From the IMG/VR virus record IMGVR_UViG_3300027533_000028, positions 1-49,256 of that record: 49,256 bases of DNA, one strand, 5' to 3'. Position numbers and translations under genes: made by a program. The notes under the pieces are model-generated. The model worked only from the letters and a program-made list of their open reading frames with translations. It searched no databases and was not told where the DNA came from. This document shows positions 1-49,256 of the stretch, one piece after another (positions within the stretch are counted from its first letter, which is position 1; each line of letters opens with the position of its first letter). The DNA is from a virus (Duplodnaviria > Caudoviricetes).

Positions 1-53
1 GTTGTATCGAACTTAAAAGAAAGCGTAACAAAATCTTCTGAATAAATTACTCT
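1..53. repeat. Terminal direct repeat / circular overlap, left copy (matches 49204-49256)
   Basis: gttgtatcgaacttaaaagaAagCgtaacaaaatcttcTgaataaattactct vs ...agaGagTgtaacaaaatcttcCgaat... at the right end; 50/53 identical. Confidence 0.9.
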
Positions 54-1388
54 TCCATATTGGTTTCCGTCATGATCGGATAAAGTAGAAATTAAAGTTC
101 CTGACCTGTCCCTTAATTCAAAAATGTAATTATTTCGTAAAGTAAATATTTCAACATTGGAAATACAACCGTCAAATAAAGCAGAAGCAAAGATTGATAA
201 AACAGATGTTGCTGCGGGTGTGAAATATTGCGTGAAAGTTCCATTGCCAGATAATTGACCGCCCGAGATTCCAGCAACATTTAAAGAAATAAATCCGGCT
301 GTGCTGCCTGTAACGGTTACTTTAATCTGGTATCTTTCACCAATTAAAAGAGGTGCGGAATTAGTTAATGTGTCTGAAGTTCCAGGGGTTTTACATAGTG
401 CGCCTGGTGTGATAGTCCATAAAGCTACATCGAAATCCCAACAATCATCTGCCACCTCTTCAATGGAAATTAAACTTATCGAGCCGCAATAACCTGAACC
501 AGGCACAACCTCAATAGTAAAGTCTGTTCCGGTTCCTGATGTCATTGTCGTAGAAAATACTCCGGCTACTGCTGAAATCGCTGTTGTGTTACCGCCAAAG
601 TCTAAAATCAGATCCCCTGTAACTCCTGCGATAAAAGTAATTTCAATTACATAATTTGTTAATGGCGCAAGCACTCCGGCTGCGGTTAATATTGAACCAT
701 CCGCACACGCATTAGCTTGTCCTAATGAGTTTAAATGAAAGCCGTTTGTTACTCCCGCAGAGCCAAAATCCCATGAAGCTGCAATTCGTTTTACAGAAAC
801 AGAATCAATATCTCCATCAAAAGCAGATGAAGGATTAAACCCTACCTGATTGCGCCCCGCTGTTACTTTTATGTAATCGGTAAATGTTGCATTGGTTGAT
901 CTGGCTGTTCCTACTATCGCGCTGCCTGGTGTGCCTGAAATGGATAAGTAAGGAGTAATTGTTCCTGCTGTTCTATTCGATACCGTATAAGTAATCTCAT
1001 AAATTGCGTCGGTCACTAAAATCACTCCGAGTAGTTGTGTAGGGTCGGCTGTTGCTCCTGCGGTATGCCTGATATTATTAGAATTATAAGCCCAATTTGC
1101 ACCTAAAACCCATCCGTTTGCATTGCCTGTAAATGTTCCGTTAGTAACTAATTCCGCTTCAACCGCATTAAAATTTCCATCAGGTAAAACCTCATCCCCT
1201 GCCGTTAAACTTGAAAAGTCCTGATCGCATGTTATGGAAGGATCGCAGGGGGTTTGCTTAAATTGAGCCATCACATCGTCCCCGTCTTTATACGGCAAAC
1301 AATATTCCCGTTCATCACATGAAAAACAATCCGTAGGACGTACGGGGTTAAATCCGAGAGGTTGATATGGTATGGCTGTTAATGGCAT
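1..1388 (-). CDS. Tail protein, 5' part of an ~806-aa gene spanning the circular junction (continues 49203->48171)
   Basis: ATG at 1388 directly after the upstream stop (1389-1391): MPLTAIPYQPLGFNPVRPTDCFSCDEREYC...ELVTNGTFTGNANGW (CBM-like beta-sandwich motif). In frame with the overlap peptide RVIYSEDFVTLSFKFDT and with ORF 48171..49091. Absent from the ORF track because it has no stop in this segment. Confidence 0.8.
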   Translation of the reverse strand, partial: MPLTAIPYQPLGFNPVRPTDCFSCDEREYCLPYKDGDDVMAQFKQTPCDPSITCDQDFSSLTAGDEVLPDGNFNAVEAELVTNGTFTGNANGWVLGANWAYNSNNIRHTAGATADPTQLLGVILVTDAIYEITYTVSNRTAGTITPYLSISGTPGSAIVGTARSTNATFTDYIKVTAGRNQVGFNPSSAFDGDIDSVSVKRIAASWDFGSAGVTNGFHLNSLGQANACADGSILTAAGVLAPLTNYVIEITFIAGVTGDLILDFGGNTTAISAVAGVFSTTMTSGTGTDFTIEVVPGSGYCGSISLISIEEVADDCWDFDVALWTITPGALCKTPGTSDTLTNSAPLLIGERYQIKVTVTGSTAGFISLNVAGISGGQLSGNGTFTQYFTPAATSVLSIFASALFDGCISNVEIFTLRNNYIFELRDRSGTLISTLSDHDGNQYGRVIYSEDFVTLSFKFDT

Positions 1389-3689
1389 TTATACGTAAGT
1401 TACAACTGAATTATAAGTAGTTCCTGAAATGTCAATTATAGTAATATCAGTATCGGGGTTAAAAATAGTTATTATGAATGAATATAAAGCCCCGATTAAT
1501 TGTGTTTTATTAACAGTAACAGAATCAAAAGTAATTCCGCTTGCGCCTAAACAAGTTTCTATTGCTAATAATATCGCTGCGGCTGAATCGTTCAAAGGTA
1601 TTGCCGCGCACGCTGTGGTGCTTCCGCCTGAATTATAAGTGAATGAATCAATGGTATCTGCTGCATCCAACATATCAAACGTAAAGCGGTATCCGTAACT
1701 AAAATCAGATTGTTCTAATGTGCCGCCTATTGAGTTAATCGAAGCCTTTAAAATTACTTTCGCATTTGTGGTTTTATGATTGTAAGTTACCTGCTCAATC
1801 CATCCGAAATAGTTTTCGTTAATAACCGATAATTCTACTTTGAATTTTGATCGGGTGTTTTGTAATAGTGTTTGGAAATCAGTTGCTGAAATAGGATATT
1901 CAAATTCGAGTAATATGTTTCTCAAATCTGCTGCATTGTATTCTGCAACTATCCCACCTGTGTCGGGTGAGGATGTGCAACTAAATTTACTATCCGCTTT
2001 CATTCTGAATCTTTGGTGTAAAGCTGTATTGAAAATTCCAAATGATGCTAAACTAACTATTGGCGCAATGGTATCTCCTGAATTTAAAAATACATTGATT
2101 GTCGCGGTTATAGGATAAGTGCCGTCTGCATAATTAACAGGCGAACCTACAAATGTTTGAGTGCCGTTTACATTAAATCCGAATTGCGCCTGTACTGCAT
2201 TGCCGCTAATGTAACCTTGCACTACTGCGAGAATATAAAGATTGAAGGTATAAAATCCGTCTTGTGGTGCGGTATATTCATTAGTTCCTAAATTAAAATT
2301 CCCGCCAGGATCAACTTCGGTTTGAAATGAAATCGGATCAACAATTAATAAACCTGGATCAAGTGGGATTGCAGGTACGGTATCATCTCCATAAACTTCT
2401 TCAACTGTTTTTGTAGCAAGAAAATCATTTGTGCTGAAATTAATAAACCCTGCAACCAAACCGCCCTGAATAGTTCCGTAAAAAGATTCGAGTACATTAG
2501 AGTTTATCAATTCCATGTTATAGAATTGAGGGGGTGTTGTGCCAAAAGGATTTGAACCTACTGCATCCGCTGTTTGCGCTCCATCATCAATATTTTCAAC
2601 ATGGATTAAAAATAAATCATCATCATAAGAATCAGAACCATGAACTAAAGCATCTTCAATGGCATTTGAACTGACAACAAAACTTTTTACTAAATTTAAT
2701 TCAGCATCTAAATTACATTGTCCTAATGGGTAAAATGTTTCTTCTTTGAAGCCGTTAAATCTGATGTCTTCGGGATATTGGCAATATGGAAAATCTGCAA
2801 TGATTTGTGAACCCGCCCGAATTACTGCATAAATTTCATCGGTCTTTACGGATGTTTTTATCTTTTCAGGATCGGCAAAAATCAGAGAATCTGTTTCAGT
2901 AAAGAAATAAGATTTTAATTCCAATCTTAAAACAGGCTTTGTAGTTGTGTCGGTAGGATATTCAATAGTCCACCCTATATCCCTGCACTTGCGAATGTTA
3001 TCAAACATTTGCTGATATGAAACTTCCCACATCGGAGTAACAATACCATCAACACGAATTGAAAACCCCTGTGTTATCATTAATTGCAAATCATCGTCTA
3101 AAAAATCAGATTCAAATTCCACTTCATTATCAGACATGAATCTTACAAGGTATCGCATTACGTCAATTACCTTAAAGGCGTTGCGTGTGCCTGCGGGTGT
3201 ACCATCAGGAACTAATACTCCCGTTGCAGGAACAAACATAGATGTCTTATAAAAATTGCACGCGGGAATTGCTATTCCGTTCTTTGTTGATCCCGCTAAA
3301 ATACTTGTTTGAATATTTTTATTGTTATTGATACGAGCGTAAAAAGAATCATCCTGAACTTTTACTGTAACAACTCCTTTTAACAAATCAATTTTTAAAT
3401 CAGAAACAAATACTTTGCCTCTATGAATAAAAGTAAAGTTATTGCCTTCATCAAAAGACTGTTCAACCAAAACGGGTACATCCTGACAAATGGATTCATT
3501 GAAATATTTATTTTTAAAATAATCAAACATACTGCCCACAAAAACAAGTTCAACATCCTGTGTTACTAATAATCCTTTTAATGTGGATGAATCACGTTTA
3601 ATGGTTGTAACAAGTTTATCCCAACCCTGTATATTTTCAGGTTCGGTTATTATTACTCCGTCAATCGTGTATCGGTAGAGGATTGCCAT
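1389..3689 (-). CDS. Tail/baseplate structural protein with internal C1q-like domain
   Basis: 766 aa, second gene after the tape measure; DPGGNFNLGTNEYTAPQDGFYTF...GDTI resembles the C1q/TNF-like signature. Confidence 0.65.
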   Translation of the reverse strand: MAILYRYTIDGVIITEPENIQGWDKLVTTIKRDSSTLKGLLVTQDVELVFVGSMFDYFKNKYFNESICQDVPVLVEQSFDEGNNFTFIHRGKVFVSDLKIDLLKGVVTVKVQDDSFYARINNNKNIQTSILAGSTKNGIAIPACNFYKTSMFVPATGVLVPDGTPAGTRNAFKVIDVMRYLVRFMSDNEVEFESDFLDDDLQLMITQGFSIRVDGIVTPMWEVSYQQMFDNIRKCRDIGWTIEYPTDTTTKPVLRLELKSYFFTETDSLIFADPEKIKTSVKTDEIYAVIRAGSQIIADFPYCQYPEDIRFNGFKEETFYPLGQCNLDAELNLVKSFVVSSNAIEDALVHGSDSYDDDLFLIHVENIDDGAQTADAVGSNPFGTTPPQFYNMELINSNVLESFYGTIQGGLVAGFINFSTNDFLATKTVEEVYGDDTVPAIPLDPGLLIVDPISFQTEVDPGGNFNLGTNEYTAPQDGFYTFNLYILAVVQGYISGNAVQAQFGFNVNGTQTFVGSPVNYADGTYPITATINVFLNSGDTIAPIVSLASFGIFNTALHQRFRMKADSKFSCTSSPDTGGIVAEYNAADLRNILLEFEYPISATDFQTLLQNTRSKFKVELSVINENYFGWIEQVTYNHKTTNAKVILKASINSIGGTLEQSDFSYGYRFTFDMLDAADTIDSFTYNSGGSTTACAAIPLNDSAAAILLAIETCLGASGITFDSVTVNKTQLIGALYSFIITIFNPDTDITIIDISGTTYNSVVTYV

Positions 3690-3698
3690 TAGTTAATC

Positions 3699-4793
3699 TT
3701 ACTGTATTTCAAGTGTAATTGTACCAATTGCAACTTTTGTTCCTGATGCGGTGTAAGTTGCTCCGTTTACGGTCCTTCTTAATATTACAACCGATGTAGC
3801 TGGATCAACTCTTGTTAATCCAGCTACTGCGGCAGCTCCGCTGTCTACTGCTGAAGTAACTACAAACTGTGAACTATCCGATATTGAAGTTGCGGGAAAT
3901 GTAAATGTAGTGGTTGTACTATCACTTGTTCCTGCAAGATGGTATCTTATAATCATTGTTTTGCCAATAATCTTGTACCATATTTGTTTAGTAGTAAAAG
4001 ATGACCATCCTACTACTGTTGAGGTGCCTGTGTAATCAGTCCAAGCAGTTGCTAAATCAACAACTCCAGCCATTGGAAGCCCTGCGCAATTTGTTAATGT
4101 TCCGCTTGTTGGTGTTCCTAATATTGGAGTAATAAACGTAGGGGATGTGCAGCTATCAAATAAAGCCACCCCTGTTCCGTTTTCGTCACTTAAAACCCCC
4201 CTTAATTGCAAGCTGGAAGTACTTGCAAATTGAGATAACGGACTGGCTACTTTCCCTAATAAAGCCTCAAATGTTGCTGATATATCAATTACAGGTGTTG
4301 CCCCACCTGTTGAGGTTACCCTATTGGTTGTCCCTGATACTGATGTTACCGTTCCAACTGCGGGTGTTGCATATTCAACCGCTGTTTCCCCTAAGTTTAC
4401 CCTTAAAACTTTTAAGGAGTTTCCTGTTAATGAATCTGCGGGAGCGAGTTTGGTGTTTAATGATACTGTTCCAGATGTTGTTATCGGACCGCCTGTTAAT
4501 CCTGTTCCTGTTCCTACACTTGTTACCGTACCACTCCCACCCGCTCCGTCAATCATTGCCTGAATAGCTGCCGTTAAAGCTGCTGCGCTTGCAACTACGG
4601 GAGTGGTTACATCATTAAAATCAATATCGAGCTTTTTAGTAGTGTATCCTAATTCATAAAGATGCCAGTTTAAAGTACAAATTGGTTCAACATAACTTAC
4701 CCGTAAATTACTTTTATCAATATAATACAAAAGAACCCCGCTGTTATCAACGAGGATTTGAGTTGCTGAAAAATCGGTTATGGAATAAGCCAT
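3699..4793 (-). CDS. Tail fibre-like protein
   Basis: Gly/Thr-rich GTVTSV repeats (GTVTSVGTGTGLTGGPITTSGT; GTVTSVSGT) and a C-terminal WTDYT...WYKIIGK fibre-tip-like region. Confidence 0.65.
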   Translation of the reverse strand: MAYSITDFSATQILVDNSGVLLYYIDKSNLRVSYVEPICTLNWHLYELGYTTKKLDIDFNDVTTPVVASAAALTAAIQAMIDGAGGSGTVTSVGTGTGLTGGPITTSGTVSLNTKLAPADSLTGNSLKVLRVNLGETAVEYATPAVGTVTSVSGTTNRVTSTGGATPVIDISATFEALLGKVASPLSQFASTSSLQLRGVLSDENGTGVALFDSCTSPTFITPILGTPTSGTLTNCAGLPMAGVVDLATAWTDYTGTSTVVGWSSFTTKQIWYKIIGKTMIIRYHLAGTSDSTTTTFTFPATSISDSSQFVVTSAVDSGAAAVAGLTRVDPATSVVILRRTVNGATYTASGTKVAIGTITLEIQ

Positions 4794-7700
4794 TTAATTT
4801 CTTCTCGGATCATTACTCATTTTCTCTGCAATCTTTTCAGCAAGATAATCAGCATAAGCCATTTTCTGCCCTCTTAATCCGTACCGCTCTGCATTAATAT
4901 AATCTTCCTTTGTCATAAATTCGGATTTATCGGTTTTGGTAATGTTATTATTAATAACTGAACTTACAATGTTTTTAAAAAACTGTTGCTCTTTTTGAGT
5001 TTCAACCTCTGTACGTTTTTCAATCAGGATCGGAGCGATCTGAACTTGCTTAGTAATGAAATCATAATTTGTAAACTCTTTCAGCTTTTCGGTTGTGTAG
5101 GTGTTAATAATTTCCCTGCGCTCTTTTGTGATTGCGGGTAAAATATATTCTTTGTGAATTAACGAATCTAATTCATCATCAAACATCGCAGAAATAAATT
5201 TACGGTTTTGGCGGTATTTTGTATTCGGCAAAACTTGCGAACCTTCGGGAAGATTAATAATTTCCTGCCCCGCTTCACCTACAACTGCTAATCCTGAATC
5301 GCGTTTTCCTTTAGTTCCTTCTTTGAATTTCGGTAACGGCACTGCGATTGCTGTTGCTAATTCTATCGCCCCTATTGCACCCACTACTATGGATAAAGGT
5401 ATATTTGGCAATGCTGCAACAATCGCTCTGGCAGTATTTAAAAGAATGTTTGCTATTGCTATTTCCCTATCTAATAAAGCCTGTTTTCTTTTTATTTCTT
5501 TGGTTTCAGCTTCAAGTTTCTTTTCAGCTACAATCCTTTTCTGTTTGATTTGTGCGCTCTGATCTTCATAACTCTTTTCACTTATCAATCGGCTATCTCT
5601 ACTCTGCTGTAATCTTTCTTCTTCGGCATCAATGGCTTCGAGCTGAGCGTTTGAAATTTCTTGCAGTTGTTCAATCTGCTGATCCGTATTAGCCCTTGTT
5701 AATGTAGAGAATGATGAAAGTGCTGCGGTAATTACATCGGTAATTTGATTGAAGGCGGTAACATAGCTCTGTACTCTTAATTCGTTTTGCTCTTGCGTAT
5801 CTTGCGTAAGCTCCGTTTCGCCCTTAATAATTAAATCAATAATCTTTTGCTGCGCCTGAATTTTTTGCGCTGCTGATGTAGCATTCGATTTAATTATTTC
5901 CTGGTTTTTAACTATTTCCGCCTGAATTTCAACGGCTGCGATTTCCTGTGCAAGTTTAGCGGCTGCCTCTTTGCTGAAATCTTCCCTTTGTTTAAATGCT
6001 TCGGTTAGTCTTAATTTTTGCTGTGCTGCAACTAAATCAATCGAAGCAAGAGTATTATCTAAGTCCTCTTTGGCATTTGTTTCATTAATTTCTTTTAACT
6101 TCTTGGCAGTATCTTCGGCAATCTTAATTGTTGCATCGCTTATTAACTTTTCAAAGCCTATTTCAATATTTGAAAGTGTTTCTTTAAGGTTTGCCCGATC
6201 CTGTACAGATTTGCTTGTAAGATTAAATACCCTTACTGCATTTTGTAACTGTTTATCAAATTCAGCATCGAGTTTCGCAATCGGATCATCAACCGCCTGA
6301 ATTGCTGCTAAATCTTCTGCGGATTTAATTCGTAATTGTAAAAGTTTTTCTGAATTATCCTGCTCAATCTTTAAAAGTTTATCCGCTTGCTCCTGCGCTT
6401 TTTTATTTCTCTCTTCCTGAGCTTTACCTGTAATTTCATCAATTAATTTTTGAGTATCGGCAATCTCTTTTAAAATCTTATCCTTTTGTGCCGGATCAAT
6501 CGCGACCCCAAATTCAGTTAATGGAAGTTGTTTTAATTCAAGTTGCAGTGCCGCTAATTTTTGCTCTAACTTTTCGAGGTTGTTAATATCCTGCGCTGTT
6601 CTCGCTTCGGTTGTAACGGTTAATGGTTCACCCCTTAAAGATTTTAATTGTAATTCTAATCCCCTTACTTTGGCAGCAAGTAAATCAGCTTCTTTTTTAA
6701 ACTCTGCTATATCAGCAGGCAACAACTTAACTCTTACCGATGTTGCGCCTGTGCTTGCCAATGAAGTTCCTAACTGCTGAACGGATGTTGTTCCTGAGTT
6801 TAAGTCGGCAACTAAAGACTTTAGCCTTAAACTTAATTGATCGAATTGTTTTTGAGTTTCAAGTATTTTCTGTTCATTAAGCGAAGCGGTTAAATCTTTT
6901 TGCGCCTGTATTGCATCCCTTGCAGCTTTGGAAGAAATGTCTAACGCTTTGCCATACTGATCAAATCCGGTTATTGTTTCCGGTAACGCATCCCCCACCT
7001 GAATAATTATCTGTTCAAGTTCTTTCTGCTCGTCTGCGCTTAATGTTGTTTTGGAGTTTAATTCATCATAACGGTCAAGTAATGGAGAAATGTTTTCGGT
7101 AAGATTTGCCGTTGCTTTCGCCTGTTCGTCAAGTTGTTTTGTAACATTCTCTAAATCGGTGTTACTTAATTCATCGAAAGTATTTACAAGGCTTGATAAA
7201 CCATCTACTAACGGGGCTAATAAATTTCGGGTAATAGCCGCACCTATTTTTTCCTGTAAATCATCTAACTGATTATTGAATTTTGCAATCGCTCCGGTTG
7301 CGGTATTGCCAATTACTTCGGCTTGTCCCTGAAACTTTGCAGTAAGCTGATCAGTTATTTGCGCTAAGTCTTTTGTGCGATCTCCGGTGTTTTTTACTTC
7401 AATACCATAAACTTTTAATCCTCTTGCCTGCCCTTCTGTACCACGTAAAACAGATTCTAAAGCGGTTTGTAAGTCTTGCCCTGTTGCGCTTGCGAAGTCG
7501 GCAATAACAGGTATTAAGTCCTCAACCTGCTTTTGAGTAAGCCCGAATTGAAAAGCTAATGTTTGAGCGTTTTGTATTTGCTCATCTGAAAAGATAGTGA
7601 CTTTTTGAAGTTCTTTTGATTGGTCAATAAATCTTCCAACTGCTGAATCATCTCCGCCACCTACATTTTTAATAGCAACTTCTAAAAGTTTGGCGGATTT

Positions 7701-8147
7701 TTCAGCTTCAAAAAATGCCTCTAATGAGGCTTTGCCAAAGTTTACTATTGCACCAATAGAAAAAGCCGCTATTATTGATGTACCTACTCCAGCGAGTTGT
7801 GATTTAAGGTTATCAAATATTCCGCCCGTTTGACCTACTTCGCCTTTTAATAATGCAATGTTTCTTTTGCTTTCAGCTATTTTATTATTGAAATCCTTTA
7901 TTTCAGGTACGGTAAAAGCTAACTTACTTTGAACTTGTAATTGTTTTAAAACTACAATCTCTTCCTGTAAAAGTTTCTTACGTGCGTCTGCGGATGCTTT
8001 TAACGCGACATTCGCCTTTTGCTGATCTGTGGCAATTACTTTCTGCCCTTCGGCAAGTTTCTTCTGCTGAATTATTATCTGATCTACCTTTGCCTGTAAA
8101 TCGGTTTTATCAGCTAAATACCTTGTTATTATTGTTACTTCTGCCAT
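4794..8147 (-). CDS. Tape measure protein
   Basis: 1117 aa, Ala/Gln/Lys-rich helical; TMP-type segment (IPVIADFASATGQDLQTA...LKVYGI) and C-terminal PKFKEGT...AVVGEAGQE motif. Confidence 0.9.
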   Translation of the reverse strand: MAEVTIITRYLADKTDLQAKVDQIIIQQKKLAEGQKVIATDQQKANVALKASADARKKLLQEEIVVLKQLQVQSKLAFTVPEIKDFNNKIAESKRNIALLKGEVGQTGGIFDNLKSQLAGVGTSIIAAFSIGAIVNFGKASLEAFFEAEKSAKLLEVAIKNVGGGDDSAVGRFIDQSKELQKVTIFSDEQIQNAQTLAFQFGLTQKQVEDLIPVIADFASATGQDLQTALESVLRGTEGQARGLKVYGIEVKNTGDRTKDLAQITDQLTAKFQGQAEVIGNTATGAIAKFNNQLDDLQEKIGAAITRNLLAPLVDGLSSLVNTFDELSNTDLENVTKQLDEQAKATANLTENISPLLDRYDELNSKTTLSADEQKELEQIIIQVGDALPETITGFDQYGKALDISSKAARDAIQAQKDLTASLNEQKILETQKQFDQLSLRLKSLVADLNSGTTSVQQLGTSLASTGATSVRVKLLPADIAEFKKEADLLAAKVRGLELQLKSLRGEPLTVTTEARTAQDINNLEKLEQKLAALQLELKQLPLTEFGVAIDPAQKDKILKEIADTQKLIDEITGKAQEERNKKAQEQADKLLKIEQDNSEKLLQLRIKSAEDLAAIQAVDDPIAKLDAEFDKQLQNAVRVFNLTSKSVQDRANLKETLSNIEIGFEKLISDATIKIAEDTAKKLKEINETNAKEDLDNTLASIDLVAAQQKLRLTEAFKQREDFSKEAAAKLAQEIAAVEIQAEIVKNQEIIKSNATSAAQKIQAQQKIIDLIIKGETELTQDTQEQNELRVQSYVTAFNQITDVITAALSSFSTLTRANTDQQIEQLQEISNAQLEAIDAEEERLQQSRDSRLISEKSYEDQSAQIKQKRIVAEKKLEAETKEIKRKQALLDREIAIANILLNTARAIVAALPNIPLSIVVGAIGAIELATAIAVPLPKFKEGTKGKRDSGLAVVGEAGQEIINLPEGSQVLPNTKYRQNRKFISAMFDDELDSLIHKEYILPAITKERREIINTYTTEKLKEFTNYDFITKQVQIAPILIEKRTEVETQKEQQFFKNIVSSVINNNITKTDKSEFMTKEDYINAERYGLRGQKMAYADYLAEKIAEKMSNDPRRN

Positions 8148-8209
8148 TGGTAGGAAAGCATTTTAAAAGAATCTTTGGGAGATTGTCTAAGGCTCTTCCC
8201 GCCTACCAA
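8147..8209 (-). promoter_or_regulatory. Structured 5' leader of the tape measure gene
   Basis: Minus-strand TTGGTAGG (8209-8202) pairs with CCTACCAA (8154-8147, ending at the A of ATG); internal hairpin AATCT-CCCAA-AGATT (8184-8170). Confidence 0.5.
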
Positions 8210-8234
8210 ATATTTTGTAAAAGTAAAAAAAGAA

Positions 8235-8540
8235 TTACATTAAAACTTCCCTTAATAAAATTTTATTCAACTCTTCATTGTATTGCTCAAGCGTAAAACC
8301 TTCTTTGACTTTCGGGATGCCATTATCGGTAATAACCTTTTTATTTTCATCGAACTCTAAGAACTTTAAATTACATTCCAATGTTTCTCTTTTAGCGGTT
8401 TCTATCCGAAGATCGTAGTCATCGTAGAATTGTTTAATCTTTGACCTATTAAAAAAAGAGCAAACCGTATTATTTTTTATCTGGTTTTGTATTTGCCTGT
8501 CATAATTAAGAAGGTTCCCGTACGTTAAAACTAATTTCAT
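8235..8540 (-). CDS. Hypothetical protein (tail module)
   Basis: 101-aa ORF coupled to the upstream ORF by an ATGA overlap. Confidence 0.7.
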   Translation of the reverse strand: MKLVLTYGNLLNYDRQIQNQIKNNTVCSFFNRSKIKQFYDDYDLRIETAKRETLECNLKFLEFDENKKVITDNGIPKVKEGFTLEQYNEELNKILLREVLM

Positions 8541-8859
8541 TTTACTTTCTTTAGGTTTTCAACTTGCTTTTTTAATGATTCAATTTTATCAATATGGTTT
8601 TCGAGTTTCAATAAATATGTTTCACATGAAGATAATTGAAGCGTTTGAAACTCATTTGTGTTACCATCTGCTAATAACATTAACTGTTTGCTGAAATCGT
8701 TGTTCCATTTGATGATTTCTTTTCGGGGTGAAACAAATCCAATATCGGGTTCAACGCTGCCTGTATCGCTTGTGATTCGTGCCACAATGTTGTTAATTCG
8801 GGTTGTGTAAGCCGAGTAAAATCTATCGGATTGGTTAATTGTGTCTGATGAAAAAAAAA
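8537..8859 (-). CDS. Tail assembly chaperone 'T' frame (probable -1 frameshift extension)
   Basis: The -1 frame relative to 8680..9360 is open from just upstream of a T9 run (8859-8851) to the stop at 8537; weak own start (GTG 8785). Confidence 0.6.
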
Positions 8860-9360
8860 GTACGCGCCCTCTTTATCGATCAGCTCTTTCATTTGATTAA
8901 CCTTTTCAATATGGATTTGATTATTGTATTGCTCCGGTGTTTCATCTTCGCGTATTGCCTGAACGGCTACAATATTAATCAATAGTTCGGAATGGAAAAC
9001 AAGTTTCATGCGTTCTTTGAGATGCTCAATTAATACTCCGAGTTTGGCTGCTGTTCCTGGTTGCCCTATCCCTTCGCTTAAAATCTTGTCCATTGAATCA
9101 ATAACTTTTTCAAACTCAATATTGCTGATGCCTGCTGATAGCCATGTATAAAAACCTTTCAGCACCCCCAAACGTGGCAAAGGTAAGCTCATATGCTTAG
9201 GGAACTTATAAAACTGCGTTCCTTCAACTGATAAAAACCATTTCTCTAAATGTGCGTGAGTAACAGGATTGCTTTGTTTGGATGCAAAGAATCTTTTAAA
9301 CTCATCAGGGTTTTTCTGCCAGATGGATTGAAGAGTTTCGGTGAGGGTTTTTACTGCCAT
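8680..9360 (-). CDS. Tail assembly chaperone 'G'-like protein
   Basis: Position upstream of the TMP, overlapping -1 frame ORF, EKK followed by an S/T-rich tail. Confidence 0.6.
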   Translation of the reverse strand: MAVKTLTETLQSIWQKNPDEFKRFFASKQSNPVTHAHLEKWFLSVEGTQFYKFPKHMSLPLPRLGVLKGFYTWLSAGISNIEFEKVIDSMDKILSEGIGQPGTAAKLGVLIEHLKERMKLVFHSELLINIVAVQAIREDETPEQYNNQIHIEKVNQMKELIDKEGAYFFFHQTQLTNPIDFTRLTQPELTTLWHESQAIQAALNPILDLFHPEKKSSNGTTISANS

Positions 9361-9713
9361 TAAAGTTCCAATGCTTTTAACCCTGCGATTATTCTGTTAA
9401 ACCCCGCCAATGCTGTTACGTAAATAATGTGGGAATAAATTAACATAAAGCTGAACGGTAAATAAATGTAAATCGGAATCCAGATGATGAGCGAATGTAA
9501 TGAAGCCATGCAAATAACACAATTACAAACCGGCTTACTCCACTTTTCGCCTAACCATTTTTCTGAATAAAATTTCACGAACCATAAAATCTCTTTTGAA
9601 TCTTCCCATACTTTATTTCTGGGATCACGTTCAAACTTACAGGCATAATGAAAACCGAATATTTCAAGAGAGTTAAATAAAAACAGGAAAACTATGAGGG
9701 AAAATTCAGGCAT
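9360..9713 (-). CDS. Membrane protein with CxCxxC motif (DUF1360-like)
   Basis: Hydrophobic segments flanking PVCNCVICMASLH. Confidence 0.5.
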   Translation of the reverse strand: MPEFSLIVFLFLFNSLEIFGFHYACKFERDPRNKVWEDSKEILWFVKFYSEKWLGEKWSKPVCNCVICMASLHSLIIWIPIYIYLPFSFMLIYSHIIYVTALAGFNRIIAGLKALEL

Positions 9714-10011
9714 GCGTTAAGTTTAACATTTCTTTTAAATTTTTTATTTCTTCTCTTAATTTAATTATTTCTTTAGTTTTATTATTTAAAAGTTGATCAT
9801 AATGAATCTTGATCGCTTCTGTTCTATCTTCTTTTTTGTTTTTATTATTCTTTTTTTGCGTTATGTGCCAAGCACCGCAAGGGCATTTATATGTATATAA
9901 TTCCTGAATTGGTTTGCCATTTTTTATTTTTTGACTATTTAAAAAATCAATTTGTATATGAGCTGCATTATCGTTTGGAAACCTTATTTTATTACATTCA
10001 AAAGTAGCCAT
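9706..10011 (-). CDS. Hypothetical Zn-binding protein
   Basis: YKCPCGAWHIT motif and a C-terminal coiled coil. Confidence 0.55.
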   Translation of the reverse strand: MATFECNKIRFPNDNAAHIQIDFLNSQKIKNGKPIQELYTYKCPCGAWHITQKKNNKNKKEDRTEAIKIHYDQLLNNKTKEIIKLREEIKNLKEMLNLTHA

Positions 10012-10016
10012 TCCCC

Positions 10017-10367
10017 TTATGCTTTCAATTCAAGTATTGCGCTATTAATAACTTCATTACAGTTTTCAAAAATCAAATCAATACAAGGTGCAACTATCCC
10101 CGAAATGGTTATCGGTAAATCATTTGAGTAATCGCTTTCGGATGCAACCTGGATCACATAATGTCCTTCCATGAAGTTTAAATCGGAAGTATCAATGGTA
10201 ATTAATCCGTCTGCTGCGGATGTTTCGGATAAAAGGATTTTGCGCCCTGTTGCAGCGTTTAAAAGTTTAATGATAATAGGCGAATTGAGCAAAGTAATAT
10301 AACCTATTACAATTTCATCAATACATGATGGAATAGGTTTTGTTTGGTGGCACGTTTCGCAGTTCAT
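10017..10367 (-). CDS. Hypothetical Cys-rich protein (possibly virion)
   Basis: 116 aa, MNCETC...PSC N-terminus, beta-rich. Confidence 0.6.
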   Translation of the reverse strand: MNCETCHQTKPIPSCIDEIVIGYITLLNSPIIIKLLNAATGRKILLSETSAADGLITIDTSDLNFMEGHYVIQVASESDYSNDLPITISGIVAPCIDLIFENCNEVINSAILELKA

Positions 10368-10534
10368 GATTTTTTGTTTATTAATTCGCCTATTTCATCG
10401 TACAACTCTAAAACCTTTCTGGTTTTATTATTTAGCTGATCTACCAGATAAGAACTAATGTTTTTTTCTTTTTGATATTTTACAAAAAAATAAATAAATA
10501 GGACAAATACAATACAAAATAGATGGTACATCAT
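10364..10534 (-). CDS. Small membrane-anchored protein (56 aa)
   Basis: MMYHLFCIVFVLFIYFFVKYQKEK...; stop overlaps the next ATG (ATGA); below the ORF-track cutoff. Confidence 0.5.
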   Translation of the reverse strand: MMYHLFCIVFVLFIYFFVKYQKEKNISSYLVDQLNNKTRKVLELYDEIGELINKKS

Positions 10535-10562
10535 TTTATTTTTTAGTTTTCAAAAGCGCAGT

Positions 10563-10772
10563 TCATGCTATTATTAAATTATAAATTTCAGATAAGAAAA
10601 AAAGTACAATCATTAACGGAAGCCCTATAAATAAAGTTATGCATGTTAATGCTAATATCGGAAGCACAATAATTGATCTGATGAGTTTATTGTTTGTTAA
10701 ATACAATAATTTTATAGGGCATGTCATAAAATTAAGTGTGCGGTCTAATAACTTATAGGTAAAGTCTATCAT
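10563..10772 (-). CDS. Small hydrophobic protein
   Basis: 69 aa, long hydrophobic C-terminal half; TACTTTTG promoter-like box at 10791-10784. Confidence 0.55.
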   Translation of the reverse strand: MIDFTYKLLDRTLNFMTCPIKLLYLTNNKLIRSIIVLPILALTCITLFIGLPLMIVLFFLSEIYNLIIA

Positions 10773-10795
10773 ATTTTAGTTTTCAAAAGTAGTAT

Positions 10796-12091
10796 TTATT
10801 TCTTAAACATATTTTGGTTCTGATGATTTGAAATCCATTGGCGTAAATAATTGTGGATTCCGTAGCGTTCTGTATCGAGGTAGTCGGCTCTTTGGCTTAA
10901 ATCCTTTCGGTTGCGTTTAATAATCTCCCCATAGGAATTACACTGAACAGCCTTCATATCCCTGCATAACATCGGGCAAGTCTTTGGATTAATCCTGTAA
11001 TCAGGGAAGTTTGCTAAAACATAATTGACATCTGCACGCGAGTTTTCATGTGTCGGGTTTGACCTGACATTTAACTGCGTGTCTGTCATTCCCAAAAGCC
11101 TCAATAGCTGTTTATAGAGCGTTGCGTTATCCCGTTGACTAATATCACCCCTGTTTCCCATTGCATCACCTGTAAGCACCGCAGCATGAATCCATCGCCC
11201 GTATTTTGCTTTAATCGTATCTGCCATCATAGGAATTGAACCGTTATCTATTTCCGCTTCATCAAATACCCACCAATGGAATCCGGTTTGATCCTGCCAG
11301 TAATGCCCGAAAGTTACGGCAAAAGGATTAAGGTTAAAATCAACCCTGATAATTATCTGTCTATGAGGATGAAATATTGCGCCTTCGTTTTCGTGTTTAC
11401 TTGCATCGTACAAATGGCAGAAAGCATTTTCAGCAACTACATCAACATCATCTGCCAGGTACTCGCTTCTGAATATCGCATCAGGCAGTAGCATTCTTGC
11501 GCTTTCTATTTCAGATTTGTCAATGTAAGGGTTTGCGTGAGTAGGGTAGATGAATGTTTTCCAATCAGGATGGGTTAATTCATGTTTAGCAATTTCTTTG
11601 AAGTAAGTTATCCCTATTTTTGGGGTGCTGAAAAGATACGCATCCCCTTTATAATCGGTTAATGTCGGTCTGATGGTTTGTTCCCATGCCTGTTGAAACT
11701 TACCCGCCTTTTCGCATTCGTCAATGATTGCCCGATGGTATTTTCGCCCCCTGCCTGAATCGGGATCTTCCATGCTCCAAAAATCTGCTTTGCCACCGGT
11801 TACGAATCTCATTTGTTTTACCCCTTCGTCTTTAGCTTCTAAAATATCATGGAAAATAAACTTACAATGTTGCCAAACCTCATATAAATCTTTGTAAGTC
11901 GGAGTAAAAACCCCTACAACCCCATCCGCCAAAACTGTTTCACTTATTAACTCCTGACTTAATTCTGTTTTACCGAACCGCCTTCCGCACTTAATGACAT
12001 TGAACCTTTTACGGTTGTGAATGATTTCATCCTGTGATGGGTGAAGTTTCCGCAGCTTGACCTGAACATTAATTGTTTCACTCACGTACAA
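10796..12091 (-). CDS. terL: Terminase large subunit
   Basis: Walker A GRRFGKT, Walker B AIIDE, STP coupling motif, RNase H-like nuclease half (VDFN...DYLDT). Confidence 0.93.
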   Translation of the reverse strand: MYVSETINVQVKLRKLHPSQDEIIHNRKRFNVIKCGRRFGKTELSQELISETVLADGVVGVFTPTYKDLYEVWQHCKFIFHDILEAKDEGVKQMRFVTGGKADFWSMEDPDSGRGRKYHRAIIDECEKAGKFQQAWEQTIRPTLTDYKGDAYLFSTPKIGITYFKEIAKHELTHPDWKTFIYPTHANPYIDKSEIESARMLLPDAIFRSEYLADDVDVVAENAFCHLYDASKHENEGAIFHPHRQIIIRVDFNLNPFAVTFGHYWQDQTGFHWWVFDEAEIDNGSIPMMADTIKAKYGRWIHAAVLTGDAMGNRGDISQRDNATLYKQLLRLLGMTDTQLNVRSNPTHENSRADVNYVLANFPDYRINPKTCPMLCRDMKAVQCNSYGEIIKRNRKDLSQRADYLDTERYGIHNYLRQWISNHQNQNMFKK

Positions 12092-12350
12092 CCGTTATTA
12101 TCATTTTAGCGTCCCCTTCTTGCTTTACTTCGGTTCGTGCAAGTTTGGGTAATATGTATTCAGATAATTGGATTAAGAGGCTTACGGCTTGCGCAGGGTT
12201 TGTTTTAGCTGTTCTTTGTAACCAAGTATCAACATTATCGAGATTGCCGTCTATAATTGATTTAAACGCGGTTTTAATGTCTTTGGTAACTTTGTTTACG
12301 CTACCTTTTTGCCTTCCCCCTGTTTTTGGAGTGCCTTTGAGTTTTGACAT
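12078..12350 (-). CDS. terS: Terminase small subunit
   Basis: KTGGRQKGSVNK motif, directly upstream of and overlapping terL. Confidence 0.8.
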   Translation of the reverse strand: MSKLKGTPKTGGRQKGSVNKVTKDIKTAFKSIIDGNLDNVDTWLQRTAKTNPAQAVSLLIQLSEYILPKLARTEVKQEGDAKMIITVVRE

Positions 12351-12380
12351 TCTAAACTAATCTATTTTACAATCAATGGT

Positions 12381-12596
12381 TTAAGAGAAAAGTTTTTTTA
12401 TTTTACTATTATTATTTCCTGTAATAACAAAAATAATTTTCCCGTCTTTCTTCTTGTAAATATTGACATCGTTTCCGCAACTTAATTTGAATTGGTATTG
12501 TTGCCCATCATTTAAACTGCGCTCAATTTCAATATCCAACCTATTGACATCTAATTTAATCGCGGTTTCTTGAATAATATAATCAGGAATAATCAT
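12381..12596 (-). CDS. Hypothetical protein
   Basis: Likely start MIIPDY at 12596, just after the lipoprotein stop. Confidence 0.5.
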   Translation of the reverse strand: MIIPDYIIQETAIKLDVNRLDIEIERSLNDGQQYQFKLSCGNDVNIYKKKDGKIIFVITGNNNSKIKKLFS

Positions 12597-12600
12597 ACTT

Positions 12601-12999
12601 TTACTTTTTTGTAGCCACCACCGTATAATTATAAACATCAGAACCGTAGTCATAAGACATCACAAGATTCATTATCGGCTCTGTATAGGTTCCATTTCCT
12701 GTTACTGTCCAGGATTTACCATGATGGAATGTTTGTTTTTCAAAAGACAGTTTTGAACCGTTCACTTTCATAACAAGCGTATCAAAATTAAGTGTTTTTT
12801 CAATAATCTTCACTTCGGTATTGGTGTAATGAATAATCTCCCAATCAGGATCGGAATGATGATTTAATCCAATCATGCTTTTATCAACTGCGTACGTTCC
12901 ATAAATTGTACTTGGTATTTTTGAAGCAATAACAGGTTGTTCATCCTTTGAGCATGAAACAAATAACACAATCGCGAATAAATAAATTAACTTTTTCAT
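12601..12999 (-). CDS. Lipoprotein (lipocalin-like), possible superinfection-exclusion factor
   Basis: MKKLIYLFAIVLFVS-CSKDE lipobox; own promoter box TACATTTG at 13020-13013. Confidence 0.75.
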   Translation of the reverse strand: MKKLIYLFAIVLFVSCSKDEQPVIASKIPSTIYGTYAVDKSMIGLNHHSDPDWEIIHYTNTEVKIIEKTLNFDTLVMKVNGSKLSFEKQTFHHGKSWTVTGNGTYTEPIMNLVMSYDYGSDVYNYTVVATKK

Positions 13000-13024
13000 G
13001 TGTTTAGATTTACAAATGTATAAA

Positions 13025-13258
13025 TTAATTTGAATCTTTAAATTCCCCACATAAATAACATTTATGAACATGCTTGTAATTTCGAGTAGTGCGCACCCAT
13101 TTATGTTTACATGGCAAATACCTTTTTTTAACAAGCCACTCAATAAATTCAATCATTTGGAAATAATCAATTTCATCACAATCTACCGGAAATTGAATTA
13201 ACGGATAATTTTTAGCAAAAAACTGTTCGGCTTTATTTTCTATTTCTCTGGTAGTCAT
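13025..13258 (-). CDS. Hypothetical Zn-ribbon protein
   Basis: CKHKW...CYLCG. Confidence 0.55.
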   Translation of the reverse strand: MTTREIENKAEQFFAKNYPLIQFPVDCDEIDYFQMIEFIEWLVKKRYLPCKHKWVRTTRNYKHVHKCYLCGEFKDSN

Positions 13259-13596
13259 TTTAAATAATCTGTTACAATTTTTTCAAACTCATCGAAGCTC
13301 CTGAATATTTTGCAATCATATCCGCGTGAGATTGCTTTTAAGCGGAAGGTTATTTGGTTTTCGGTTAATCCGTTTTTGCCTGATTTACATTCTAACCATA
13401 AGCCCGAAAACTCTTTATTTGGTTCCATCAAAAGTAAATCCCATACTCCGGCTAAAACTCCTTCGATTTTTAATCGGGCGGCTTCGCGTGCATTGCGTTT
13501 TCCGCCATTTGGGATTGAAAACAATATCTTTTCGGGATGCTGATAACGAAACCATCGGACACAGGAAATTTGAAGGATTGATTCCGGATGGTTCAT
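13255..13596 (-). CDS. VRR-NUC domain nuclease
   Basis: ESILQ...IPNGGKR...GVLAGVWDL...LECKS...TENQ, PD-(D/E)xK pattern. Confidence 0.88.
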   Translation of the reverse strand: MNHPESILQISCVRWFRYQHPEKILFSIPNGGKRNAREAARLKIEGVLAGVWDLLLMEPNKEFSGLWLECKSGKNGLTENQITFRLKAISRGYDCKIFRSFDEFEKIVTDYLK

Positions 13597-14582
13597 TGTT
13601 CAAATGTTAATTCTTCCTGTGTTGCTTTTTTGAACCTTGCTTTCGCTTCGCCCATATTCATAATAGCTTGTTTGTAATAAGAATCTTTTAATTCTATCCC
13701 GATTGCTTTTCTACCCATTGAGACCGGACTAAAAACTTCCGAACCAACTCCCATAAATGGGGTAAAAACGAGTTCATTCGGATTGCTGTAAAGTTCTACT
13801 AAGCGATCAATAACATCTAACTGCAATGGGTGTACGTGCTTTTCGTCATCCTCTTCGCGGCTTTCTTTGAACGGTAAAACATTATCAATTCGGACATCAT
13901 CCCAAACGCTTGAGGCGTATCTCTGCCAGATCAGGTGTGACATTTTATTTTCTTTGGGATCTCCATCAAAATTTTGCCATTTCTTTTTAAAGTCTGAATA
14001 GTTACCGTAGGTTTCAATATGCGCAGGCAAAAATGGAGTTTCGCCAAAATAATCATTTAACCCGAATAGGTGTGTTACAGGAACGGTATTTTCTCCGTTC
14101 TTGGTGAATATTAAAACATAGTCCGGCATTGCTGTAAAACATCTTGTTGTGTCCTCAACTATAAATTTGTGCATTAATGATTGTACCATTGTACGCATCC
14201 GAACTTTCAAAGGTTCTTTCCAAATGGTTATACGGTTGCGATAATGAAAACCATGTTTTTCGTGCAGTTTAATTATTTCGTGTGGAAAATCCCAAAGGTA
14301 ACTTTTGTTGTCGTGAATATCGGTACAATGAACCGCGTTTATCCTTCCTGGTTTTGTTACGCGCGACATTTCAGCAATCAGGAAATCGTATTGCTGTAAA
14401 AATTGTTCTTTGCTTTCGCAGTTTGAAAAATCATTTTCAGAACTCGAATAATTGTACAGCCCCGCAAATGGAGGGGAGTAAATAGATAAATCCACACTTG
14501 CATCCGGCAAGGTCGGCAGCACGTACATACAATCTGAATTGTATAGTGCATAATTTTCTGTAATTAATTGCTCTTTTATCAT
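13593..14582 (-). CDS. DNA N4-cytosine/N6-adenine methyltransferase (beta class)
   Basis: SPPF catalytic motif near the N-terminus; HVHPLQ and FTPFMGVGS SAM-binding motif near the C-terminus. Confidence 0.9.
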   Translation of the reverse strand: MIKEQLITENYALYNSDCMYVLPTLPDASVDLSIYSPPFAGLYNYSSSENDFSNCESKEQFLQQYDFLIAEMSRVTKPGRINAVHCTDIHDNKSYLWDFPHEIIKLHEKHGFHYRNRITIWKEPLKVRMRTMVQSLMHKFIVEDTTRCFTAMPDYVLIFTKNGENTVPVTHLFGLNDYFGETPFLPAHIETYGNYSDFKKKWQNFDGDPKENKMSHLIWQRYASSVWDDVRIDNVLPFKESREEDDEKHVHPLQLDVIDRLVELYSNPNELVFTPFMGVGSEVFSPVSMGRKAIGIELKDSYYKQAIMNMGEAKARFKKATQEELTFEQ

Positions 14583-14589
14583 AGCTGTT

Positions 14590-15966
14590 TTAGTTTAAAA
14601 ATTTAGGTAATTTGATTTTTTTATTAAACTCTTTTTTATCTATTCTGAAATCTGAATTTACTTGTGTTGTTAAATTTTCAAACATCTGAATCGCTTTATC
14701 TTTTTTTATCATCAGGCTTTCCATTATTCGGGTTTGCCCATCTGATAAAATTAAATCAACAATCACTTCTCTTTTCTGCCCGAACCTCCAGAACCGCCTT
14801 ATGGCTTGGTAATATTGTTCGTAAGAGTAGGTTGGGAAGTATGTTGTATGATTGCAATGTTGCCAATTTAAACCGAAAGCTGTTATTGATGTTTTAGTAA
14901 TTAGTTTTTTTATTTCGCCTTTTGAAAATGAAAGTAAAACTTCCTCTTTTTCATCAATATTCATTTTGCCTTTTACCTCAACTGTTGATTTGTCAAGTTT
15001 AGAAATCAGGTCCGCTTCATCATTTAAGTTTACCCAATAAACAGAAATATCGTGTTCGTTAGCTTTGCTTACTGCCATTTCGCAACGCTCATGAATTGTT
15101 GCGCGAACTTCGGCTTTGATTTCAAAAAAGTTTTGTGCGGGAAAATTAAACATTTGGCTTTGCCCGTTTATTGTTAAAGGATTTTTATTTGCTACAATCG
15201 TTTCAAATTCTTGTAACTCCGGCAAGATAAATCTTGAATCATCAAAACCTAAATCACTTGGCTTTCGCATTGAGATAGCCCATGATGATATCCATTGCCA
15301 GAATGACTTTTCAGCGTGTGATTTTAAATACCATTCTTCACCCGCCCGATGCTGACCGCTTGCTTTGATTGTGTTATTGTTGTTCTTAAAAAATTTTGTA
15401 AGCATATCAGTATATCCCAAATACCCCAAAGCCTCTGAGCTTGTACCGAGTTCAATATAATCATTCGGGCTTGGTGTTGCTGTGAATAAATACCGGTATT
15501 TGGTTTTACGAACAAAGTTAGTAATTGCTTGCTTTGTCGCGCCTTCAAAGTTTTTTAAAATACTGCTTTCGTCAAGAATAACACAATCGAAATCGTGAGA
15601 ATTAAAATGTTCTAATCTTTCGTAATTACAAACTACAATTTTTGTTTTATAGCCGCCATTTTTTGAGTATGAAATATCGTCAATGCCAAATTTTTCAGCT
15701 TCTTTTATAAACTGAAACGCAACCGCCAAAGGGCAAATAATTAATACGGGTTTATTAGTCTGCTGAATATAATTTTTAGCAATCGCAAGTTCAATAATTG
15801 TTTTACCTAAACCGGTGTCAAGAAACACGGCGCAACGACCTTTTTTGATTGCGTAGTTGGTTACGTGCTTTTGAAAATCAAACATGGCATCAGGAATAAA
15901 ATTTGGCTCGATTCCGTAATTCTCTGTTGAGTGTCTTTTGCTTTCTAAAAATGCTGTATATTCCAT
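14590..15966 (-). CDS. SNF2-like/DExx superfamily 2 helicase
   Basis: LDTGLGKT, ILDESS, TATP, GLNWQ, QAIRRFWRFGQ motifs. Confidence 0.88.
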   Translation of the reverse strand: MEYTAFLESKRHSTENYGIEPNFIPDAMFDFQKHVTNYAIKKGRCAVFLDTGLGKTIIELAIAKNYIQQTNKPVLIICPLAVAFQFIKEAEKFGIDDISYSKNGGYKTKIVVCNYERLEHFNSHDFDCVILDESSILKNFEGATKQAITNFVRKTKYRYLFTATPSPNDYIELGTSSEALGYLGYTDMLTKFFKNNNNTIKASGQHRAGEEWYLKSHAEKSFWQWISSWAISMRKPSDLGFDDSRFILPELQEFETIVANKNPLTINGQSQMFNFPAQNFFEIKAEVRATIHERCEMAVSKANEHDISVYWVNLNDEADLISKLDKSTVEVKGKMNIDEKEEVLLSFSKGEIKKLITKTSITAFGLNWQHCNHTTYFPTYSYEQYYQAIRRFWRFGQKREVIVDLILSDGQTRIMESLMIKKDKAIQMFENLTTQVNSDFRIDKKEFNKKIKLPKFLN

Positions 15967-15971
15967 AGTTT

Positions 15972-17348
15972 TTAATTTATCGTTTCAAATCGCGAGAGTT
16001 CTCCGTAAAATATTTCTTCAAAGTAAACTTCGCTTTTGCCATGCCGGTTTTTAATTACTCCGAGTTCAGAAATCCGGTTGTGGGTTTCCTCTTGCTGATC
16101 TTTGTAGTCGGGATCTTCGTTGAATTTATAATATACCGAAGGGCGGTAAAGCGAAAGTATTAAATCTGCATCCTGTTCAAGCTGTCCTGAATATCGTAAA
16201 TCTGATTTGATCGGGCGTTTGTCCTGTCGCCTTTCAACTTCCCTGCTTAACTGACACAAAGCCATGATCGGTATTTTTAATTCTTTTGCAAGGTTTTTTA
16301 ATGCTGTTGAAATCGAAGCAATCTTTAGTTCTTCGGATTGAAATTTCTGTTTATCGTTAGGGGACATCAACTGTAAATAATCAATAAAAATCATATCTAA
16401 TCCGTATTTCTTTTTGCGCTCATTACAAACCTGGCGGATGTAGTTTGGGGTGATGGATGTTTTTTCGTTCAGGTAAATTTGCATGCTCCTTATAACCTGG
16501 TGAGCTTCTTTTATCTTCTGTAAATCATAGCCCTCAATATGCGATTCCATGATTTTATTCGCATAGACATTTGATTGTTCGATAATCTGTTTTTTAATTA
16601 ATTGGGTTGCTGACATTTCGAGTGAAAATATAGCTACTTTTTTGCCATGCTCGCAGGCTTTTTTAACAAAGTTTATCATTCGGGTAGATTTACCCATTGA
16701 AGGTCTGGCGCAAAGAATTATAAAATCAGTTGCCGCCCATCCGCCTGTGATTGCGTTCAGCTTGCTTACTCCGGTATCAATACCGGTGAATCCCGATTGC
16801 GCCTGGTTAATGATTTCATTTACTGCGGTATCAACAAATTTATAATAATCAAGTTCGTAATCTTTATGAATCAGGTACTCGTTTATTCGGGAATTAAAAT
16901 TATCGAATTGGTGAATAGTATCAAATAAATCTACGGTTTCATCATAGGATTTTTTAATAATTTCCGAACAGTTTTTAATAATTTCCCTTTTAATAAACTT
17001 TTCAGTAATAATCCTGACATGGGTTTCAATGTTCGGAGCGTAACCTAAACCGGCTGTTAATGACATTAATTTTTCATATCCCCCGATTTCATCATACTTA
17101 CCCATTGACAATAATTCCTGCATGACTGTTTTTAAATCAACTGAATCATTCCGGTTGTAAAGGTTCTGCATAGCGATAAAAATATTACTGTGTGATTCTT
17201 TGTAAAAAAATTCCGGTTTCATAAACCCGATATTTTCAGCCAGTATTTCTTTTTGCGAAATAAAGAAACCGAGTACAGCAACCTCTAATTCGGGTGCCTG
17301 CGGAGGAATATTTCCGTTAAATCTTGGTTCGTTTTGCGGATGGTTCAT
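15972..17348 (-). CDS. dnaB: Replicative DNA helicase
   Basis: PPQAPELEVAVLG N-domain; ARPSMGKS, FSLEMS, IDYLQL, QLSREVE, DLRYSGQLEQDAD, KNRHG. Confidence 0.95.
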   Translation of the reverse strand: MNHPQNEPRFNGNIPPQAPELEVAVLGFFISQKEILAENIGFMKPEFFYKESHSNIFIAMQNLYNRNDSVDLKTVMQELLSMGKYDEIGGYEKLMSLTAGLGYAPNIETHVRIITEKFIKREIIKNCSEIIKKSYDETVDLFDTIHQFDNFNSRINEYLIHKDYELDYYKFVDTAVNEIINQAQSGFTGIDTGVSKLNAITGGWAATDFIILCARPSMGKSTRMINFVKKACEHGKKVAIFSLEMSATQLIKKQIIEQSNVYANKIMESHIEGYDLQKIKEAHQVIRSMQIYLNEKTSITPNYIRQVCNERKKKYGLDMIFIDYLQLMSPNDKQKFQSEELKIASISTALKNLAKELKIPIMALCQLSREVERRQDKRPIKSDLRYSGQLEQDADLILSLYRPSVYYKFNEDPDYKDQQEETHNRISELGVIKNRHGKSEVYFEEIFYGELSRFETIN

Positions 17349-17979
17349 GTGGTGTATTAAGGGTTTTTACCTGACCATTTCTTTCTAATTTAAGCCTAAT
17401 CCATGAACGGATAGTAAGGTTTGCAGATTCATAGTCTTTATGCAGGTTTGGTTTATTCTGCATTCCTTCCATTGTTTTAAAAACTAATTCATTTCCGTAT
17501 TCTTTTTCAAGTCTTTCCGCCTGAATTGATGTCAGGGGTTCTTTCATTTTTAACAGTTTCGGAAATTCACTTTTAATTTTTTCAATATACGTATGTTCTT
17601 TTATTACATTAACAGTATCATTAACATTAACAGTTACATTAACAGGTTGAAAGGCTTGAGGTGGCTCAACGGTTTCAAGGGTGGCTTGAGGTGGCTTGGA
17701 TTTTTTAAGCCTTCTCATAGCTGCACTTTTTAACCCCCCCTCCCTGCCGGCTGCGGATAATATCTGTTTTGTGCTTTCCCATTCTTTTAAATCCCTTTTA
17801 AGTTGGTGCTTAATTGATTCAAATGATAACTCTATAATTCTGTTTTCAGGTACAGGATTCTGATCATTAACATATCTAAAAAGATGTTTTAGTAATTGTC
17901 CGGCTTCTATATCTGTTAATTTTTCTATCATGTGTATTAAATCGCAATACAGAATGAATGATTTTTTATTTTCCGCCAT
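17317..17979 (-). CDS. Replication initiator (DUF6291-like N-terminus)
   Basis: MAENKKSFILYCD...AGQLLKHL...AGREGG motif, directly upstream of dnaB; start reassigned to 17979. Confidence 0.7.
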   Translation of the reverse strand: MAENKKSFILYCDLIHMIEKLTDIEAGQLLKHLFRYVNDQNPVPENRIIELSFESIKHQLKRDLKEWESTKQILSAAGREGGLKSAAMRRLKKSKPPQATLETVEPPQAFQPVNVTVNVNDTVNVIKEHTYIEKIKSEFPKLLKMKEPLTSIQAERLEKEYGNELVFKTMEGMQNKPNLHKDYESANLTIRSWIRLKLERNGQVKTLNTPHEPSAKRTKI

Positions 17980-18166
17980 AAACCGTATTGTAATAATCCT
18001 GTCTTTTTTTAACAAGCAAATCAATTTCTTTTACAATCGGAATAGCTTTCTGGAAGTCATTATTTACAAGACAAAGCTTTTCTTTTAAATCGTTAATCTG
18101 ATTATTAATATCAATAATATTTTCGTCTTTAGATCGAGTAAAATTAATTATAGATTTATTCATCAT
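17966..18166 (-). CDS. Hypothetical protein
   Basis: 66-aa ORF following a structured leader. Confidence 0.5.
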   Translation of the reverse strand: MMNKSIINFTRSKDENIIDINNQINDLKEKLCLVNNDFQKAIPIVKEIDLLVKKRQDYYNTVYGGK

Positions 18167-18172
18167 AAAGCA

Positions 18173-18305
18173 CCCGACAAGATGAGCGGAATCATTAAAA
18201 GGTATGCGAACACCTGATGCAAAACCGCTCCGTCTTGCGGGATATTTTTAAATAAGAATTTTAATTTGGTTTCGCATTTAATTAATGATTCAGTTTGCAA
18301 GTGTA
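18173..18305 (-). promoter_or_regulatory. Promoter plus C4/CI-like structured leader of the replication operon
   Basis: TACACTTG box 18305-18298; long stem 18241-18225 / 18189-18173; loop sequences complementary to upstream 18291-18282 (10/10) and 18277-18271 (7/7). Confidence 0.65.
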
Positions 18306-18367
18306 ATATAAATATTCAACCTATTTTAAATTGTTAATAAATATTTTAGGGAAGTTTTGAACAGTTT

Positions 18368-18988
18368 TTAAAACAATGTTGATTGAGTTGTATTGTTCTT
18401 TCTTATTATTTCTCTTGCACAATCGAAAATATATAAACCCAATTCAGGATCAACCATATTTCGCAGTGTTTTACCCTTATCATCAATATCCTGGTCAGAT
18501 AAATTAAACCCGTAAACAGTAGAACTGTCTTTTATTTCTGTGTGTTTGCGCTCATCTGTAACCTCAAAATTTCCTATTCTGAAATTTGTCCAGTAAATAT
18601 GCCTGTGAAGTTTTGCGGTTGGTCTGATTAACGGCTCATAATACGGGATAACATTTTCAACACAAAATTTTCCTTTATGCCAATTCTGTAAAACAATAAT
18701 CTCCTGGTAAAGTTTCATGTCAGGATAAGTAATTTTATGAGTATTACTTACAATCATTGTTTGAAGTTTTGAATGTGAGGGGCAGGGGGGGCTTGCCCAA
18801 ATAAAATCAAAATTATCAATGTGATTAATCAAATATTCGTGAGCATCCCCGACAACTACATTATCGCCTGGAAAGTTTTGCTGATAAACCTTAGCGATTT
18901 TAGCATCATATTCAACTGCCGTTACCTCGCAATCTTCCCAAAGTTTACGGTTGCCGCCAATACCGGCATAAAGATTTAGTATTTTCAT
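18368..18988 (-). CDS. DNA cytosine-5 methyltransferase (short form)
   Basis: Motif I LYAGIGG, motif IV SPPC, motif VI ENV. Confidence 0.88.
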   Translation of the reverse strand: MKILNLYAGIGGNRKLWEDCEVTAVEYDAKIAKVYQQNFPGDNVVVGDAHEYLINHIDNFDFIWASPPCPSHSKLQTMIVSNTHKITYPDMKLYQEIIVLQNWHKGKFCVENVIPYYEPLIRPTAKLHRHIYWTNFRIGNFEVTDERKHTEIKDSSTVYGFNLSDQDIDDKGKTLRNMVDPELGLYIFDCAREIIRKNNTTQSTLF

Positions 18989-19305
18989 TTTATCTGGTAC
19001 CTATGATTCATTTTCCCATATTCCTCCAAAACCATTTCATCTTTTCCGAGTTTTAAAAGTTTACCTTTATTTTTTAAAACAGTTATCGCACGTTTGCAGG
19101 AATCCTGGTTTAATCCGGTGCGCCTTTTAACTTCTAAAGCTGTCAGCTTCTCCCCCGATTCAAACACTTTTAAAACTACCGCCTCCTGACCTTTTGCGTC
19201 TTTGGTGAATTGTTTTAGTTCGGGCTTAGGTGCTGAAATTGTATTAAACCAACATCTTTCTGTTCCTAACACAGTTTCTCCAAATAATTCAATTTGTTTG
19301 TTCAT
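18985..19305 (-). CDS. Winged-helix DNA-binding protein
   Basis: LTALEVKRRTGLNQDSCKRAITVLKNKGKL pattern. Confidence 0.6.
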   Translation of the reverse strand: MNKQIELFGETVLGTERCWFNTISAPKPELKQFTKDAKGQEAVVLKVFESGEKLTALEVKRRTGLNQDSCKRAITVLKNKGKLLKLGKDEMVLEEYGKMNHRYQIK

Positions 19306-19519
19306 AAAGTTCGATAAATTGTTCAGTTGTTTTATACTCTAATTTATTTCCGTTCCACCATAAACCATCATCTTTAAAATAAGTCCATCCTGAAAAAGTT
19401 GCCATAAATTCGGCAAAGGATTTCATCTCCTCTTTTGTTGCTTCCGTACACGCCCTTACTATATCATCAGAATCGTATAGATCAACGGCTTTATAAATTT
19501 TCTGTTCTACTTTTTTCAT
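19289..19519 (-). CDS. Hypothetical protein
   Basis: 76 aa, overlapping neighbours. Confidence 0.6.
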   Translation of the reverse strand: MKKVEQKIYKAVDLYDSDDIVRACTEATKEEMKSFAEFMATFSGWTYFKDDGLWWNGNKLEYKTTEQFIELYEQTN

Positions 19520-19953
19520 AAATCTATTTCAAATTGTTCATTCGGTACAGGTAAAACTATATTAAATTCCATTGCAAAATGCCGTAAAACCTGTTCTGTA
19601 AACATAGAAAAATCTTCTTTGTTTAAATCGCGTGTTCGTAAAATTTCCTGACCTGTGAGTAAGCCTGTTTTTTCAGACACAACATCGCGTAAAAGGAATT
19701 TTGTTTTCATCATGTTTTTAACCTTTGCAGGTGTGTAAATTTCATCGCCTGTATAATCAATAAGGGCTTTTGAGGCAATATCAAAAAGTAAATGAAGATA
19801 GTTGTTTTGTCTTACTGATCGTGTGCCTGCGAGCTTGTAAATCTTAATTCCGATACGTTTTCCTTCAAACGATTTTATCAGTTCAGTAATTTCTTTTGAA
19901 ACTCCTTTTTGAAGCAAACCGTTTTTGACAGAGGTGAAAAATTCGTGAATCAT
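19516..19953 (-). CDS. NinB-like recombination accessory protein
   Basis: RSVRQNNYLHLL motif and TRDLNKEDFS...LP C-terminus. Confidence 0.5.
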   Translation of the reverse strand: MIHEFFTSVKNGLLQKGVSKEITELIKSFEGKRIGIKIYKLAGTRSVRQNNYLHLLFDIASKALIDYTGDEIYTPAKVKNMMKTKFLLRDVVSEKTGLLTGQEILRTRDLNKEDFSMFTEQVLRHFAMEFNIVLPVPNEQFEIDL

Positions 19954-20228
19954 TAAACAGATTTCTTTTTAATTGCAATATTGTCATAAATCTGTATTCC
20001 CTTGCTCCTTGCGATTTCAATAATCTCCTCATCCATAATTGCAACCTTATTCAAAATAAGCTCTATTAAATCATCATACCAAAAATCAATATGCCCATTT
20101 TCAAGAATCCAAAAAATTATTTTTCCATCTCCTTTAATGGTTATGTCCGAATTTTTTGTTAAATCATTATACAGGATTTTATAATTTTCATGTAATGACT
20201 TGTTAATATCATATATGTTTTCAGCCAT
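19953..20228 (-). CDS. Hypothetical protein
   Basis: 91 aa, coupled to the next gene. Confidence 0.6.
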   Translation of the reverse strand: MAENIYDINKSLHENYKILYNDLTKNSDITIKGDGKIIFWILENGHIDFWYDDLIELILNKVAIMDEEIIEIARSKGIQIYDNIAIKKKSV

Positions 20229-20239
20229 AATTTTAATTT

Positions 20240-21139
20240 TTAAACATTTTTAGAAAGTTCTTTTAAGTGATTTTTAATATCGGTTTGGGTGTAATTTGTT
20301 CCTGATGTAATCGGGTTGCGCTGATTCAACATTAAATCCTTTTTGATAGTTTCAGCTTCTTCGGTAGTGATGCCGGAATGAAGTTTACTTATTAACATTT
20401 CCTGCGTTTCGGGATCATAAACCGAAGTTTCAGTAAGTGATTCAAGATAGTTCGCATGTTCGTTTGAAATAATGTAATCCTGGTTATCAATATGAACCGC
20501 TTGCGCGAATTGCTCCATGCGATCAGTTTTAGGCAGGTATTTAGCGATTCTTTTAATAACCGTTTTACGTGCCATCTCCGAATAATTATCAACCCAAATG
20601 CAGGATTTAATCTTTTTTGCCACATAAGCCATGTAAGATTCTGATTTATCCCTTATCTCGTTGATTTCGGAGGCTGTCATTACTTCGATCTGCTTTGAAC
20701 CGTCATGAAGTACCGAAACCGCGTAAACCTTCTGTAATGTCTTTGTATTGAATTTTGGCTTATGGATGATTTCTGTTGAAGTTCCTAAAATAACTTCAAA
20801 TTCATCGCCTTCGTAAACAGGGTGAGCGTAAACTGATTTGATTGATCCGGTGTCGGTAAGAAGTTTTACAAGTCCCATATAACTTACATCTAAACAACAT
20901 TTACCTTTTCTCGGTATCAGGTAAGCGAGTTTTAAAATAGGGTTTAAAGAAAGCCCTGTTTGACTTACATTTAAAACCGCCTGAATGATGGAATTTTTAT
21001 CCAACTCCGCTAAATACTTATTGTTTGCAAGGTGCTGTAAAGCGAATGATGCTTCTTTATTAAAAGTATCTTCGTTGGTTAATTTTACAAACCTGTCCCT
21101 AATCGGTTCAAATGTTTTGATAGTGATTGCTGTTTCCAT
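20240..21139 (-). CDS. recT: RecT-family single-strand annealing protein
   Basis: GLSLNP...AYLIP...SYMGL...VYEGDEF...W...EMARKTVIKRIAKYLP. Confidence 0.9.
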   Translation of the reverse strand: METAITIKTFEPIRDRFVKLTNEDTFNKEASFALQHLANNKYLAELDKNSIIQAVLNVSQTGLSLNPILKLAYLIPRKGKCCLDVSYMGLVKLLTDTGSIKSVYAHPVYEGDEFEVILGTSTEIIHKPKFNTKTLQKVYAVSVLHDGSKQIEVMTASEINEIRDKSESYMAYVAKKIKSCIWVDNYSEMARKTVIKRIAKYLPKTDRMEQFAQAVHIDNQDYIISNEHANYLESLTETSVYDPETQEMLISKLHSGITTEEAETIKKDLMLNQRNPITSGTNYTQTDIKNHLKELSKNV

Positions 21140-21151
21140 GTTATTTTTAGA

Positions 21152-21520
21152 TTAATTGTTTTCAGAGTAAAGTAATACTGCATCAGGATATAATTTTTCA
21201 TCTGGCTCCGGCAATCCACTTACACTAACCAATAGATTTACATTCTTTGAAAGGAACTCCAGAGCCTGTGTAAAGGCTTCGTTAAACTCTTGCTCGGTGC
21301 AAGGCGGATATTCTATTGCCTCTTCAATTTGCGACATAAAATTAAAATCAGACATTACAGCCGCATCATTAGCGATGTAAACTTTAATCGCTCTTTTTTC
21401 AGAATAGACAGCGAAAAAACTATCTGTACCTTTTTTTGTGTAGCAAGGTAATTGTATGTTAATATCAATTTCCTCAACACTTTTAATAACTTTTTTGATT
21501 GTGATATTTTTTGTTTCCAT
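21152..21520 (-). CDS. Hypothetical protein
   Basis: 122 aa, A-rich start context. Confidence 0.65.
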   Translation of the reverse strand: METKNITIKKVIKSVEEIDINIQLPCYTKKGTDSFFAVYSEKRAIKVYIANDAAVMSDFNFMSQIEEAIEYPPCTEQEFNEAFTQALEFLSKNVNLLVSVSGLPEPDEKLYPDAVLLYSENN

Positions 21521-21685
21521 TGGTTTTTTATTTTAAATAGTTTTTAATTTGTTGCTGTCCTTGCTCACCCATTTGCATGGATTTAATTTTGTTCAGGTTT
21601 GATTTATCCCGCATTTCAACCATCCATTTATTAGGATTTGAAATGAAGATTTTTTTGAAGAAGTTGAATAGTTTTTTCATAGCTT

Positions 21686-21871
21686 TTAATTTGTTTTAGA
21701 TTTCAGCATTTTTATTTCAGCTTCCATCTGGTTAATCAGTTTCAGCATTTGCTCTGCCATCCATTTAGGATTACTCCCCATTAAGCCGGAATAATATTCT
21801 CCGTTTTCATCGAAGTAATCTTTCTCTACTTCTCTAAATTCTTGCAGTTGGTATTCGGTTTCAAATGTCAT
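21686..21871 (-). CDS. Hypothetical protein
   Basis: 61 aa, A-rich start context. Confidence 0.55.
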   Translation of the reverse strand: MTFETEYQLQEFREVEKDYFDENGEYYSGLMGSNPKWMAEQMLKLINQMEAEIKMLKSKTN

Positions 21872-22105
21872 GGCTTTTAGTTTTGAAAGAATGATAGAAA
21901 TAAACCGATTGCAATTATTGTTATCAATATTACTGCAATCCGTTGCTGTTTTTGTTTTTCAATTCGCTCCTGGTTTTTCATTGGTTTTTTATTTTAGAGA
22001 TTATTTTTTTCTTGCACCTGCGACATAGTTTAATTCTGTAAACCCGATCTTCCCGCCATTCAAGAGTTCTGTAAAAACTATGTCCGAGAAGTGAGCAGAT
22101 TACAT

Positions 22106-22387
22106 TCATTGCAAATCCGGCTCTTTTAATGGAGTAGTGTCTTGCCATTTCTGCTGAATCTTAAACGCGATCATGAAGTCAATTTGCTTGCACGTTTGAT
22201 TTTTAATTAACAGTTTTTTCTTTAATGATTCCAGACGAGTTCCGTTCTTGTGCGAAAAATTTGATTCCCTGTAAATTTCAATATCATCAATAAGTGAAAG
22301 TACAGCACCGGTTTCTTCGCCTAATTTATCAATTAACCATTCGGTGGTTTTACCTTTATAGAGTACAGAAATGTTTTGTGGTCGCAT
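22106..22387 (-). CDS. Hypothetical protein
   Basis: 93 aa. Confidence 0.55.
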   Translation of the reverse strand: MRPQNISVLYKGKTTEWLIDKLGEETGAVLSLIDDIEIYRESNFSHKNGTRLESLKKKLLIKNQTCKQIDFMIAFKIQQKWQDTTPLKEPDLQ

Positions 22388-22390
22388 GGT

Positions 22391-22633
22391 TTAATTAGTT
22401 TCTAATTCCAAAATTTCATTTTCCGCTTTTGAGATTTCATCAGATGAAATGTAACGGTCAATCGCTTTGCGCCTCATGCCTTTGTAGATTAAATCTACTT
22501 GCAAGATTGAAACCATTGCATCGGTTGAAGGAGTTATTGAATCGCCTGATGTTTCGGGTTCGATTATAAAGTGAACAACTAACTCGCGGGGGTTGTTGTT
22601 TCTGTCGGTGTCGTAGAAGGTGTGATGGCTCAT
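22391..22633 (-). CDS. Hypothetical protein
   Basis: 80 aa, ATGA-coupled to the upstream HTH gene. Confidence 0.6.
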   Translation of the reverse strand: MSHHTFYDTDRNNNPRELVVHFIIEPETSGDSITPSTDAMVSILQVDLIYKGMRRKAIDRYISSDEISKAENEILELETN

Positions 22634-22785
22634 GCTGATTTTAGTTCTTTAGCCGATTCAATTACTTTGATTGATTGCGGATGTGAAAGCATAGGATTGT
22701 TATGTTTAGCCCATCTTTGAATAGTGCGAATGTCTTTATTCCATTCAGCAGCAAGAAATAAAATTTGTTTTTTTGTGAGTTTCAT
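22630..22785 (-). CDS. Small Cro/excisionase-like HTH protein (51 aa)
   Basis: MKLTKKQILFLAAEWNKDIRTIQRWAK...; HTH pattern; below the ORF-track cutoff. Confidence 0.6.
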   Translation of the reverse strand: MKLTKKQILFLAAEWNKDIRTIQRWAKHNNPMLSHPQSIKVIESAKELKSA

Positions 22786-22798
22786 TTTTATTTATAAT

Positions 22799-23014
22799 TT
22801 AATTTTGTATTGTCCATGAACCGGAATTAACCCATTCAGAGGCTTTTCTTAAAGAGGTTGTAAAAACCCTTATCCTGTTTTTGTTTGAAACCAATCCGCT
22901 ATTTGGTATCTCCGGTGTATAGCTTACTCTTTTTTCTGTAACTGTAATTAAAACATGAATGCAATCAAGGTCATTGCTGTACATTCTCATTCCTGATTTT
23001 AAGTTGTTTTTCAT
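22799..23014 (-). CDS. Hypothetical early protein
   Basis: Likely start MKNNLK at 23014, downstream of a TAATATTG box (23043-23036). Confidence 0.55.
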   Translation of the reverse strand: MKNNLKSGMRMYSNDLDCIHVLITVTEKRVSYTPEIPNSGLVSNKNRIRVFTTSLRKASEWVNSGSWTIQN

Positions 23015-23101
23015 TTTGCTGTTTCTTTTATGGTGCAATATTAGTACAATAAATGATACAAAAGTTGTTAAAAGTAAAATAAATTACAGAATTTGTGTAA
23101 C

Positions 23102-23118
23102 TATTTGATTATCAAATA
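23102..23118. promoter_or_regulatory. Perfect palindrome, operator-like
   Basis: TATTTGAT-T-ATCAAATA between a terminator and an early promoter. Confidence 0.5.
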
Positions 23119-23132
23119 ACATATTTTCAAAC

Positions 23133-23157
23133 AAAAAAGCCGGATATTACACCGGCT
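23133..23157 (-). terminator. Intrinsic terminator
   Basis: Minus strand AGCCGG-tgtaatat-CCGGCT followed by a T-tract. Confidence 0.75.
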
Positions 23158-23176
23158 CCCAAAAAATTAAACTTTA

Positions 23177-23380
23177 TCAGAAAAGCACATTTAATTTAAA
23201 CTTAATTCCCTTGATTGTTTTGGTGAGTTCTCCGCCATTGTCATTCCAGGTTAAAAGCATATCCTGATCGGACTGAACCAAATCTTTGTAGTCGAAAGTT
23301 CCTAAGAATACCGGATGAGTTTCCCCGCTTTCGGGATTACTATTCAACACCGCCTCTATTTTATCTTTGATTGTTGGCAT
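23177..23380 (-). CDS. Hypothetical protein
   Basis: 67 aa. Confidence 0.55.
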   Translation of the reverse strand: MPTIKDKIEAVLNSNPESGETHPVFLGTFDYKDLVQSDQDMLLTWNDNGGELTKTIKGIKFKLNVLF

Positions 23381-23786
23381 GGGTTAATTGTAGTTCTTTT
23401 TCTATTAGAGAAAAAAATAAATTTTGAAGTTGGTGTAAATATTTAATATGAGATAAGTGGGTAATTCCCCCTACATCAATTTGTCCTGTGTGCCGAATAT
23501 ATAAATGAGTTGAGGTTGATAAATGAATAATAGCAAACCAATTTCCTTGTTCGTTTTTTCTCATTTCCGTTTTTACATTATCATTTAGAGTTTCACGATG
23601 AAAATGTGTTTTAGAAATTATTTCTTCGGTTAAAGGAATAGGTTCTAAATCTTCAAAATCCCTTTCTGTTGGCATTGCATCAGGAATTGATATTTGTGCC
23701 TGATAATTTCCAATGGTTTTTATTTCACAGAAATCTGTTCCATATAAAACTAAATTCCCGATTCTTAATTCATTTGCTTTTATCAT
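23361..23786 (-). CDS. Hypothetical protein (YopX-like phage family)
   Basis: ANELRIGNLV...EPIPLTEE...KYLHQLQNLFFSL motif. Confidence 0.6.
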   Translation of the reverse strand: MIKANELRIGNLVLYGTDFCEIKTIGNYQAQISIPDAMPTERDFEDLEPIPLTEEIISKTHFHRETLNDNVKTEMRKNEQGNWFAIIHLSTSTHLYIRHTGQIDVGGITHLSHIKYLHQLQNLFFSLIEKELQLTHANNQR

Positions 23787-23819
23787 TTTCTTTCTCTTTA
23801 ATTATCCGTCAATGAGGGG

Positions 23820-24044
23820 TTATTTTTCTAATTCTTTTAATAAAGCCTCTGCATAGGCGCACGAAAGCCCCGCAACTCTATCTGTGTGGTCAATTCTGAA
23901 ATCTGCTCCGCCTGCTGCTAATAGCCCCTGCATTGCTAACCCTGCAAAGTATTCACGTTTGGTTAAACCCTGATAACTTTCCATTATATCGCAATTACTT
24001 ACAATAGGAAATGCTGGTCGTTCTGCTTGATTTTTCTTTTCCAT
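23820..24044 (-). CDS. Conserved hypothetical phage protein
   Basis: PAFP...GLTKREYFAGLAMQGLLA motif common in phages. Confidence 0.7.
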   Translation of the reverse strand: MEKKNQAERPAFPIVSNCDIMESYQGLTKREYFAGLAMQGLLAAGGADFRIDHTDRVAGLSCAYAEALLKELEK

Positions 24045-24049
24045 TTTAT

Positions 24050-24445
24050 TTATTTGTTAAATGATTTTATATTAAACTTTTGAATGTCTTTTGCGGTAAG
24101 GTTACATGCAGATTGTCTTTTGTCGGGCGTGCCATCTTTTTTAATAAACCTTAATACATATCTCCATCCACTTAAACTAATATACGTTTCAACTACAACC
24201 ATATTTATTCTTTGATGAACTAAAACTATTTCGTTTACATCAAATTTTTTCTTATCGGTTCGTACATTCCATCCATCTACCACTTCATGTATTTCTGTTT
24301 CGGTATCAATATCTGTTTCGGTTAATTTGTGTTCACGCATAACCCTTTCAAGCTGTGATTTTGCATTTACCTTTTCGCCATCAATACCCCTGTCAGCAAG
24401 TGCTTTTAATTTTATTGCTTTATCTATTGCTTTATTCCTGTTCAT
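24050..24445 (-). CDS. DUF2786-like protein
   Basis: KAIKLKALADRGIDGEKVNAKSQL N-terminal motif. Confidence 0.55.
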   Translation of the reverse strand: MNRNKAIDKAIKLKALADRGIDGEKVNAKSQLERVMREHKLTETDIDTETEIHEVVDGWNVRTDKKKFDVNEIVLVHQRINMVVVETYISLSGWRYVLRFIKKDGTPDKRQSACNLTAKDIQKFNIKSFNK

Positions 24446-24738
24446 AACTGCTTTTTATATAAGTGTACGGGCGTGACAGTTATTTGTTAAATGATTGAGG
24501 ATGGTTATTTGAGTATGAGTATGAGTATTATTATGGTAACAGTTTCAATTAATAATAAACAGCGTAAGAGAAATCTTTTCTCTCATGTTTTTTCACAAAC
24601 AACACAAAGCCCTGTGTCGGCATCTGCGTTTAGATAATTGCAATGTTTACATTTTTCAAGCATATCGTATATTTTTATTTCTCTCATAGTCATTTGTTAT
24701 TGTGCCATTGTAAATATTCTTCTTCGGTTGCGGGTAAT

Positions 24739-24954
24739 TTACCATCCACCGTATAGCCTATCAACACATTTTTCAGCAGCTTTCTTACATTTATTTATAT
24801 CTTCATGTGGCTCGTAGCTATATTCCAATCTCCATCCACCTGTATGCTGAACTTCCCATGTATAAACCTTTCCCATTTCTTCTTTCCTGTAATCCCATTT
24901 ATTATTGCTGTCAATTACAATTTTAAATTCTCGATATGAATATTTTTCTGTCAT
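24739..24954 (-). CDS. Hypothetical protein
   Basis: 71 aa. Confidence 0.55.
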   Translation of the reverse strand: MTEKYSYREFKIVIDSNNKWDYRKEEMGKVYTWEVQHTGGWRLEYSYEPHEDINKCKKAAEKCVDRLYGGW

Positions 24955-24979
24955 AGATTTATTGGTTTAGATTCGGGGG

Positions 24980-25228
24980 TTAGAAATTTAGAAACAGGCT
25001 TGATATTCCATCTTCATTCCATTCGCCACCAAGTCCGCTATTTGGTTTTTTCTTTCCATCCCCTTCCTTTTTAAGCTGGGTTTCGTGGTAGAGTTTGGCG
25101 TATTCTTCCAAGAGTTCTGCCATTTCACTTGCATGAACGGCTTTAAATGTTCCGCCTGGAGGCTCAGCCAAATTTACCTCTCTAACCTTTACTGTTTTTC
25201 CTTTTAAGAATTTTTCTGCTTCTGTCAT
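24980..25228 (-). CDS. Hypothetical protein
   Basis: 82 aa, ATGA-coupled. Confidence 0.55.
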   Translation of the reverse strand: MTEAEKFLKGKTVKVREVNLAEPPGGTFKAVHASEMAELLEEYAKLYHETQLKKEGDGKKKPNSGLGGEWNEDGISSLFLNF

Positions 25229-25482
25229 GGTTTTGATTTTAAATGTTCTTCGTAGAGGGAGAGGAGTTGGTCGAAGGTAAGTTCATCATTACTAAATGGT
25301 CGCATATTATAATACATTACGCCTTCTTTAATAGTAGCTGCAAACCAATTATTTTTAAACTTCCACACATCAAAGTTTTTTGCAAACTCTTTGGCGAGGG
25401 ATTCACATTCAGACGCTATGGCGGCTTTACTAACCACAGGGTTTAAAATTGCCAAATAAATCTTTTCTTCTAATTTGTTCAT
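25225..25482 (-). CDS. Hypothetical protein
   Basis: 85 aa. Confidence 0.55.
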   Translation of the reverse strand: MNKLEEKIYLAILNPVVSKAAIASECESLAKEFAKNFDVWKFKNNWFAATIKEGVMYYNMRPFSNDELTFDQLLSLYEEHLKSKP

Positions 25483-25502
25483 GGTTTTATTTTAGGATGT
25501 TT

Positions 25503-25793
25503 TTAGGGGTTATGTTCTTCAACTTTAGTAAAGTTATAGTGAAATTGTCGGCATACCCAATCACGTTGTGATTTTGATAAGCCGCTTTTCTTTTGCTGAA
25601 TCAATTTGTATTCTTCAATTATATTTACTTGGGGGCGTTCAGGCTCTCTTTTCTGCTCATAACCATATCCACCACCCATTAATTGCCCTATCATCATCAT
25701 GCCAAATAATTCGGGAGATAAGTTTCTGCGGGAAGAAGTACTTTTTATTTCTTCCTTTTGAACATATTTAACTCCGTTTATTTCTACAATCAT
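25503..25793 (-). CDS. Hypothetical protein
   Basis: 96 aa, IIEEYKLIQQKKSGLSKSQRD motif. Confidence 0.6.
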   Translation of the reverse strand: MIVEINGVKYVQKEEIKSTSSRRNLSPELFGMMMIGQLMGGGYGYEQKREPERPQVNIIEEYKLIQQKKSGLSKSQRDWVCRQFHYNFTKVEEHNP

Positions 25794-26725
25794 ATAGGAT
25801 ATTTTTTAAAAATCGCGTACTGCATTTCAAAGATTTTGCAATTCTGCAATTGTGCGTTTAATAATGTGTCGTGAATCCAGTCAGCGTAAGGAGGTGAAAT
25901 ATTCTGAGTTTGATAATAACATGGCTTTGCGCTGATGTATAACGGGGCTTTGCTTGTCGGGTTCATATAGCACCATCCGCAGGTCACTCCGTCAGGCTGC
26001 GCGATCTCTGTAACTATCTGGCGGGTTAAATCAGGACGTTGATTTGGTTTGCAGATTTCACCGTTTGCGTTAATGCAGGGGAATCCGGCAAGTCCTGAAA
26101 TAATAGGGAGTATTAGAGTTTTGTCTGGAAATGCAGATTTCCAAAATTGCTGAATTTGCATTGAGCAAGTTATAACGTGTTCGGAAGTGTATTCCTTTTC
26201 CTTCCACTTCACCGCAGCATTATAGTACGCGTCCCCGCCAACCATATCCTGATTTGGCATTCTCATTTCGGGCGTTTTCTGATTATTGCCAGTAATCTTT
26301 ATCGAATCAATCGTATCGTAAACTTTCGGATCGGACTTTAATTCTCCGGCAAGCCATTCGATGAAACGTGATAGATAGGATAAATAATTAGAATCATACG
26401 GAACAGGAACAGAAATTCCATGTGGCTCTCCGTCTTGTGTGCCTTCGTGATGCGCTTCGGTTAAATAAACATATTCGACATCAGGAATATTAGAGGCAAA
26501 ATCTCCGCACATTACAGAAATAGAAACTTTCTTTCCATAAGTCGCTACTCTTTTAATCTCCTTCTTTAAATCTACAATCACCCCACCGAAAGCTGAACCG
26601 CCCATCATAAACTGTTCTAACTTTAAGTCAAACGATACTCCGTAAATAGCGGGGCTGTTTAATACGTTGGCCGGGGTTTTGAGCATCCCGTTATTGTTGG
26701 GGGAGTTGAGAACGAAGATTCGCAT
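25790..26725 (-). CDS. Putative clan GH-A (GH42-like TIM-barrel) glycoside hydrolase
   Basis: GKKVSISVMCG...PVPYDSNYLSYLSRFIEWLA...KITG...EMRMP...WKSAFPDK pattern. Confidence 0.5.
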   Translation of the reverse strand: MRIFVLNSPNNNGMLKTPANVLNSPAIYGVSFDLKLEQFMMGGSAFGGVIVDLKKEIKRVATYGKKVSISVMCGDFASNIPDVEYVYLTEAHHEGTQDGEPHGISVPVPYDSNYLSYLSRFIEWLAGELKSDPKVYDTIDSIKITGNNQKTPEMRMPNQDMVGGDAYYNAAVKWKEKEYTSEHVITCSMQIQQFWKSAFPDKTLILPIISGLAGFPCINANGEICKPNQRPDLTRQIVTEIAQPDGVTCGWCYMNPTSKAPLYISAKPCYYQTQNISPPYADWIHDTLLNAQLQNCKIFEMQYAIFKKYPI

Positions 26726-26734
26726 ATTATTATT

Positions 26735-26911
26735 TTATTTTGTATTTAAACATGCAGGACACAAGCATCTACCTTTTTTTACTCTCCATCCTAAAGCATA
26801 AAATTGTTTCTCTGGCTTATAAGCATCTAACTTGCTTTCAAATCCGCATTTGTCACATGATATTGTAGCTTCTTCTAAGATATGGTCTGATAATAATTCT
26901 TCGCCTTTCAT
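26735..26911 (-). CDS. Small Zn-finger protein (58 aa)
   Basis: CDKC...GW...CLCPAC; below the ORF-track cutoff. Confidence 0.55.
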   Translation of the reverse strand: MKGEELLSDHILEEATISCDKCGFESKLDAYKPEKQFYALGWRVKKGRCLCPACLNTK

Positions 26912-26943
26912 TTCGTTATAGTTAGTTCTTTTCCTGTTGAAAA

Positions 26944-27183
26944 TTATTTAATCCTCCAGATTCTAATTTGATTATTCTTTGTTTTGCGGGTAGAGAAGAC
27001 ATAATTCTTTTCGCTTTTCTTATTCCAGGACCGCGCAGCGTTACCGGCTAATGCCATATTCTCTCTCGAATATTCTTTGTTAATAATAAACGAATCGCCA
27101 ATCTCCATTTCTTCAAACGGATATTTTTTGCATGTTTTAGGAGGAGAATGTTTAATTCCCTTTTCAATTTTAAATTCAATCAT
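26944..27183 (-). CDS. Small DNA-binding-type protein, probably leaderless
   Basis: KYPFEEMEIGDSF...IRIWR motif; TATGTTTG box (27195-27188) only 4 nt upstream of ATG 27183. Confidence 0.6.
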   Translation of the reverse strand: MIEFKIEKGIKHSPPKTCKKYPFEEMEIGDSFIINKEYSRENMALAGNAARSWNKKSEKNYVFSTRKTKNNQIRIWRIK

Positions 27184-27302
27184 GGCGCAAACATACAACA
27201 AAAAATTGAATCTATAACAAAAAGTTATAAACAAATTAACAACATTAACAAAAAAGTATTAATATTGCAAAATGAAATTACCGAAAAGAATATTTTAATA
27301 AA

Positions 27303-27605
27303 TTATTTCTTCCTGGCTCCGATCAACAGCAAAAACGCCTGAACAGCTTCAATAGTAAAAATACCATTTGAAACAAGCCCAAGACCGATTCCATAAATAG
27401 CCGTCCATAAAGTATTTAATTCGGCAAACATTCCTAAATCCTTCCAACCGCCAAAAAATGCAACAGCAAGAGCAACAACCCAACTTACAATCCGATGAAC
27501 GGTTGTTGTGGAAGTTGCGAGTAATTTAGTGTTAATGTAGCCTGTGATGATTACAACAAGCGACACCGAAGCCGCCCAACTGATAAAAAATAATGATAAA
27601 TCCAT
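27303..27605 (-). CDS. Holin (about 3 TM)
   Basis: Three hydrophobic helices, GLGLVSNGIF, basic C-terminus; promoter box TATATTTG at 27635-27628. Confidence 0.7.
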   Translation of the reverse strand: MDLSLFFISWAASVSLVVIITGYINTKLLATSTTTVHRIVSWVVALAVAFFGGWKDLGMFAELNTLWTAIYGIGLGLVSNGIFTIEAVQAFLLLIGARKK

Positions 27606-27675
27606 AGTGTTAATTTTTTAAGTTTTACAAATATAAATTAAAATTCAAACAAACCAACAATTAAATAAAATAGTT

Positions 27676-27807
27676 ATGAAGTCACAAAGCGAGCAAAAAG
27701 AAATAACCAAAATGCTTAATGAAATCAGCAGAGCTTACAGAAAAATAGATAAGTTAGAAGCTGAAAACAAAATCCTGAAAAAGAAAATCAAAGAACTCAA
27801 CAAGTAA
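27676..27807 (+). CDS. Small coiled-coil protein (43 aa)
   Basis: MKSQSEQKEITKMLNEISRAYRKIDKLEAENKILKKKIKELNK; A-rich start. Confidence 0.5.
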   Translation: MKSQSEQKEITKMLNEISRAYRKIDKLEAENKILKKKIKELNK

Positions 27808-27819
27808 AATAGTAAAGGT

Positions 27820-28044
27820 ATGGAAACAAAAGAAAAATGTACTGAACTTGCAAAAATATCTTTGCCGTGGGGAGGCAAGATTTTAAACTATTGCCCTGTT
27901 CATGCAAATCAGATTGTTATGATTGCTAATGCCATTGGTTCTCCAATCAGGGCGCAATTATTAAAAGGGGTTATTATGGAGTGTGAACAAACCACACCGC
28001 TAACTGATGAAGAAAAAGAGGTGGCTAAAACATTTTCTTTTTAA
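27820..28044 (+). CDS. Hypothetical protein
   Basis: 74 aa with C...CPVH; one of few plus-strand genes. Confidence 0.6.
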   Translation: METKEKCTELAKISLPWGGKILNYCPVHANQIVMIANAIGSPIRAQLLKGVIMECEQTTPLTDEEKEVAKTFSF

Positions 28045-28072
28045 GCCCCGCAAACTTCCTGCGGAATAATCG

Positions 28073-28369
28073 CTATTGATTATAAATTTTCTTTTGTAGT
28101 TTCTGAACTTCTTTATAATGCTCCTCCTCCATCTTTGCATTATAATTAACAGTATTTGAAAGCACGCCAATCCTCCAACTTATCCCTATTGCGGTTTGTT
28201 TAAGATCATTAACACTCTGTTTAAGTATATCCTGATTCTGTACGCTTTGGTCGTACACGCTAATCATTCTGATTAGAAACCATCCGATCAGAGTTATGGT
28301 AAGCCCTGAAAAGGCTGCAAGTATTTTTATTACCCATGACTTAAATATGTTTTCCGGCATAAGCGACAT
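28073..28369 (-). CDS. Membrane protein with coiled coil (lysis-associated, holin/spanin-like)
   Basis: One N-terminal TM followed by a coiled coil. Confidence 0.5.
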   Translation of the reverse strand: MSLMPENIFKSWVIKILAAFSGLTITLIGWFLIRMISVYDQSVQNQDILKQSVNDLKQTAIGISWRIGVLSNTVNYNAKMEEEHYKEVQKLQKKIYNQ

Positions 28370-28370
28370 T

Positions 28371-28523
28371 TTACGTTTTATATGTTAAATAAATCATAAT
28401 AATCCCCGCTACGATACCGCAAAGATACCCAAGTCCGAAGAATATCCATTTTTCTTTTACTGTTCCTAATTTGTTAAATGTTTCGGGTTGTTCCCCGTTT
28501 GGTTCATTATATTTTTGTGCCAT
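28371..28523 (-). CDS. Small C-terminally anchored membrane protein (50 aa)
   Basis: ...KWIFFGLGYLCGIVAGIIMIYLTYKT; below the ORF-track cutoff. Confidence 0.5.
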   Translation of the reverse strand: MAQKYNEPNGEQPETFNKLGTVKEKWIFFGLGYLCGIVAGIIMIYLTYKT

Positions 28524-28584
28524 TTGTTCAGATTTTAAATTACAGCCTTGGGGGTTAGTAATTTAAGCTGAACTTGTTGTTATT

Positions 28585-28779
28585 TTATCCTTCCGCCTGC
28601 CCCATAGTTGTTGTTACGTTGTTTTTAGTTACAGGATAGGAATAGGTTATTGGTTCTACTTCAATTATATAATCTGCAACTTCTTCAAAAACCTTTTCAA
28701 TAATTTGTTCTGCGGTTTGATCTTTTAAATCTCCCCGAATGTAAACTTTCTTTTTATTTGGGATGATGGTAATTTTCAT
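28585..28779 (-). CDS. Hypothetical protein
   Basis: Likely start MKITII at 28779 (ATGA overlap). Confidence 0.55.
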   Translation of the reverse strand: MKITIIPNKKKVYIRGDLKDQTAEQIIEKVFEEVADYIIEVEPITYSYPVTKNNVTTTMGQAEG

Positions 28780-30368
28780 CTTGGTATTTCTCCGCCAAAT
28801 GAGAAAGCATTTGTCCCGCAACCTTCGCCAGTTTGGATATATACAGGAAAATTATTTACTGTCTGATTTGTTCCGTTAATATTTAAAGTTACTGATTTTG
28901 TTCCGACCTGTTTAGTATTTTGGCAGAATGTTGGTGCTGTTCCATCCCAAACATTATAAGCATAAGGATAGATTATAGAATTATAATTAAAGCTCCATGT
29001 TACATTTTCGGACTTAAACATTTTGCCGTTTTTGCCTACTGCATATCCGCAACGGTTTACAATTACAAGCCCTGTTCCGAATGACTTAGCCCAAACAACT
29101 AATCCCGAATAATGAGGCATTACATTGGTAATTTCAGCCGTACAGTTATTTCCTAAATTCAGATAAACTATTGCATCAGTCGCTCCGCCCACTTGCTCAA
29201 AATGATAAGCGCTTCTTATTTCAAAATCTTTTGTAGTTGTGGAGTTTGCGACCTCTACATTTACCGCCCGTTTAATAGTTCCGTTTCCTTCGCTTATACA
29301 GTTGTCAAGAACAATATGATAGGAGTGCGAAATATCAAATCCGTAATTTGAAACAGTATGTGTATGGCATTGCACAAATTCAACTACGTTAGATTGTGAG
29401 TTGTTAATATCCGCAGTCGGGAAACCTCCCCAACCTGCCCAATAACCATTTTGCGCTCCGACAACAAGGCATCCATGCAGATAAGCCTTTAAATTAAATT
29501 CAAGTTTAAAGCCTAACTGACCACCCCCGACAATTACTTTTCTAAAATAATTATTTGATGATGGTTCGGGTTCAACCCCTATTTGATTTGATTGACAAGT
29601 GATATTCAGGTTTGTTATTTCTAATGAATAATTCTGCATTTGTACTGCGGTATTTTCATCGGGAGCTTGATCCGCCCCAATAACCGAAAAGGCATTATTG
29701 TTTAAAGTGATTATAGTTGCTCCGTTCCCCTGAATAAACGTATTAGTAAGCCTGTTGCGCTTTAATCCTTTAGTGATGTAATATGTACCCGAAAGTACGA
29801 TAGTGTTACCTCCGGCATTTAAAAAGGCATTTTGAAGCGTTACATCATCTGCCCCTGTCTGACAGTTACATGGTGCAGGAAATAAAAAACCTCTTGTTGT
29901 GCCTCCGCCTCCGCTTCCATCAGCACCTCTCGGAATCCCAAAGTTTAAAATCGCATTACTCGAACTTCCCGAATTTGTTACCGTTGCGTTACTCCCTGCT
30001 GGTAGTGTTGTGGTTGTTCCGACATTAACAACTGCTGCCTGTCCGTTTATTCCGTCTGTTCCATCTGTACCGTCAATTCCTGCTGCGCCTGTTTCGCCAC
30101 GCATCCCTGTACTTATTTTCGCAACATTCCAAACCTTTAATTTACCATCCCAAACATAACCTTGTCCCGATACGGTATCAACATAAGTATTTTTATACGT
30201 CTTATCATTCGGCTTTCCGAGAGGTGCGCCATTGCCGTAGTGAGGTCTGAACCAAACAGTATCTTGCAAAGTTTGGGAGTTTGCCGAAAAAGCAAAAGCA
30301 AGAATTATAATTGCAACAAGTAAAAGATAACCTGCAAAGGCTGTAAAAGGAGTGAGTTTGAGTTTCAT
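28776..30368 (-). CDS. Signal-peptide + collagen-like + right-handed beta-helix protein (tailspike/depolymerase-like)
   Basis: Start reassigned to 30368 (MKLKLTPF...AFSANS/Q); 8 Gly-X-Y triplets; DDVTLQNAF...GTYYIT pectate-lyase-3-like start. Confidence 0.7.
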   Translation of the reverse strand: MKLKLTPFTAFAGYLLLVAIIILAFAFSANSQTLQDTVWFRPHYGNGAPLGKPNDKTYKNTYVDTVSGQGYVWDGKLKVWNVAKISTGMRGETGAAGIDGTDGTDGINGQAAVVNVGTTTTLPAGSNATVTNSGSSSNAILNFGIPRGADGSGGGGTTRGFLFPAPCNCQTGADDVTLQNAFLNAGGNTIVLSGTYYITKGLKRNRLTNTFIQGNGATIITLNNNAFSVIGADQAPDENTAVQMQNYSLEITNLNITCQSNQIGVEPEPSSNNYFRKVIVGGGQLGFKLEFNLKAYLHGCLVVGAQNGYWAGWGGFPTADINNSQSNVVEFVQCHTHTVSNYGFDISHSYHIVLDNCISEGNGTIKRAVNVEVANSTTTKDFEIRSAYHFEQVGGATDAIVYLNLGNNCTAEITNVMPHYSGLVVWAKSFGTGLVIVNRCGYAVGKNGKMFKSENVTWSFNYNSIIYPYAYNVWDGTAPTFCQNTKQVGTKSVTLNINGTNQTVNNFPVYIQTGEGCGTNAFSFGGEIPR

Positions 30369-30369
30369 A

Positions 30370-30666
30370 TTATTTTTGATTTGATTGTTCAATTTGTTCG
30401 CCAAGTCCCGCAACAGTTCTATCCATGCTTGTAGCAATTCCTTCAAGACACTTCTGTAAAACTTCACACCACTTTTCATCAATTTCAATAGTTCCGTTTC
30501 CCGCTTCACAGGCATCAATAATTTTAAACCTGATTCTTTGTTCTCCAAGAGGAACAGGATTTGAATGTGATTCACAGGCAATAGTCATTAAATCCCCTAA
30601 TGTTAAAAAATCTTCTGATTCAGGTGTTCTTTTAATGGTCGTTATTTTATTTTCAATTTGTATCAT
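30370..30666 (-). CDS. Hypothetical protein (fibre-associated)
   Basis: 98 aa in the fibre cluster. Confidence 0.6.
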   Translation of the reverse strand: MIQIENKITTIKRTPESEDFLTLGDLMTIACESHSNPVPLGEQRIRFKIIDACEAGNGTIEIDEKWCEVLQKCLEGIATSMDRTVAGLGEQIEQSNQK

Positions 30667-30678
30667 AGTTTTTTTTAT

Positions 30679-30753
30679 TATCTTTGCTTCGATATAATTG
30701 TTTCAGAGAAGGGGTGCTACCGTCCGGGGGGATATTAGCCCCCTTTATTTTTT
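30679..30753 (+). ncRNA. Putative antisense small RNA unit (promoter + terminator)
   Basis: TATCTTTG at 30679-30686; hairpin AAGGGG-T-GCTA / TAGC-CCCCTT followed by a T-tract. Confidence 0.45.
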
Positions 30754-31004
30754 TACGATACCGCGTGAGAAACAATATTGATAAAATCCGCTAAGACAGT
30801 ATCATAATTAATCTGCGGCATAGTGTTGGTTACATCTGTCCAATTGTTACTTACAAGGTATGCTTCAGACTTTGAAGTATCAACCCTGTATTCTGTTCCT
30901 ACCCCGTAGTTATACCCGATGATGTTTGTTTCTCCTGAATCTCTTACAAGAGCATAATAGTCGAACCCTGCCATAGAGTCCTGATAATAATAGTATCTGT
31001 TCAT
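30753..31004 (-). CDS. Hypothetical protein (fibre-associated)
   Basis: Likely start MNRYYYY at 31004. Confidence 0.55.
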   Translation of the reverse strand: MNRYYYYQDSMAGFDYYALVRDSGETNIIGYNYGVGTEYRVDTSKSEAYLVSNNWTDVTNTMPQINYDTVLADFINIVSHAVS

Positions 31005-31026
31005 ATATTTTGTTTTTAAATTGTTT

Positions 31027-31923
31027 TTATTGTGAAATACAAAGTTTGTAAACAACTCCGCCAACTTCTGCTTCAATGTACTGTGTAGCGTCTAATACAA
31101 CCGCGCCAAGTCTAATGTCACCAAGCCTCCAAGTTCCAGTTGCCGCCATTGCTCCTATACTTGTTTTTATTCCCGCTCCCGAAATGGTTGTTATATCGGT
31201 AGTGTCATCTACTTGAATATTTGCTCCTGCCGTATTCCCGATTGTCCAAACCCCTGCCCCTGTTCCGCCTGCCATGTCCATTTTAATCATTTCGGTTGCA
31301 GAGGCAAGTGTAACAAGCGTAAAACTTCCTGTTGCCTGAATTGCAGCAAATATTCCCCCTGTTGTGTCGTTATTGTCGTTTACGGTAATTGAAGCCCCTG
31401 AACTACCCCTTCCCATTACATAGCTACCTTTATCCTTATGGTCATTAGCATAATCACAAGTAAACCCCGCATATCCAAAGCCCGTTCCTTCACCCATGTA
31501 AAGCCCTGCTGTACCTGTTGGTACTGTTGCGGGGACTATTGTAGTAATAGCAATTCTTTGTGTGCTATCCTGTAAATGTATTTGTGTGCCGTTCACATCA
31601 TGCGCTCCGCTATTCCCATCCCCTATATAAATATCCCCGTTGGTTTCGGATATGCTGAATAAACCTTGTGTCGGGTAAGTTGCATTGGCAACAAGAACAT
31701 CCCCTAAAACATGCAGTTTTTTAGTTGGGTTGTTTGTACCTATCCCTACATTATTCGCTAAAGTTGTGGGATAGAGTTTACCGGAACTTTCAGTCCAATA
31801 TCCGCCTGCAAGCAATTCGGCTGCCGTTACTTTATAATTTGAACCGCCCCTTGCTATCCTTATTAAGTCTGAAGCCTGTATTGGTGCGCCACTTGATTCC
31901 GCGCTTGTTGTCTTGTCTGCCAT
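31027..31923 (-). CDS. Tail fibre protein
   Basis: MADKTTSAE...DLIRIARGGSNYKVT fibre N-terminus; NVGIGTNNPTKKLHVLG repeat motif. Confidence 0.75.
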   Translation of the reverse strand: MADKTTSAESSGAPIQASDLIRIARGGSNYKVTAAELLAGGYWTESSGKLYPTTLANNVGIGTNNPTKKLHVLGDVLVANATYPTQGLFSISETNGDIYIGDGNSGAHDVNGTQIHLQDSTQRIAITTIVPATVPTGTAGLYMGEGTGFGYAGFTCDYANDHKDKGSYVMGRGSSGASITVNDNNDTTGGIFAAIQATGSFTLVTLASATEMIKMDMAGGTGAGVWTIGNTAGANIQVDDTTDITTISGAGIKTSIGAMAATGTWRLGDIRLGAVVLDATQYIEAEVGGVVYKLCISQ

Positions 31924-31928
31924 TTTTT

Positions 31929-32123
31929 TTATTGTCTTAATTCAAGTCCGTTATCTTCACGTAATTCAAAACCTCCATCTTCTCTTAATTCCCTGTTAAA
32001 TTCATCGTCATCGTCAGGAATATCGGTAATTAGCTGATGAATCATAAAGTTTTTACCACAACACGAGGCGATAACTTTATTAGCCGTTCCGATTAATTTA
32101 TTTATTTTAGTTTGTACGCTCAT
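31929..32123 (-). CDS. Small virion protein with ELRED repeats
   Basis: Start MSVQTK at 32123 (ATGA overlap); C-terminal ELREDGGFELREDNGLELRQ. Confidence 0.55.
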   Translation of the reverse strand: MSVQTKINKLIGTANKVIASCCGKNFMIHQLITDIPDDDDEFNRELREDGGFELREDNGLELRQ

Positions 32124-32734
32124 TGTAGCATTGCATAAGAATCCGAACAAACATCAATACAACTATTTAACATTACTACTTCCAAATCCCATTGAATCGA
32201 AAAATAAGAATATTCATAATTCAAATCGTTAATATCATCAGCGTTTGAGTATTCTGAATTTAAAACTTTTATCCTGTCTGTTTCATAACCGCTTGCAAGC
32301 AATGAAGCGGATTTTGCATTTGCAATTATAATTCCTTTATCGGTAAGATTTGCGATTATCCGTTGTGCTAAAATATCGTCTTCAAATCCGTTAATGCAAT
32401 CATCTGCTTTCCTTTTTGGAATAAAACAAACCTGTTTAATAAAGAAACGGAAGGAGTAAATTGTATCGTTTCCAGGAGCGCATGAGGTTAATTGAAATTT
32501 CTGGTCCTGCACCTGATTAATACTTACCGCACCATCTTTACGAAAATAACTCATGCCATTTGTAACATCTAGTTCAATCTGTTGCCCTTGTCCTGTTCCG
32601 GTTGGTGTTGAAGGGAATGTTCTTACCCTGCCATCTTCAATCGTTCTTTTAATTTCAACAATCGGGTAAACCTTTCCGCAAAGCCCAAGCCCTTCCATAT
32701 TTGTTTTCAGAACGTGAAATATATCGGTTAGCAT
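32120..32734 (-). CDS. Tail terminator / neck protein
   Basis: Position after the neck genes, 204 aa. Confidence 0.5.
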   Translation of the reverse strand: MLTDIFHVLKTNMEGLGLCGKVYPIVEIKRTIEDGRVRTFPSTPTGTGQGQQIELDVTNGMSYFRKDGAVSINQVQDQKFQLTSCAPGNDTIYSFRFFIKQVCFIPKRKADDCINGFEDDILAQRIIANLTDKGIIIANAKSASLLASGYETDRIKVLNSEYSNADDINDLNYEYSYFSIQWDLEVVMLNSCIDVCSDSYAMLQ

Positions 32735-33330
32735 TTGGTAAGTGTATTAATTAATTCTTCTTCTTGTATTCTTTTTAATTCATCTAACTCATGACGGCTG
32801 TTTATAAATATCGGAGTGCCGCCAAAATGTAATTCCAAACCTTCTTTTTTGTCAGAGTTTTCAGAATCTAATCCTACAACATATTCGCGGTCTGAAATCT
32901 TTCTTGCTTCAATTCTTGCGGTCCCTTCCCCGATATTCTGACGGCTTCCATTAGCAAAGTTAGATTTTAAATTGCCAAATAAAGTAAGGTTTACAAAACC
33001 CCTTCTTCCGATTTGTTCTTTAAAATCTTTGTATGAAGTGAAATAACGTGAGGTATGCGATTTGCCGGATTTAAAAATTTTCTTTCCTGTCTTGCCAACC
33101 GGCTCTAATTTCTTCGGGCTTTTGGTTTTATCAACCATTGAAACGTAAAGAGGCTTTTTAGAATATTCGCCTATCTTTTCATTTTGGCTATTCTTGCCAT
33201 CTACAAAAATACGGGTTACCGCGAGTTCATGCACCGATTGAACAGCCAACCCAAATGGAATAAAATTTTCTAATGCCTTTTTTTGACATTCTAATTTATC
33301 TATGTACTGTTGCAGAGTTATGTCAGCCAT
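32728..33330 (-). CDS. Neck / tail completion protein
   Basis: Basic protein with FVNLTLFGNLK motif; start at 33330 (TAATG overlap). Confidence 0.6.
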   Translation of the reverse strand: MADITLQQYIDKLECQKKALENFIPFGLAVQSVHELAVTRIFVDGKNSQNEKIGEYSKKPLYVSMVDKTKSPKKLEPVGKTGKKIFKSGKSHTSRYFTSYKDFKEQIGRRGFVNLTLFGNLKSNFANGSRQNIGEGTARIEARKISDREYVVGLDSENSDKKEGLELHFGGTPIFINSRHELDELKRIQEEELINTLTKC

Positions 33331-34352
33331 TACGGTAGAACTAAAACAGTTCGATGCGGAGTTGTGCAGGAAAAACATTTTGCATCCTGCGGTATTTGCA
33401 TTTGAGCCAAAACAGAACTAAAACTTTCAGCGAATTTCTTTTCATAAAATGCCTGATCGACTTCTAATTTATCGCGGTTAATAGTTATTTTAGTATTTAC
33501 CCTTGTGTCTGCCGCTGCCTGTAAACCAAACAATAAAATGTTTGAGGCAATTTTATAAAGGATGGGTAAAGATAAAATATTAACATTCGCACAAATCCAG
33601 TTCTTATGATTGCATTGTAAAGAATAAACAAATGACATTCCGAAAGTATGATCAGAGCCAATCAAATCAGATAAGATAAATGTACCCGCTGACGAATACA
33701 TTGCTCGAGCAGTTACATATTGATTTGAATACACATTATTATTGCATCCGTTGCAACCTGAATTTTTTATATTGGTTTGGTAGGAATTAATTCCGGTTGT
33801 GTCGTAGCAAATAAAAAGTTTTGCGCTTTTTCTTTTTAAAGAAACAATTTCATTGAGGTTTAAAACAGATTGCTGACCTGCTACGGAAACCACATTTACG
33901 GTAGTGATTAAAGTTCCTGTCATTACATCGTAAACCCTGACAGGAATAGTTCCGGTAAAATCGGTTGCTAAAAGTATTTCGCTCCAGTAAAAATCTAAAT
34001 AAGAATTACTATTTAAGCATTCAATATAAATTCCTGACCATAAATTATTACCGGCTTTTGAAACTTTATTATCCTGAAGGAAACCAATTCGCATACCTTC
34101 AACAATCGAATTGGATTTATATTGACCGCCAAAGTGAGCATGGATTTCATTCGCTACCTGATTAACTGAAAACTGAATTTGTTTAGCAGTAAAATCTTCC
34201 GAATCAACATAATCTTTTGTTACTATCTGATCTACGGTATATTTTGAAATCCCGACATCATTAAGCCAATAACAGGATTTAATTTCAGGCGGTTCGCAAA
34301 CATCACGCAGCCCTACTAAATTTGTGAAGCAATCGGTATCGCAACTGTACAT
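33330..34352 (-). CDS. Head-tail adaptor (Cys-rich)
   Basis: First gene after the MCP terminator; 12 Cys. Confidence 0.55.
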   Translation of the reverse strand: MYSCDTDCFTNLVGLRDVCEPPEIKSCYWLNDVGISKYTVDQIVTKDYVDSEDFTAKQIQFSVNQVANEIHAHFGGQYKSNSIVEGMRIGFLQDNKVSKAGNNLWSGIYIECLNSNSYLDFYWSEILLATDFTGTIPVRVYDVMTGTLITTVNVVSVAGQQSVLNLNEIVSLKRKSAKLFICYDTTGINSYQTNIKNSGCNGCNNNVYSNQYVTARAMYSSAGTFILSDLIGSDHTFGMSFVYSLQCNHKNWICANVNILSLPILYKIASNILLFGLQAAADTRVNTKITINRDKLEVDQAFYEKKFAESFSSVLAQMQIPQDAKCFSCTTPHRTVLVLP

Positions 34353-34366
34353 ATTTTTTATTTTTT

Positions 34367-34401
34367 AAAAAGGGGAGGAAGAACTACTGAACCTCCCCCT
34401 T
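34367..34401 (-). terminator. Intrinsic terminator after the major capsid gene
   Basis: Minus strand GGGGAGG...CCTCCCC followed by TTTTT. Confidence 0.75.
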
Positions 34402-34426
34402 AACCCTGAAAAATCCCAAATAAATA

Positions 34427-35533
34427 TTATACGTTCACTACTTTAAACTCGGTAATGTAATTCACTCCGTCCATGTAATCATTGACAGGGAACATATCAA
34501 AAGGCATCGTAACAAGTTTTGTTACAGTATGCCCGATGATAGAAACCTGACCGCAATTATCAGAGATAATGAAATTCATTCCGATTCCGGTAAGCGGATC
34601 AACCAAAAACAATGTATCATAATTACGTGCAAATTGTGTATTGCCTGCAACTACGCGAGATTGTTCTGATTGATATTCGTTAAATTCGATAACCTGGATA
34701 GCTCCTGGCTGCATCATGATTCCGCCTTCAACTCCCATGTAATATTGCAACCTGCGATCCCATACGATTGATTTGCCGTAAGCCGCCTGAATAGACGCAA
34801 GGTTTAAACCGTTATCAGCGCAGCAACCGACATTCATCAGTTTTGCATACTGCCAGTAAGACGCGCCTGTGAAGATTGCAGGACCGGAACAAAATTCCTG
34901 TTGCATGATAGCCGTATCAACATTAGCAACCGTAGCTGCCATCGGATCTTCTGAAGCATCCTTTTTTGTTTTTACAACTAACTGCTCTGAGTCATTTACG
35001 TAAATCGAACCGGATGAACCTGGAAAGGTCTGATGTACGGTGTCGTTCCAATTTCCATTTAAACCGGATAACTGAGAAACAAGTTTTGATTGTGTTTTTC
35101 TGCGAAGGGCAGAAATGAGTTGCGCGAATATTTTGGTAATGCGCTCAGGTGCTGATTGGCAGTTATACCAGAAATCCGTAGCATCATAAAGGGCTTCCAC
35201 CTTTTGTTTGATACAAGGATCAATAGTGTAAGTAGTAACCAAATCACCTCTTTTTGTGGTTGCGGTACAATCGCGCGTACATTCATCAACTTCAATTACT
35301 TCTGATTCAGGAATAATCTGATCATAGCGCATTTGAACCTGTTTAATTTTACCCATGCCATTATCAACAACTGCTTGCTGAACATTACGGGTATTTGTTT
35401 GAGAGTACAAGAATTGAACTATCGGTGAAACATCCGCCCTCATGGATGGGTCACAGTTCGCGGGAAGGAAATAATCATTCAGTTCCCTTTGGATTGCAGG
35501 GCAATCGTGTAAGCGTGTGCCAACTACTGACAT
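34427..35533 (-). CDS. Major capsid protein
   Basis: 368 aa, follows the scaffold-like gene and is followed by a terminator; size and position typical of an HK97-fold MCP. Confidence 0.75.
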   Translation of the reverse strand: MSVVGTRLHDCPAIQRELNDYFLPANCDPSMRADVSPIVQFLYSQTNTRNVQQAVVDNGMGKIKQVQMRYDQIIPESEVIEVDECTRDCTATTKRGDLVTTYTIDPCIKQKVEALYDATDFWYNCQSAPERITKIFAQLISALRRKTQSKLVSQLSGLNGNWNDTVHQTFPGSSGSIYVNDSEQLVVKTKKDASEDPMAATVANVDTAIMQQEFCSGPAIFTGASYWQYAKLMNVGCCADNGLNLASIQAAYGKSIVWDRRLQYYMGVEGGIMMQPGAIQVIEFNEYQSEQSRVVAGNTQFARNYDTLFLVDPLTGIGMNFIISDNCGQVSIIGHTVTKLVTMPFDMFPVNDYMDGVNYITEFKVVNV

Positions 35534-35565
35534 ATTTTTTAATAAATTAAGAATGTTAAAATTGA

Positions 35566-35683
35566 AAGTCTGTTAAAAAGCCTGACTTGGTGAGGCTACA
35601 AACTACGCTTTTTTAGGATGTTTAGCGTATGAAAAACAACAATAACAATTAGTTAATTTGGGTATGCCATTAACTACGGCAAC
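35566..35683 (-). ncRNA. Array of three tandem H-type pseudoknots in the capsid leader
   Basis: Units 35683-35650, 35640-35604 and 35599-35566, each with fully Watson-Crick S1 and S2. Confidence 0.7.
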
Positions 35684-35701
35684 GAGTGTAATTAAATTAT
35701 A

Positions 35702-36571
35702 TTAATTGCTGACTGCGTTTTGAGCGCGATCAGCGAGTACTTGCTCTTTTGATACATCAATCGGCTGATGTTGCCTTTTTTCAAAGAAAGAATTAATTCC
35801 GGTTGCGCCTGAGTTTGCCGGTGCGCCCCCTGATGGATTTAACTCATACACATTATTAGCAATTGCCTCTTCCTTATAAACCTCTTCTGGCGTTTTGAAA
35901 GTTCCGTGTGTTGTAGGATTTGGTATTCTCGCTCCGTTTTTATCGGTAATAAACCTCTCGCCCTTATCGTCTAAATCTATATTGTATTTAGCTTCAATCA
36001 GAGCAACAAAACCCGCCTTCTCTAAAGGAGTAATTTTAGTTTTATATTTAACTCCACCAACCAACTGCTCTTTTATTGTTTGCAGTTTTATTTGTTTTAC
36101 CTGAGTTCCAAACTGATTTTTCTCTTTCTCAAATTCATTCTTTTGATTAAGATTAACATTTTCCAAATCCTTAACCTTTGTATTTAACAGGTTATATTTT
36201 TCTTCCCATTCCTGCGCTCCCTTGTCTTTGTTCTTTGAATATTCACCTTTGACTTTTTCAATCGCGCCTTTTTGATTTTCGTTCACTTTGGCAAAAATAT
36301 CTTTAATGATTTGCTCGTTATCTTTCAGCTTGCCATTTTCATCTTTCAGAAAATCATCGGTAATATCAACTCCGTTTGATTTCGCTTCTTTAGATAAACG
36401 ATTTACAAACATGCCATTGATTTCGCTTTTCTTTTGCTTGTAAGCATCGGACACAAAGAAGTTATCCATTGTATCGTATTTCTTTGTAAATTCAGTTTTG
36501 AATGTGTCAATGTCTGCAACACTTTCAGGGATTCCGAGATAGGTTAAAAGGTCTTTTGCTTCAATAGCCAT
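35702..36571 (-). CDS. Capsid scaffolding protein
   Basis: Charged coiled coil with a Gly/Ser-rich C-terminal linker, directly upstream of the MCP. Confidence 0.7.
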   Translation of the reverse strand: MAIEAKDLLTYLGIPESVADIDTFKTEFTKKYDTMDNFFVSDAYKQKKSEINGMFVNRLSKEAKSNGVDITDDFLKDENGKLKDNEQIIKDIFAKVNENQKGAIEKVKGEYSKNKDKGAQEWEEKYNLLNTKVKDLENVNLNQKNEFEKEKNQFGTQVKQIKLQTIKEQLVGGVKYKTKITPLEKAGFVALIEAKYNIDLDDKGERFITDKNGARIPNPTTHGTFKTPEEVYKEEAIANNVYELNPSGGAPANSGATGINSFFEKRQHQPIDVSKEQVLADRAQNAVSN

Positions 36572-36573
36572 AA

Positions 36574-37011
36574 TTAAGTAGTTTTTTGTTTACGGGTGTA
36601 TTTACGTTTTCTTTTGAGTTTAGGTTTATTAGCAAGTTCATTGCCGAGAGTTTCAATACGGGCTTTGAGATTTTCGTTTTCTCCTTTTAAAAGTATGAGT
36701 TCGTTTTTTAATTCTTTGATGTCATTCTCTAATTGCATTTTGTCGAATGACTCATTTGTGCGGTTATAATCAACCGGCTCATTCGGTGCTTCCAAAAGTT
36801 CAACCTCACTTTCTTGCGGTTGTTTTCCGCTATCTAAAAAAGTAGCAATAACTTTATTTGTATCTGGCGGAGATGGGCTTTCAGCTTCCCAAACTTTCCA
36901 TCCTCCCCATTTCATGTTTTCTTTATTCGCAACAAATCCAGGAGCCATATAACGCATTTTCCCTGTTTCAGAATTTATGCAATAAATATATCCGTCTTCA
37001 TTTGTTTTCAT
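36574..37011 (-). CDS. Hypothetical head-module protein
   Basis: Coiled coil and basic C-terminus KPKLKRKRKYTRK. Confidence 0.6.
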   Translation of the reverse strand: MKTNEDGYIYCINSETGKMRYMAPGFVANKENMKWGGWKVWEAESPSPPDTNKVIATFLDSGKQPQESEVELLEAPNEPVDYNRTNESFDKMQLENDIKELKNELILLKGENENLKARIETLGNELANKPKLKRKRKYTRKQKTT

Positions 37012-37097
37012 GGGAATCGAATTTTTGTAAAAGTATTAAAATAATTGAATTGTGCAAATGTTGATAAAAATATTTTATTAACATTGAAATAGTTGTT

Positions 37098-37172
37098 TAT
37101 ATTTGCATCGCTGTTTTATAGGTTAGGTTTTCATAGGTTAGTCCCCTTCGTTGCTCGCGAGGGGGATTTTTT
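37098..37172 (+). ncRNA. Putative small RNA (promoter + terminator)
   Basis: TATATTTG at 37098-37105; 2x ATAGGTTAG; terminator TCCCCTTCG / CGAGGGGGA + TTTTTT. Confidence 0.55.
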
Positions 37173-37174
37173 AT

Positions 37175-37278
37175 TATATTTGCAGTATAAACACTTTGTC
37201 CGAAGTGAATCAAAACATTTTATAAAGCCTACGTTGAAACTTGCGGACACAAGGAGTAAGCGTAGGTTTATTTTTTTT
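37175..37278 (+). promoter_or_regulatory. Promoter plus attenuator-like leader of the HNH gene
   Basis: TATATTTG at 37175-37182; stem AAGCCTACG / CGTAGGTTT + T-tract; inner loop CGGACA complementary to upstream TGTCCG. Confidence 0.55.
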
Positions 37279-37839
37279 ATGCAAACAAAAATTGAATTTA
37301 AGAATGAAATTTGGAAGGAAGTTGAAAACTTTGAGGGTAGATACGAAATAAGTAATTTCGGTAGGATTAAATCCATTGGCGGAAAGTTTTTGAAAGAAAC
37401 TATTTTAAAAACGTGTATTGATAGTGTTGGTTATTTTAAAACCACATTACGAAAAAAGCCATTGAAAAAACATCAGCGTATTCATGTTTTAGTTGCTGAA
37501 CATTTTTTGATTAAGCCGGATATTAAAAATGTTTGTGTTAATCACAAAGACGGTAATAAATTAAATAATCATGTTGATAATTTAGAATGGACTGATTTAA
37601 AAAATAATTGCCTCCATGCTTTACAAACCGGATTGTTTAATTTGAAAGGAGAAAATCATCCGCATAGTAAATTAACAAATGAAGCTGTTTATCATATTAA
37701 ATTTAATTCTAAAAATTTAACTAATACCGAAATTGCGAATTTGTTTTCAATGTCAAGACGGCAAATAAGGGATATTAGAAAAGGCGTGCATTGGAAGCAC
37801 ATAACAAAAGACTACAAACCCAATCTTTCAATTTCATAA
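37279..37839 (+). CDS. NUMOD4-HNH homing endonuclease
   Basis: Start MQTK at 37279; EIWKEV...YEISNFGRIKS (NUMOD4), VNHKDGNKLNNHVDNLEW (HNH), C-terminal HTH; opposite strand, overlaps the 3' end of the minor head gene. Confidence 0.9.
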   Translation: MQTKIEFKNEIWKEVENFEGRYEISNFGRIKSIGGKFLKETILKTCIDSVGYFKTTLRKKPLKKHQRIHVLVAEHFLIKPDIKNVCVNHKDGNKLNNHVDNLEWTDLKNNCLHALQTGLFNLKGENHPHSKLTNEAVYHIKFNSKNLTNTEIANLFSMSRRQIRDIRKGVHWKHITKDYKPNLSIS

Positions 37840-38756
37840 TCGCTCGGCTCATAATTGCCGTTACTGACGTTTCTTTGAATTACATCTTTAGGAACGATAA
37901 AGATGCTGACGGGGAGCAACGAATGGTTACAAAAATATCCTCCGCAAGTTTGAAAAATTGTACTCGAATTAGTTCCTTCCATTTCTCCCTGCCATGTTCC
38001 GTTAGAATCGGGTAATCTTAATCCTTCGGTTTTTTTACCATCTCCCCATGCTTCTATTTCCTTTTTATGGTAATACTTTTCATGTCGCTCAATACAAAAA
38101 GCTCTTGATGTTTTAATTATATCCCCTGCATATTTAAACCATTCAGCTTGCAATGAATCCGCAATAGTTGTAGTATAAGTTCTGTCACTTACTGCAAATG
38201 AATCATACGTAATTTGCTTTGCGTACTTGGTAATCTTAGAATCTACTTCGGGAGTGCCGGTAATGATGTTTGAAATATTGGTAAGTGTTTCTGAAAATGT
38301 TGCCTGCGATGTTATTGCCTGTTCAACGCTTTGCAGTAATGGATTAATAAACTCCGTATCTAAAACCGAATCATTTAAAAGTAGATTTAAAGTTGTTTCC
38401 TTTTTTAGCTGTAAAATATCAACTGCGATTTTAGGAACTTCAAAACCTGGAAATGATTTTTTGAAATATTCATTCCCTAAACTTGCCTGTTTATTAAATT
38501 CCTTTATGTAATTACTTACTAACTTCGGGTAATCAGTTTGAAGAAAAACATTTTTTAATTCATTTTCAAGTGCTGAAAGTATTGTGAGATTTGCTTTATT
38601 CCTTAAAATTACTCCATCTTTAATTTGAAGTTGTGAAATTAAATCGGTTACTTTCCTGTTAAATTCTTTTTCAACTCCTGTTAAATTATTAACAAAAGTA
38701 TCGGGAACGGAAGTAAGTCTTTTTAATCGCTGTAAAGCGATTTCGGAAGCGGTCAT
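37812..38756 (-). CDS. Minor head protein (MuF/gp7-like)
   Basis: Follows the portal; SRAFC...CGGYFCNH C-terminal motif. Confidence 0.7.
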   Translation of the reverse strand: MTASEIALQRLKRLTSVPDTFVNNLTGVEKEFNRKVTDLISQLQIKDGVILRNKANLTILSALENELKNVFLQTDYPKLVSNYIKEFNKQASLGNEYFKKSFPGFEVPKIAVDILQLKKETTLNLLLNDSVLDTEFINPLLQSVEQAITSQATFSETLTNISNIITGTPEVDSKITKYAKQITYDSFAVSDRTYTTTIADSLQAEWFKYAGDIIKTSRAFCIERHEKYYHKKEIEAWGDGKKTEGLRLPDSNGTWQGEMEGTNSSTIFQTCGGYFCNHSLLPVSIFIVPKDVIQRNVSNGNYEPSDYEIERLGL

Positions 38757-38857
38757 TTGTTTTTATTTTTATCCCACCTGCTATCTTTTATATAGCTTAA
38801 CGCTAAACATCCGATACCAACAAAAACAAGACACAAAATAACAATTAAAATAGTCAT
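38753..38857 (-). CDS. 34-aa single-TM peptide
   Basis: MTILIVILCLVFVGIGCLALSYIKDSRWDKNKNK; ATGA-coupled to the MuF-like gene. Confidence 0.5.
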   Translation of the reverse strand: MTILIVILCLVFVGIGCLALSYIKDSRWDKNKNK

Positions 38858-38865
38858 TTATTTTG

Positions 38866-38961
38866 TATATTTGCAGCCGGATGATTTTGGTAAGTGAGTG
38901 ATCTCGGCTGCCATTATGTACCAATAGAGAGTCGGGGCAGCAATGCCCCATTCTCGTTTTT
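38866..38961 (+). ncRNA. Putative structured antisense small RNA
   Basis: TATATTTG at 38866-38873; stem GCAGCCG/CGGCTGC with loop TTGGTA pairing downstream TACCAA; GCAA-tetraloop terminator + T-tract. Confidence 0.55.
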
Positions 38962-40894
38962 ATTGTGCAATAATAGCATTATTATTTAATATCGCTGCCA
39001 TGACATCAGTAACGGGTGAGGCGGGTTTGTTTTCAGCCACAACTAATTTAGCCGCATCAATCAAAGCCTTTTGCTGTACGGTAAATTCCTGTGAAAAGAA
39101 ATCGGTAACAACTCCCAATGAATCCGTTTTCTTCGGGTACTCTTCAGCGAGTTTTGTAATGAGTGTAATTCCAGAATCATGAATCACTTTCTGAAACGGC
39201 GCAATAATTCCTTTGTTCAAATCCATAACAATATTATCATTTGTCATTCCTAATAACAAATCAGTTTTAACAAATAATTCAAATGCTTTTGCGATATTGT
39301 TATCGGTGTAGTAATGGGATTTTAAATAACGAACAATTATTTCCTGTACCATAACAGTAGGTAATCCGTCTTTAATTGCCTGTGAAATTTCGTTAATGTA
39401 ATCGTATTCGCTTTTCGCGTCAAATGTTTTCGGGCGAATTATTGTAACTACATTTTCGCTCACATTATACCGGAGCCATGCAATCGCTTCAATGATGAAC
39501 TGCATCATATCAAAAATCTGATCTGAAATAGGTTTGATAAAAGAAGTCATTGCTTTTTCATCCAATGTCATGCCTGTTGCTGTCAGGTTTTCCGCGCCTT
39601 TGATTATAGAGTTTGAGGTTTGTAGGTGCAGAATCTTTTTTGCCTTTTCCTCGTTTATAGAAATTTCATCACGTAAATATTTCAGAATCGCCGGATCGGG
39701 TGCAACATAACTAAAACCTTGTTTCGAATTATCTGCAAACTTAGAATCAGGGTTTAAAACAAAGTCGTGCAATGGAGAAAACCTATCAAGCAATCCTGTA
39801 CCTCCGCATTTTGAACATCCGATTAAAGACTGAGTTGCTGTGTTATAAATTTGCCCTTCATTACATTTACAAACATTCCCTTCTACATCCGTAAACTGAA
39901 AGTCGCAAGGTCTGCCTGTATAAACCCTTGTCGGGTATGCACATTTTTTCTTTGACAAATTAATAGTTGATTCGTCAAGCAAAACCAAATCTAAAATATC
40001 GGTTGCAAATGTGAATTGAGATTGCCAGATAATTTCACCATCGTATTGTCTTGGTATCCCTTTTATTTTTTGTACCGGCAACTGATCCCAATTATGTTGG
40101 TCGTAAATTTCAATATCAATTATTTCGGTTGAAACATTGTAAGTAATATTATAAACCGCGTTCCTGTCGTAGAGTTCGTAGTAATACCTTTGTTGCGTGT
40201 CTTTTTTCTTCGGCTTCTTTTCGTTTTTGTCCGAATAATAATCTTCGGTTAAATCAATCAGGCAGTACTGTTCTTCTTCAAAAGCAACCACCCTGCACGT
40301 CTCATAATAAAGCGGTTGTGGTTGATTTAATTCAGTAGATGAAATGGTTTTATCTCCATTCTCATCAATGTCGTAATTGAAATAATTCTTTATCGCAATT
40401 ACTCCGTTTGCATCAACGGCTTTGATTGTGATAAAAAACATTTTCATGTAATTCAGCAATGAGCCGAATGTATCAATCCCTGTTTCAATATACTTTTTTA
40501 AAGTTAAATCAGCCTTGACAAATTCATCCTTTTCGGGTGAAATTATTATCTGAAAGTTACCATCATTAAAAGCGCGGGTTACGGTGTTAATATAATCCAA
40601 GCCGATTACTAAAGTCGTTTGCTTGTAATTGTTTTTAATGTATAGTAACTCCTCCGCCGTTTCATGCGGGGATTTATATGCAAACAATCGCGCAGGGAAA
40701 TAACCCTTTTCAATATGAACTTTATTTGCATTTGAAAGTTCAATTGACATTCCATAACCAGGATAGTATTCAGGATATTCGGGCGGTGTATATTCCGCCT
40801 GCTGTACTTTATTCAAAAAGTTATACTGTACCTTTTTGTTATTCCGTTTTGCAACTACAGAATTAACAAGGTCTTTAATTTCTTGTTCTGTCAT
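38960..40894 (-). CDS. Portal protein (with Zn-finger-like insertion)
   Basis: 644 aa upstream of MuF/scaffold/MCP; helical C-terminal half; CKC...CSKCGGTG insertion. Confidence 0.75.
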   Translation of the reverse strand: MTEQEIKDLVNSVVAKRNNKKVQYNFLNKVQQAEYTPPEYPEYYPGYGMSIELSNANKVHIEKGYFPARLFAYKSPHETAEELLYIKNNYKQTTLVIGLDYINTVTRAFNDGNFQIIISPEKDEFVKADLTLKKYIETGIDTFGSLLNYMKMFFITIKAVDANGVIAIKNYFNYDIDENGDKTISSTELNQPQPLYYETCRVVAFEEEQYCLIDLTEDYYSDKNEKKPKKKDTQQRYYYELYDRNAVYNITYNVSTEIIDIEIYDQHNWDQLPVQKIKGIPRQYDGEIIWQSQFTFATDILDLVLLDESTINLSKKKCAYPTRVYTGRPCDFQFTDVEGNVCKCNEGQIYNTATQSLIGCSKCGGTGLLDRFSPLHDFVLNPDSKFADNSKQGFSYVAPDPAILKYLRDEISINEEKAKKILHLQTSNSIIKGAENLTATGMTLDEKAMTSFIKPISDQIFDMMQFIIEAIAWLRYNVSENVVTIIRPKTFDAKSEYDYINEISQAIKDGLPTVMVQEIIVRYLKSHYYTDNNIAKAFELFVKTDLLLGMTNDNIVMDLNKGIIAPFQKVIHDSGITLITKLAEEYPKKTDSLGVVTDFFSQEFTVQQKALIDAAKLVVAENKPASPVTDVMAAILNNNAIIAQ

Positions 40895-40909
40895 TAAAGT
40901 AATTATTAT

Positions 40910-40975
40910 TTACCGTTTCGGTTTAATGATCTTTGGTTTGCTGCATCCGCTGCAACCTCTTTCAATGTTTTTCAT
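40910..40975 (-). CDS. 21-aa CxxC basic micro-ORF
   Basis: MKNIERGCSGCSKPKIIKPKR fills the gap between the GT2 gene and the portal, with an A-rich start. Confidence 0.4.
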   Translation of the reverse strand: MKNIERGCSGCSKPKIIKPKR

Positions 40976-40988
40976 TTTATTGTTTTTA

Positions 40989-41960
40989 TTACATTTCACT
41001 TATTAACGAATTATTGCACCACCATCTTTCGGGATATTTCATATCTGCCAAAGTAATTTCTTCGCCTCTTTCCCTTTTATTTCTTAATTGCCGGAGATTA
41101 AAATAATTCCATTGCGGTTGTGAGTTCTTTTGTGTCGCAATTTCTACCATGATATGAGAAGCGTCTTTATTCGCTACTGCGCTGTAAATACTCCGTTGCA
41201 TCCCGAACATTTTTAACACTTGCGAATATCTTTCTTTACCCATCATCACATCATTACGGATCATTTTGGTATCGTTCAAATGATCGTTACTTTCATAAGT
41301 CAGCATTCTTTTATCATAGTAAAAAGAATATCCATGCCTGCCAACCCTGATCCCGAATGATTGATCTTCGTAACCAATGCCATCAGTTAAACAATCAAAG
41401 CCATTAACAACCAAACCCGCTTCTAATGGAATGCAGAATGAGCAACCATATAATTGATTTCCTGTAACTTTTGCTTTTTGATTATCAGGAGCTGCAGCCC
41501 AACGTGAATCATTACTTTCAAGTTCAAACGAAATCATTTTACCATCTTCAACAATCGGTTTATTGACTTTTTTATAAGCACCTAAAGCAATGTAATTATT
41601 ATTAGCCGCTTCGATTGCCGCCTCCAACCATCTGGCACCCAATACAGAGACATCATCGCAAAAAGCAATGTACGGATGTATCGCATAAACAAAGCCAGTA
41701 TTTCTTGCATTTGCAGCAGCGTAGTAAGGTTCTTTTGTAACCTGATGTTTACCCTGCCAAACTGATGGAAGCGGTGTGATATGTGAAGTAACAATGTTTA
41801 AATCATTGCTTAAATCAATACTTCTTTCTTCTGCCCAATAATCAACGACAATTAACTGCATAGGAAAATCAGGAAACAATTTCCTTTGATTTTTCAACCC
41901 ATCCCAAAACCATTGGAAGGGGTTGTTTCTGCGGCACGTTATGTAGACTATTGAAATCAT
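40989..41960 (-). CDS. GT2-like glycosyltransferase
   Basis: IVVD, AANARNTG, FCDD (DxD-like), NGFD...GYED motifs. Confidence 0.8.
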   Translation of the reverse strand: MISIVYITCRRNNPFQWFWDGLKNQRKLFPDFPMQLIVVDYWAEERSIDLSNDLNIVTSHITPLPSVWQGKHQVTKEPYYAAANARNTGFVYAIHPYIAFCDDVSVLGARWLEAAIEAANNNYIALGAYKKVNKPIVEDGKMISFELESNDSRWAAAPDNQKAKVTGNQLYGCSFCIPLEAGLVVNGFDCLTDGIGYEDQSFGIRVGRHGYSFYYDKRMLTYESNDHLNDTKMIRNDVMMGKERYSQVLKMFGMQRSIYSAVANKDASHIMVEIATQKNSQPQWNYFNLRQLRNKRERGEEITLADMKYPERWWCNNSLISEM

Positions 41961-42196
41961 GAACGATCTAACAAAATAAATTCCCTTGTAAATATTTTTT
42001 TATGGTCGGATATTACTCCTGAAAATTCATAAACAGGCTCTAAAGTTATTTTTAATTCACCATAGGGAATATATCCTTTTCCTATAAATTCTTTTACCTC
42101 TTTATTGAATTGGTAATCGTTTCCAGAAATTAAAACATAATCATCAATTGCTATGTCTAATTTAATATTATTCAAATGTGCCGCTACTGTTTTCAT
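41957..42196 (-). CDS. Hypothetical protein (DUF1737-like)
   Basis: FNKEVKEFIGKGYIPYG motif. Confidence 0.45.
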   Translation of the reverse strand: MKTVAAHLNNIKLDIAIDDYVLISGNDYQFNKEVKEFIGKGYIPYGELKITLEPVYEFSGVISDHKKIFTREFILLDRS

Positions 42197-42200
42197 ATTT

Positions 42201-42947
42201 TTATTTTATCGAAACATCAGGTTGATTAAAATAGTTATTCCATAATTTAAACAGGGTGTCGCGCCTGTCAGATTCTAAAATCCAGTCTTTAACCTTGATA
42301 GATGGATTATTAAAAGGGTGTTTAAAGGTTGTGTTTTTATCATCAATTATCCCCCATTTACGGGTATAATAATCGCGGTTATAAATTTCCGTCTGCTCAA
42401 TCATTGCCACATAATTAAGATTGTGCGGGTACGGTTTGCCATGTTTTATTTTAACAGGCTTTGTAATGTTATAAGGTTTGCCGCCTCCAACCCAAAACCT
42501 CATTCTCATTTCCCAATCTTCGTAATAAATAGGATAAAAGTTTTCATCAAATGTTCCGAAGTTCTTTACTCCGTTTCGTGTCCAGACAAAAATATCAAAG
42601 GCATTATTTTTATCAACGTAAATAATATCGGCATCTTTATGGTGCAAATCTGATTCTTTACAGATGGTTTCTAAAACTCCAGGTTGTAAATCCTGGTCCT
42701 CATTACAAATCAACCAGGCATCATCAATAAATATTTCAGGTGCAAGATTCCATGCACCCGCACAACCGAGATTGTAAGGTGAATCAATTATCCGCCATTC
42801 GGGATTTTTATCATTCCATTCATCCAAAGCCCCCTTTTTACCATTGTTAATAATAACTTTATATTCTATCGGGTAGTCAATAGAGTTTGCTAACCTGTTT
42901 AAAAGGTTCAAATCAAGAGCGAGTGAAGGAACTAACATGCTATTCAT
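42201..42947 (-). CDS. GT2-like glycosyltransferase
   Basis: NLGCAGAWN, CNEDQD, FDENFYPIYYEDWEMRMR. Confidence 0.82.
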   Translation of the reverse strand: MNSMLVPSLALDLNLLNRLANSIDYPIEYKVIINNGKKGALDEWNDKNPEWRIIDSPYNLGCAGAWNLAPEIFIDDAWLICNEDQDLQPGVLETICKESDLHHKDADIIYVDKNNAFDIFVWTRNGVKNFGTFDENFYPIYYEDWEMRMRFWVGGGKPYNITKPVKIKHGKPYPHNLNYVAMIEQTEIYNRDYYTRKWGIIDDKNTTFKHPFNNPSIKVKDWILESDRRDTLFKLWNNYFNQPDVSIK

Positions 42948-43570
42948 ATCGTCAATTCTGTATCTTTTTGGTTTACTAATCTTGGTAAAACTGTATAAAC
43001 TTTACATTTCGGATAAACTTCGTAAAACAGTAAAACATCAATCGGTTGTGAAGCATCCCTGCAATTTTCAAGTAAAACAGGAATCGCTTTTTTGGCAACG
43101 ATTAAAGCATGAGTGCAAAGCGGATATTTAACCTCATAAACATTTTCATTTACATGCGTTGTTTCCCTGCCTTCAGTACAGCAATTGCCCAATGAAAGAA
43201 AATCGAAATCTTTGGGAACATAATCTAAAGCTACCTCTAAATTATGCTTCCAATTATCACGAAACATACAATCATCTTCAATAATCATCCAGTACTCAAT
43301 TTCGGGATGTGATGCCATGACCGTATAAAGCAAATAATGCGATATGGTGCATCCTGTATTTCTTTGAGGTTGCAAGTAGTCTGAATCAGGCGAATCTCTC
43401 TTGTAAGCCCTGCATGATGTTATTCCGAACTTTTCAGCACCTATACCTGCAACTTCCATTACATGATAAATACCGATTTCAGAAAGATGGTTTTTAATAT
43501 AACTATACTTCTCCCCGACCTCAGGAAGATAAAGCAAAATTGGTTTTATGTCGTAACCTGATAATATCAT
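42944..43570 (-). CDS. GT25-like glycosyltransferase (LgtB/Lex family)
   Basis: GCTISHYLLY, IIEDD, THALIV, PIDV; start reassigned to 43570 (ATGA overlap). Confidence 0.8.
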   Translation of the reverse strand: MILSGYDIKPILLYLPEVGEKYSYIKNHLSEIGIYHVMEVAGIGAEKFGITSCRAYKRDSPDSDYLQPQRNTGCTISHYLLYTVMASHPEIEYWMIIEDDCMFRDNWKHNLEVALDYVPKDFDFLSLGNCCTEGRETTHVNENVYEVKYPLCTHALIVAKKAIPVLLENCRDASQPIDVLLFYEVYPKCKVYTVLPRLVNQKDTELTI

Positions 43571-44175
43571 CTTACTTTCCTGTGTATCTGCCAAGTTTCA
43601 TAATCTTCAACTAACTCCAAACCATAATCGGGTAATTTTGAGTAGGCTGTTTTTACCTCTTTCCAATGAGTGTCATCAGCTATCCAATACCCCCCGATTT
43701 TAACTTTTGGAATCCAATGATTTAACTCTGCTATTATGGTGCTTTCATTGTGTGATGAATCTTCATGTAAAACATCAATAGTATTATTTGCAAAAATAAA
43801 TGAAGCGTAATCGGTTCGTGAGCGGAAGGTGTCGCAGAAATCCTGAACCCTGTTTTTAAATATTTCTTTCTGGCAGCAATCATAGATGTATTTGAAATCA
43901 ACTGATTTATACCATTCATCATTTGCCTCTGAATTTTCGGGAGATAAACAGGCATCTACTTTCCATGCGTCAATTCCTAAAGCGAAACCCGAATTTTTTT
44001 CTTTGTGAGCCAATGCCATCGGAATAAGTGAACGACCTCCCCATGTTCCGAGTTCAACTGTAAATTGAGAATTGGTGTCAATAATTAATTGGTAGATGCG
44101 CTCCGCCTTTTCTGCGGTACACCATCCTTCCATCTGATTTATAATCGGGGCTAAGTTTATTTTCTCTGCAATCAT
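43567..44175 (-). CDS. Class I SAM-dependent methyltransferase (Methyltransf_24-like)
   Basis: VELGTWGGRS, IDAW, IDVLHEDSSH, GGYWIADD. Confidence 0.82.
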   Translation of the reverse strand: MIAEKINLAPIINQMEGWCTAEKAERIYQLIIDTNSQFTVELGTWGGRSLIPMALAHKEKNSGFALGIDAWKVDACLSPENSEANDEWYKSVDFKYIYDCCQKEIFKNRVQDFCDTFRSRTDYASFIFANNTIDVLHEDSSHNESTIIAELNHWIPKVKIGGYWIADDTHWKEVKTAYSKLPDYGLELVEDYETWQIHRKVR

Positions 44176-44438
44176 CTTTTGTTAATTTTATCAATAATGA
44201 CCTCGATTAACATTTTAATGTTAGCTTCTTCTGATTCTGATGTTAAATTGTTTCTGTCTACTAACATTTCTACGCTTTCAAGTTGTTCAGGGTAATTATC
44301 TGACTTTCCTAATTGTATTTTTTTGAATCCATCTAATCTGTATTTTACAACATTATTTCCACTATCATAAATATTTAATGTAAAATATACTTCATTCGTA
44401 TTTAATAAATCCAATAATGTTTTTCTCATTTTTTCCAA
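44172..44438 (-). CDS. Hypothetical protein
   Basis: 88 aa overlapping both neighbours. Confidence 0.55.
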   Translation of the reverse strand: MEKMRKTLLDLLNTNEVYFTLNIYDSGNNVVKYRLDGFKKIQLGKSDNYPEQLESVEMLVDRNNLTSESEEANIKMLIEVIIDKINKR

Positions 44439-45184
44439 TCTTTATGAGCTAACCAAACATCAAACGAACTGTGATAAGGGTAGTAAAGCAAAACATCTTC
44501 AGGATAAAAAAATCTTTTTTTACCATCAAATGAAATAACCTGGTAATCCATTTCAAAAATGTATTCTACGAAATCCCAAATTTTATCCCCTATCAATTCA
44601 ATCTGATTTGAAAACTCGCACATGATGACAGGTTTGTATTTTTTAATCGTTTCTTTTGAACCTTTTAAAATCCGAAGTTCGTAACCATCAGCATCTAATT
44701 TTATGAAGTCAATGGTATTGAGTTTTTTTGCCCCTACTTCTTTAACAAAAGAAAAGTAATTGTCGAGTGTCGCAAATTCAACTTTAAAGCCTTCTTTGCC
44801 CTTATAATCTACAGCAATGTTAATATCATCAGTTCCGTCATTGTCTTTTAAAGTCCATGAGGAGAAAACGGTTTGGTTTTCTTTAATATAATCTTTATCG
44901 GATAAAGCGATATTGTTTAATAAAACTCTGCTATCATTTTTAAACTTTTCATAAAGCGAATTGAAAACATCAGGAACCGGTTCGAAGCAATGAATTTCTT
45001 TAAATCCTTTTTCCAAAAACATTTCAGTATACCCGCCTAAGTTTGCACCAATATCTAAAGCAACTGTATTTTTATAGCGGTCAATTATCTGATTAAAAAA
45101 ATCATAGCCGGTTCCAAATAAAGTATTTTCTGAAAGATTCAGGGTAGCAAGTTTTTCTGCAGCAGTTAATTCTTTGGGTGTCAT
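44426..45184 (-). CDS. FkbM-family methyltransferase
   Basis: LDIGANLG, CFEP, TLD, IDFIKLDADGYE...LKG. Confidence 0.88.
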   Translation of the reverse strand: MTPKELTAAEKLATLNLSENTLFGTGYDFFNQIIDRYKNTVALDIGANLGGYTEMFLEKGFKEIHCFEPVPDVFNSLYEKFKNDSRVLLNNIALSDKDYIKENQTVFSSWTLKDNDGTDDINIAVDYKGKEGFKVEFATLDNYFSFVKEVGAKKLNTIDFIKLDADGYELRILKGSKETIKKYKPVIMCEFSNQIELIGDKIWDFVEYIFEMDYQVISFDGKKRFFYPEDVLLYYPYHSSFDVWLAHKDWKK

Positions 45185-47076
45185 GCTTCTACAGGTTTTT
45201 CGCTATTACATTCGACTAAATTCTGCAGCAACATTTCATCGGTAACGGTTAATCTTCGAATCTCGAAATCATTGTTTCCGAAGAAAACTTCCCAAGTGTT
45301 TTGGGTTCTGATTTGCCCTCCAGGAAACACAACATAAATTCGGGAATCTAATCGCGGGATATTAATATTAATTTTCTCCCCTGCGATTATCGGTTGTTTA
45401 GAAATATGCGTTACGTTAAAAGGAGGTTTGTTTTCAAACATATAAGCTCCGATAAAATATTGCCGTTCTTTTGTCGGCATGTCGAGCGATGAATGAAAGA
45501 AAGATAGATAATGTTCACCAACTAAAACGGGCGAAGTTCCGCCTCTTAATATTCCCCATTTCCACTCATGCGGAAATCTTGTTTCATGTGCTGTTTTCCA
45601 TTCCTGCCCGTTCATCTTTAAAATCGTATGCGGGAAGATTTGATAAACAGAGTAAAGTTCATTTTCATATTCAAAGAAAGTCCAATTCTTTTCAGTTCGG
45701 TCTTTATTAGGCTTATAGATATAAAAACTTTCTGTTGCCTGTAATGTTTCGGAGTTTATTTTAGCCTGTCCCATTTGGTAACCATCGCAGTATGATAAAT
45801 AAAGTTCATCATTAAAGATAAATAAACGCGGGTCTTCCACATGAAAACCTTTTGCATATTTCCGTAAATCAGAATGTAAATTTAAAAGTACATTTGTTGA
45901 TCTGATGGGTTGTAAATTATCATCCAATAAACACAAACCTAATTTAGTCGTTACACAAAACGGCTTTGATTCCATGCGGTAACAGAAATATTTTTTGCCT
46001 TTATATTCGATTGCTGAACCATTAAGCCAGTTAGAAACATTTAAAGTCCTGCGGTTCGGGTTTTCGTACTGCTGAATTAATTGAGTAGAATCAATTTTAA
46101 CTGTATTTTTAATCGGGTAGAATTGCGGGAATGTTGTCGGGCTAAGTTTCCCTCTTTTAGCATTGCTGTTATCATTAAAAGTTGAAACGAGCATCGGGTT
46201 TTTAGCATCTGCATGTTTGCCTGATGTAATATCATCAAACTTATAACATCGATTCATGCCTAATGGTCTGGTGTATTTTTTAATAATCAACCTGTCGTAT
46301 AAATCCCTATATGCAGGCTTTGTAAATCTTGCTCCTCCAAATACACATAAAATAAAATGCTGTTCTGCAATTACCCTATCCCCCCTTACCATATCTGTTT
46401 TATTCGCTAAAAATAACGCATCATTTCCTATGTGAGTATCTTTAATCTTAAGTTGAGCAAGTGAACCGGCTAAATAAAGTTCATCGGGTTGATTGCCTCC
46501 CCATTGGTAGCGGAGTTCATGTAATGGTATCGGGTTAGAAATGTTTTTTAAAATTAATTTATAAAGGCTTTCTGATGCTTCACATTTTTCAATAAACTGA
46601 ATGGAAGATTGCGGAGCCGGTAAAAAAGAATCTGATTTTAAATCAAAATGCTCCCATGCTTTTGAACGGTAAGCCCAAAGCAAATAACCCATATCATCAG
46701 GATCTGTTGAATAATAAGTATTGTATAGGTATGTTAAATAATGTTTCCCTGATGCGATACATCTATCTATCAATGGTTGAATGTTTTGAAATGCAAGCGC
46801 ATCCACATCTAAAACCAAATTGTAATCATATGGTAAATAATTATAAATTGAAACTTTAACTTTTGCAGGGTTGCTTAAATCGGTTTCATCTAATAAAACC
46901 TCTTTATCAAAGAAACTCATATCATAATAACCACGCTGAAATACCTTGCCATCATGCAGCACACAAATTTGGATGTTCCTGTCGAAGTGTTTGAGGGAAA
47001 TTGCCAAGTTGTATGCCGCACGAGCATAGCAAGGATCGCCAAAGGCAATCATAAAGATTCCGTTGGTTTTACTCAT
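45181..47076 (-). CDS. Bifunctional GT-A glycosyltransferase + five-bladed beta-propeller (GH130/GT91/GT108-like) protein
   Basis: N-terminal LVLDVD (DxD); C-terminal NGS...YR, EDPRLF, EKNWTFF, RGGTSP, FFHS, VVFPGG. Confidence 0.75.
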   Translation of the reverse strand: MSKTNGIFMIAFGDPCYARAAYNLAISLKHFDRNIQICVLHDGKVFQRGYYDMSFFDKEVLLDETDLSNPAKVKVSIYNYLPYDYNLVLDVDALAFQNIQPLIDRCIASGKHYLTYLYNTYYSTDPDDMGYLLWAYRSKAWEHFDLKSDSFLPAPQSSIQFIEKCEASESLYKLILKNISNPIPLHELRYQWGGNQPDELYLAGSLAQLKIKDTHIGNDALFLANKTDMVRGDRVIAEQHFILCVFGGARFTKPAYRDLYDRLIIKKYTRPLGMNRCYKFDDITSGKHADAKNPMLVSTFNDNSNAKRGKLSPTTFPQFYPIKNTVKIDSTQLIQQYENPNRRTLNVSNWLNGSAIEYKGKKYFCYRMESKPFCVTTKLGLCLLDDNLQPIRSTNVLLNLHSDLRKYAKGFHVEDPRLFIFNDELYLSYCDGYQMGQAKINSETLQATESFYIYKPNKDRTEKNWTFFEYENELYSVYQIFPHTILKMNGQEWKTAHETRFPHEWKWGILRGGTSPVLVGEHYLSFFHSSLDMPTKERQYFIGAYMFENKPPFNVTHISKQPIIAGEKININIPRLDSRIYVVFPGGQIRTQNTWEVFFGNNDFEIRRLTVTDEMLLQNLVECNSEKPVEA

Positions 47077-47637
47077 TTAGCTGAAATTGTATTGAATCGG
47101 ATCATCAATGTCTTTCCATGAAATCTGAACAACATATTTCTGCAAATTTTCATTGGTGTTCGGAAAATCGCGGTAAGCTGAAAGCGAAATGTCGGCATCA
47201 ATGAAAGTAACAAGCTGCGTTAATCCTGATGTGGTACATTCAATGAATGCAGCCCCTTCAAAATCGCGCCTTTTAGCCTGTGAGTAGAAATAAGAGTTTT
47301 CAGGAGTAACTTTGTAATCCTCAATGTCTGCGGTACGTGTGTAATTGATAATCTTTTTTGTACCGCAAGAAGTTGTCGGATCAGATTCAATCGGTGTAGG
47401 TGCGCCCATTCCTAATTTGATATTAGAAAGACGGACAGCACAACCCGAAGCAACAAGATCATCCCATTCAGCTGTATCGCCAGGATTCTGGATGCCGCAT
47501 CCGCAGTTTAGTAAATAAAGAGTGCTTGCCCCGCCTAACCTGCCACTCGCGGAACACGCCTCGATGGTTTCATTATAATCCGGTAAACTTACGCAGCCAT
47601 CATCCGCGCAGTTATAATCCGTTGTGTTATATGCCAT
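47077..47637 (-). CDS. Major tail (tube) protein
   Basis: 186 aa acidic and beta-rich, with its own promoter and a structured leader like the MCP; no other tube candidate in the genome. Confidence 0.6.
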   Translation of the reverse strand: MAYNTTDYNCADDGCVSLPDYNETIEACSASGRLGGASTLYLLNCGCGIQNPGDTAEWDDLVASGCAVRLSNIKLGMGAPTPIESDPTTSCGTKKIINYTRTADIEDYKVTPENSYFYSQAKRRDFEGAAFIECTTSGLTQLVTFIDADISLSAYRDFPNTNENLQKYVVQISWKDIDDPIQYNFS

Positions 47638-47670
47638 TTAATTAAAATTATTAATATTAAAAACTTAGTA

Positions 47671-47743
47671 TTTGCTTTTTAAAATGCCTGCAAAATTTCC
47701 GGCAACAATTTCAGTTTTGGGTATGCTAACTGACAAAAGCAAC
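47671..47743 (-). ncRNA. Array of two tandem H-type pseudoknots in the tail-tube leader
   Basis: Units 47743-47711 and 47706-47671; the first shares the TACCCAA loop with capsid unit 1. Confidence 0.7.
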
Positions 47744-47787
47744 AATGAAAAGGAGTACTGTAAAAAATATAATTTTAATTAATGTTA

Positions 47788-47795
47788 CAAATGTA
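47788..47795 (-). promoter_or_regulatory. Bacteroidota -7 promoter box (TACATTTG)
   Basis: Matches the TAnnTTTG consensus upstream of the tail-tube leader. Confidence 0.55.
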
Positions 47796-47957
47796 TAATT
47801 TTTATTTAATTCAGAAATATATAAATTTCCATTTTCTTAACATAGGCAATATTAACTCTCACAAGTGTCGCCTGAGTAATGAAGTCATTATTCGCCACAT
47901 GCGCTAAGAAGTAAAGCGAATGTTTTTGAAGTTTACGTTTCTTAGAATTTATCATTT

Positions 47958-48170
47958 TTAAATCATTGTCGTGAATAATTCAAGAAGGACGAATGATCTC
48001 CCCTCTGTAAATATCCAATCTTCTTTATGTAATGTTTCCATCCAAAAAATAGCATCCGCCCTTTCATAAAAAAGATTAACGTCTTCATATTTATCAGGTA
48101 AATCAGTAAGGCTTTTATAATTACTTACCTCTGTTAAATCTTTCCAAATAAAATAAGTGGTTCCTTTCAT
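47958..48170 (-). CDS. Hypothetical protein
   Basis: 70 aa, starts immediately after the tail gene stop. Confidence 0.55.
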   Translation of the reverse strand: MKGTTYFIWKDLTEVSNYKSLTDLPDKYEDVNLFYERADAIFWMETLHKEDWIFTEGRSFVLLELFTTMI

Positions 48171-49256
48171 TTATGTATTCCTAAAGAATTTAACATCTGT
48201 ATCTTTTAACTGAACATTGAATGAACAGGATGCAAGTTTTGATTCCCCTGCTGCATTCCACTTCGGTATCAAATCTCCTGATATTGCAAGCCATTCTGTA
48301 AATGTTCCTGTCGGTTCGCCAATTTCAAAATGTTCACAATTTCGCTGCGTCCGTAAAGCATCTATACAACCTTCGGAAATGTGTTCGGTAATTATCTGAT
48401 AAACCTTTTCTACCTGTGAAAAGTTTCTTGATTTCGTGCCTTCGGAATAAAGGTAATCATCATTTTCCTCTTTGCCCTGCGGATTGATTGCGCGAATGTA
48501 AATACGTTGCGAAAGTTTAAATACATAAGCGGTTAAATCCACATCATAGAAACGGAAACCTAAATTATCTTCAAAGCAATACGCCTGAATCATCTTTGTG
48601 CATTCTGCCTGACTTTCTGCGATGTATTCAATACATTGAGATAAATAAGTTACATCAAAAGGTTCAATTCTACGAACAGAAACATTATCAATATTAACAG
48701 AGCCGATTGTATTTAAGAATTGAGCAACAACACTAAACCATGCTCTTTGCGGAGAGGTAAAGTCGGGGTTGAAAGAAATATCTACCGTATAACTTCCCAC
48801 AGGTGTAGAGCCTTGCGGAAACGGTACGGGAAACGGTCTTTGGTAACCACCTAAAACATTGACCGTAATATTTGCAGGATCATCATTTACTGTAATGTCA
48901 AAACTAACGCGGTAGTTATGAGGACCGGATAATATTGCAGGATTGTTCTGAAAGTTAAATGTTCCGTCAGTTCCTAAATAAAGGTTTGCTATTGTAGCGG
49001 TATGAGTTCCCACTATCCCTATTGTTACTACTAACTCATTGCCTACTACGGTAACATTTGAGCCTGATGTCTGCATCCAATAAACTCCCATTGGCGCAGA
49101 AAATCCGCCATCTACAATAATTTCTTCAAACTGAATATCGCAACGGTCATAAGCATAAATGTAATAACATCCGTTAGGTATTGCATGATCGTTATCATCT
49201 AATGTTGTATCGAACTTAAAAGAGAGTGTAACAAAATCTTCCGAATAAATTACTCT
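48171..49256 (-). CDS. Tail protein, 3' part of the junction-spanning gene (begins at 1388)
   Basis: Frame open from 49256 through 49091 to the stop at 48171. Confidence 0.8.
   Translation of the reverse strand, partial: RVIYSEDFVTLSFKFDTTLDDNDHAIPNGCYYIYAYDRCDIQFEEIIVDGGFSAPMGVYWMQTSGSNVTVVGNELVVTIGIVGTHTATIANLYLGTDGTFNFQNNPAILSGPHNYRVSFDITVNDDPANITVNVLGGYQRPFPVPFPQGSTPVGSYTVDISFNPDFTSPQRAWFSVVAQFLNTIGSVNIDNVSVRRIEPFDVTYLSQCIEYIAESQAECTKMIQAYCFEDNLGFRFYDVDLTAYVFKLSQRIYIRAINPQGKEENDDYLYSEGTKSRNFSQVEKVYQIITEHISEGCIDALRTQRNCEHFEIGEPTGTFTEWLAISGDLIPKWNAAGESKLASCSFNVQLKDTDVKFFRNT
49204..49256. repeat. Terminal direct repeat / circular overlap, right copy
   Basis: 50/53 identity to positions 1-53. 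Confidence 0.9.

Follow-up and report, generated by a model that had tools for sequence, protein, structure and literature searches.

Tandem compact pseudoknots with covarying stems in the capsid and tail-tube leaders of an uncultured phage family

Described pseudoknots and the array ahead of the capsid gene

The leader of gene 32 in phages T4, T2 and RB69 contains a compact coaxial H-type pseudoknot followed by A/U-rich single-stranded RNA up to the start. It is present in a single copy ahead of an SSB gene in a host using Shine-Dalgarno (SD) sites, and is a known operator bound by the product of its own gene. In T4, RNase E cuts the message at -71, the pseudoknot is located at about -67 at the 5' end of the processed mRNA, and this very stable message, the most stable one of T4, owes its stability partly to translation (PMC3014915). 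As stated in PMC10690425, Rfam contains no model of the gene 32 pseudoknot. In E. coli, RNase E enters at a 5' monophosphate and scans along the RNA; it bypasses hairpins, but coaxial pairing retards it in proportion to the length paired; in reporters, pseudoknots but not hairpins impede scanning, 11 coaxial pairs being a 'modest' and 15 a potent obstacle (PMC9943677). These reporters carried engineered single inserts of 8–15 coaxial pairs (BWYV, VPK, hTR and SARS-CoV-2 pseudoknots) in the 5' UTR with A/U-rich sites downstream. In ToxI arrays a single sequence is repeated, with a terminator and toxN located downstream (PMC5086642), and the preQ1-I riboswitch is a very small H-type fold with an A-rich L3 (PMC11625349). 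Structured RNAs upstream of phage head-assembly genes are represented by GP20-a, GP20-b and the candidates of Fremin 2023, whose 10,006 structures include some upstream of GP20 and major capsid genes (PMC10690425).

The window, i.e. the whole stretch of DNA analysed, comprises positions 1–49,256 of the IMG/VR record IMGVR_UViG_3300027533_000028; features described below lie on its minus strand unless stated otherwise. A 168-nt spacer separates a 289-aa gene (35702..36571), likely the scaffold gene on the basis of its position and without the motif in its own leader, from the 368-aa capsid gene (34427..35533). Within this spacer three tandem H-type pseudoknots are present precisely as written in an earlier note made from the sequence alone. 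Pseudoknot 1 (35650..35683 including the 5' GU; S1 start to S2 end 35681-35650) consists of a 4 bp S1, a 1-nt L1, an 8 bp S2 and a 7-nt L3. The corresponding values are 5 bp, 4 nt, 6 bp and 9 nt for pseudoknot 2 (35604..35640; 35638-35604), and 5 bp, 4 nt, 5 bp and 8 nt for pseudoknot 3 (35566..35599; 35597-35566), which ends 32 nt from the AUG. All three units also exhibit the claimed 5' GU (GT in the DNA), absent L2 and exclusively Watson-Crick-paired stems. The adjacent segment (35534..35565) is A/U-rich, free of G and without an SD site and constitutes the translation initiation region, as indicated by its sequence, the family profile and the Bacteroidota pattern in PMC6847099.

A strict Watson-Crick H-type scan of both window strands gave 14 matches, three of them within the capsid spacer. 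The shuffled control proposed with the original claim left the array standing: when the spacer was shuffled 5000 times with its dinucleotides preserved, 4758 versions contained no unit, 242 contained one, and none reached even two. One plus-strand match (18952-18983) overlaps the beginning of a cytosine methylase gene in antisense orientation and has a GU-UG…CA pattern; it was taken as chance. A nested-only fold of the whole capsid leader favours a long-range alternative (-38.3 kcal/mol) with the start region 46% unpaired; as the program is unable to score pseudoknots, the case for the fold rests on covariation and not on energy.

The 368-aa protein has no match in PHROG or Pfam, and its earlier designation as major capsid protein is upheld by a predicted structure (pLDDT 64) whose top Foldseek matches are phage capsids (best E 2.5e-4, TM about 0.3), indicating an HK97-type fold. 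A G/C hairpin with U run behind the gene (34367..34400), recognised by eye and similar to hairpins in relatives, is likely an intrinsic terminator. The two further units reported by the earlier reader were found 12 kb away from the capsid gene, ahead of a 186-aa gene (47077..47637) assigned to the tail tube protein on the basis of its model (pLDDT 84; best matches tail-tube/Hcp folds, E 6e-4). Tail-tube pseudoknot A (47711..47743) has 4+6 bp and an L3 identical to that of pseudoknot 1, and pseudoknot B (47671..47706) has 4+5 bp, a 1-nt L2 and a distance of 33 nt from the AUG.

With ToxI, CptI and TenpI the phage units share the tandem arrangement of 34–37 nt H-type units, but they have no repeated sequence (46–69% identity among the five units) and have an A/U tract and then the capsid gene downstream. 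Compared to the gene 32 leader, they occur in one to three copies, precede capsid and tube genes and have neither an SD site nor a known binding protein. Relative to the RNase E reporters they are natural, tandem, ligand-free and likely from a different phylum. The upstream pseudoknot domain of tobamoviruses, located in the 3' UTR of these plant RNA viruses, also contains three small pseudoknots in a row and raises expression; the likeness lies in the serial order of small pseudoknots, whereas the phage units are located in an mRNA leader and have no Rfam match. In contrast to preQ1-I, the phage units are devoid of the UC/AC site before the P1 3' strand, usually lack L2 and have a fully paired S2, and there is no SD site to hide and no queuosine gene.

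The earlier remark that no annotated family was known agrees with an Rfam 15 search, in which the window gave no match at gathering cut-off (best E 0.97 in the region); GP20-b (RF03003) reached 12 bits relative to a cut-off of 36.2, with only the 3' tail aligned and nearly all model positions unaligned. A capsid or tube leader pseudoknot element is not described in the literature searched, most subscription journals lying outside the search, and the main texts of PMC5737381 and bioRxiv 10.64898/2026.10.21.760802, as far as available, contain nothing on leader pseudoknots. The contig identifiers were not found in the searchable supplement tables of PMC10690425, which may not list contigs. It is possible that the element matches an unnamed candidate of that study, from whose available descriptions, rather than from alignments, it is set apart here. 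We consider the units an uncatalogued RNA family and a variant of the phage leader pseudoknot.

Conservation and covariation in relatives

Capsid relatives were taken from viral and metagenome contigs. At least one unit is present in 35 of 37 distinct capsid leaders, with capsid identities down to 24%, and the 55 unit matches compare with 3.4 in shuffles, the pattern having been written after inspection of these leaders and a few matches being terminator hairpins. At the same threshold nine matches (1.4 expected) were obtained in seven of 18 tube leaders, one of which is only 14 nt long and some of whose units had been inspected before the scan. In a large clade fetched later and two other loci, 57 of 58 distinct leaders have a unit at a lower threshold and without shuffle control, four of 80 clade loci being omitted due to missing upstream DNA. 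Non-matching leaders (L016, L017, L153 and many tube leaders) reveal smaller or bulged versions with the same start when read by eye. The tube leaders of L020, L022 and L112 and its kin have a short S2 apparently lengthened by kept G-A or A-A mismatches, possibly a non-canonical form of the fold.

The copy number per leader ranges from one to three. Among 165 scored units, from which the score threshold leaves out smaller ones, the coaxial pairing amounts to 8–14 bp, and to 8–10 bp in 126 of them. Of 133 units, 77 are devoid of L2.

Capsid, tube and a second capsid query had no match among 50,697 phage records and hence no cultured relative, and a portal query found only a weak match there to the Polaribacter P12002 phages (E 1e-3). 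No such leader precedes the capsid or structural genes of the cultured Bacteroidota phages P12002L (first 17 kb), phi19:1 (first 50 kb), 11b, B40-8 and P12024S, several of which have no space for it; scattered pattern matches elsewhere in these five phages look like chance. A scan of genome contigs found only two loci related to the capsid gene (L153 and L154), in MAGs labelled Coxiellaceae and Nanoarchaeota, which are probably mis-binned phage DNA.

In a sequence-only alignment of 14 close leaders, 98% of 252 cells pair and 15 cells are changed on both sides, neither value being reached by any of 500 shuffles, while slid structures pair in 23–55% only. The rows are related, the covariation signal is confined to S2, and the eight S1 pairs are invariant. 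One contig of sequencing run X2, from a near-identical strain and compared with the window free of any search pattern, has nine differences within 35600-35629. Six of these convert three base pairs of S2 in unit 2 on both strands (U-A to C-G, A-U to G-C and G-C to A-U), with the remaining three in loop or linker. A variant of unit 1, found in X4 and X2 contigs from two studies at a contig depth of 3–4, has both S2 strands remodelled with 7–8 pairs kept. L003 and L032 have yet different S2 sequences in unit 1, and in unit 3 of L003 S2 is kept via a G-U pair. Across the whole clade a MAFFT alignment misregistered the stems between subclades, and the column scan was set aside.

Within 50 diverse units, 48 distinct S2 strands are found, and strands from different units pair in merely 83 of 2450 trials. 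When 54 diverse leaders were scanned unanchored, S1 started with a W-W pair followed by a G-C pair in 42 of the 60 matches, compared to 16% in shuffles, and GU precedes S1 in 29 of these 42 signature-bearing matches. The earlier formulation of a structure conserved without sequence is thus too strong: S2 is free in sequence, but at stem 1 a GU-WG…CW signature is kept. The pairing of each unit is supported by covariation in the aligned sequences, and the compensatory S2 changes in relatives argue for the proposed selection on RNA shape; the homologous covarying units suggested as a check exist before capsid genes down to about 25% protein identity. We conclude that the capsid-leader pseudoknots are real and under selection.

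Gene specificity, promoter boxes and start region

The distribution of the units was determined in 1655 distinct gene leaders from the fetched loci by counting units which end 15–40 nt before the AUG. Such units precede 68 of 92 capsid genes (1.5 expected) and 18 of 52 tube genes (1.3 expected), but only three of 88 scaffold, none of 67 portal and one of 63 family 7 genes. The restriction to capsid and tube genes supports the earlier proposal of a cis-acting structured leader tied to high-copy virion proteins. Matches before the gene following the capsid gene (11 of 93) overlap the capsid terminator hairpin and were rejected. A 90-aa gene (family 19; L112:9538 and kin) has matches ending about 25–30 nt before the gene in nine of 26 leaders; these comprise two near-identical sequence types and apparently lie within the upstream reading frame.

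The box TAnnTTTG, which we take to be the Bacteroidota -7 promoter element, was found in 75 of 110 capsid and tube leaders (15.8 expected), and in 50 of 52 tube leaders; in the window it is located upstream of the tube leader (47788..47795). In 43 of 59 cases the distance from the end of the box to the first unit is 14–27 nt. No such box precedes the capsid array of the window, which is probably part of a longer transcript ending at the post-capsid hairpin, and pseudoknot 1 is preceded by an A/U-rich stretch reaching back to the upstream stop codon (35684..35701), a candidate processing site. Two other box-bearing gene families have median box-to-AUG distances of 14 and 17 nt, compared to 105 nt for capsid and 76 nt for tube genes. 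In L112 and the clade L060–L139, the box lies only 14–17 nt before the AUG of the gene after the capsid gene and of family 7, from which near-leaderless late transcripts may be deduced; ahead of the former gene the promoter box overlaps the U-run of the terminator.

The distance between the last unit and the AUG is 19–34 nt in 79 of 97 leaders, and in none is it below 19 nt. All 110 capsid and tube leaders are without an SD core; positions -3, -6 and -11 to -13 are enriched in A. About half of these leader rows belong to one clade, so that the box, distance and start-region counts overstate independence. A comparable A enrichment and a low-structure zone from -20 to +20, which agrees with the distance kept by the last unit, are described for start regions of Flavobacterium (PMC6847099). 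These Bacteroidota-type start regions are in line with the earlier suggestion of a host without SD-dependent initiation. From the promoter and start-region patterns only, the host of the phage family is likely a member of the Bacteroidota.

Possible functions of the leader pseudoknots

In the reading we favour, to which we give about even chances, the capsid and tube leader pseudoknots are mRNA stabilisers which block host RNase E/G scanning from the monophosphorylated 5' end. Each unit would form an H-type pseudoknot with 9–12 bp of coaxial pairing in the mRNA. In most relatives the array begins 14–27 nt past the promoter box; in the window phage without a box it would form the 5' end of a fragment cut from the scaffold-capsid transcript. 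RNase E would be slowed by the coaxial pairing, the small serial units presumably being additive. The array ends just outside the 20-nt unstructured A/U-rich start region, where ribosomes have to load and which would otherwise be exposed to cleavage, and the post-capsid hairpin (34367..34400) would close the protected message. Owing to longer-lived messages, capsid and tube protein, the two most numerous subunits, would finally be made in larger amounts than scaffold, portal and connector.

RNase E passes hairpins and is slowed by coaxial length, which would offer a reason for pseudoknots instead of hairpins, for a free stem sequence and for serial copies, and its scanning behaviour would explain the position just upstream of the A/U-rich start region. 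The scored units provide at least 8 bp of coaxial pairing within a 5' UTR and ahead of A/U-rich sites, as expected of a scanning obstacle. The T4 gene 32 message, with its pseudoknot at the RNase E-processed 5' end, offers a precedent from a phage, though its pseudoknot is known as an operator. Several points count against a stabiliser. Most units have 8–10 pairs and would be weak obstacles in E. coli reporters, and the additivity of serial units is presumed, as tandem units are not among the constructs in the available text of PMC9943677. The scanning of RNase E/G is an E. coli finding; the four Bacteroidota tested possess RNase E/G and RNase Y, the latter being the main driver of decay (PMC10234816). 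Moreover, a generic obstacle needs no sequence, yet WG…CW is kept, which hints at a specific tertiary fold or a binding partner.

Alternatively, the GU-WG…CW face of the fold might dock on the SD-blind 30S subunit or bS1, or the pseudoknot might sequester upstream sequence and so insulate the start region. Such a translation enhancer, which would increase initiation at unchanged mRNA lifetime, is in our view unlikely, but the strongest of the alternatives. Consistent with it are the kept signature, the hard boundary of 19 nt from the AUG, the missing SD core in all 110 leaders and the size of the AUG-proximal unit: among 59 tandem pairs, many of them from one clade, it is the larger in 34 and the smaller in 7, with 18 pairs of equal size. 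However, the AUG distance varies between 19 and 34 nt, and a spread of 15 nt is more in keeping with an obstacle than with docking in a fixed register; distal copies are too remote for a single docking site, and other genes with short plain leaders manage without a unit. A stabiliser and the docking of a ribosome or host factor are compatible, and both can hold.

The anatomy of the leader, a 5' pseudoknot followed by an unstructured A/U tract, and the single signature common to two distant genes also recall the gene 32 operator. A capsid, scaffold or late regulator protein might correspondingly bind the pseudoknot and spread over the start region, and the synthesis of capsid and tube would in this way be adjusted to assembly. 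We regard this as improbable: loops and S2 are free in sequence, one element on two different genes misfits simple autoregulation, and no candidate RNA-binding protein was detected among the 25 and 20 proteins scanned.

An xrRNA-like block to a host 5'-3' exonuclease (RNase J) is considerably less probable still. The conserved GU 5' of S1 could be a threaded 5' end, and the host, coming from the environment, may be unlike the gut species examined; nevertheless, no 5'-3' exonuclease activity was found in four Bacteroidota (PMC10234816). Of the 5' nuclease barrier proposed in the earlier note the xrRNA-like part is therefore disfavoured, RNase E/G being the likelier target. A search for the RNase J family was undiscriminating, with matches even in the E. 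coli control, as was the RNase E/G control. A decoy for type III toxins (pseudo-ToxI), likewise raised in the earlier note, or a put-like antiterminator acting on RNA polymerase can hardly be maintained: the units resemble ToxI in size (34–37 nt) and H-type fold (PMC5086642) and are promoter-proximal in many relatives, but with 46–69% likeness they fail the sequence test set by ToxI repeats of one sequence, they are fixed before two structural genes with the capsid gene in place of toxN and no terminator before it, and the conserved terminator right after the capsid gene argues against antitermination.

Returning to a stabilising or docking function, we tentatively propose, at slightly less than even chances, that virion stoichiometry is set at the RNA level: a modular GU-WG…CW pseudoknot present only on capsid and tail-tube messages would block RNase E/G or dock on the SD-blind ribosome, and its copy number would tune the output. 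If true, the phages would exploit the RNase E scanning-obstacle principle naturally and without a ligand, and would possess a direct route to capsid and tube subunits by the hundred from an operon which also encodes low-copy parts. The 35-nt cassettes and their natural compensatory variants can serve to probe two points, possible 5'-end scanning by the RNase E/G of Bacteroidota and the means by which expression is raised in a phylum ignoring SD sites, and the units could be portable stabilisers for expression in Bacteroides or Flavobacterium.

Some further observations concern the surrounding genes. An HNH endonuclease gene (37093-37839, plus strand) runs opposite to the head module just upstream of a 145-aa gene, and no obvious promoter for scaffold and capsid was recognised near it. 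Between tail-tube gene and portal, genes for a glycosyltransferase, methyltransferases (FkbM, Methyltransf_24) and a glycoside hydrolase 130-like protein (40989-47076) may serve the modification of the virion or host surface. The products of the capsid gene (34427-35533), the next gene (33330-34352) and the tail-tube gene (47077-47637) are rich in cysteine, and a GCC motif is invariant in the capsid family, which suggests disulfide or metal cross-links.

Follow-up and report, generated by a model that had tools for sequence, protein, structure and literature searches.

Tandem, position-locked pseudoknots form a conserved RNA family before the capsid and probable tail tube genes of uncultured phages

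The intergenic leaders of the predicted major capsid gene and of a probable tail tube gene in the phage genome analyzed here (hereafter the window, a whole virus record of 49,256 nt on one contig) contain H-type RNA pseudoknots that belong to a family conserved in a wide clade of uncultured phages. Both stems of these elements covary, their distance from the downstream ATG is fixed, and they occur in genomes in which Shine–Dalgarno (SD) motifs are missing; the conservation extends to phages in which capsid protein identity has dropped to about one quarter. With respect to function, we tentatively favor a role as SD-independent docking (standby) sites for the 30S subunit or ribosomal protein bS1, through which the translation of abundant virion proteins would be raised. 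The source of very high translation rates without SD pairing in Bacteroidota and their phages is a still-open question, on which an element that is small, modular, locked in position before the most abundant virion proteins, and easily mutated may bear. As enhancers, if that is what they are, the pseudoknots would offer a small expression part for engineering Bacteroidota; under a different mechanism they would still constitute a structured-RNA family that marks the late structural genes of an uncultured phage clade, whose capsid and 186-aa proteins are themselves without a Pfam or PHROG match.

Within the window, two units (PK4 and PK5) precede the 186-aa open reading frame and three (PK1 to PK3) precede the 368-aa open reading frame, the leader being in both cases a 168-nt intergenic region (Table 1). 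PK4 and PK5 had been proposed on the minus strand in the original prediction, and they parsed exactly as described there. All five units follow the H-type order S1-L1-S2-(L2)-S1′-L3-S2′, with an L2 of 0–1 nt, such that coaxial stacking of the two stems is possible. The proposed kinship of PK4 with PK1 is borne out as well, and the arrays are paralogous: the 11-mer GCATACCCAAA is present in exactly two copies in the window, one in PK1 and one in PK4, and each of these units is followed by AATTGTT. Specifically, stem 1 of PK1 and stem 1 of PK4 differ by one two-sided, compensatory change (C-G vs U-A), and their stem 2 sequences are unrelated yet completely paired in each, as had been claimed.

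A strict descriptor, which demanded a GT prefix and Watson–Crick pairs only, was run over both strands of the 49,256 nt and gave 10 matches genome-wide. Half of these (5/10) fall inside the two 168-nt leaders, and this concentration within two short regions indicates that the arrays exceed chance. Nested folding of the tube leader yielded an MFE of -22.9 kcal/mol and a z of -0.02 vs shuffles, the method being uninformative for short pseudoknots.

Table 1. Positions of the leader elements, neighboring genes and other features of the window
Feature	Position	Strand	Description
Candidate sixth unit	8206-8177	minus	GU, 4-bp stem 1, 7-nt loop 3; stem 2 of 5-6 bp with one bulged A; found by eye
Hairpin	34353-34426	minus	7 bp, G+C-rich, 13-nt loop, T-run; directly 3′ of the capsid gene
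Predicted major capsid protein gene, 368 aa	34427..35533	minus	ESM Atlas structural match
PK3, capsid array	35599-35566	minus	Ends 32 nt before the capsid ATG
PK2, capsid array	35640-35604	minus	Descriptor match
PK1, capsid array	35683-35650	minus	Loop 3 UACCCAA; paralogous to PK4
HNH homing endonuclease gene	37093-37839	plus	Only sizeable plus-strand gene
Glycosylation/methylation cassette	40989..47076	minus	Directly after the 186-aa gene
Probable tail tube gene, 186 aa	47077..47637	minus	ESM Atlas leads
Linker from PK5 to ATG	47638..47670	minus	33 nt, A/U-rich, without Shine–Dalgarno motif
PK5, H-type pseudoknot	47706-47671	minus	Stem 1 UGCC/GGCA (4 bp), 5-bp stem 2; one unpaired A; U/A-rich loop 3 of 9 nt
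PK4, H-type pseudoknot	47743-47711	minus	GU, 4-bp stem 1 UGCU/AGCA, 4-nt loop 1; 6-bp stem 2, loop 3 UACCCAA
TAnnTTTG -7 promoter box, Bacteroidota-type	47788..47795	minus	Upstream of the tube-gene leader
Shared window ends	1-53 / 49204-49256		About 53 nt in common, with a few differences

In terms of the genes that these leaders serve, the 368-aa product had been put forward as the capsid protein, and this assignment is supported by a structural match in the ESM Atlas to the Phage_capsid_4 cluster (TM 0.60/0.68) that meets the service's naming bar. The gene also lies after a scaffold-like gene, and this synteny is conserved. On the strength of the structural match we regard the 368-aa protein, which has no sequence match in Pfam, PHROG or PDB, as the capsid protein. 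The 186-aa protein is likewise without a sequence match in these three collections, and a comparison of seven tube homologs with Pfam and PHROGs gave no match. The nearest named ESM Atlas clusters are Phage_TTP_16 (by features, 0.88) and Phage_TTP_17 (by structure, TM 0.55), both of them leads below the service's naming bar, and we consider the 186-aa protein to be probably the tail tube protein, a name taken solely from this structural lead. A tube protein is to be expected, since the phage encodes a tape-measure-like protein of 1117 aa that matches phrog_4211 (tape measure) with an E value of 5e-9.

The motif had originally been reported only before the two genes just described. For the strict descriptor this remains the case; it does not extend to a weaker unit that was missed by the descriptor because of a bulge and that is separated by 29 nt from the start codon of the tape-measure-like gene (1117 aa; Table 1, candidate sixth unit). 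In a related genome, G002, the tape-measure homolog is preceded at 14 nt by a clean unit, and the stem 1 of this unit is identical to that of the capsid and tube units of the same genome. There is no intergenic space before the tape-measure homolog in G001, G003 and G005. In the window and in G002, the tape-measure gene is a probable third target of the pseudoknot leaders.

The conservation of the leaders was examined in relatives gathered through the capsid protein. A search with this protein gave 8 relatives at E <= 0.001, and their alignment led to 29 metagenome and 27 IMG/VR loci; after duplicate removal, 37 capsid leaders were available, with capsid identities of 24–90%. A relaxed descriptor, derived from the window's own units and then tested on the other genomes (score of at least 23, region -170..-10, non-overlapping matches), found 32 pseudoknots in these leaders, with at least one in 24 of the 37 and no match at the chosen threshold in the other 13. 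Dinucleotide shuffles of the same 37 leaders (40 sets) gave 2.55 +/- 1.43 matches with a maximum of 6, and 6.8% of the shuffled leaders had a match. The suggested descriptor search thus turned out in favor of the motif, both in the window and in its relatives.

The same holds for the second placement. A homolog of the 186-aa protein was present in all 19 of the relatives' virus records that were searched, and 20 tube leaders could be assembled from these records and L087, with the window and L003 excluded. A strict form of the descriptor matched 7/20 of them vs 0.7 +/- 0.8 (maximum 3) in shuffles; the remaining 13 had no match at the chosen threshold. Most of these contain, by eye, a unit in which stem 2 has 4 bp, a bulge is present or L2 is longer, and weaker or bulged units can be read by eye in several of the unmatched leaders overall. 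The two placements persist down to a capsid identity of only 24–37%, which upholds the earlier claim that one type of pseudoknot precedes both genes. Gene order is conserved in the six genomes that are complete or nearly so, and G001 resembles the window in that ~11 kb separate its capsid gene from the tube homolog upstream. Two covariance models (2 and 5 seeds) returned mainly the seeds themselves, also when run with filters off on 40 short leaders, and a structural alignment of units whose loops vary is beyond MAFFT; we therefore relied on the descriptor with shuffle controls and on pair projection. As for the reach of the family, tblastn against GenBank phages gave no match for the capsid or the 186-aa protein, no cultured relatives were found, and the search of species genomes returned a single 4.9-kb MAG contig, which says nothing about the host.

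Support for the fold itself comes from covariation. In L005, whose capsid protein is 90% identical to that of the window, the three units are kept and the stem 2 sequences are entirely different; across the window, L005 and L006, the stem 2 sequences are unrelated and pairing is kept. For the tube leader, the closest relative is L003 (tube protein 85% identical), in which the first pair of PK5 stem 1 changes from U-A to A-U, one pair of PK5 stem 2 becomes U-G, and PK4 stem 2 shows one two-sided change from A-U to G-C. To quantify such changes, the pairs were projected onto MAFFT-aligned related leaders (nine groups, ordered pairs, each leader pair counted both ways). In register, the projection gave 281 unchanged cells, 55 two-sided and 36 one-sided changes that keep the pair, 62 broken cells, some of which are probably due to misalignment, and 44 gaps. 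When the 3′ partner was slid by 1–3 nt, the two-sided changes fell to 12–23 and the broken cells rose to 110–134, and both stems of the H-type fold covary by this measure. In the three-sequence alignment A13, 86% of cells pair vs 27–47% when slid, and in its helix 4, 96% of the cells are paired and 3/9 pairs are changed on both sides; the shuffle control for these three sequences (72 of 500) is not significant, and helix 1 was misaligned.

The need for G-U pairs further defines the nature of the element. At least one G-U pair is needed in 34/66 units from the window and its relatives (41/681 pairs), and on the other strand these positions would be C-A mismatches, from which it follows that the element is a sense-strand RNA. 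A DNA palindrome for a dimeric protein was discarded on this ground and in view of the stem 2 covariation, and also because the spacing of the stem 1 halves varies (loop 1 of 1–8 nt, stem 2 of 4–8 bp). Other candidates were rejected by eye: a long helix seen in the MFE fold, in which the 5′ part of PK4 pairs with the 3′ part of PK5, is lost in L003, and a leader peptide was discarded because the single ATG upstream, located in PK1, starts a frame of just 5 codons and the tube leader is without such a frame.

Across the 66 units, stem 1 is mostly 4–5 bp and starts with UG or AG in 41, and GU stands before stem 1, or as its first two bases, in 33. Loop 1 has 1–5 nt (up to 8 nt) and is 39% U. Stem 2 is mostly 5–7 bp, with no sequence preference, and L2 is absent in 45/66. 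L3 ranges from 3 to 10 nt and is composed of 46% A and 31% U, its first base being U in 36/66 units and its last base A in 38/66. Not one loop position is invariant among the 66 units. With respect to loops, the TACCCAA sequence had been singled out as a protein-binding unit, and this part of the original prediction does not stand: the sequence is lost both in L003 and in L005, and therefore cannot be a general recognition element.

The position of the units was scanned in 20 genomes after correction of start codons. In capsid leaders, the last unit ends 19–32 nt before the ATG in 17/20, the outliers being G005, G006 and G007 at 56–76 nt. In tube leaders, the last unit ends 19–33 nt before the ATG in 14/20; four more had no match, and two had only far-upstream matches that are probably spurious. 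For the window tube leader, the scan chose an overlapping alternative made of A and U only at -19, and the true PK5 ends 33 nt before the ATG. Arrays carry one to three units, and two or more were found in the capsid leaders of 17/20 genomes and the tube leaders of 3/20, counts in which some low-scoring matches may be spurious. The upstream units of an array lie 60–150 nt from the ATG.

This spacing can be compared with that of the promoter. TAnnTTTG is a -7 element conserved in Flavobacterium and Bacteroides, as described in PMC7641319. The box is present in 17/20 tube leaders, ending 62–83 nt before the ATG in 15 of these and 150 nt before it in the window. Over the whole window, 64 copies were found vs 74.6 expected, such that the motif is not enriched and a single box is not significant; the weight of this observation therefore lies on the fixed offset across relatives. 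Only 7/20 capsid leaders have the box, and the capsid units that lack it are accordingly taken to be internal to the operon. The spacing between unit and ATG is thus the same near the 5′ end of a primary transcript (tube) and inside an operon (capsid), and such independence of transcript context speaks more for an action in translation than for one at the transcript's 5′ end. In terms of the ribosome-binding site, SD-like 4-mers precede 2/55 window open reading frames, below the 11% background, and are similarly scarce in 4/5 other genomes tested. The TAnnTTTG box and the missing SD motifs together constitute expression signals of the Bacteroidota type. Bacteroidia ribosomes are reported not to recognize SD sequences (PMC6847099, PMC7797042), and initiation in this group is described as tuned by mRNA structure and upstream A residues (PMC6847099, PMC7797042, PMC9976891).

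Overall, a role in translation initiation fits these data best, because the distance to the ATG is fixed and independent of transcript context, the linker is unstructured and A/U-rich, and the elements are placed, in an SD-less setting, before the proteins that are most needed. What is shown of this putative standby site is its architecture, namely a pseudoknot, an unstructured A/U-rich linker and a fixed spacing to the ATG. A precedent is the tisB +42 mRNA of E. coli, in which a 5′ pseudoknot and an unstructured region together make up a standby site that S1/30S binds with high affinity (Romilly et al. 2020, PMC7708055). According to the account given there, the affinity of S1 for H-type pseudoknots is in the nanomolar range, and the 30S platform is where the rpsO pseudoknot docks. 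The likeness to tisB lies in an H-type pseudoknot of the 5′ leader that adjoins an unstructured region, S1/30S binding at this site being needed for translation (PMC7708055). The tisB element differs in that it is described as single and as lying ~100 nt upstream of a structured, SD-containing site in a toxin mRNA (PMC7708055), whereas the phage units are tandem, end 19–33 nt before an unstructured, SD-less start, precede virion genes, and are putative binding sites. An H-type pseudoknot was also obtained as an RNA ligand of ribosomal protein S1 by SELEX (Ringquist et al. 1995, cited in PMC7708055). As presented in the citing paper, this ligand resembles the phage units in being a small H-type pseudoknot that serves as a ribosome/S1 ligand without an SD sequence; it differs in being artificial, and the likeness is one of structural class.

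By analogy with these systems, the pseudoknot would hold the 30S subunit or bS1 beside the unstructured A/U-rich landing pad. The unit next to the start codon would dock on the 30S platform or bS1, and the further units of an array would serve as additional standby sites. We infer that the ribosome or bS1 is bound, that the effect is an enhancing one, and that more units would give more protein. One observation runs against docking, in that the upstream units of an array, given their distance from the ATG, are too far away to touch a ribosome at the start codon. A bolder version of the idea, which we hold to be doubtful, is that an IRES-like modular unit ~21 nt upstream of the start codon occupies the place of the SD helix on the 30S platform, and that one to three stacked units set the relative output of the tape-measure, tube and capsid genes. 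If this were true, stacked units would amount to a structural, copy-number-coded stoichiometry dial in phages of the SD-blind Bacteroidota. Stoichiometry control had already been suggested for these leaders, and what the present analysis adds in its favor is that capsid leaders usually have at least two units and tube leaders one, a difference that would be consistent with such control.

Docking of a generic kind leaves the partial conservation of the outer end of stem 1 unexplained, and this feature could mark a specific trans-acting factor. Along these lines, the pseudoknots might be operators at which a protein acting in trans, be it another phage product or a structural protein not yet assembled, represses or times the translation of capsid and tube genes in the manner of gp32; we judge this unlikely. 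The model for such control is T4 gene 32, a phage leader in which a pseudoknot with two coaxial stems is followed by an A+U-rich stretch (Uzan and Miller 2010, PMC3014915), and the architecture of the present leaders, with an unstructured A+U-rich stretch running from the pseudoknot to the ribosome-binding site, resembles that operator. As described in the same review, the gene 32 element is a single unit and the repressor operator for the ssDNA-binding protein encoded downstream (PMC3014915), whereas the window elements come in arrays of one to three and precede the capsid and probable tube genes, neither of which places them in the leader of an ssDNA-binding protein gene. A unit ending ~21 nt before the ATG could allow a bound protein to compete with the 30S subunit. 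Moreover, the capsid and tube leaders of one genome have clade-specific stem 1 signatures in common (G002, G003, G010, G014/G016), which would fit co-evolution with a binding protein; gene conversion, however, can also yield similarity within a genome. Further points against an operator are the variability of the loops in length and sequence, including the absence of a conserved TACCCAA, and the downstream genes, which do not encode nucleic-acid-binding proteins; no candidate RNA-binding protein was identified.

A different possibility is that the leaders act as mRNA stabilizers, which block 5′-end-dependent or exonucleolytic decay or mark a processing site, such that messages for the capsid and tube proteins persist longer than other parts of the operon. 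Mechanical stability would be expected of compact pseudoknots arranged in tandem, with loop 3 rich in A and loop 1 rich in U, and the capsid message would be bracketed by structures, given the hairpin with a T-run that follows the capsid gene (Table 1). This hairpin was left unscored in the terminator scan, because the loop limit of the scan is 8 nt. It also speaks against stabilization that the distance of the units is fixed to the ATG and not to the promoter box (150 nt in the window vs 62–83 nt in most relatives), and that the 13/20 capsid arrays without an upstream box would need an unproven cleavage. On balance we find stabilization slightly less likely than an operator, and return to ribosome docking as the reading that best accommodates the locked position.

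The put RNAs of phage HK022 are processive antiterminators, and cis elements of this type, acting on RNA polymerase, could provide read-through of long late operons. The tube-gene unit does stand at the start of a long operon, shortly after the promoter; the position of the units is locked to the start codon rather than to the promoter, however, and the capsid arrays are mostly internal to operons, which renders antitermination very improbable.

Least probable of all, to the point of near dismissal, are riboswitch aptamers for a small ligand of the kind found in the preQ1-I riboswitch (RF00522): members of this class are H-type pseudoknots of only ~34 nt that have an A-rich loop 3 and sometimes occur in tandem, and the phage units equal it in topology, size and A-rich loop 3, but they have no conserved ligand-binding loop or invariant loop nucleotides to form a pocket, L2 is mostly absent, and the downstream genes are structural, not metabolic. 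It is above all the lack of conserved loop positions that disfavors a riboswitch. The covariance model and the conserved contact nucleotides of preQ1-I likewise find no counterpart, the family being absent from the tube leader at E values up to 10.

More generally, Rfam 15 gave no match in the window at gathering thresholds, and under relaxed E values only chance-level matches appeared, far below gathering scores (tube leader, E 0.31–9.8; 40 leaders, E 0.44–0.48), with no meaningful family match in the window or the 40 leaders even at E values up to 1–10. Cis-regulatory candidates upstream of capsid genes are contained in a catalogue of viral csRNAs built on IMG/VR (PMC10690425), and one of them, DNAVirus_1925, is placed upstream of both HK97-type capsid and major tail genes (PMC10690425). 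The catalogue, as far as its descriptions go, differs from our approach in that targets are named by Pfam or COG domains, which are absent from the proteins considered here, and, with the comparison made by target descriptions only, its 10,006 unnamed candidates could already include the window motif (PMC10690425). A search of the full-text literature turned up no description of comparable leaders ahead of Bacteroidota phage capsid or tail genes. The leaders thus represent an undescribed, widely conserved and position-locked pseudoknot family, with the csRNA catalogue compared by its descriptions only.

Several further features of the window were recorded. As the original prediction had it, a glycosylation cassette follows the 186-aa gene, and it encodes a GH130-like domain, two methyltransferases and three glycosyltransferases. 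The cassette probably shares a transcript with the 186-aa gene and may glycosylate a virion protein; its content differs among relatives. The 186-aa protein and its homologs have a conserved, cysteine-rich N-terminus (M-A-N-C-x-N-Y-x-C), and the family alignment contains four invariant Cys columns, which is unusual in a tail tube protein. The rest of the genome being minus-strand, the one plus-strand gene of note sits within the head module, and its product is an HNH homing endonuclease (NUMOD4, E 1.5e-13; HNH_3, E 3.9e-6). Open reading frames run off both ends of the window, and the metagenome contig extends 70 nt beyond it; the sequence shared by the two ends (Table 1) reflects either a circularly permuted genome whose termini overlap or a repeat within a large tail gene. 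No tRNA gene is present in the window, and in the relative L065 (G001) a tRNA-Met gene (19325-19399, minus strand) lies immediately 3′ of the capsid gene.
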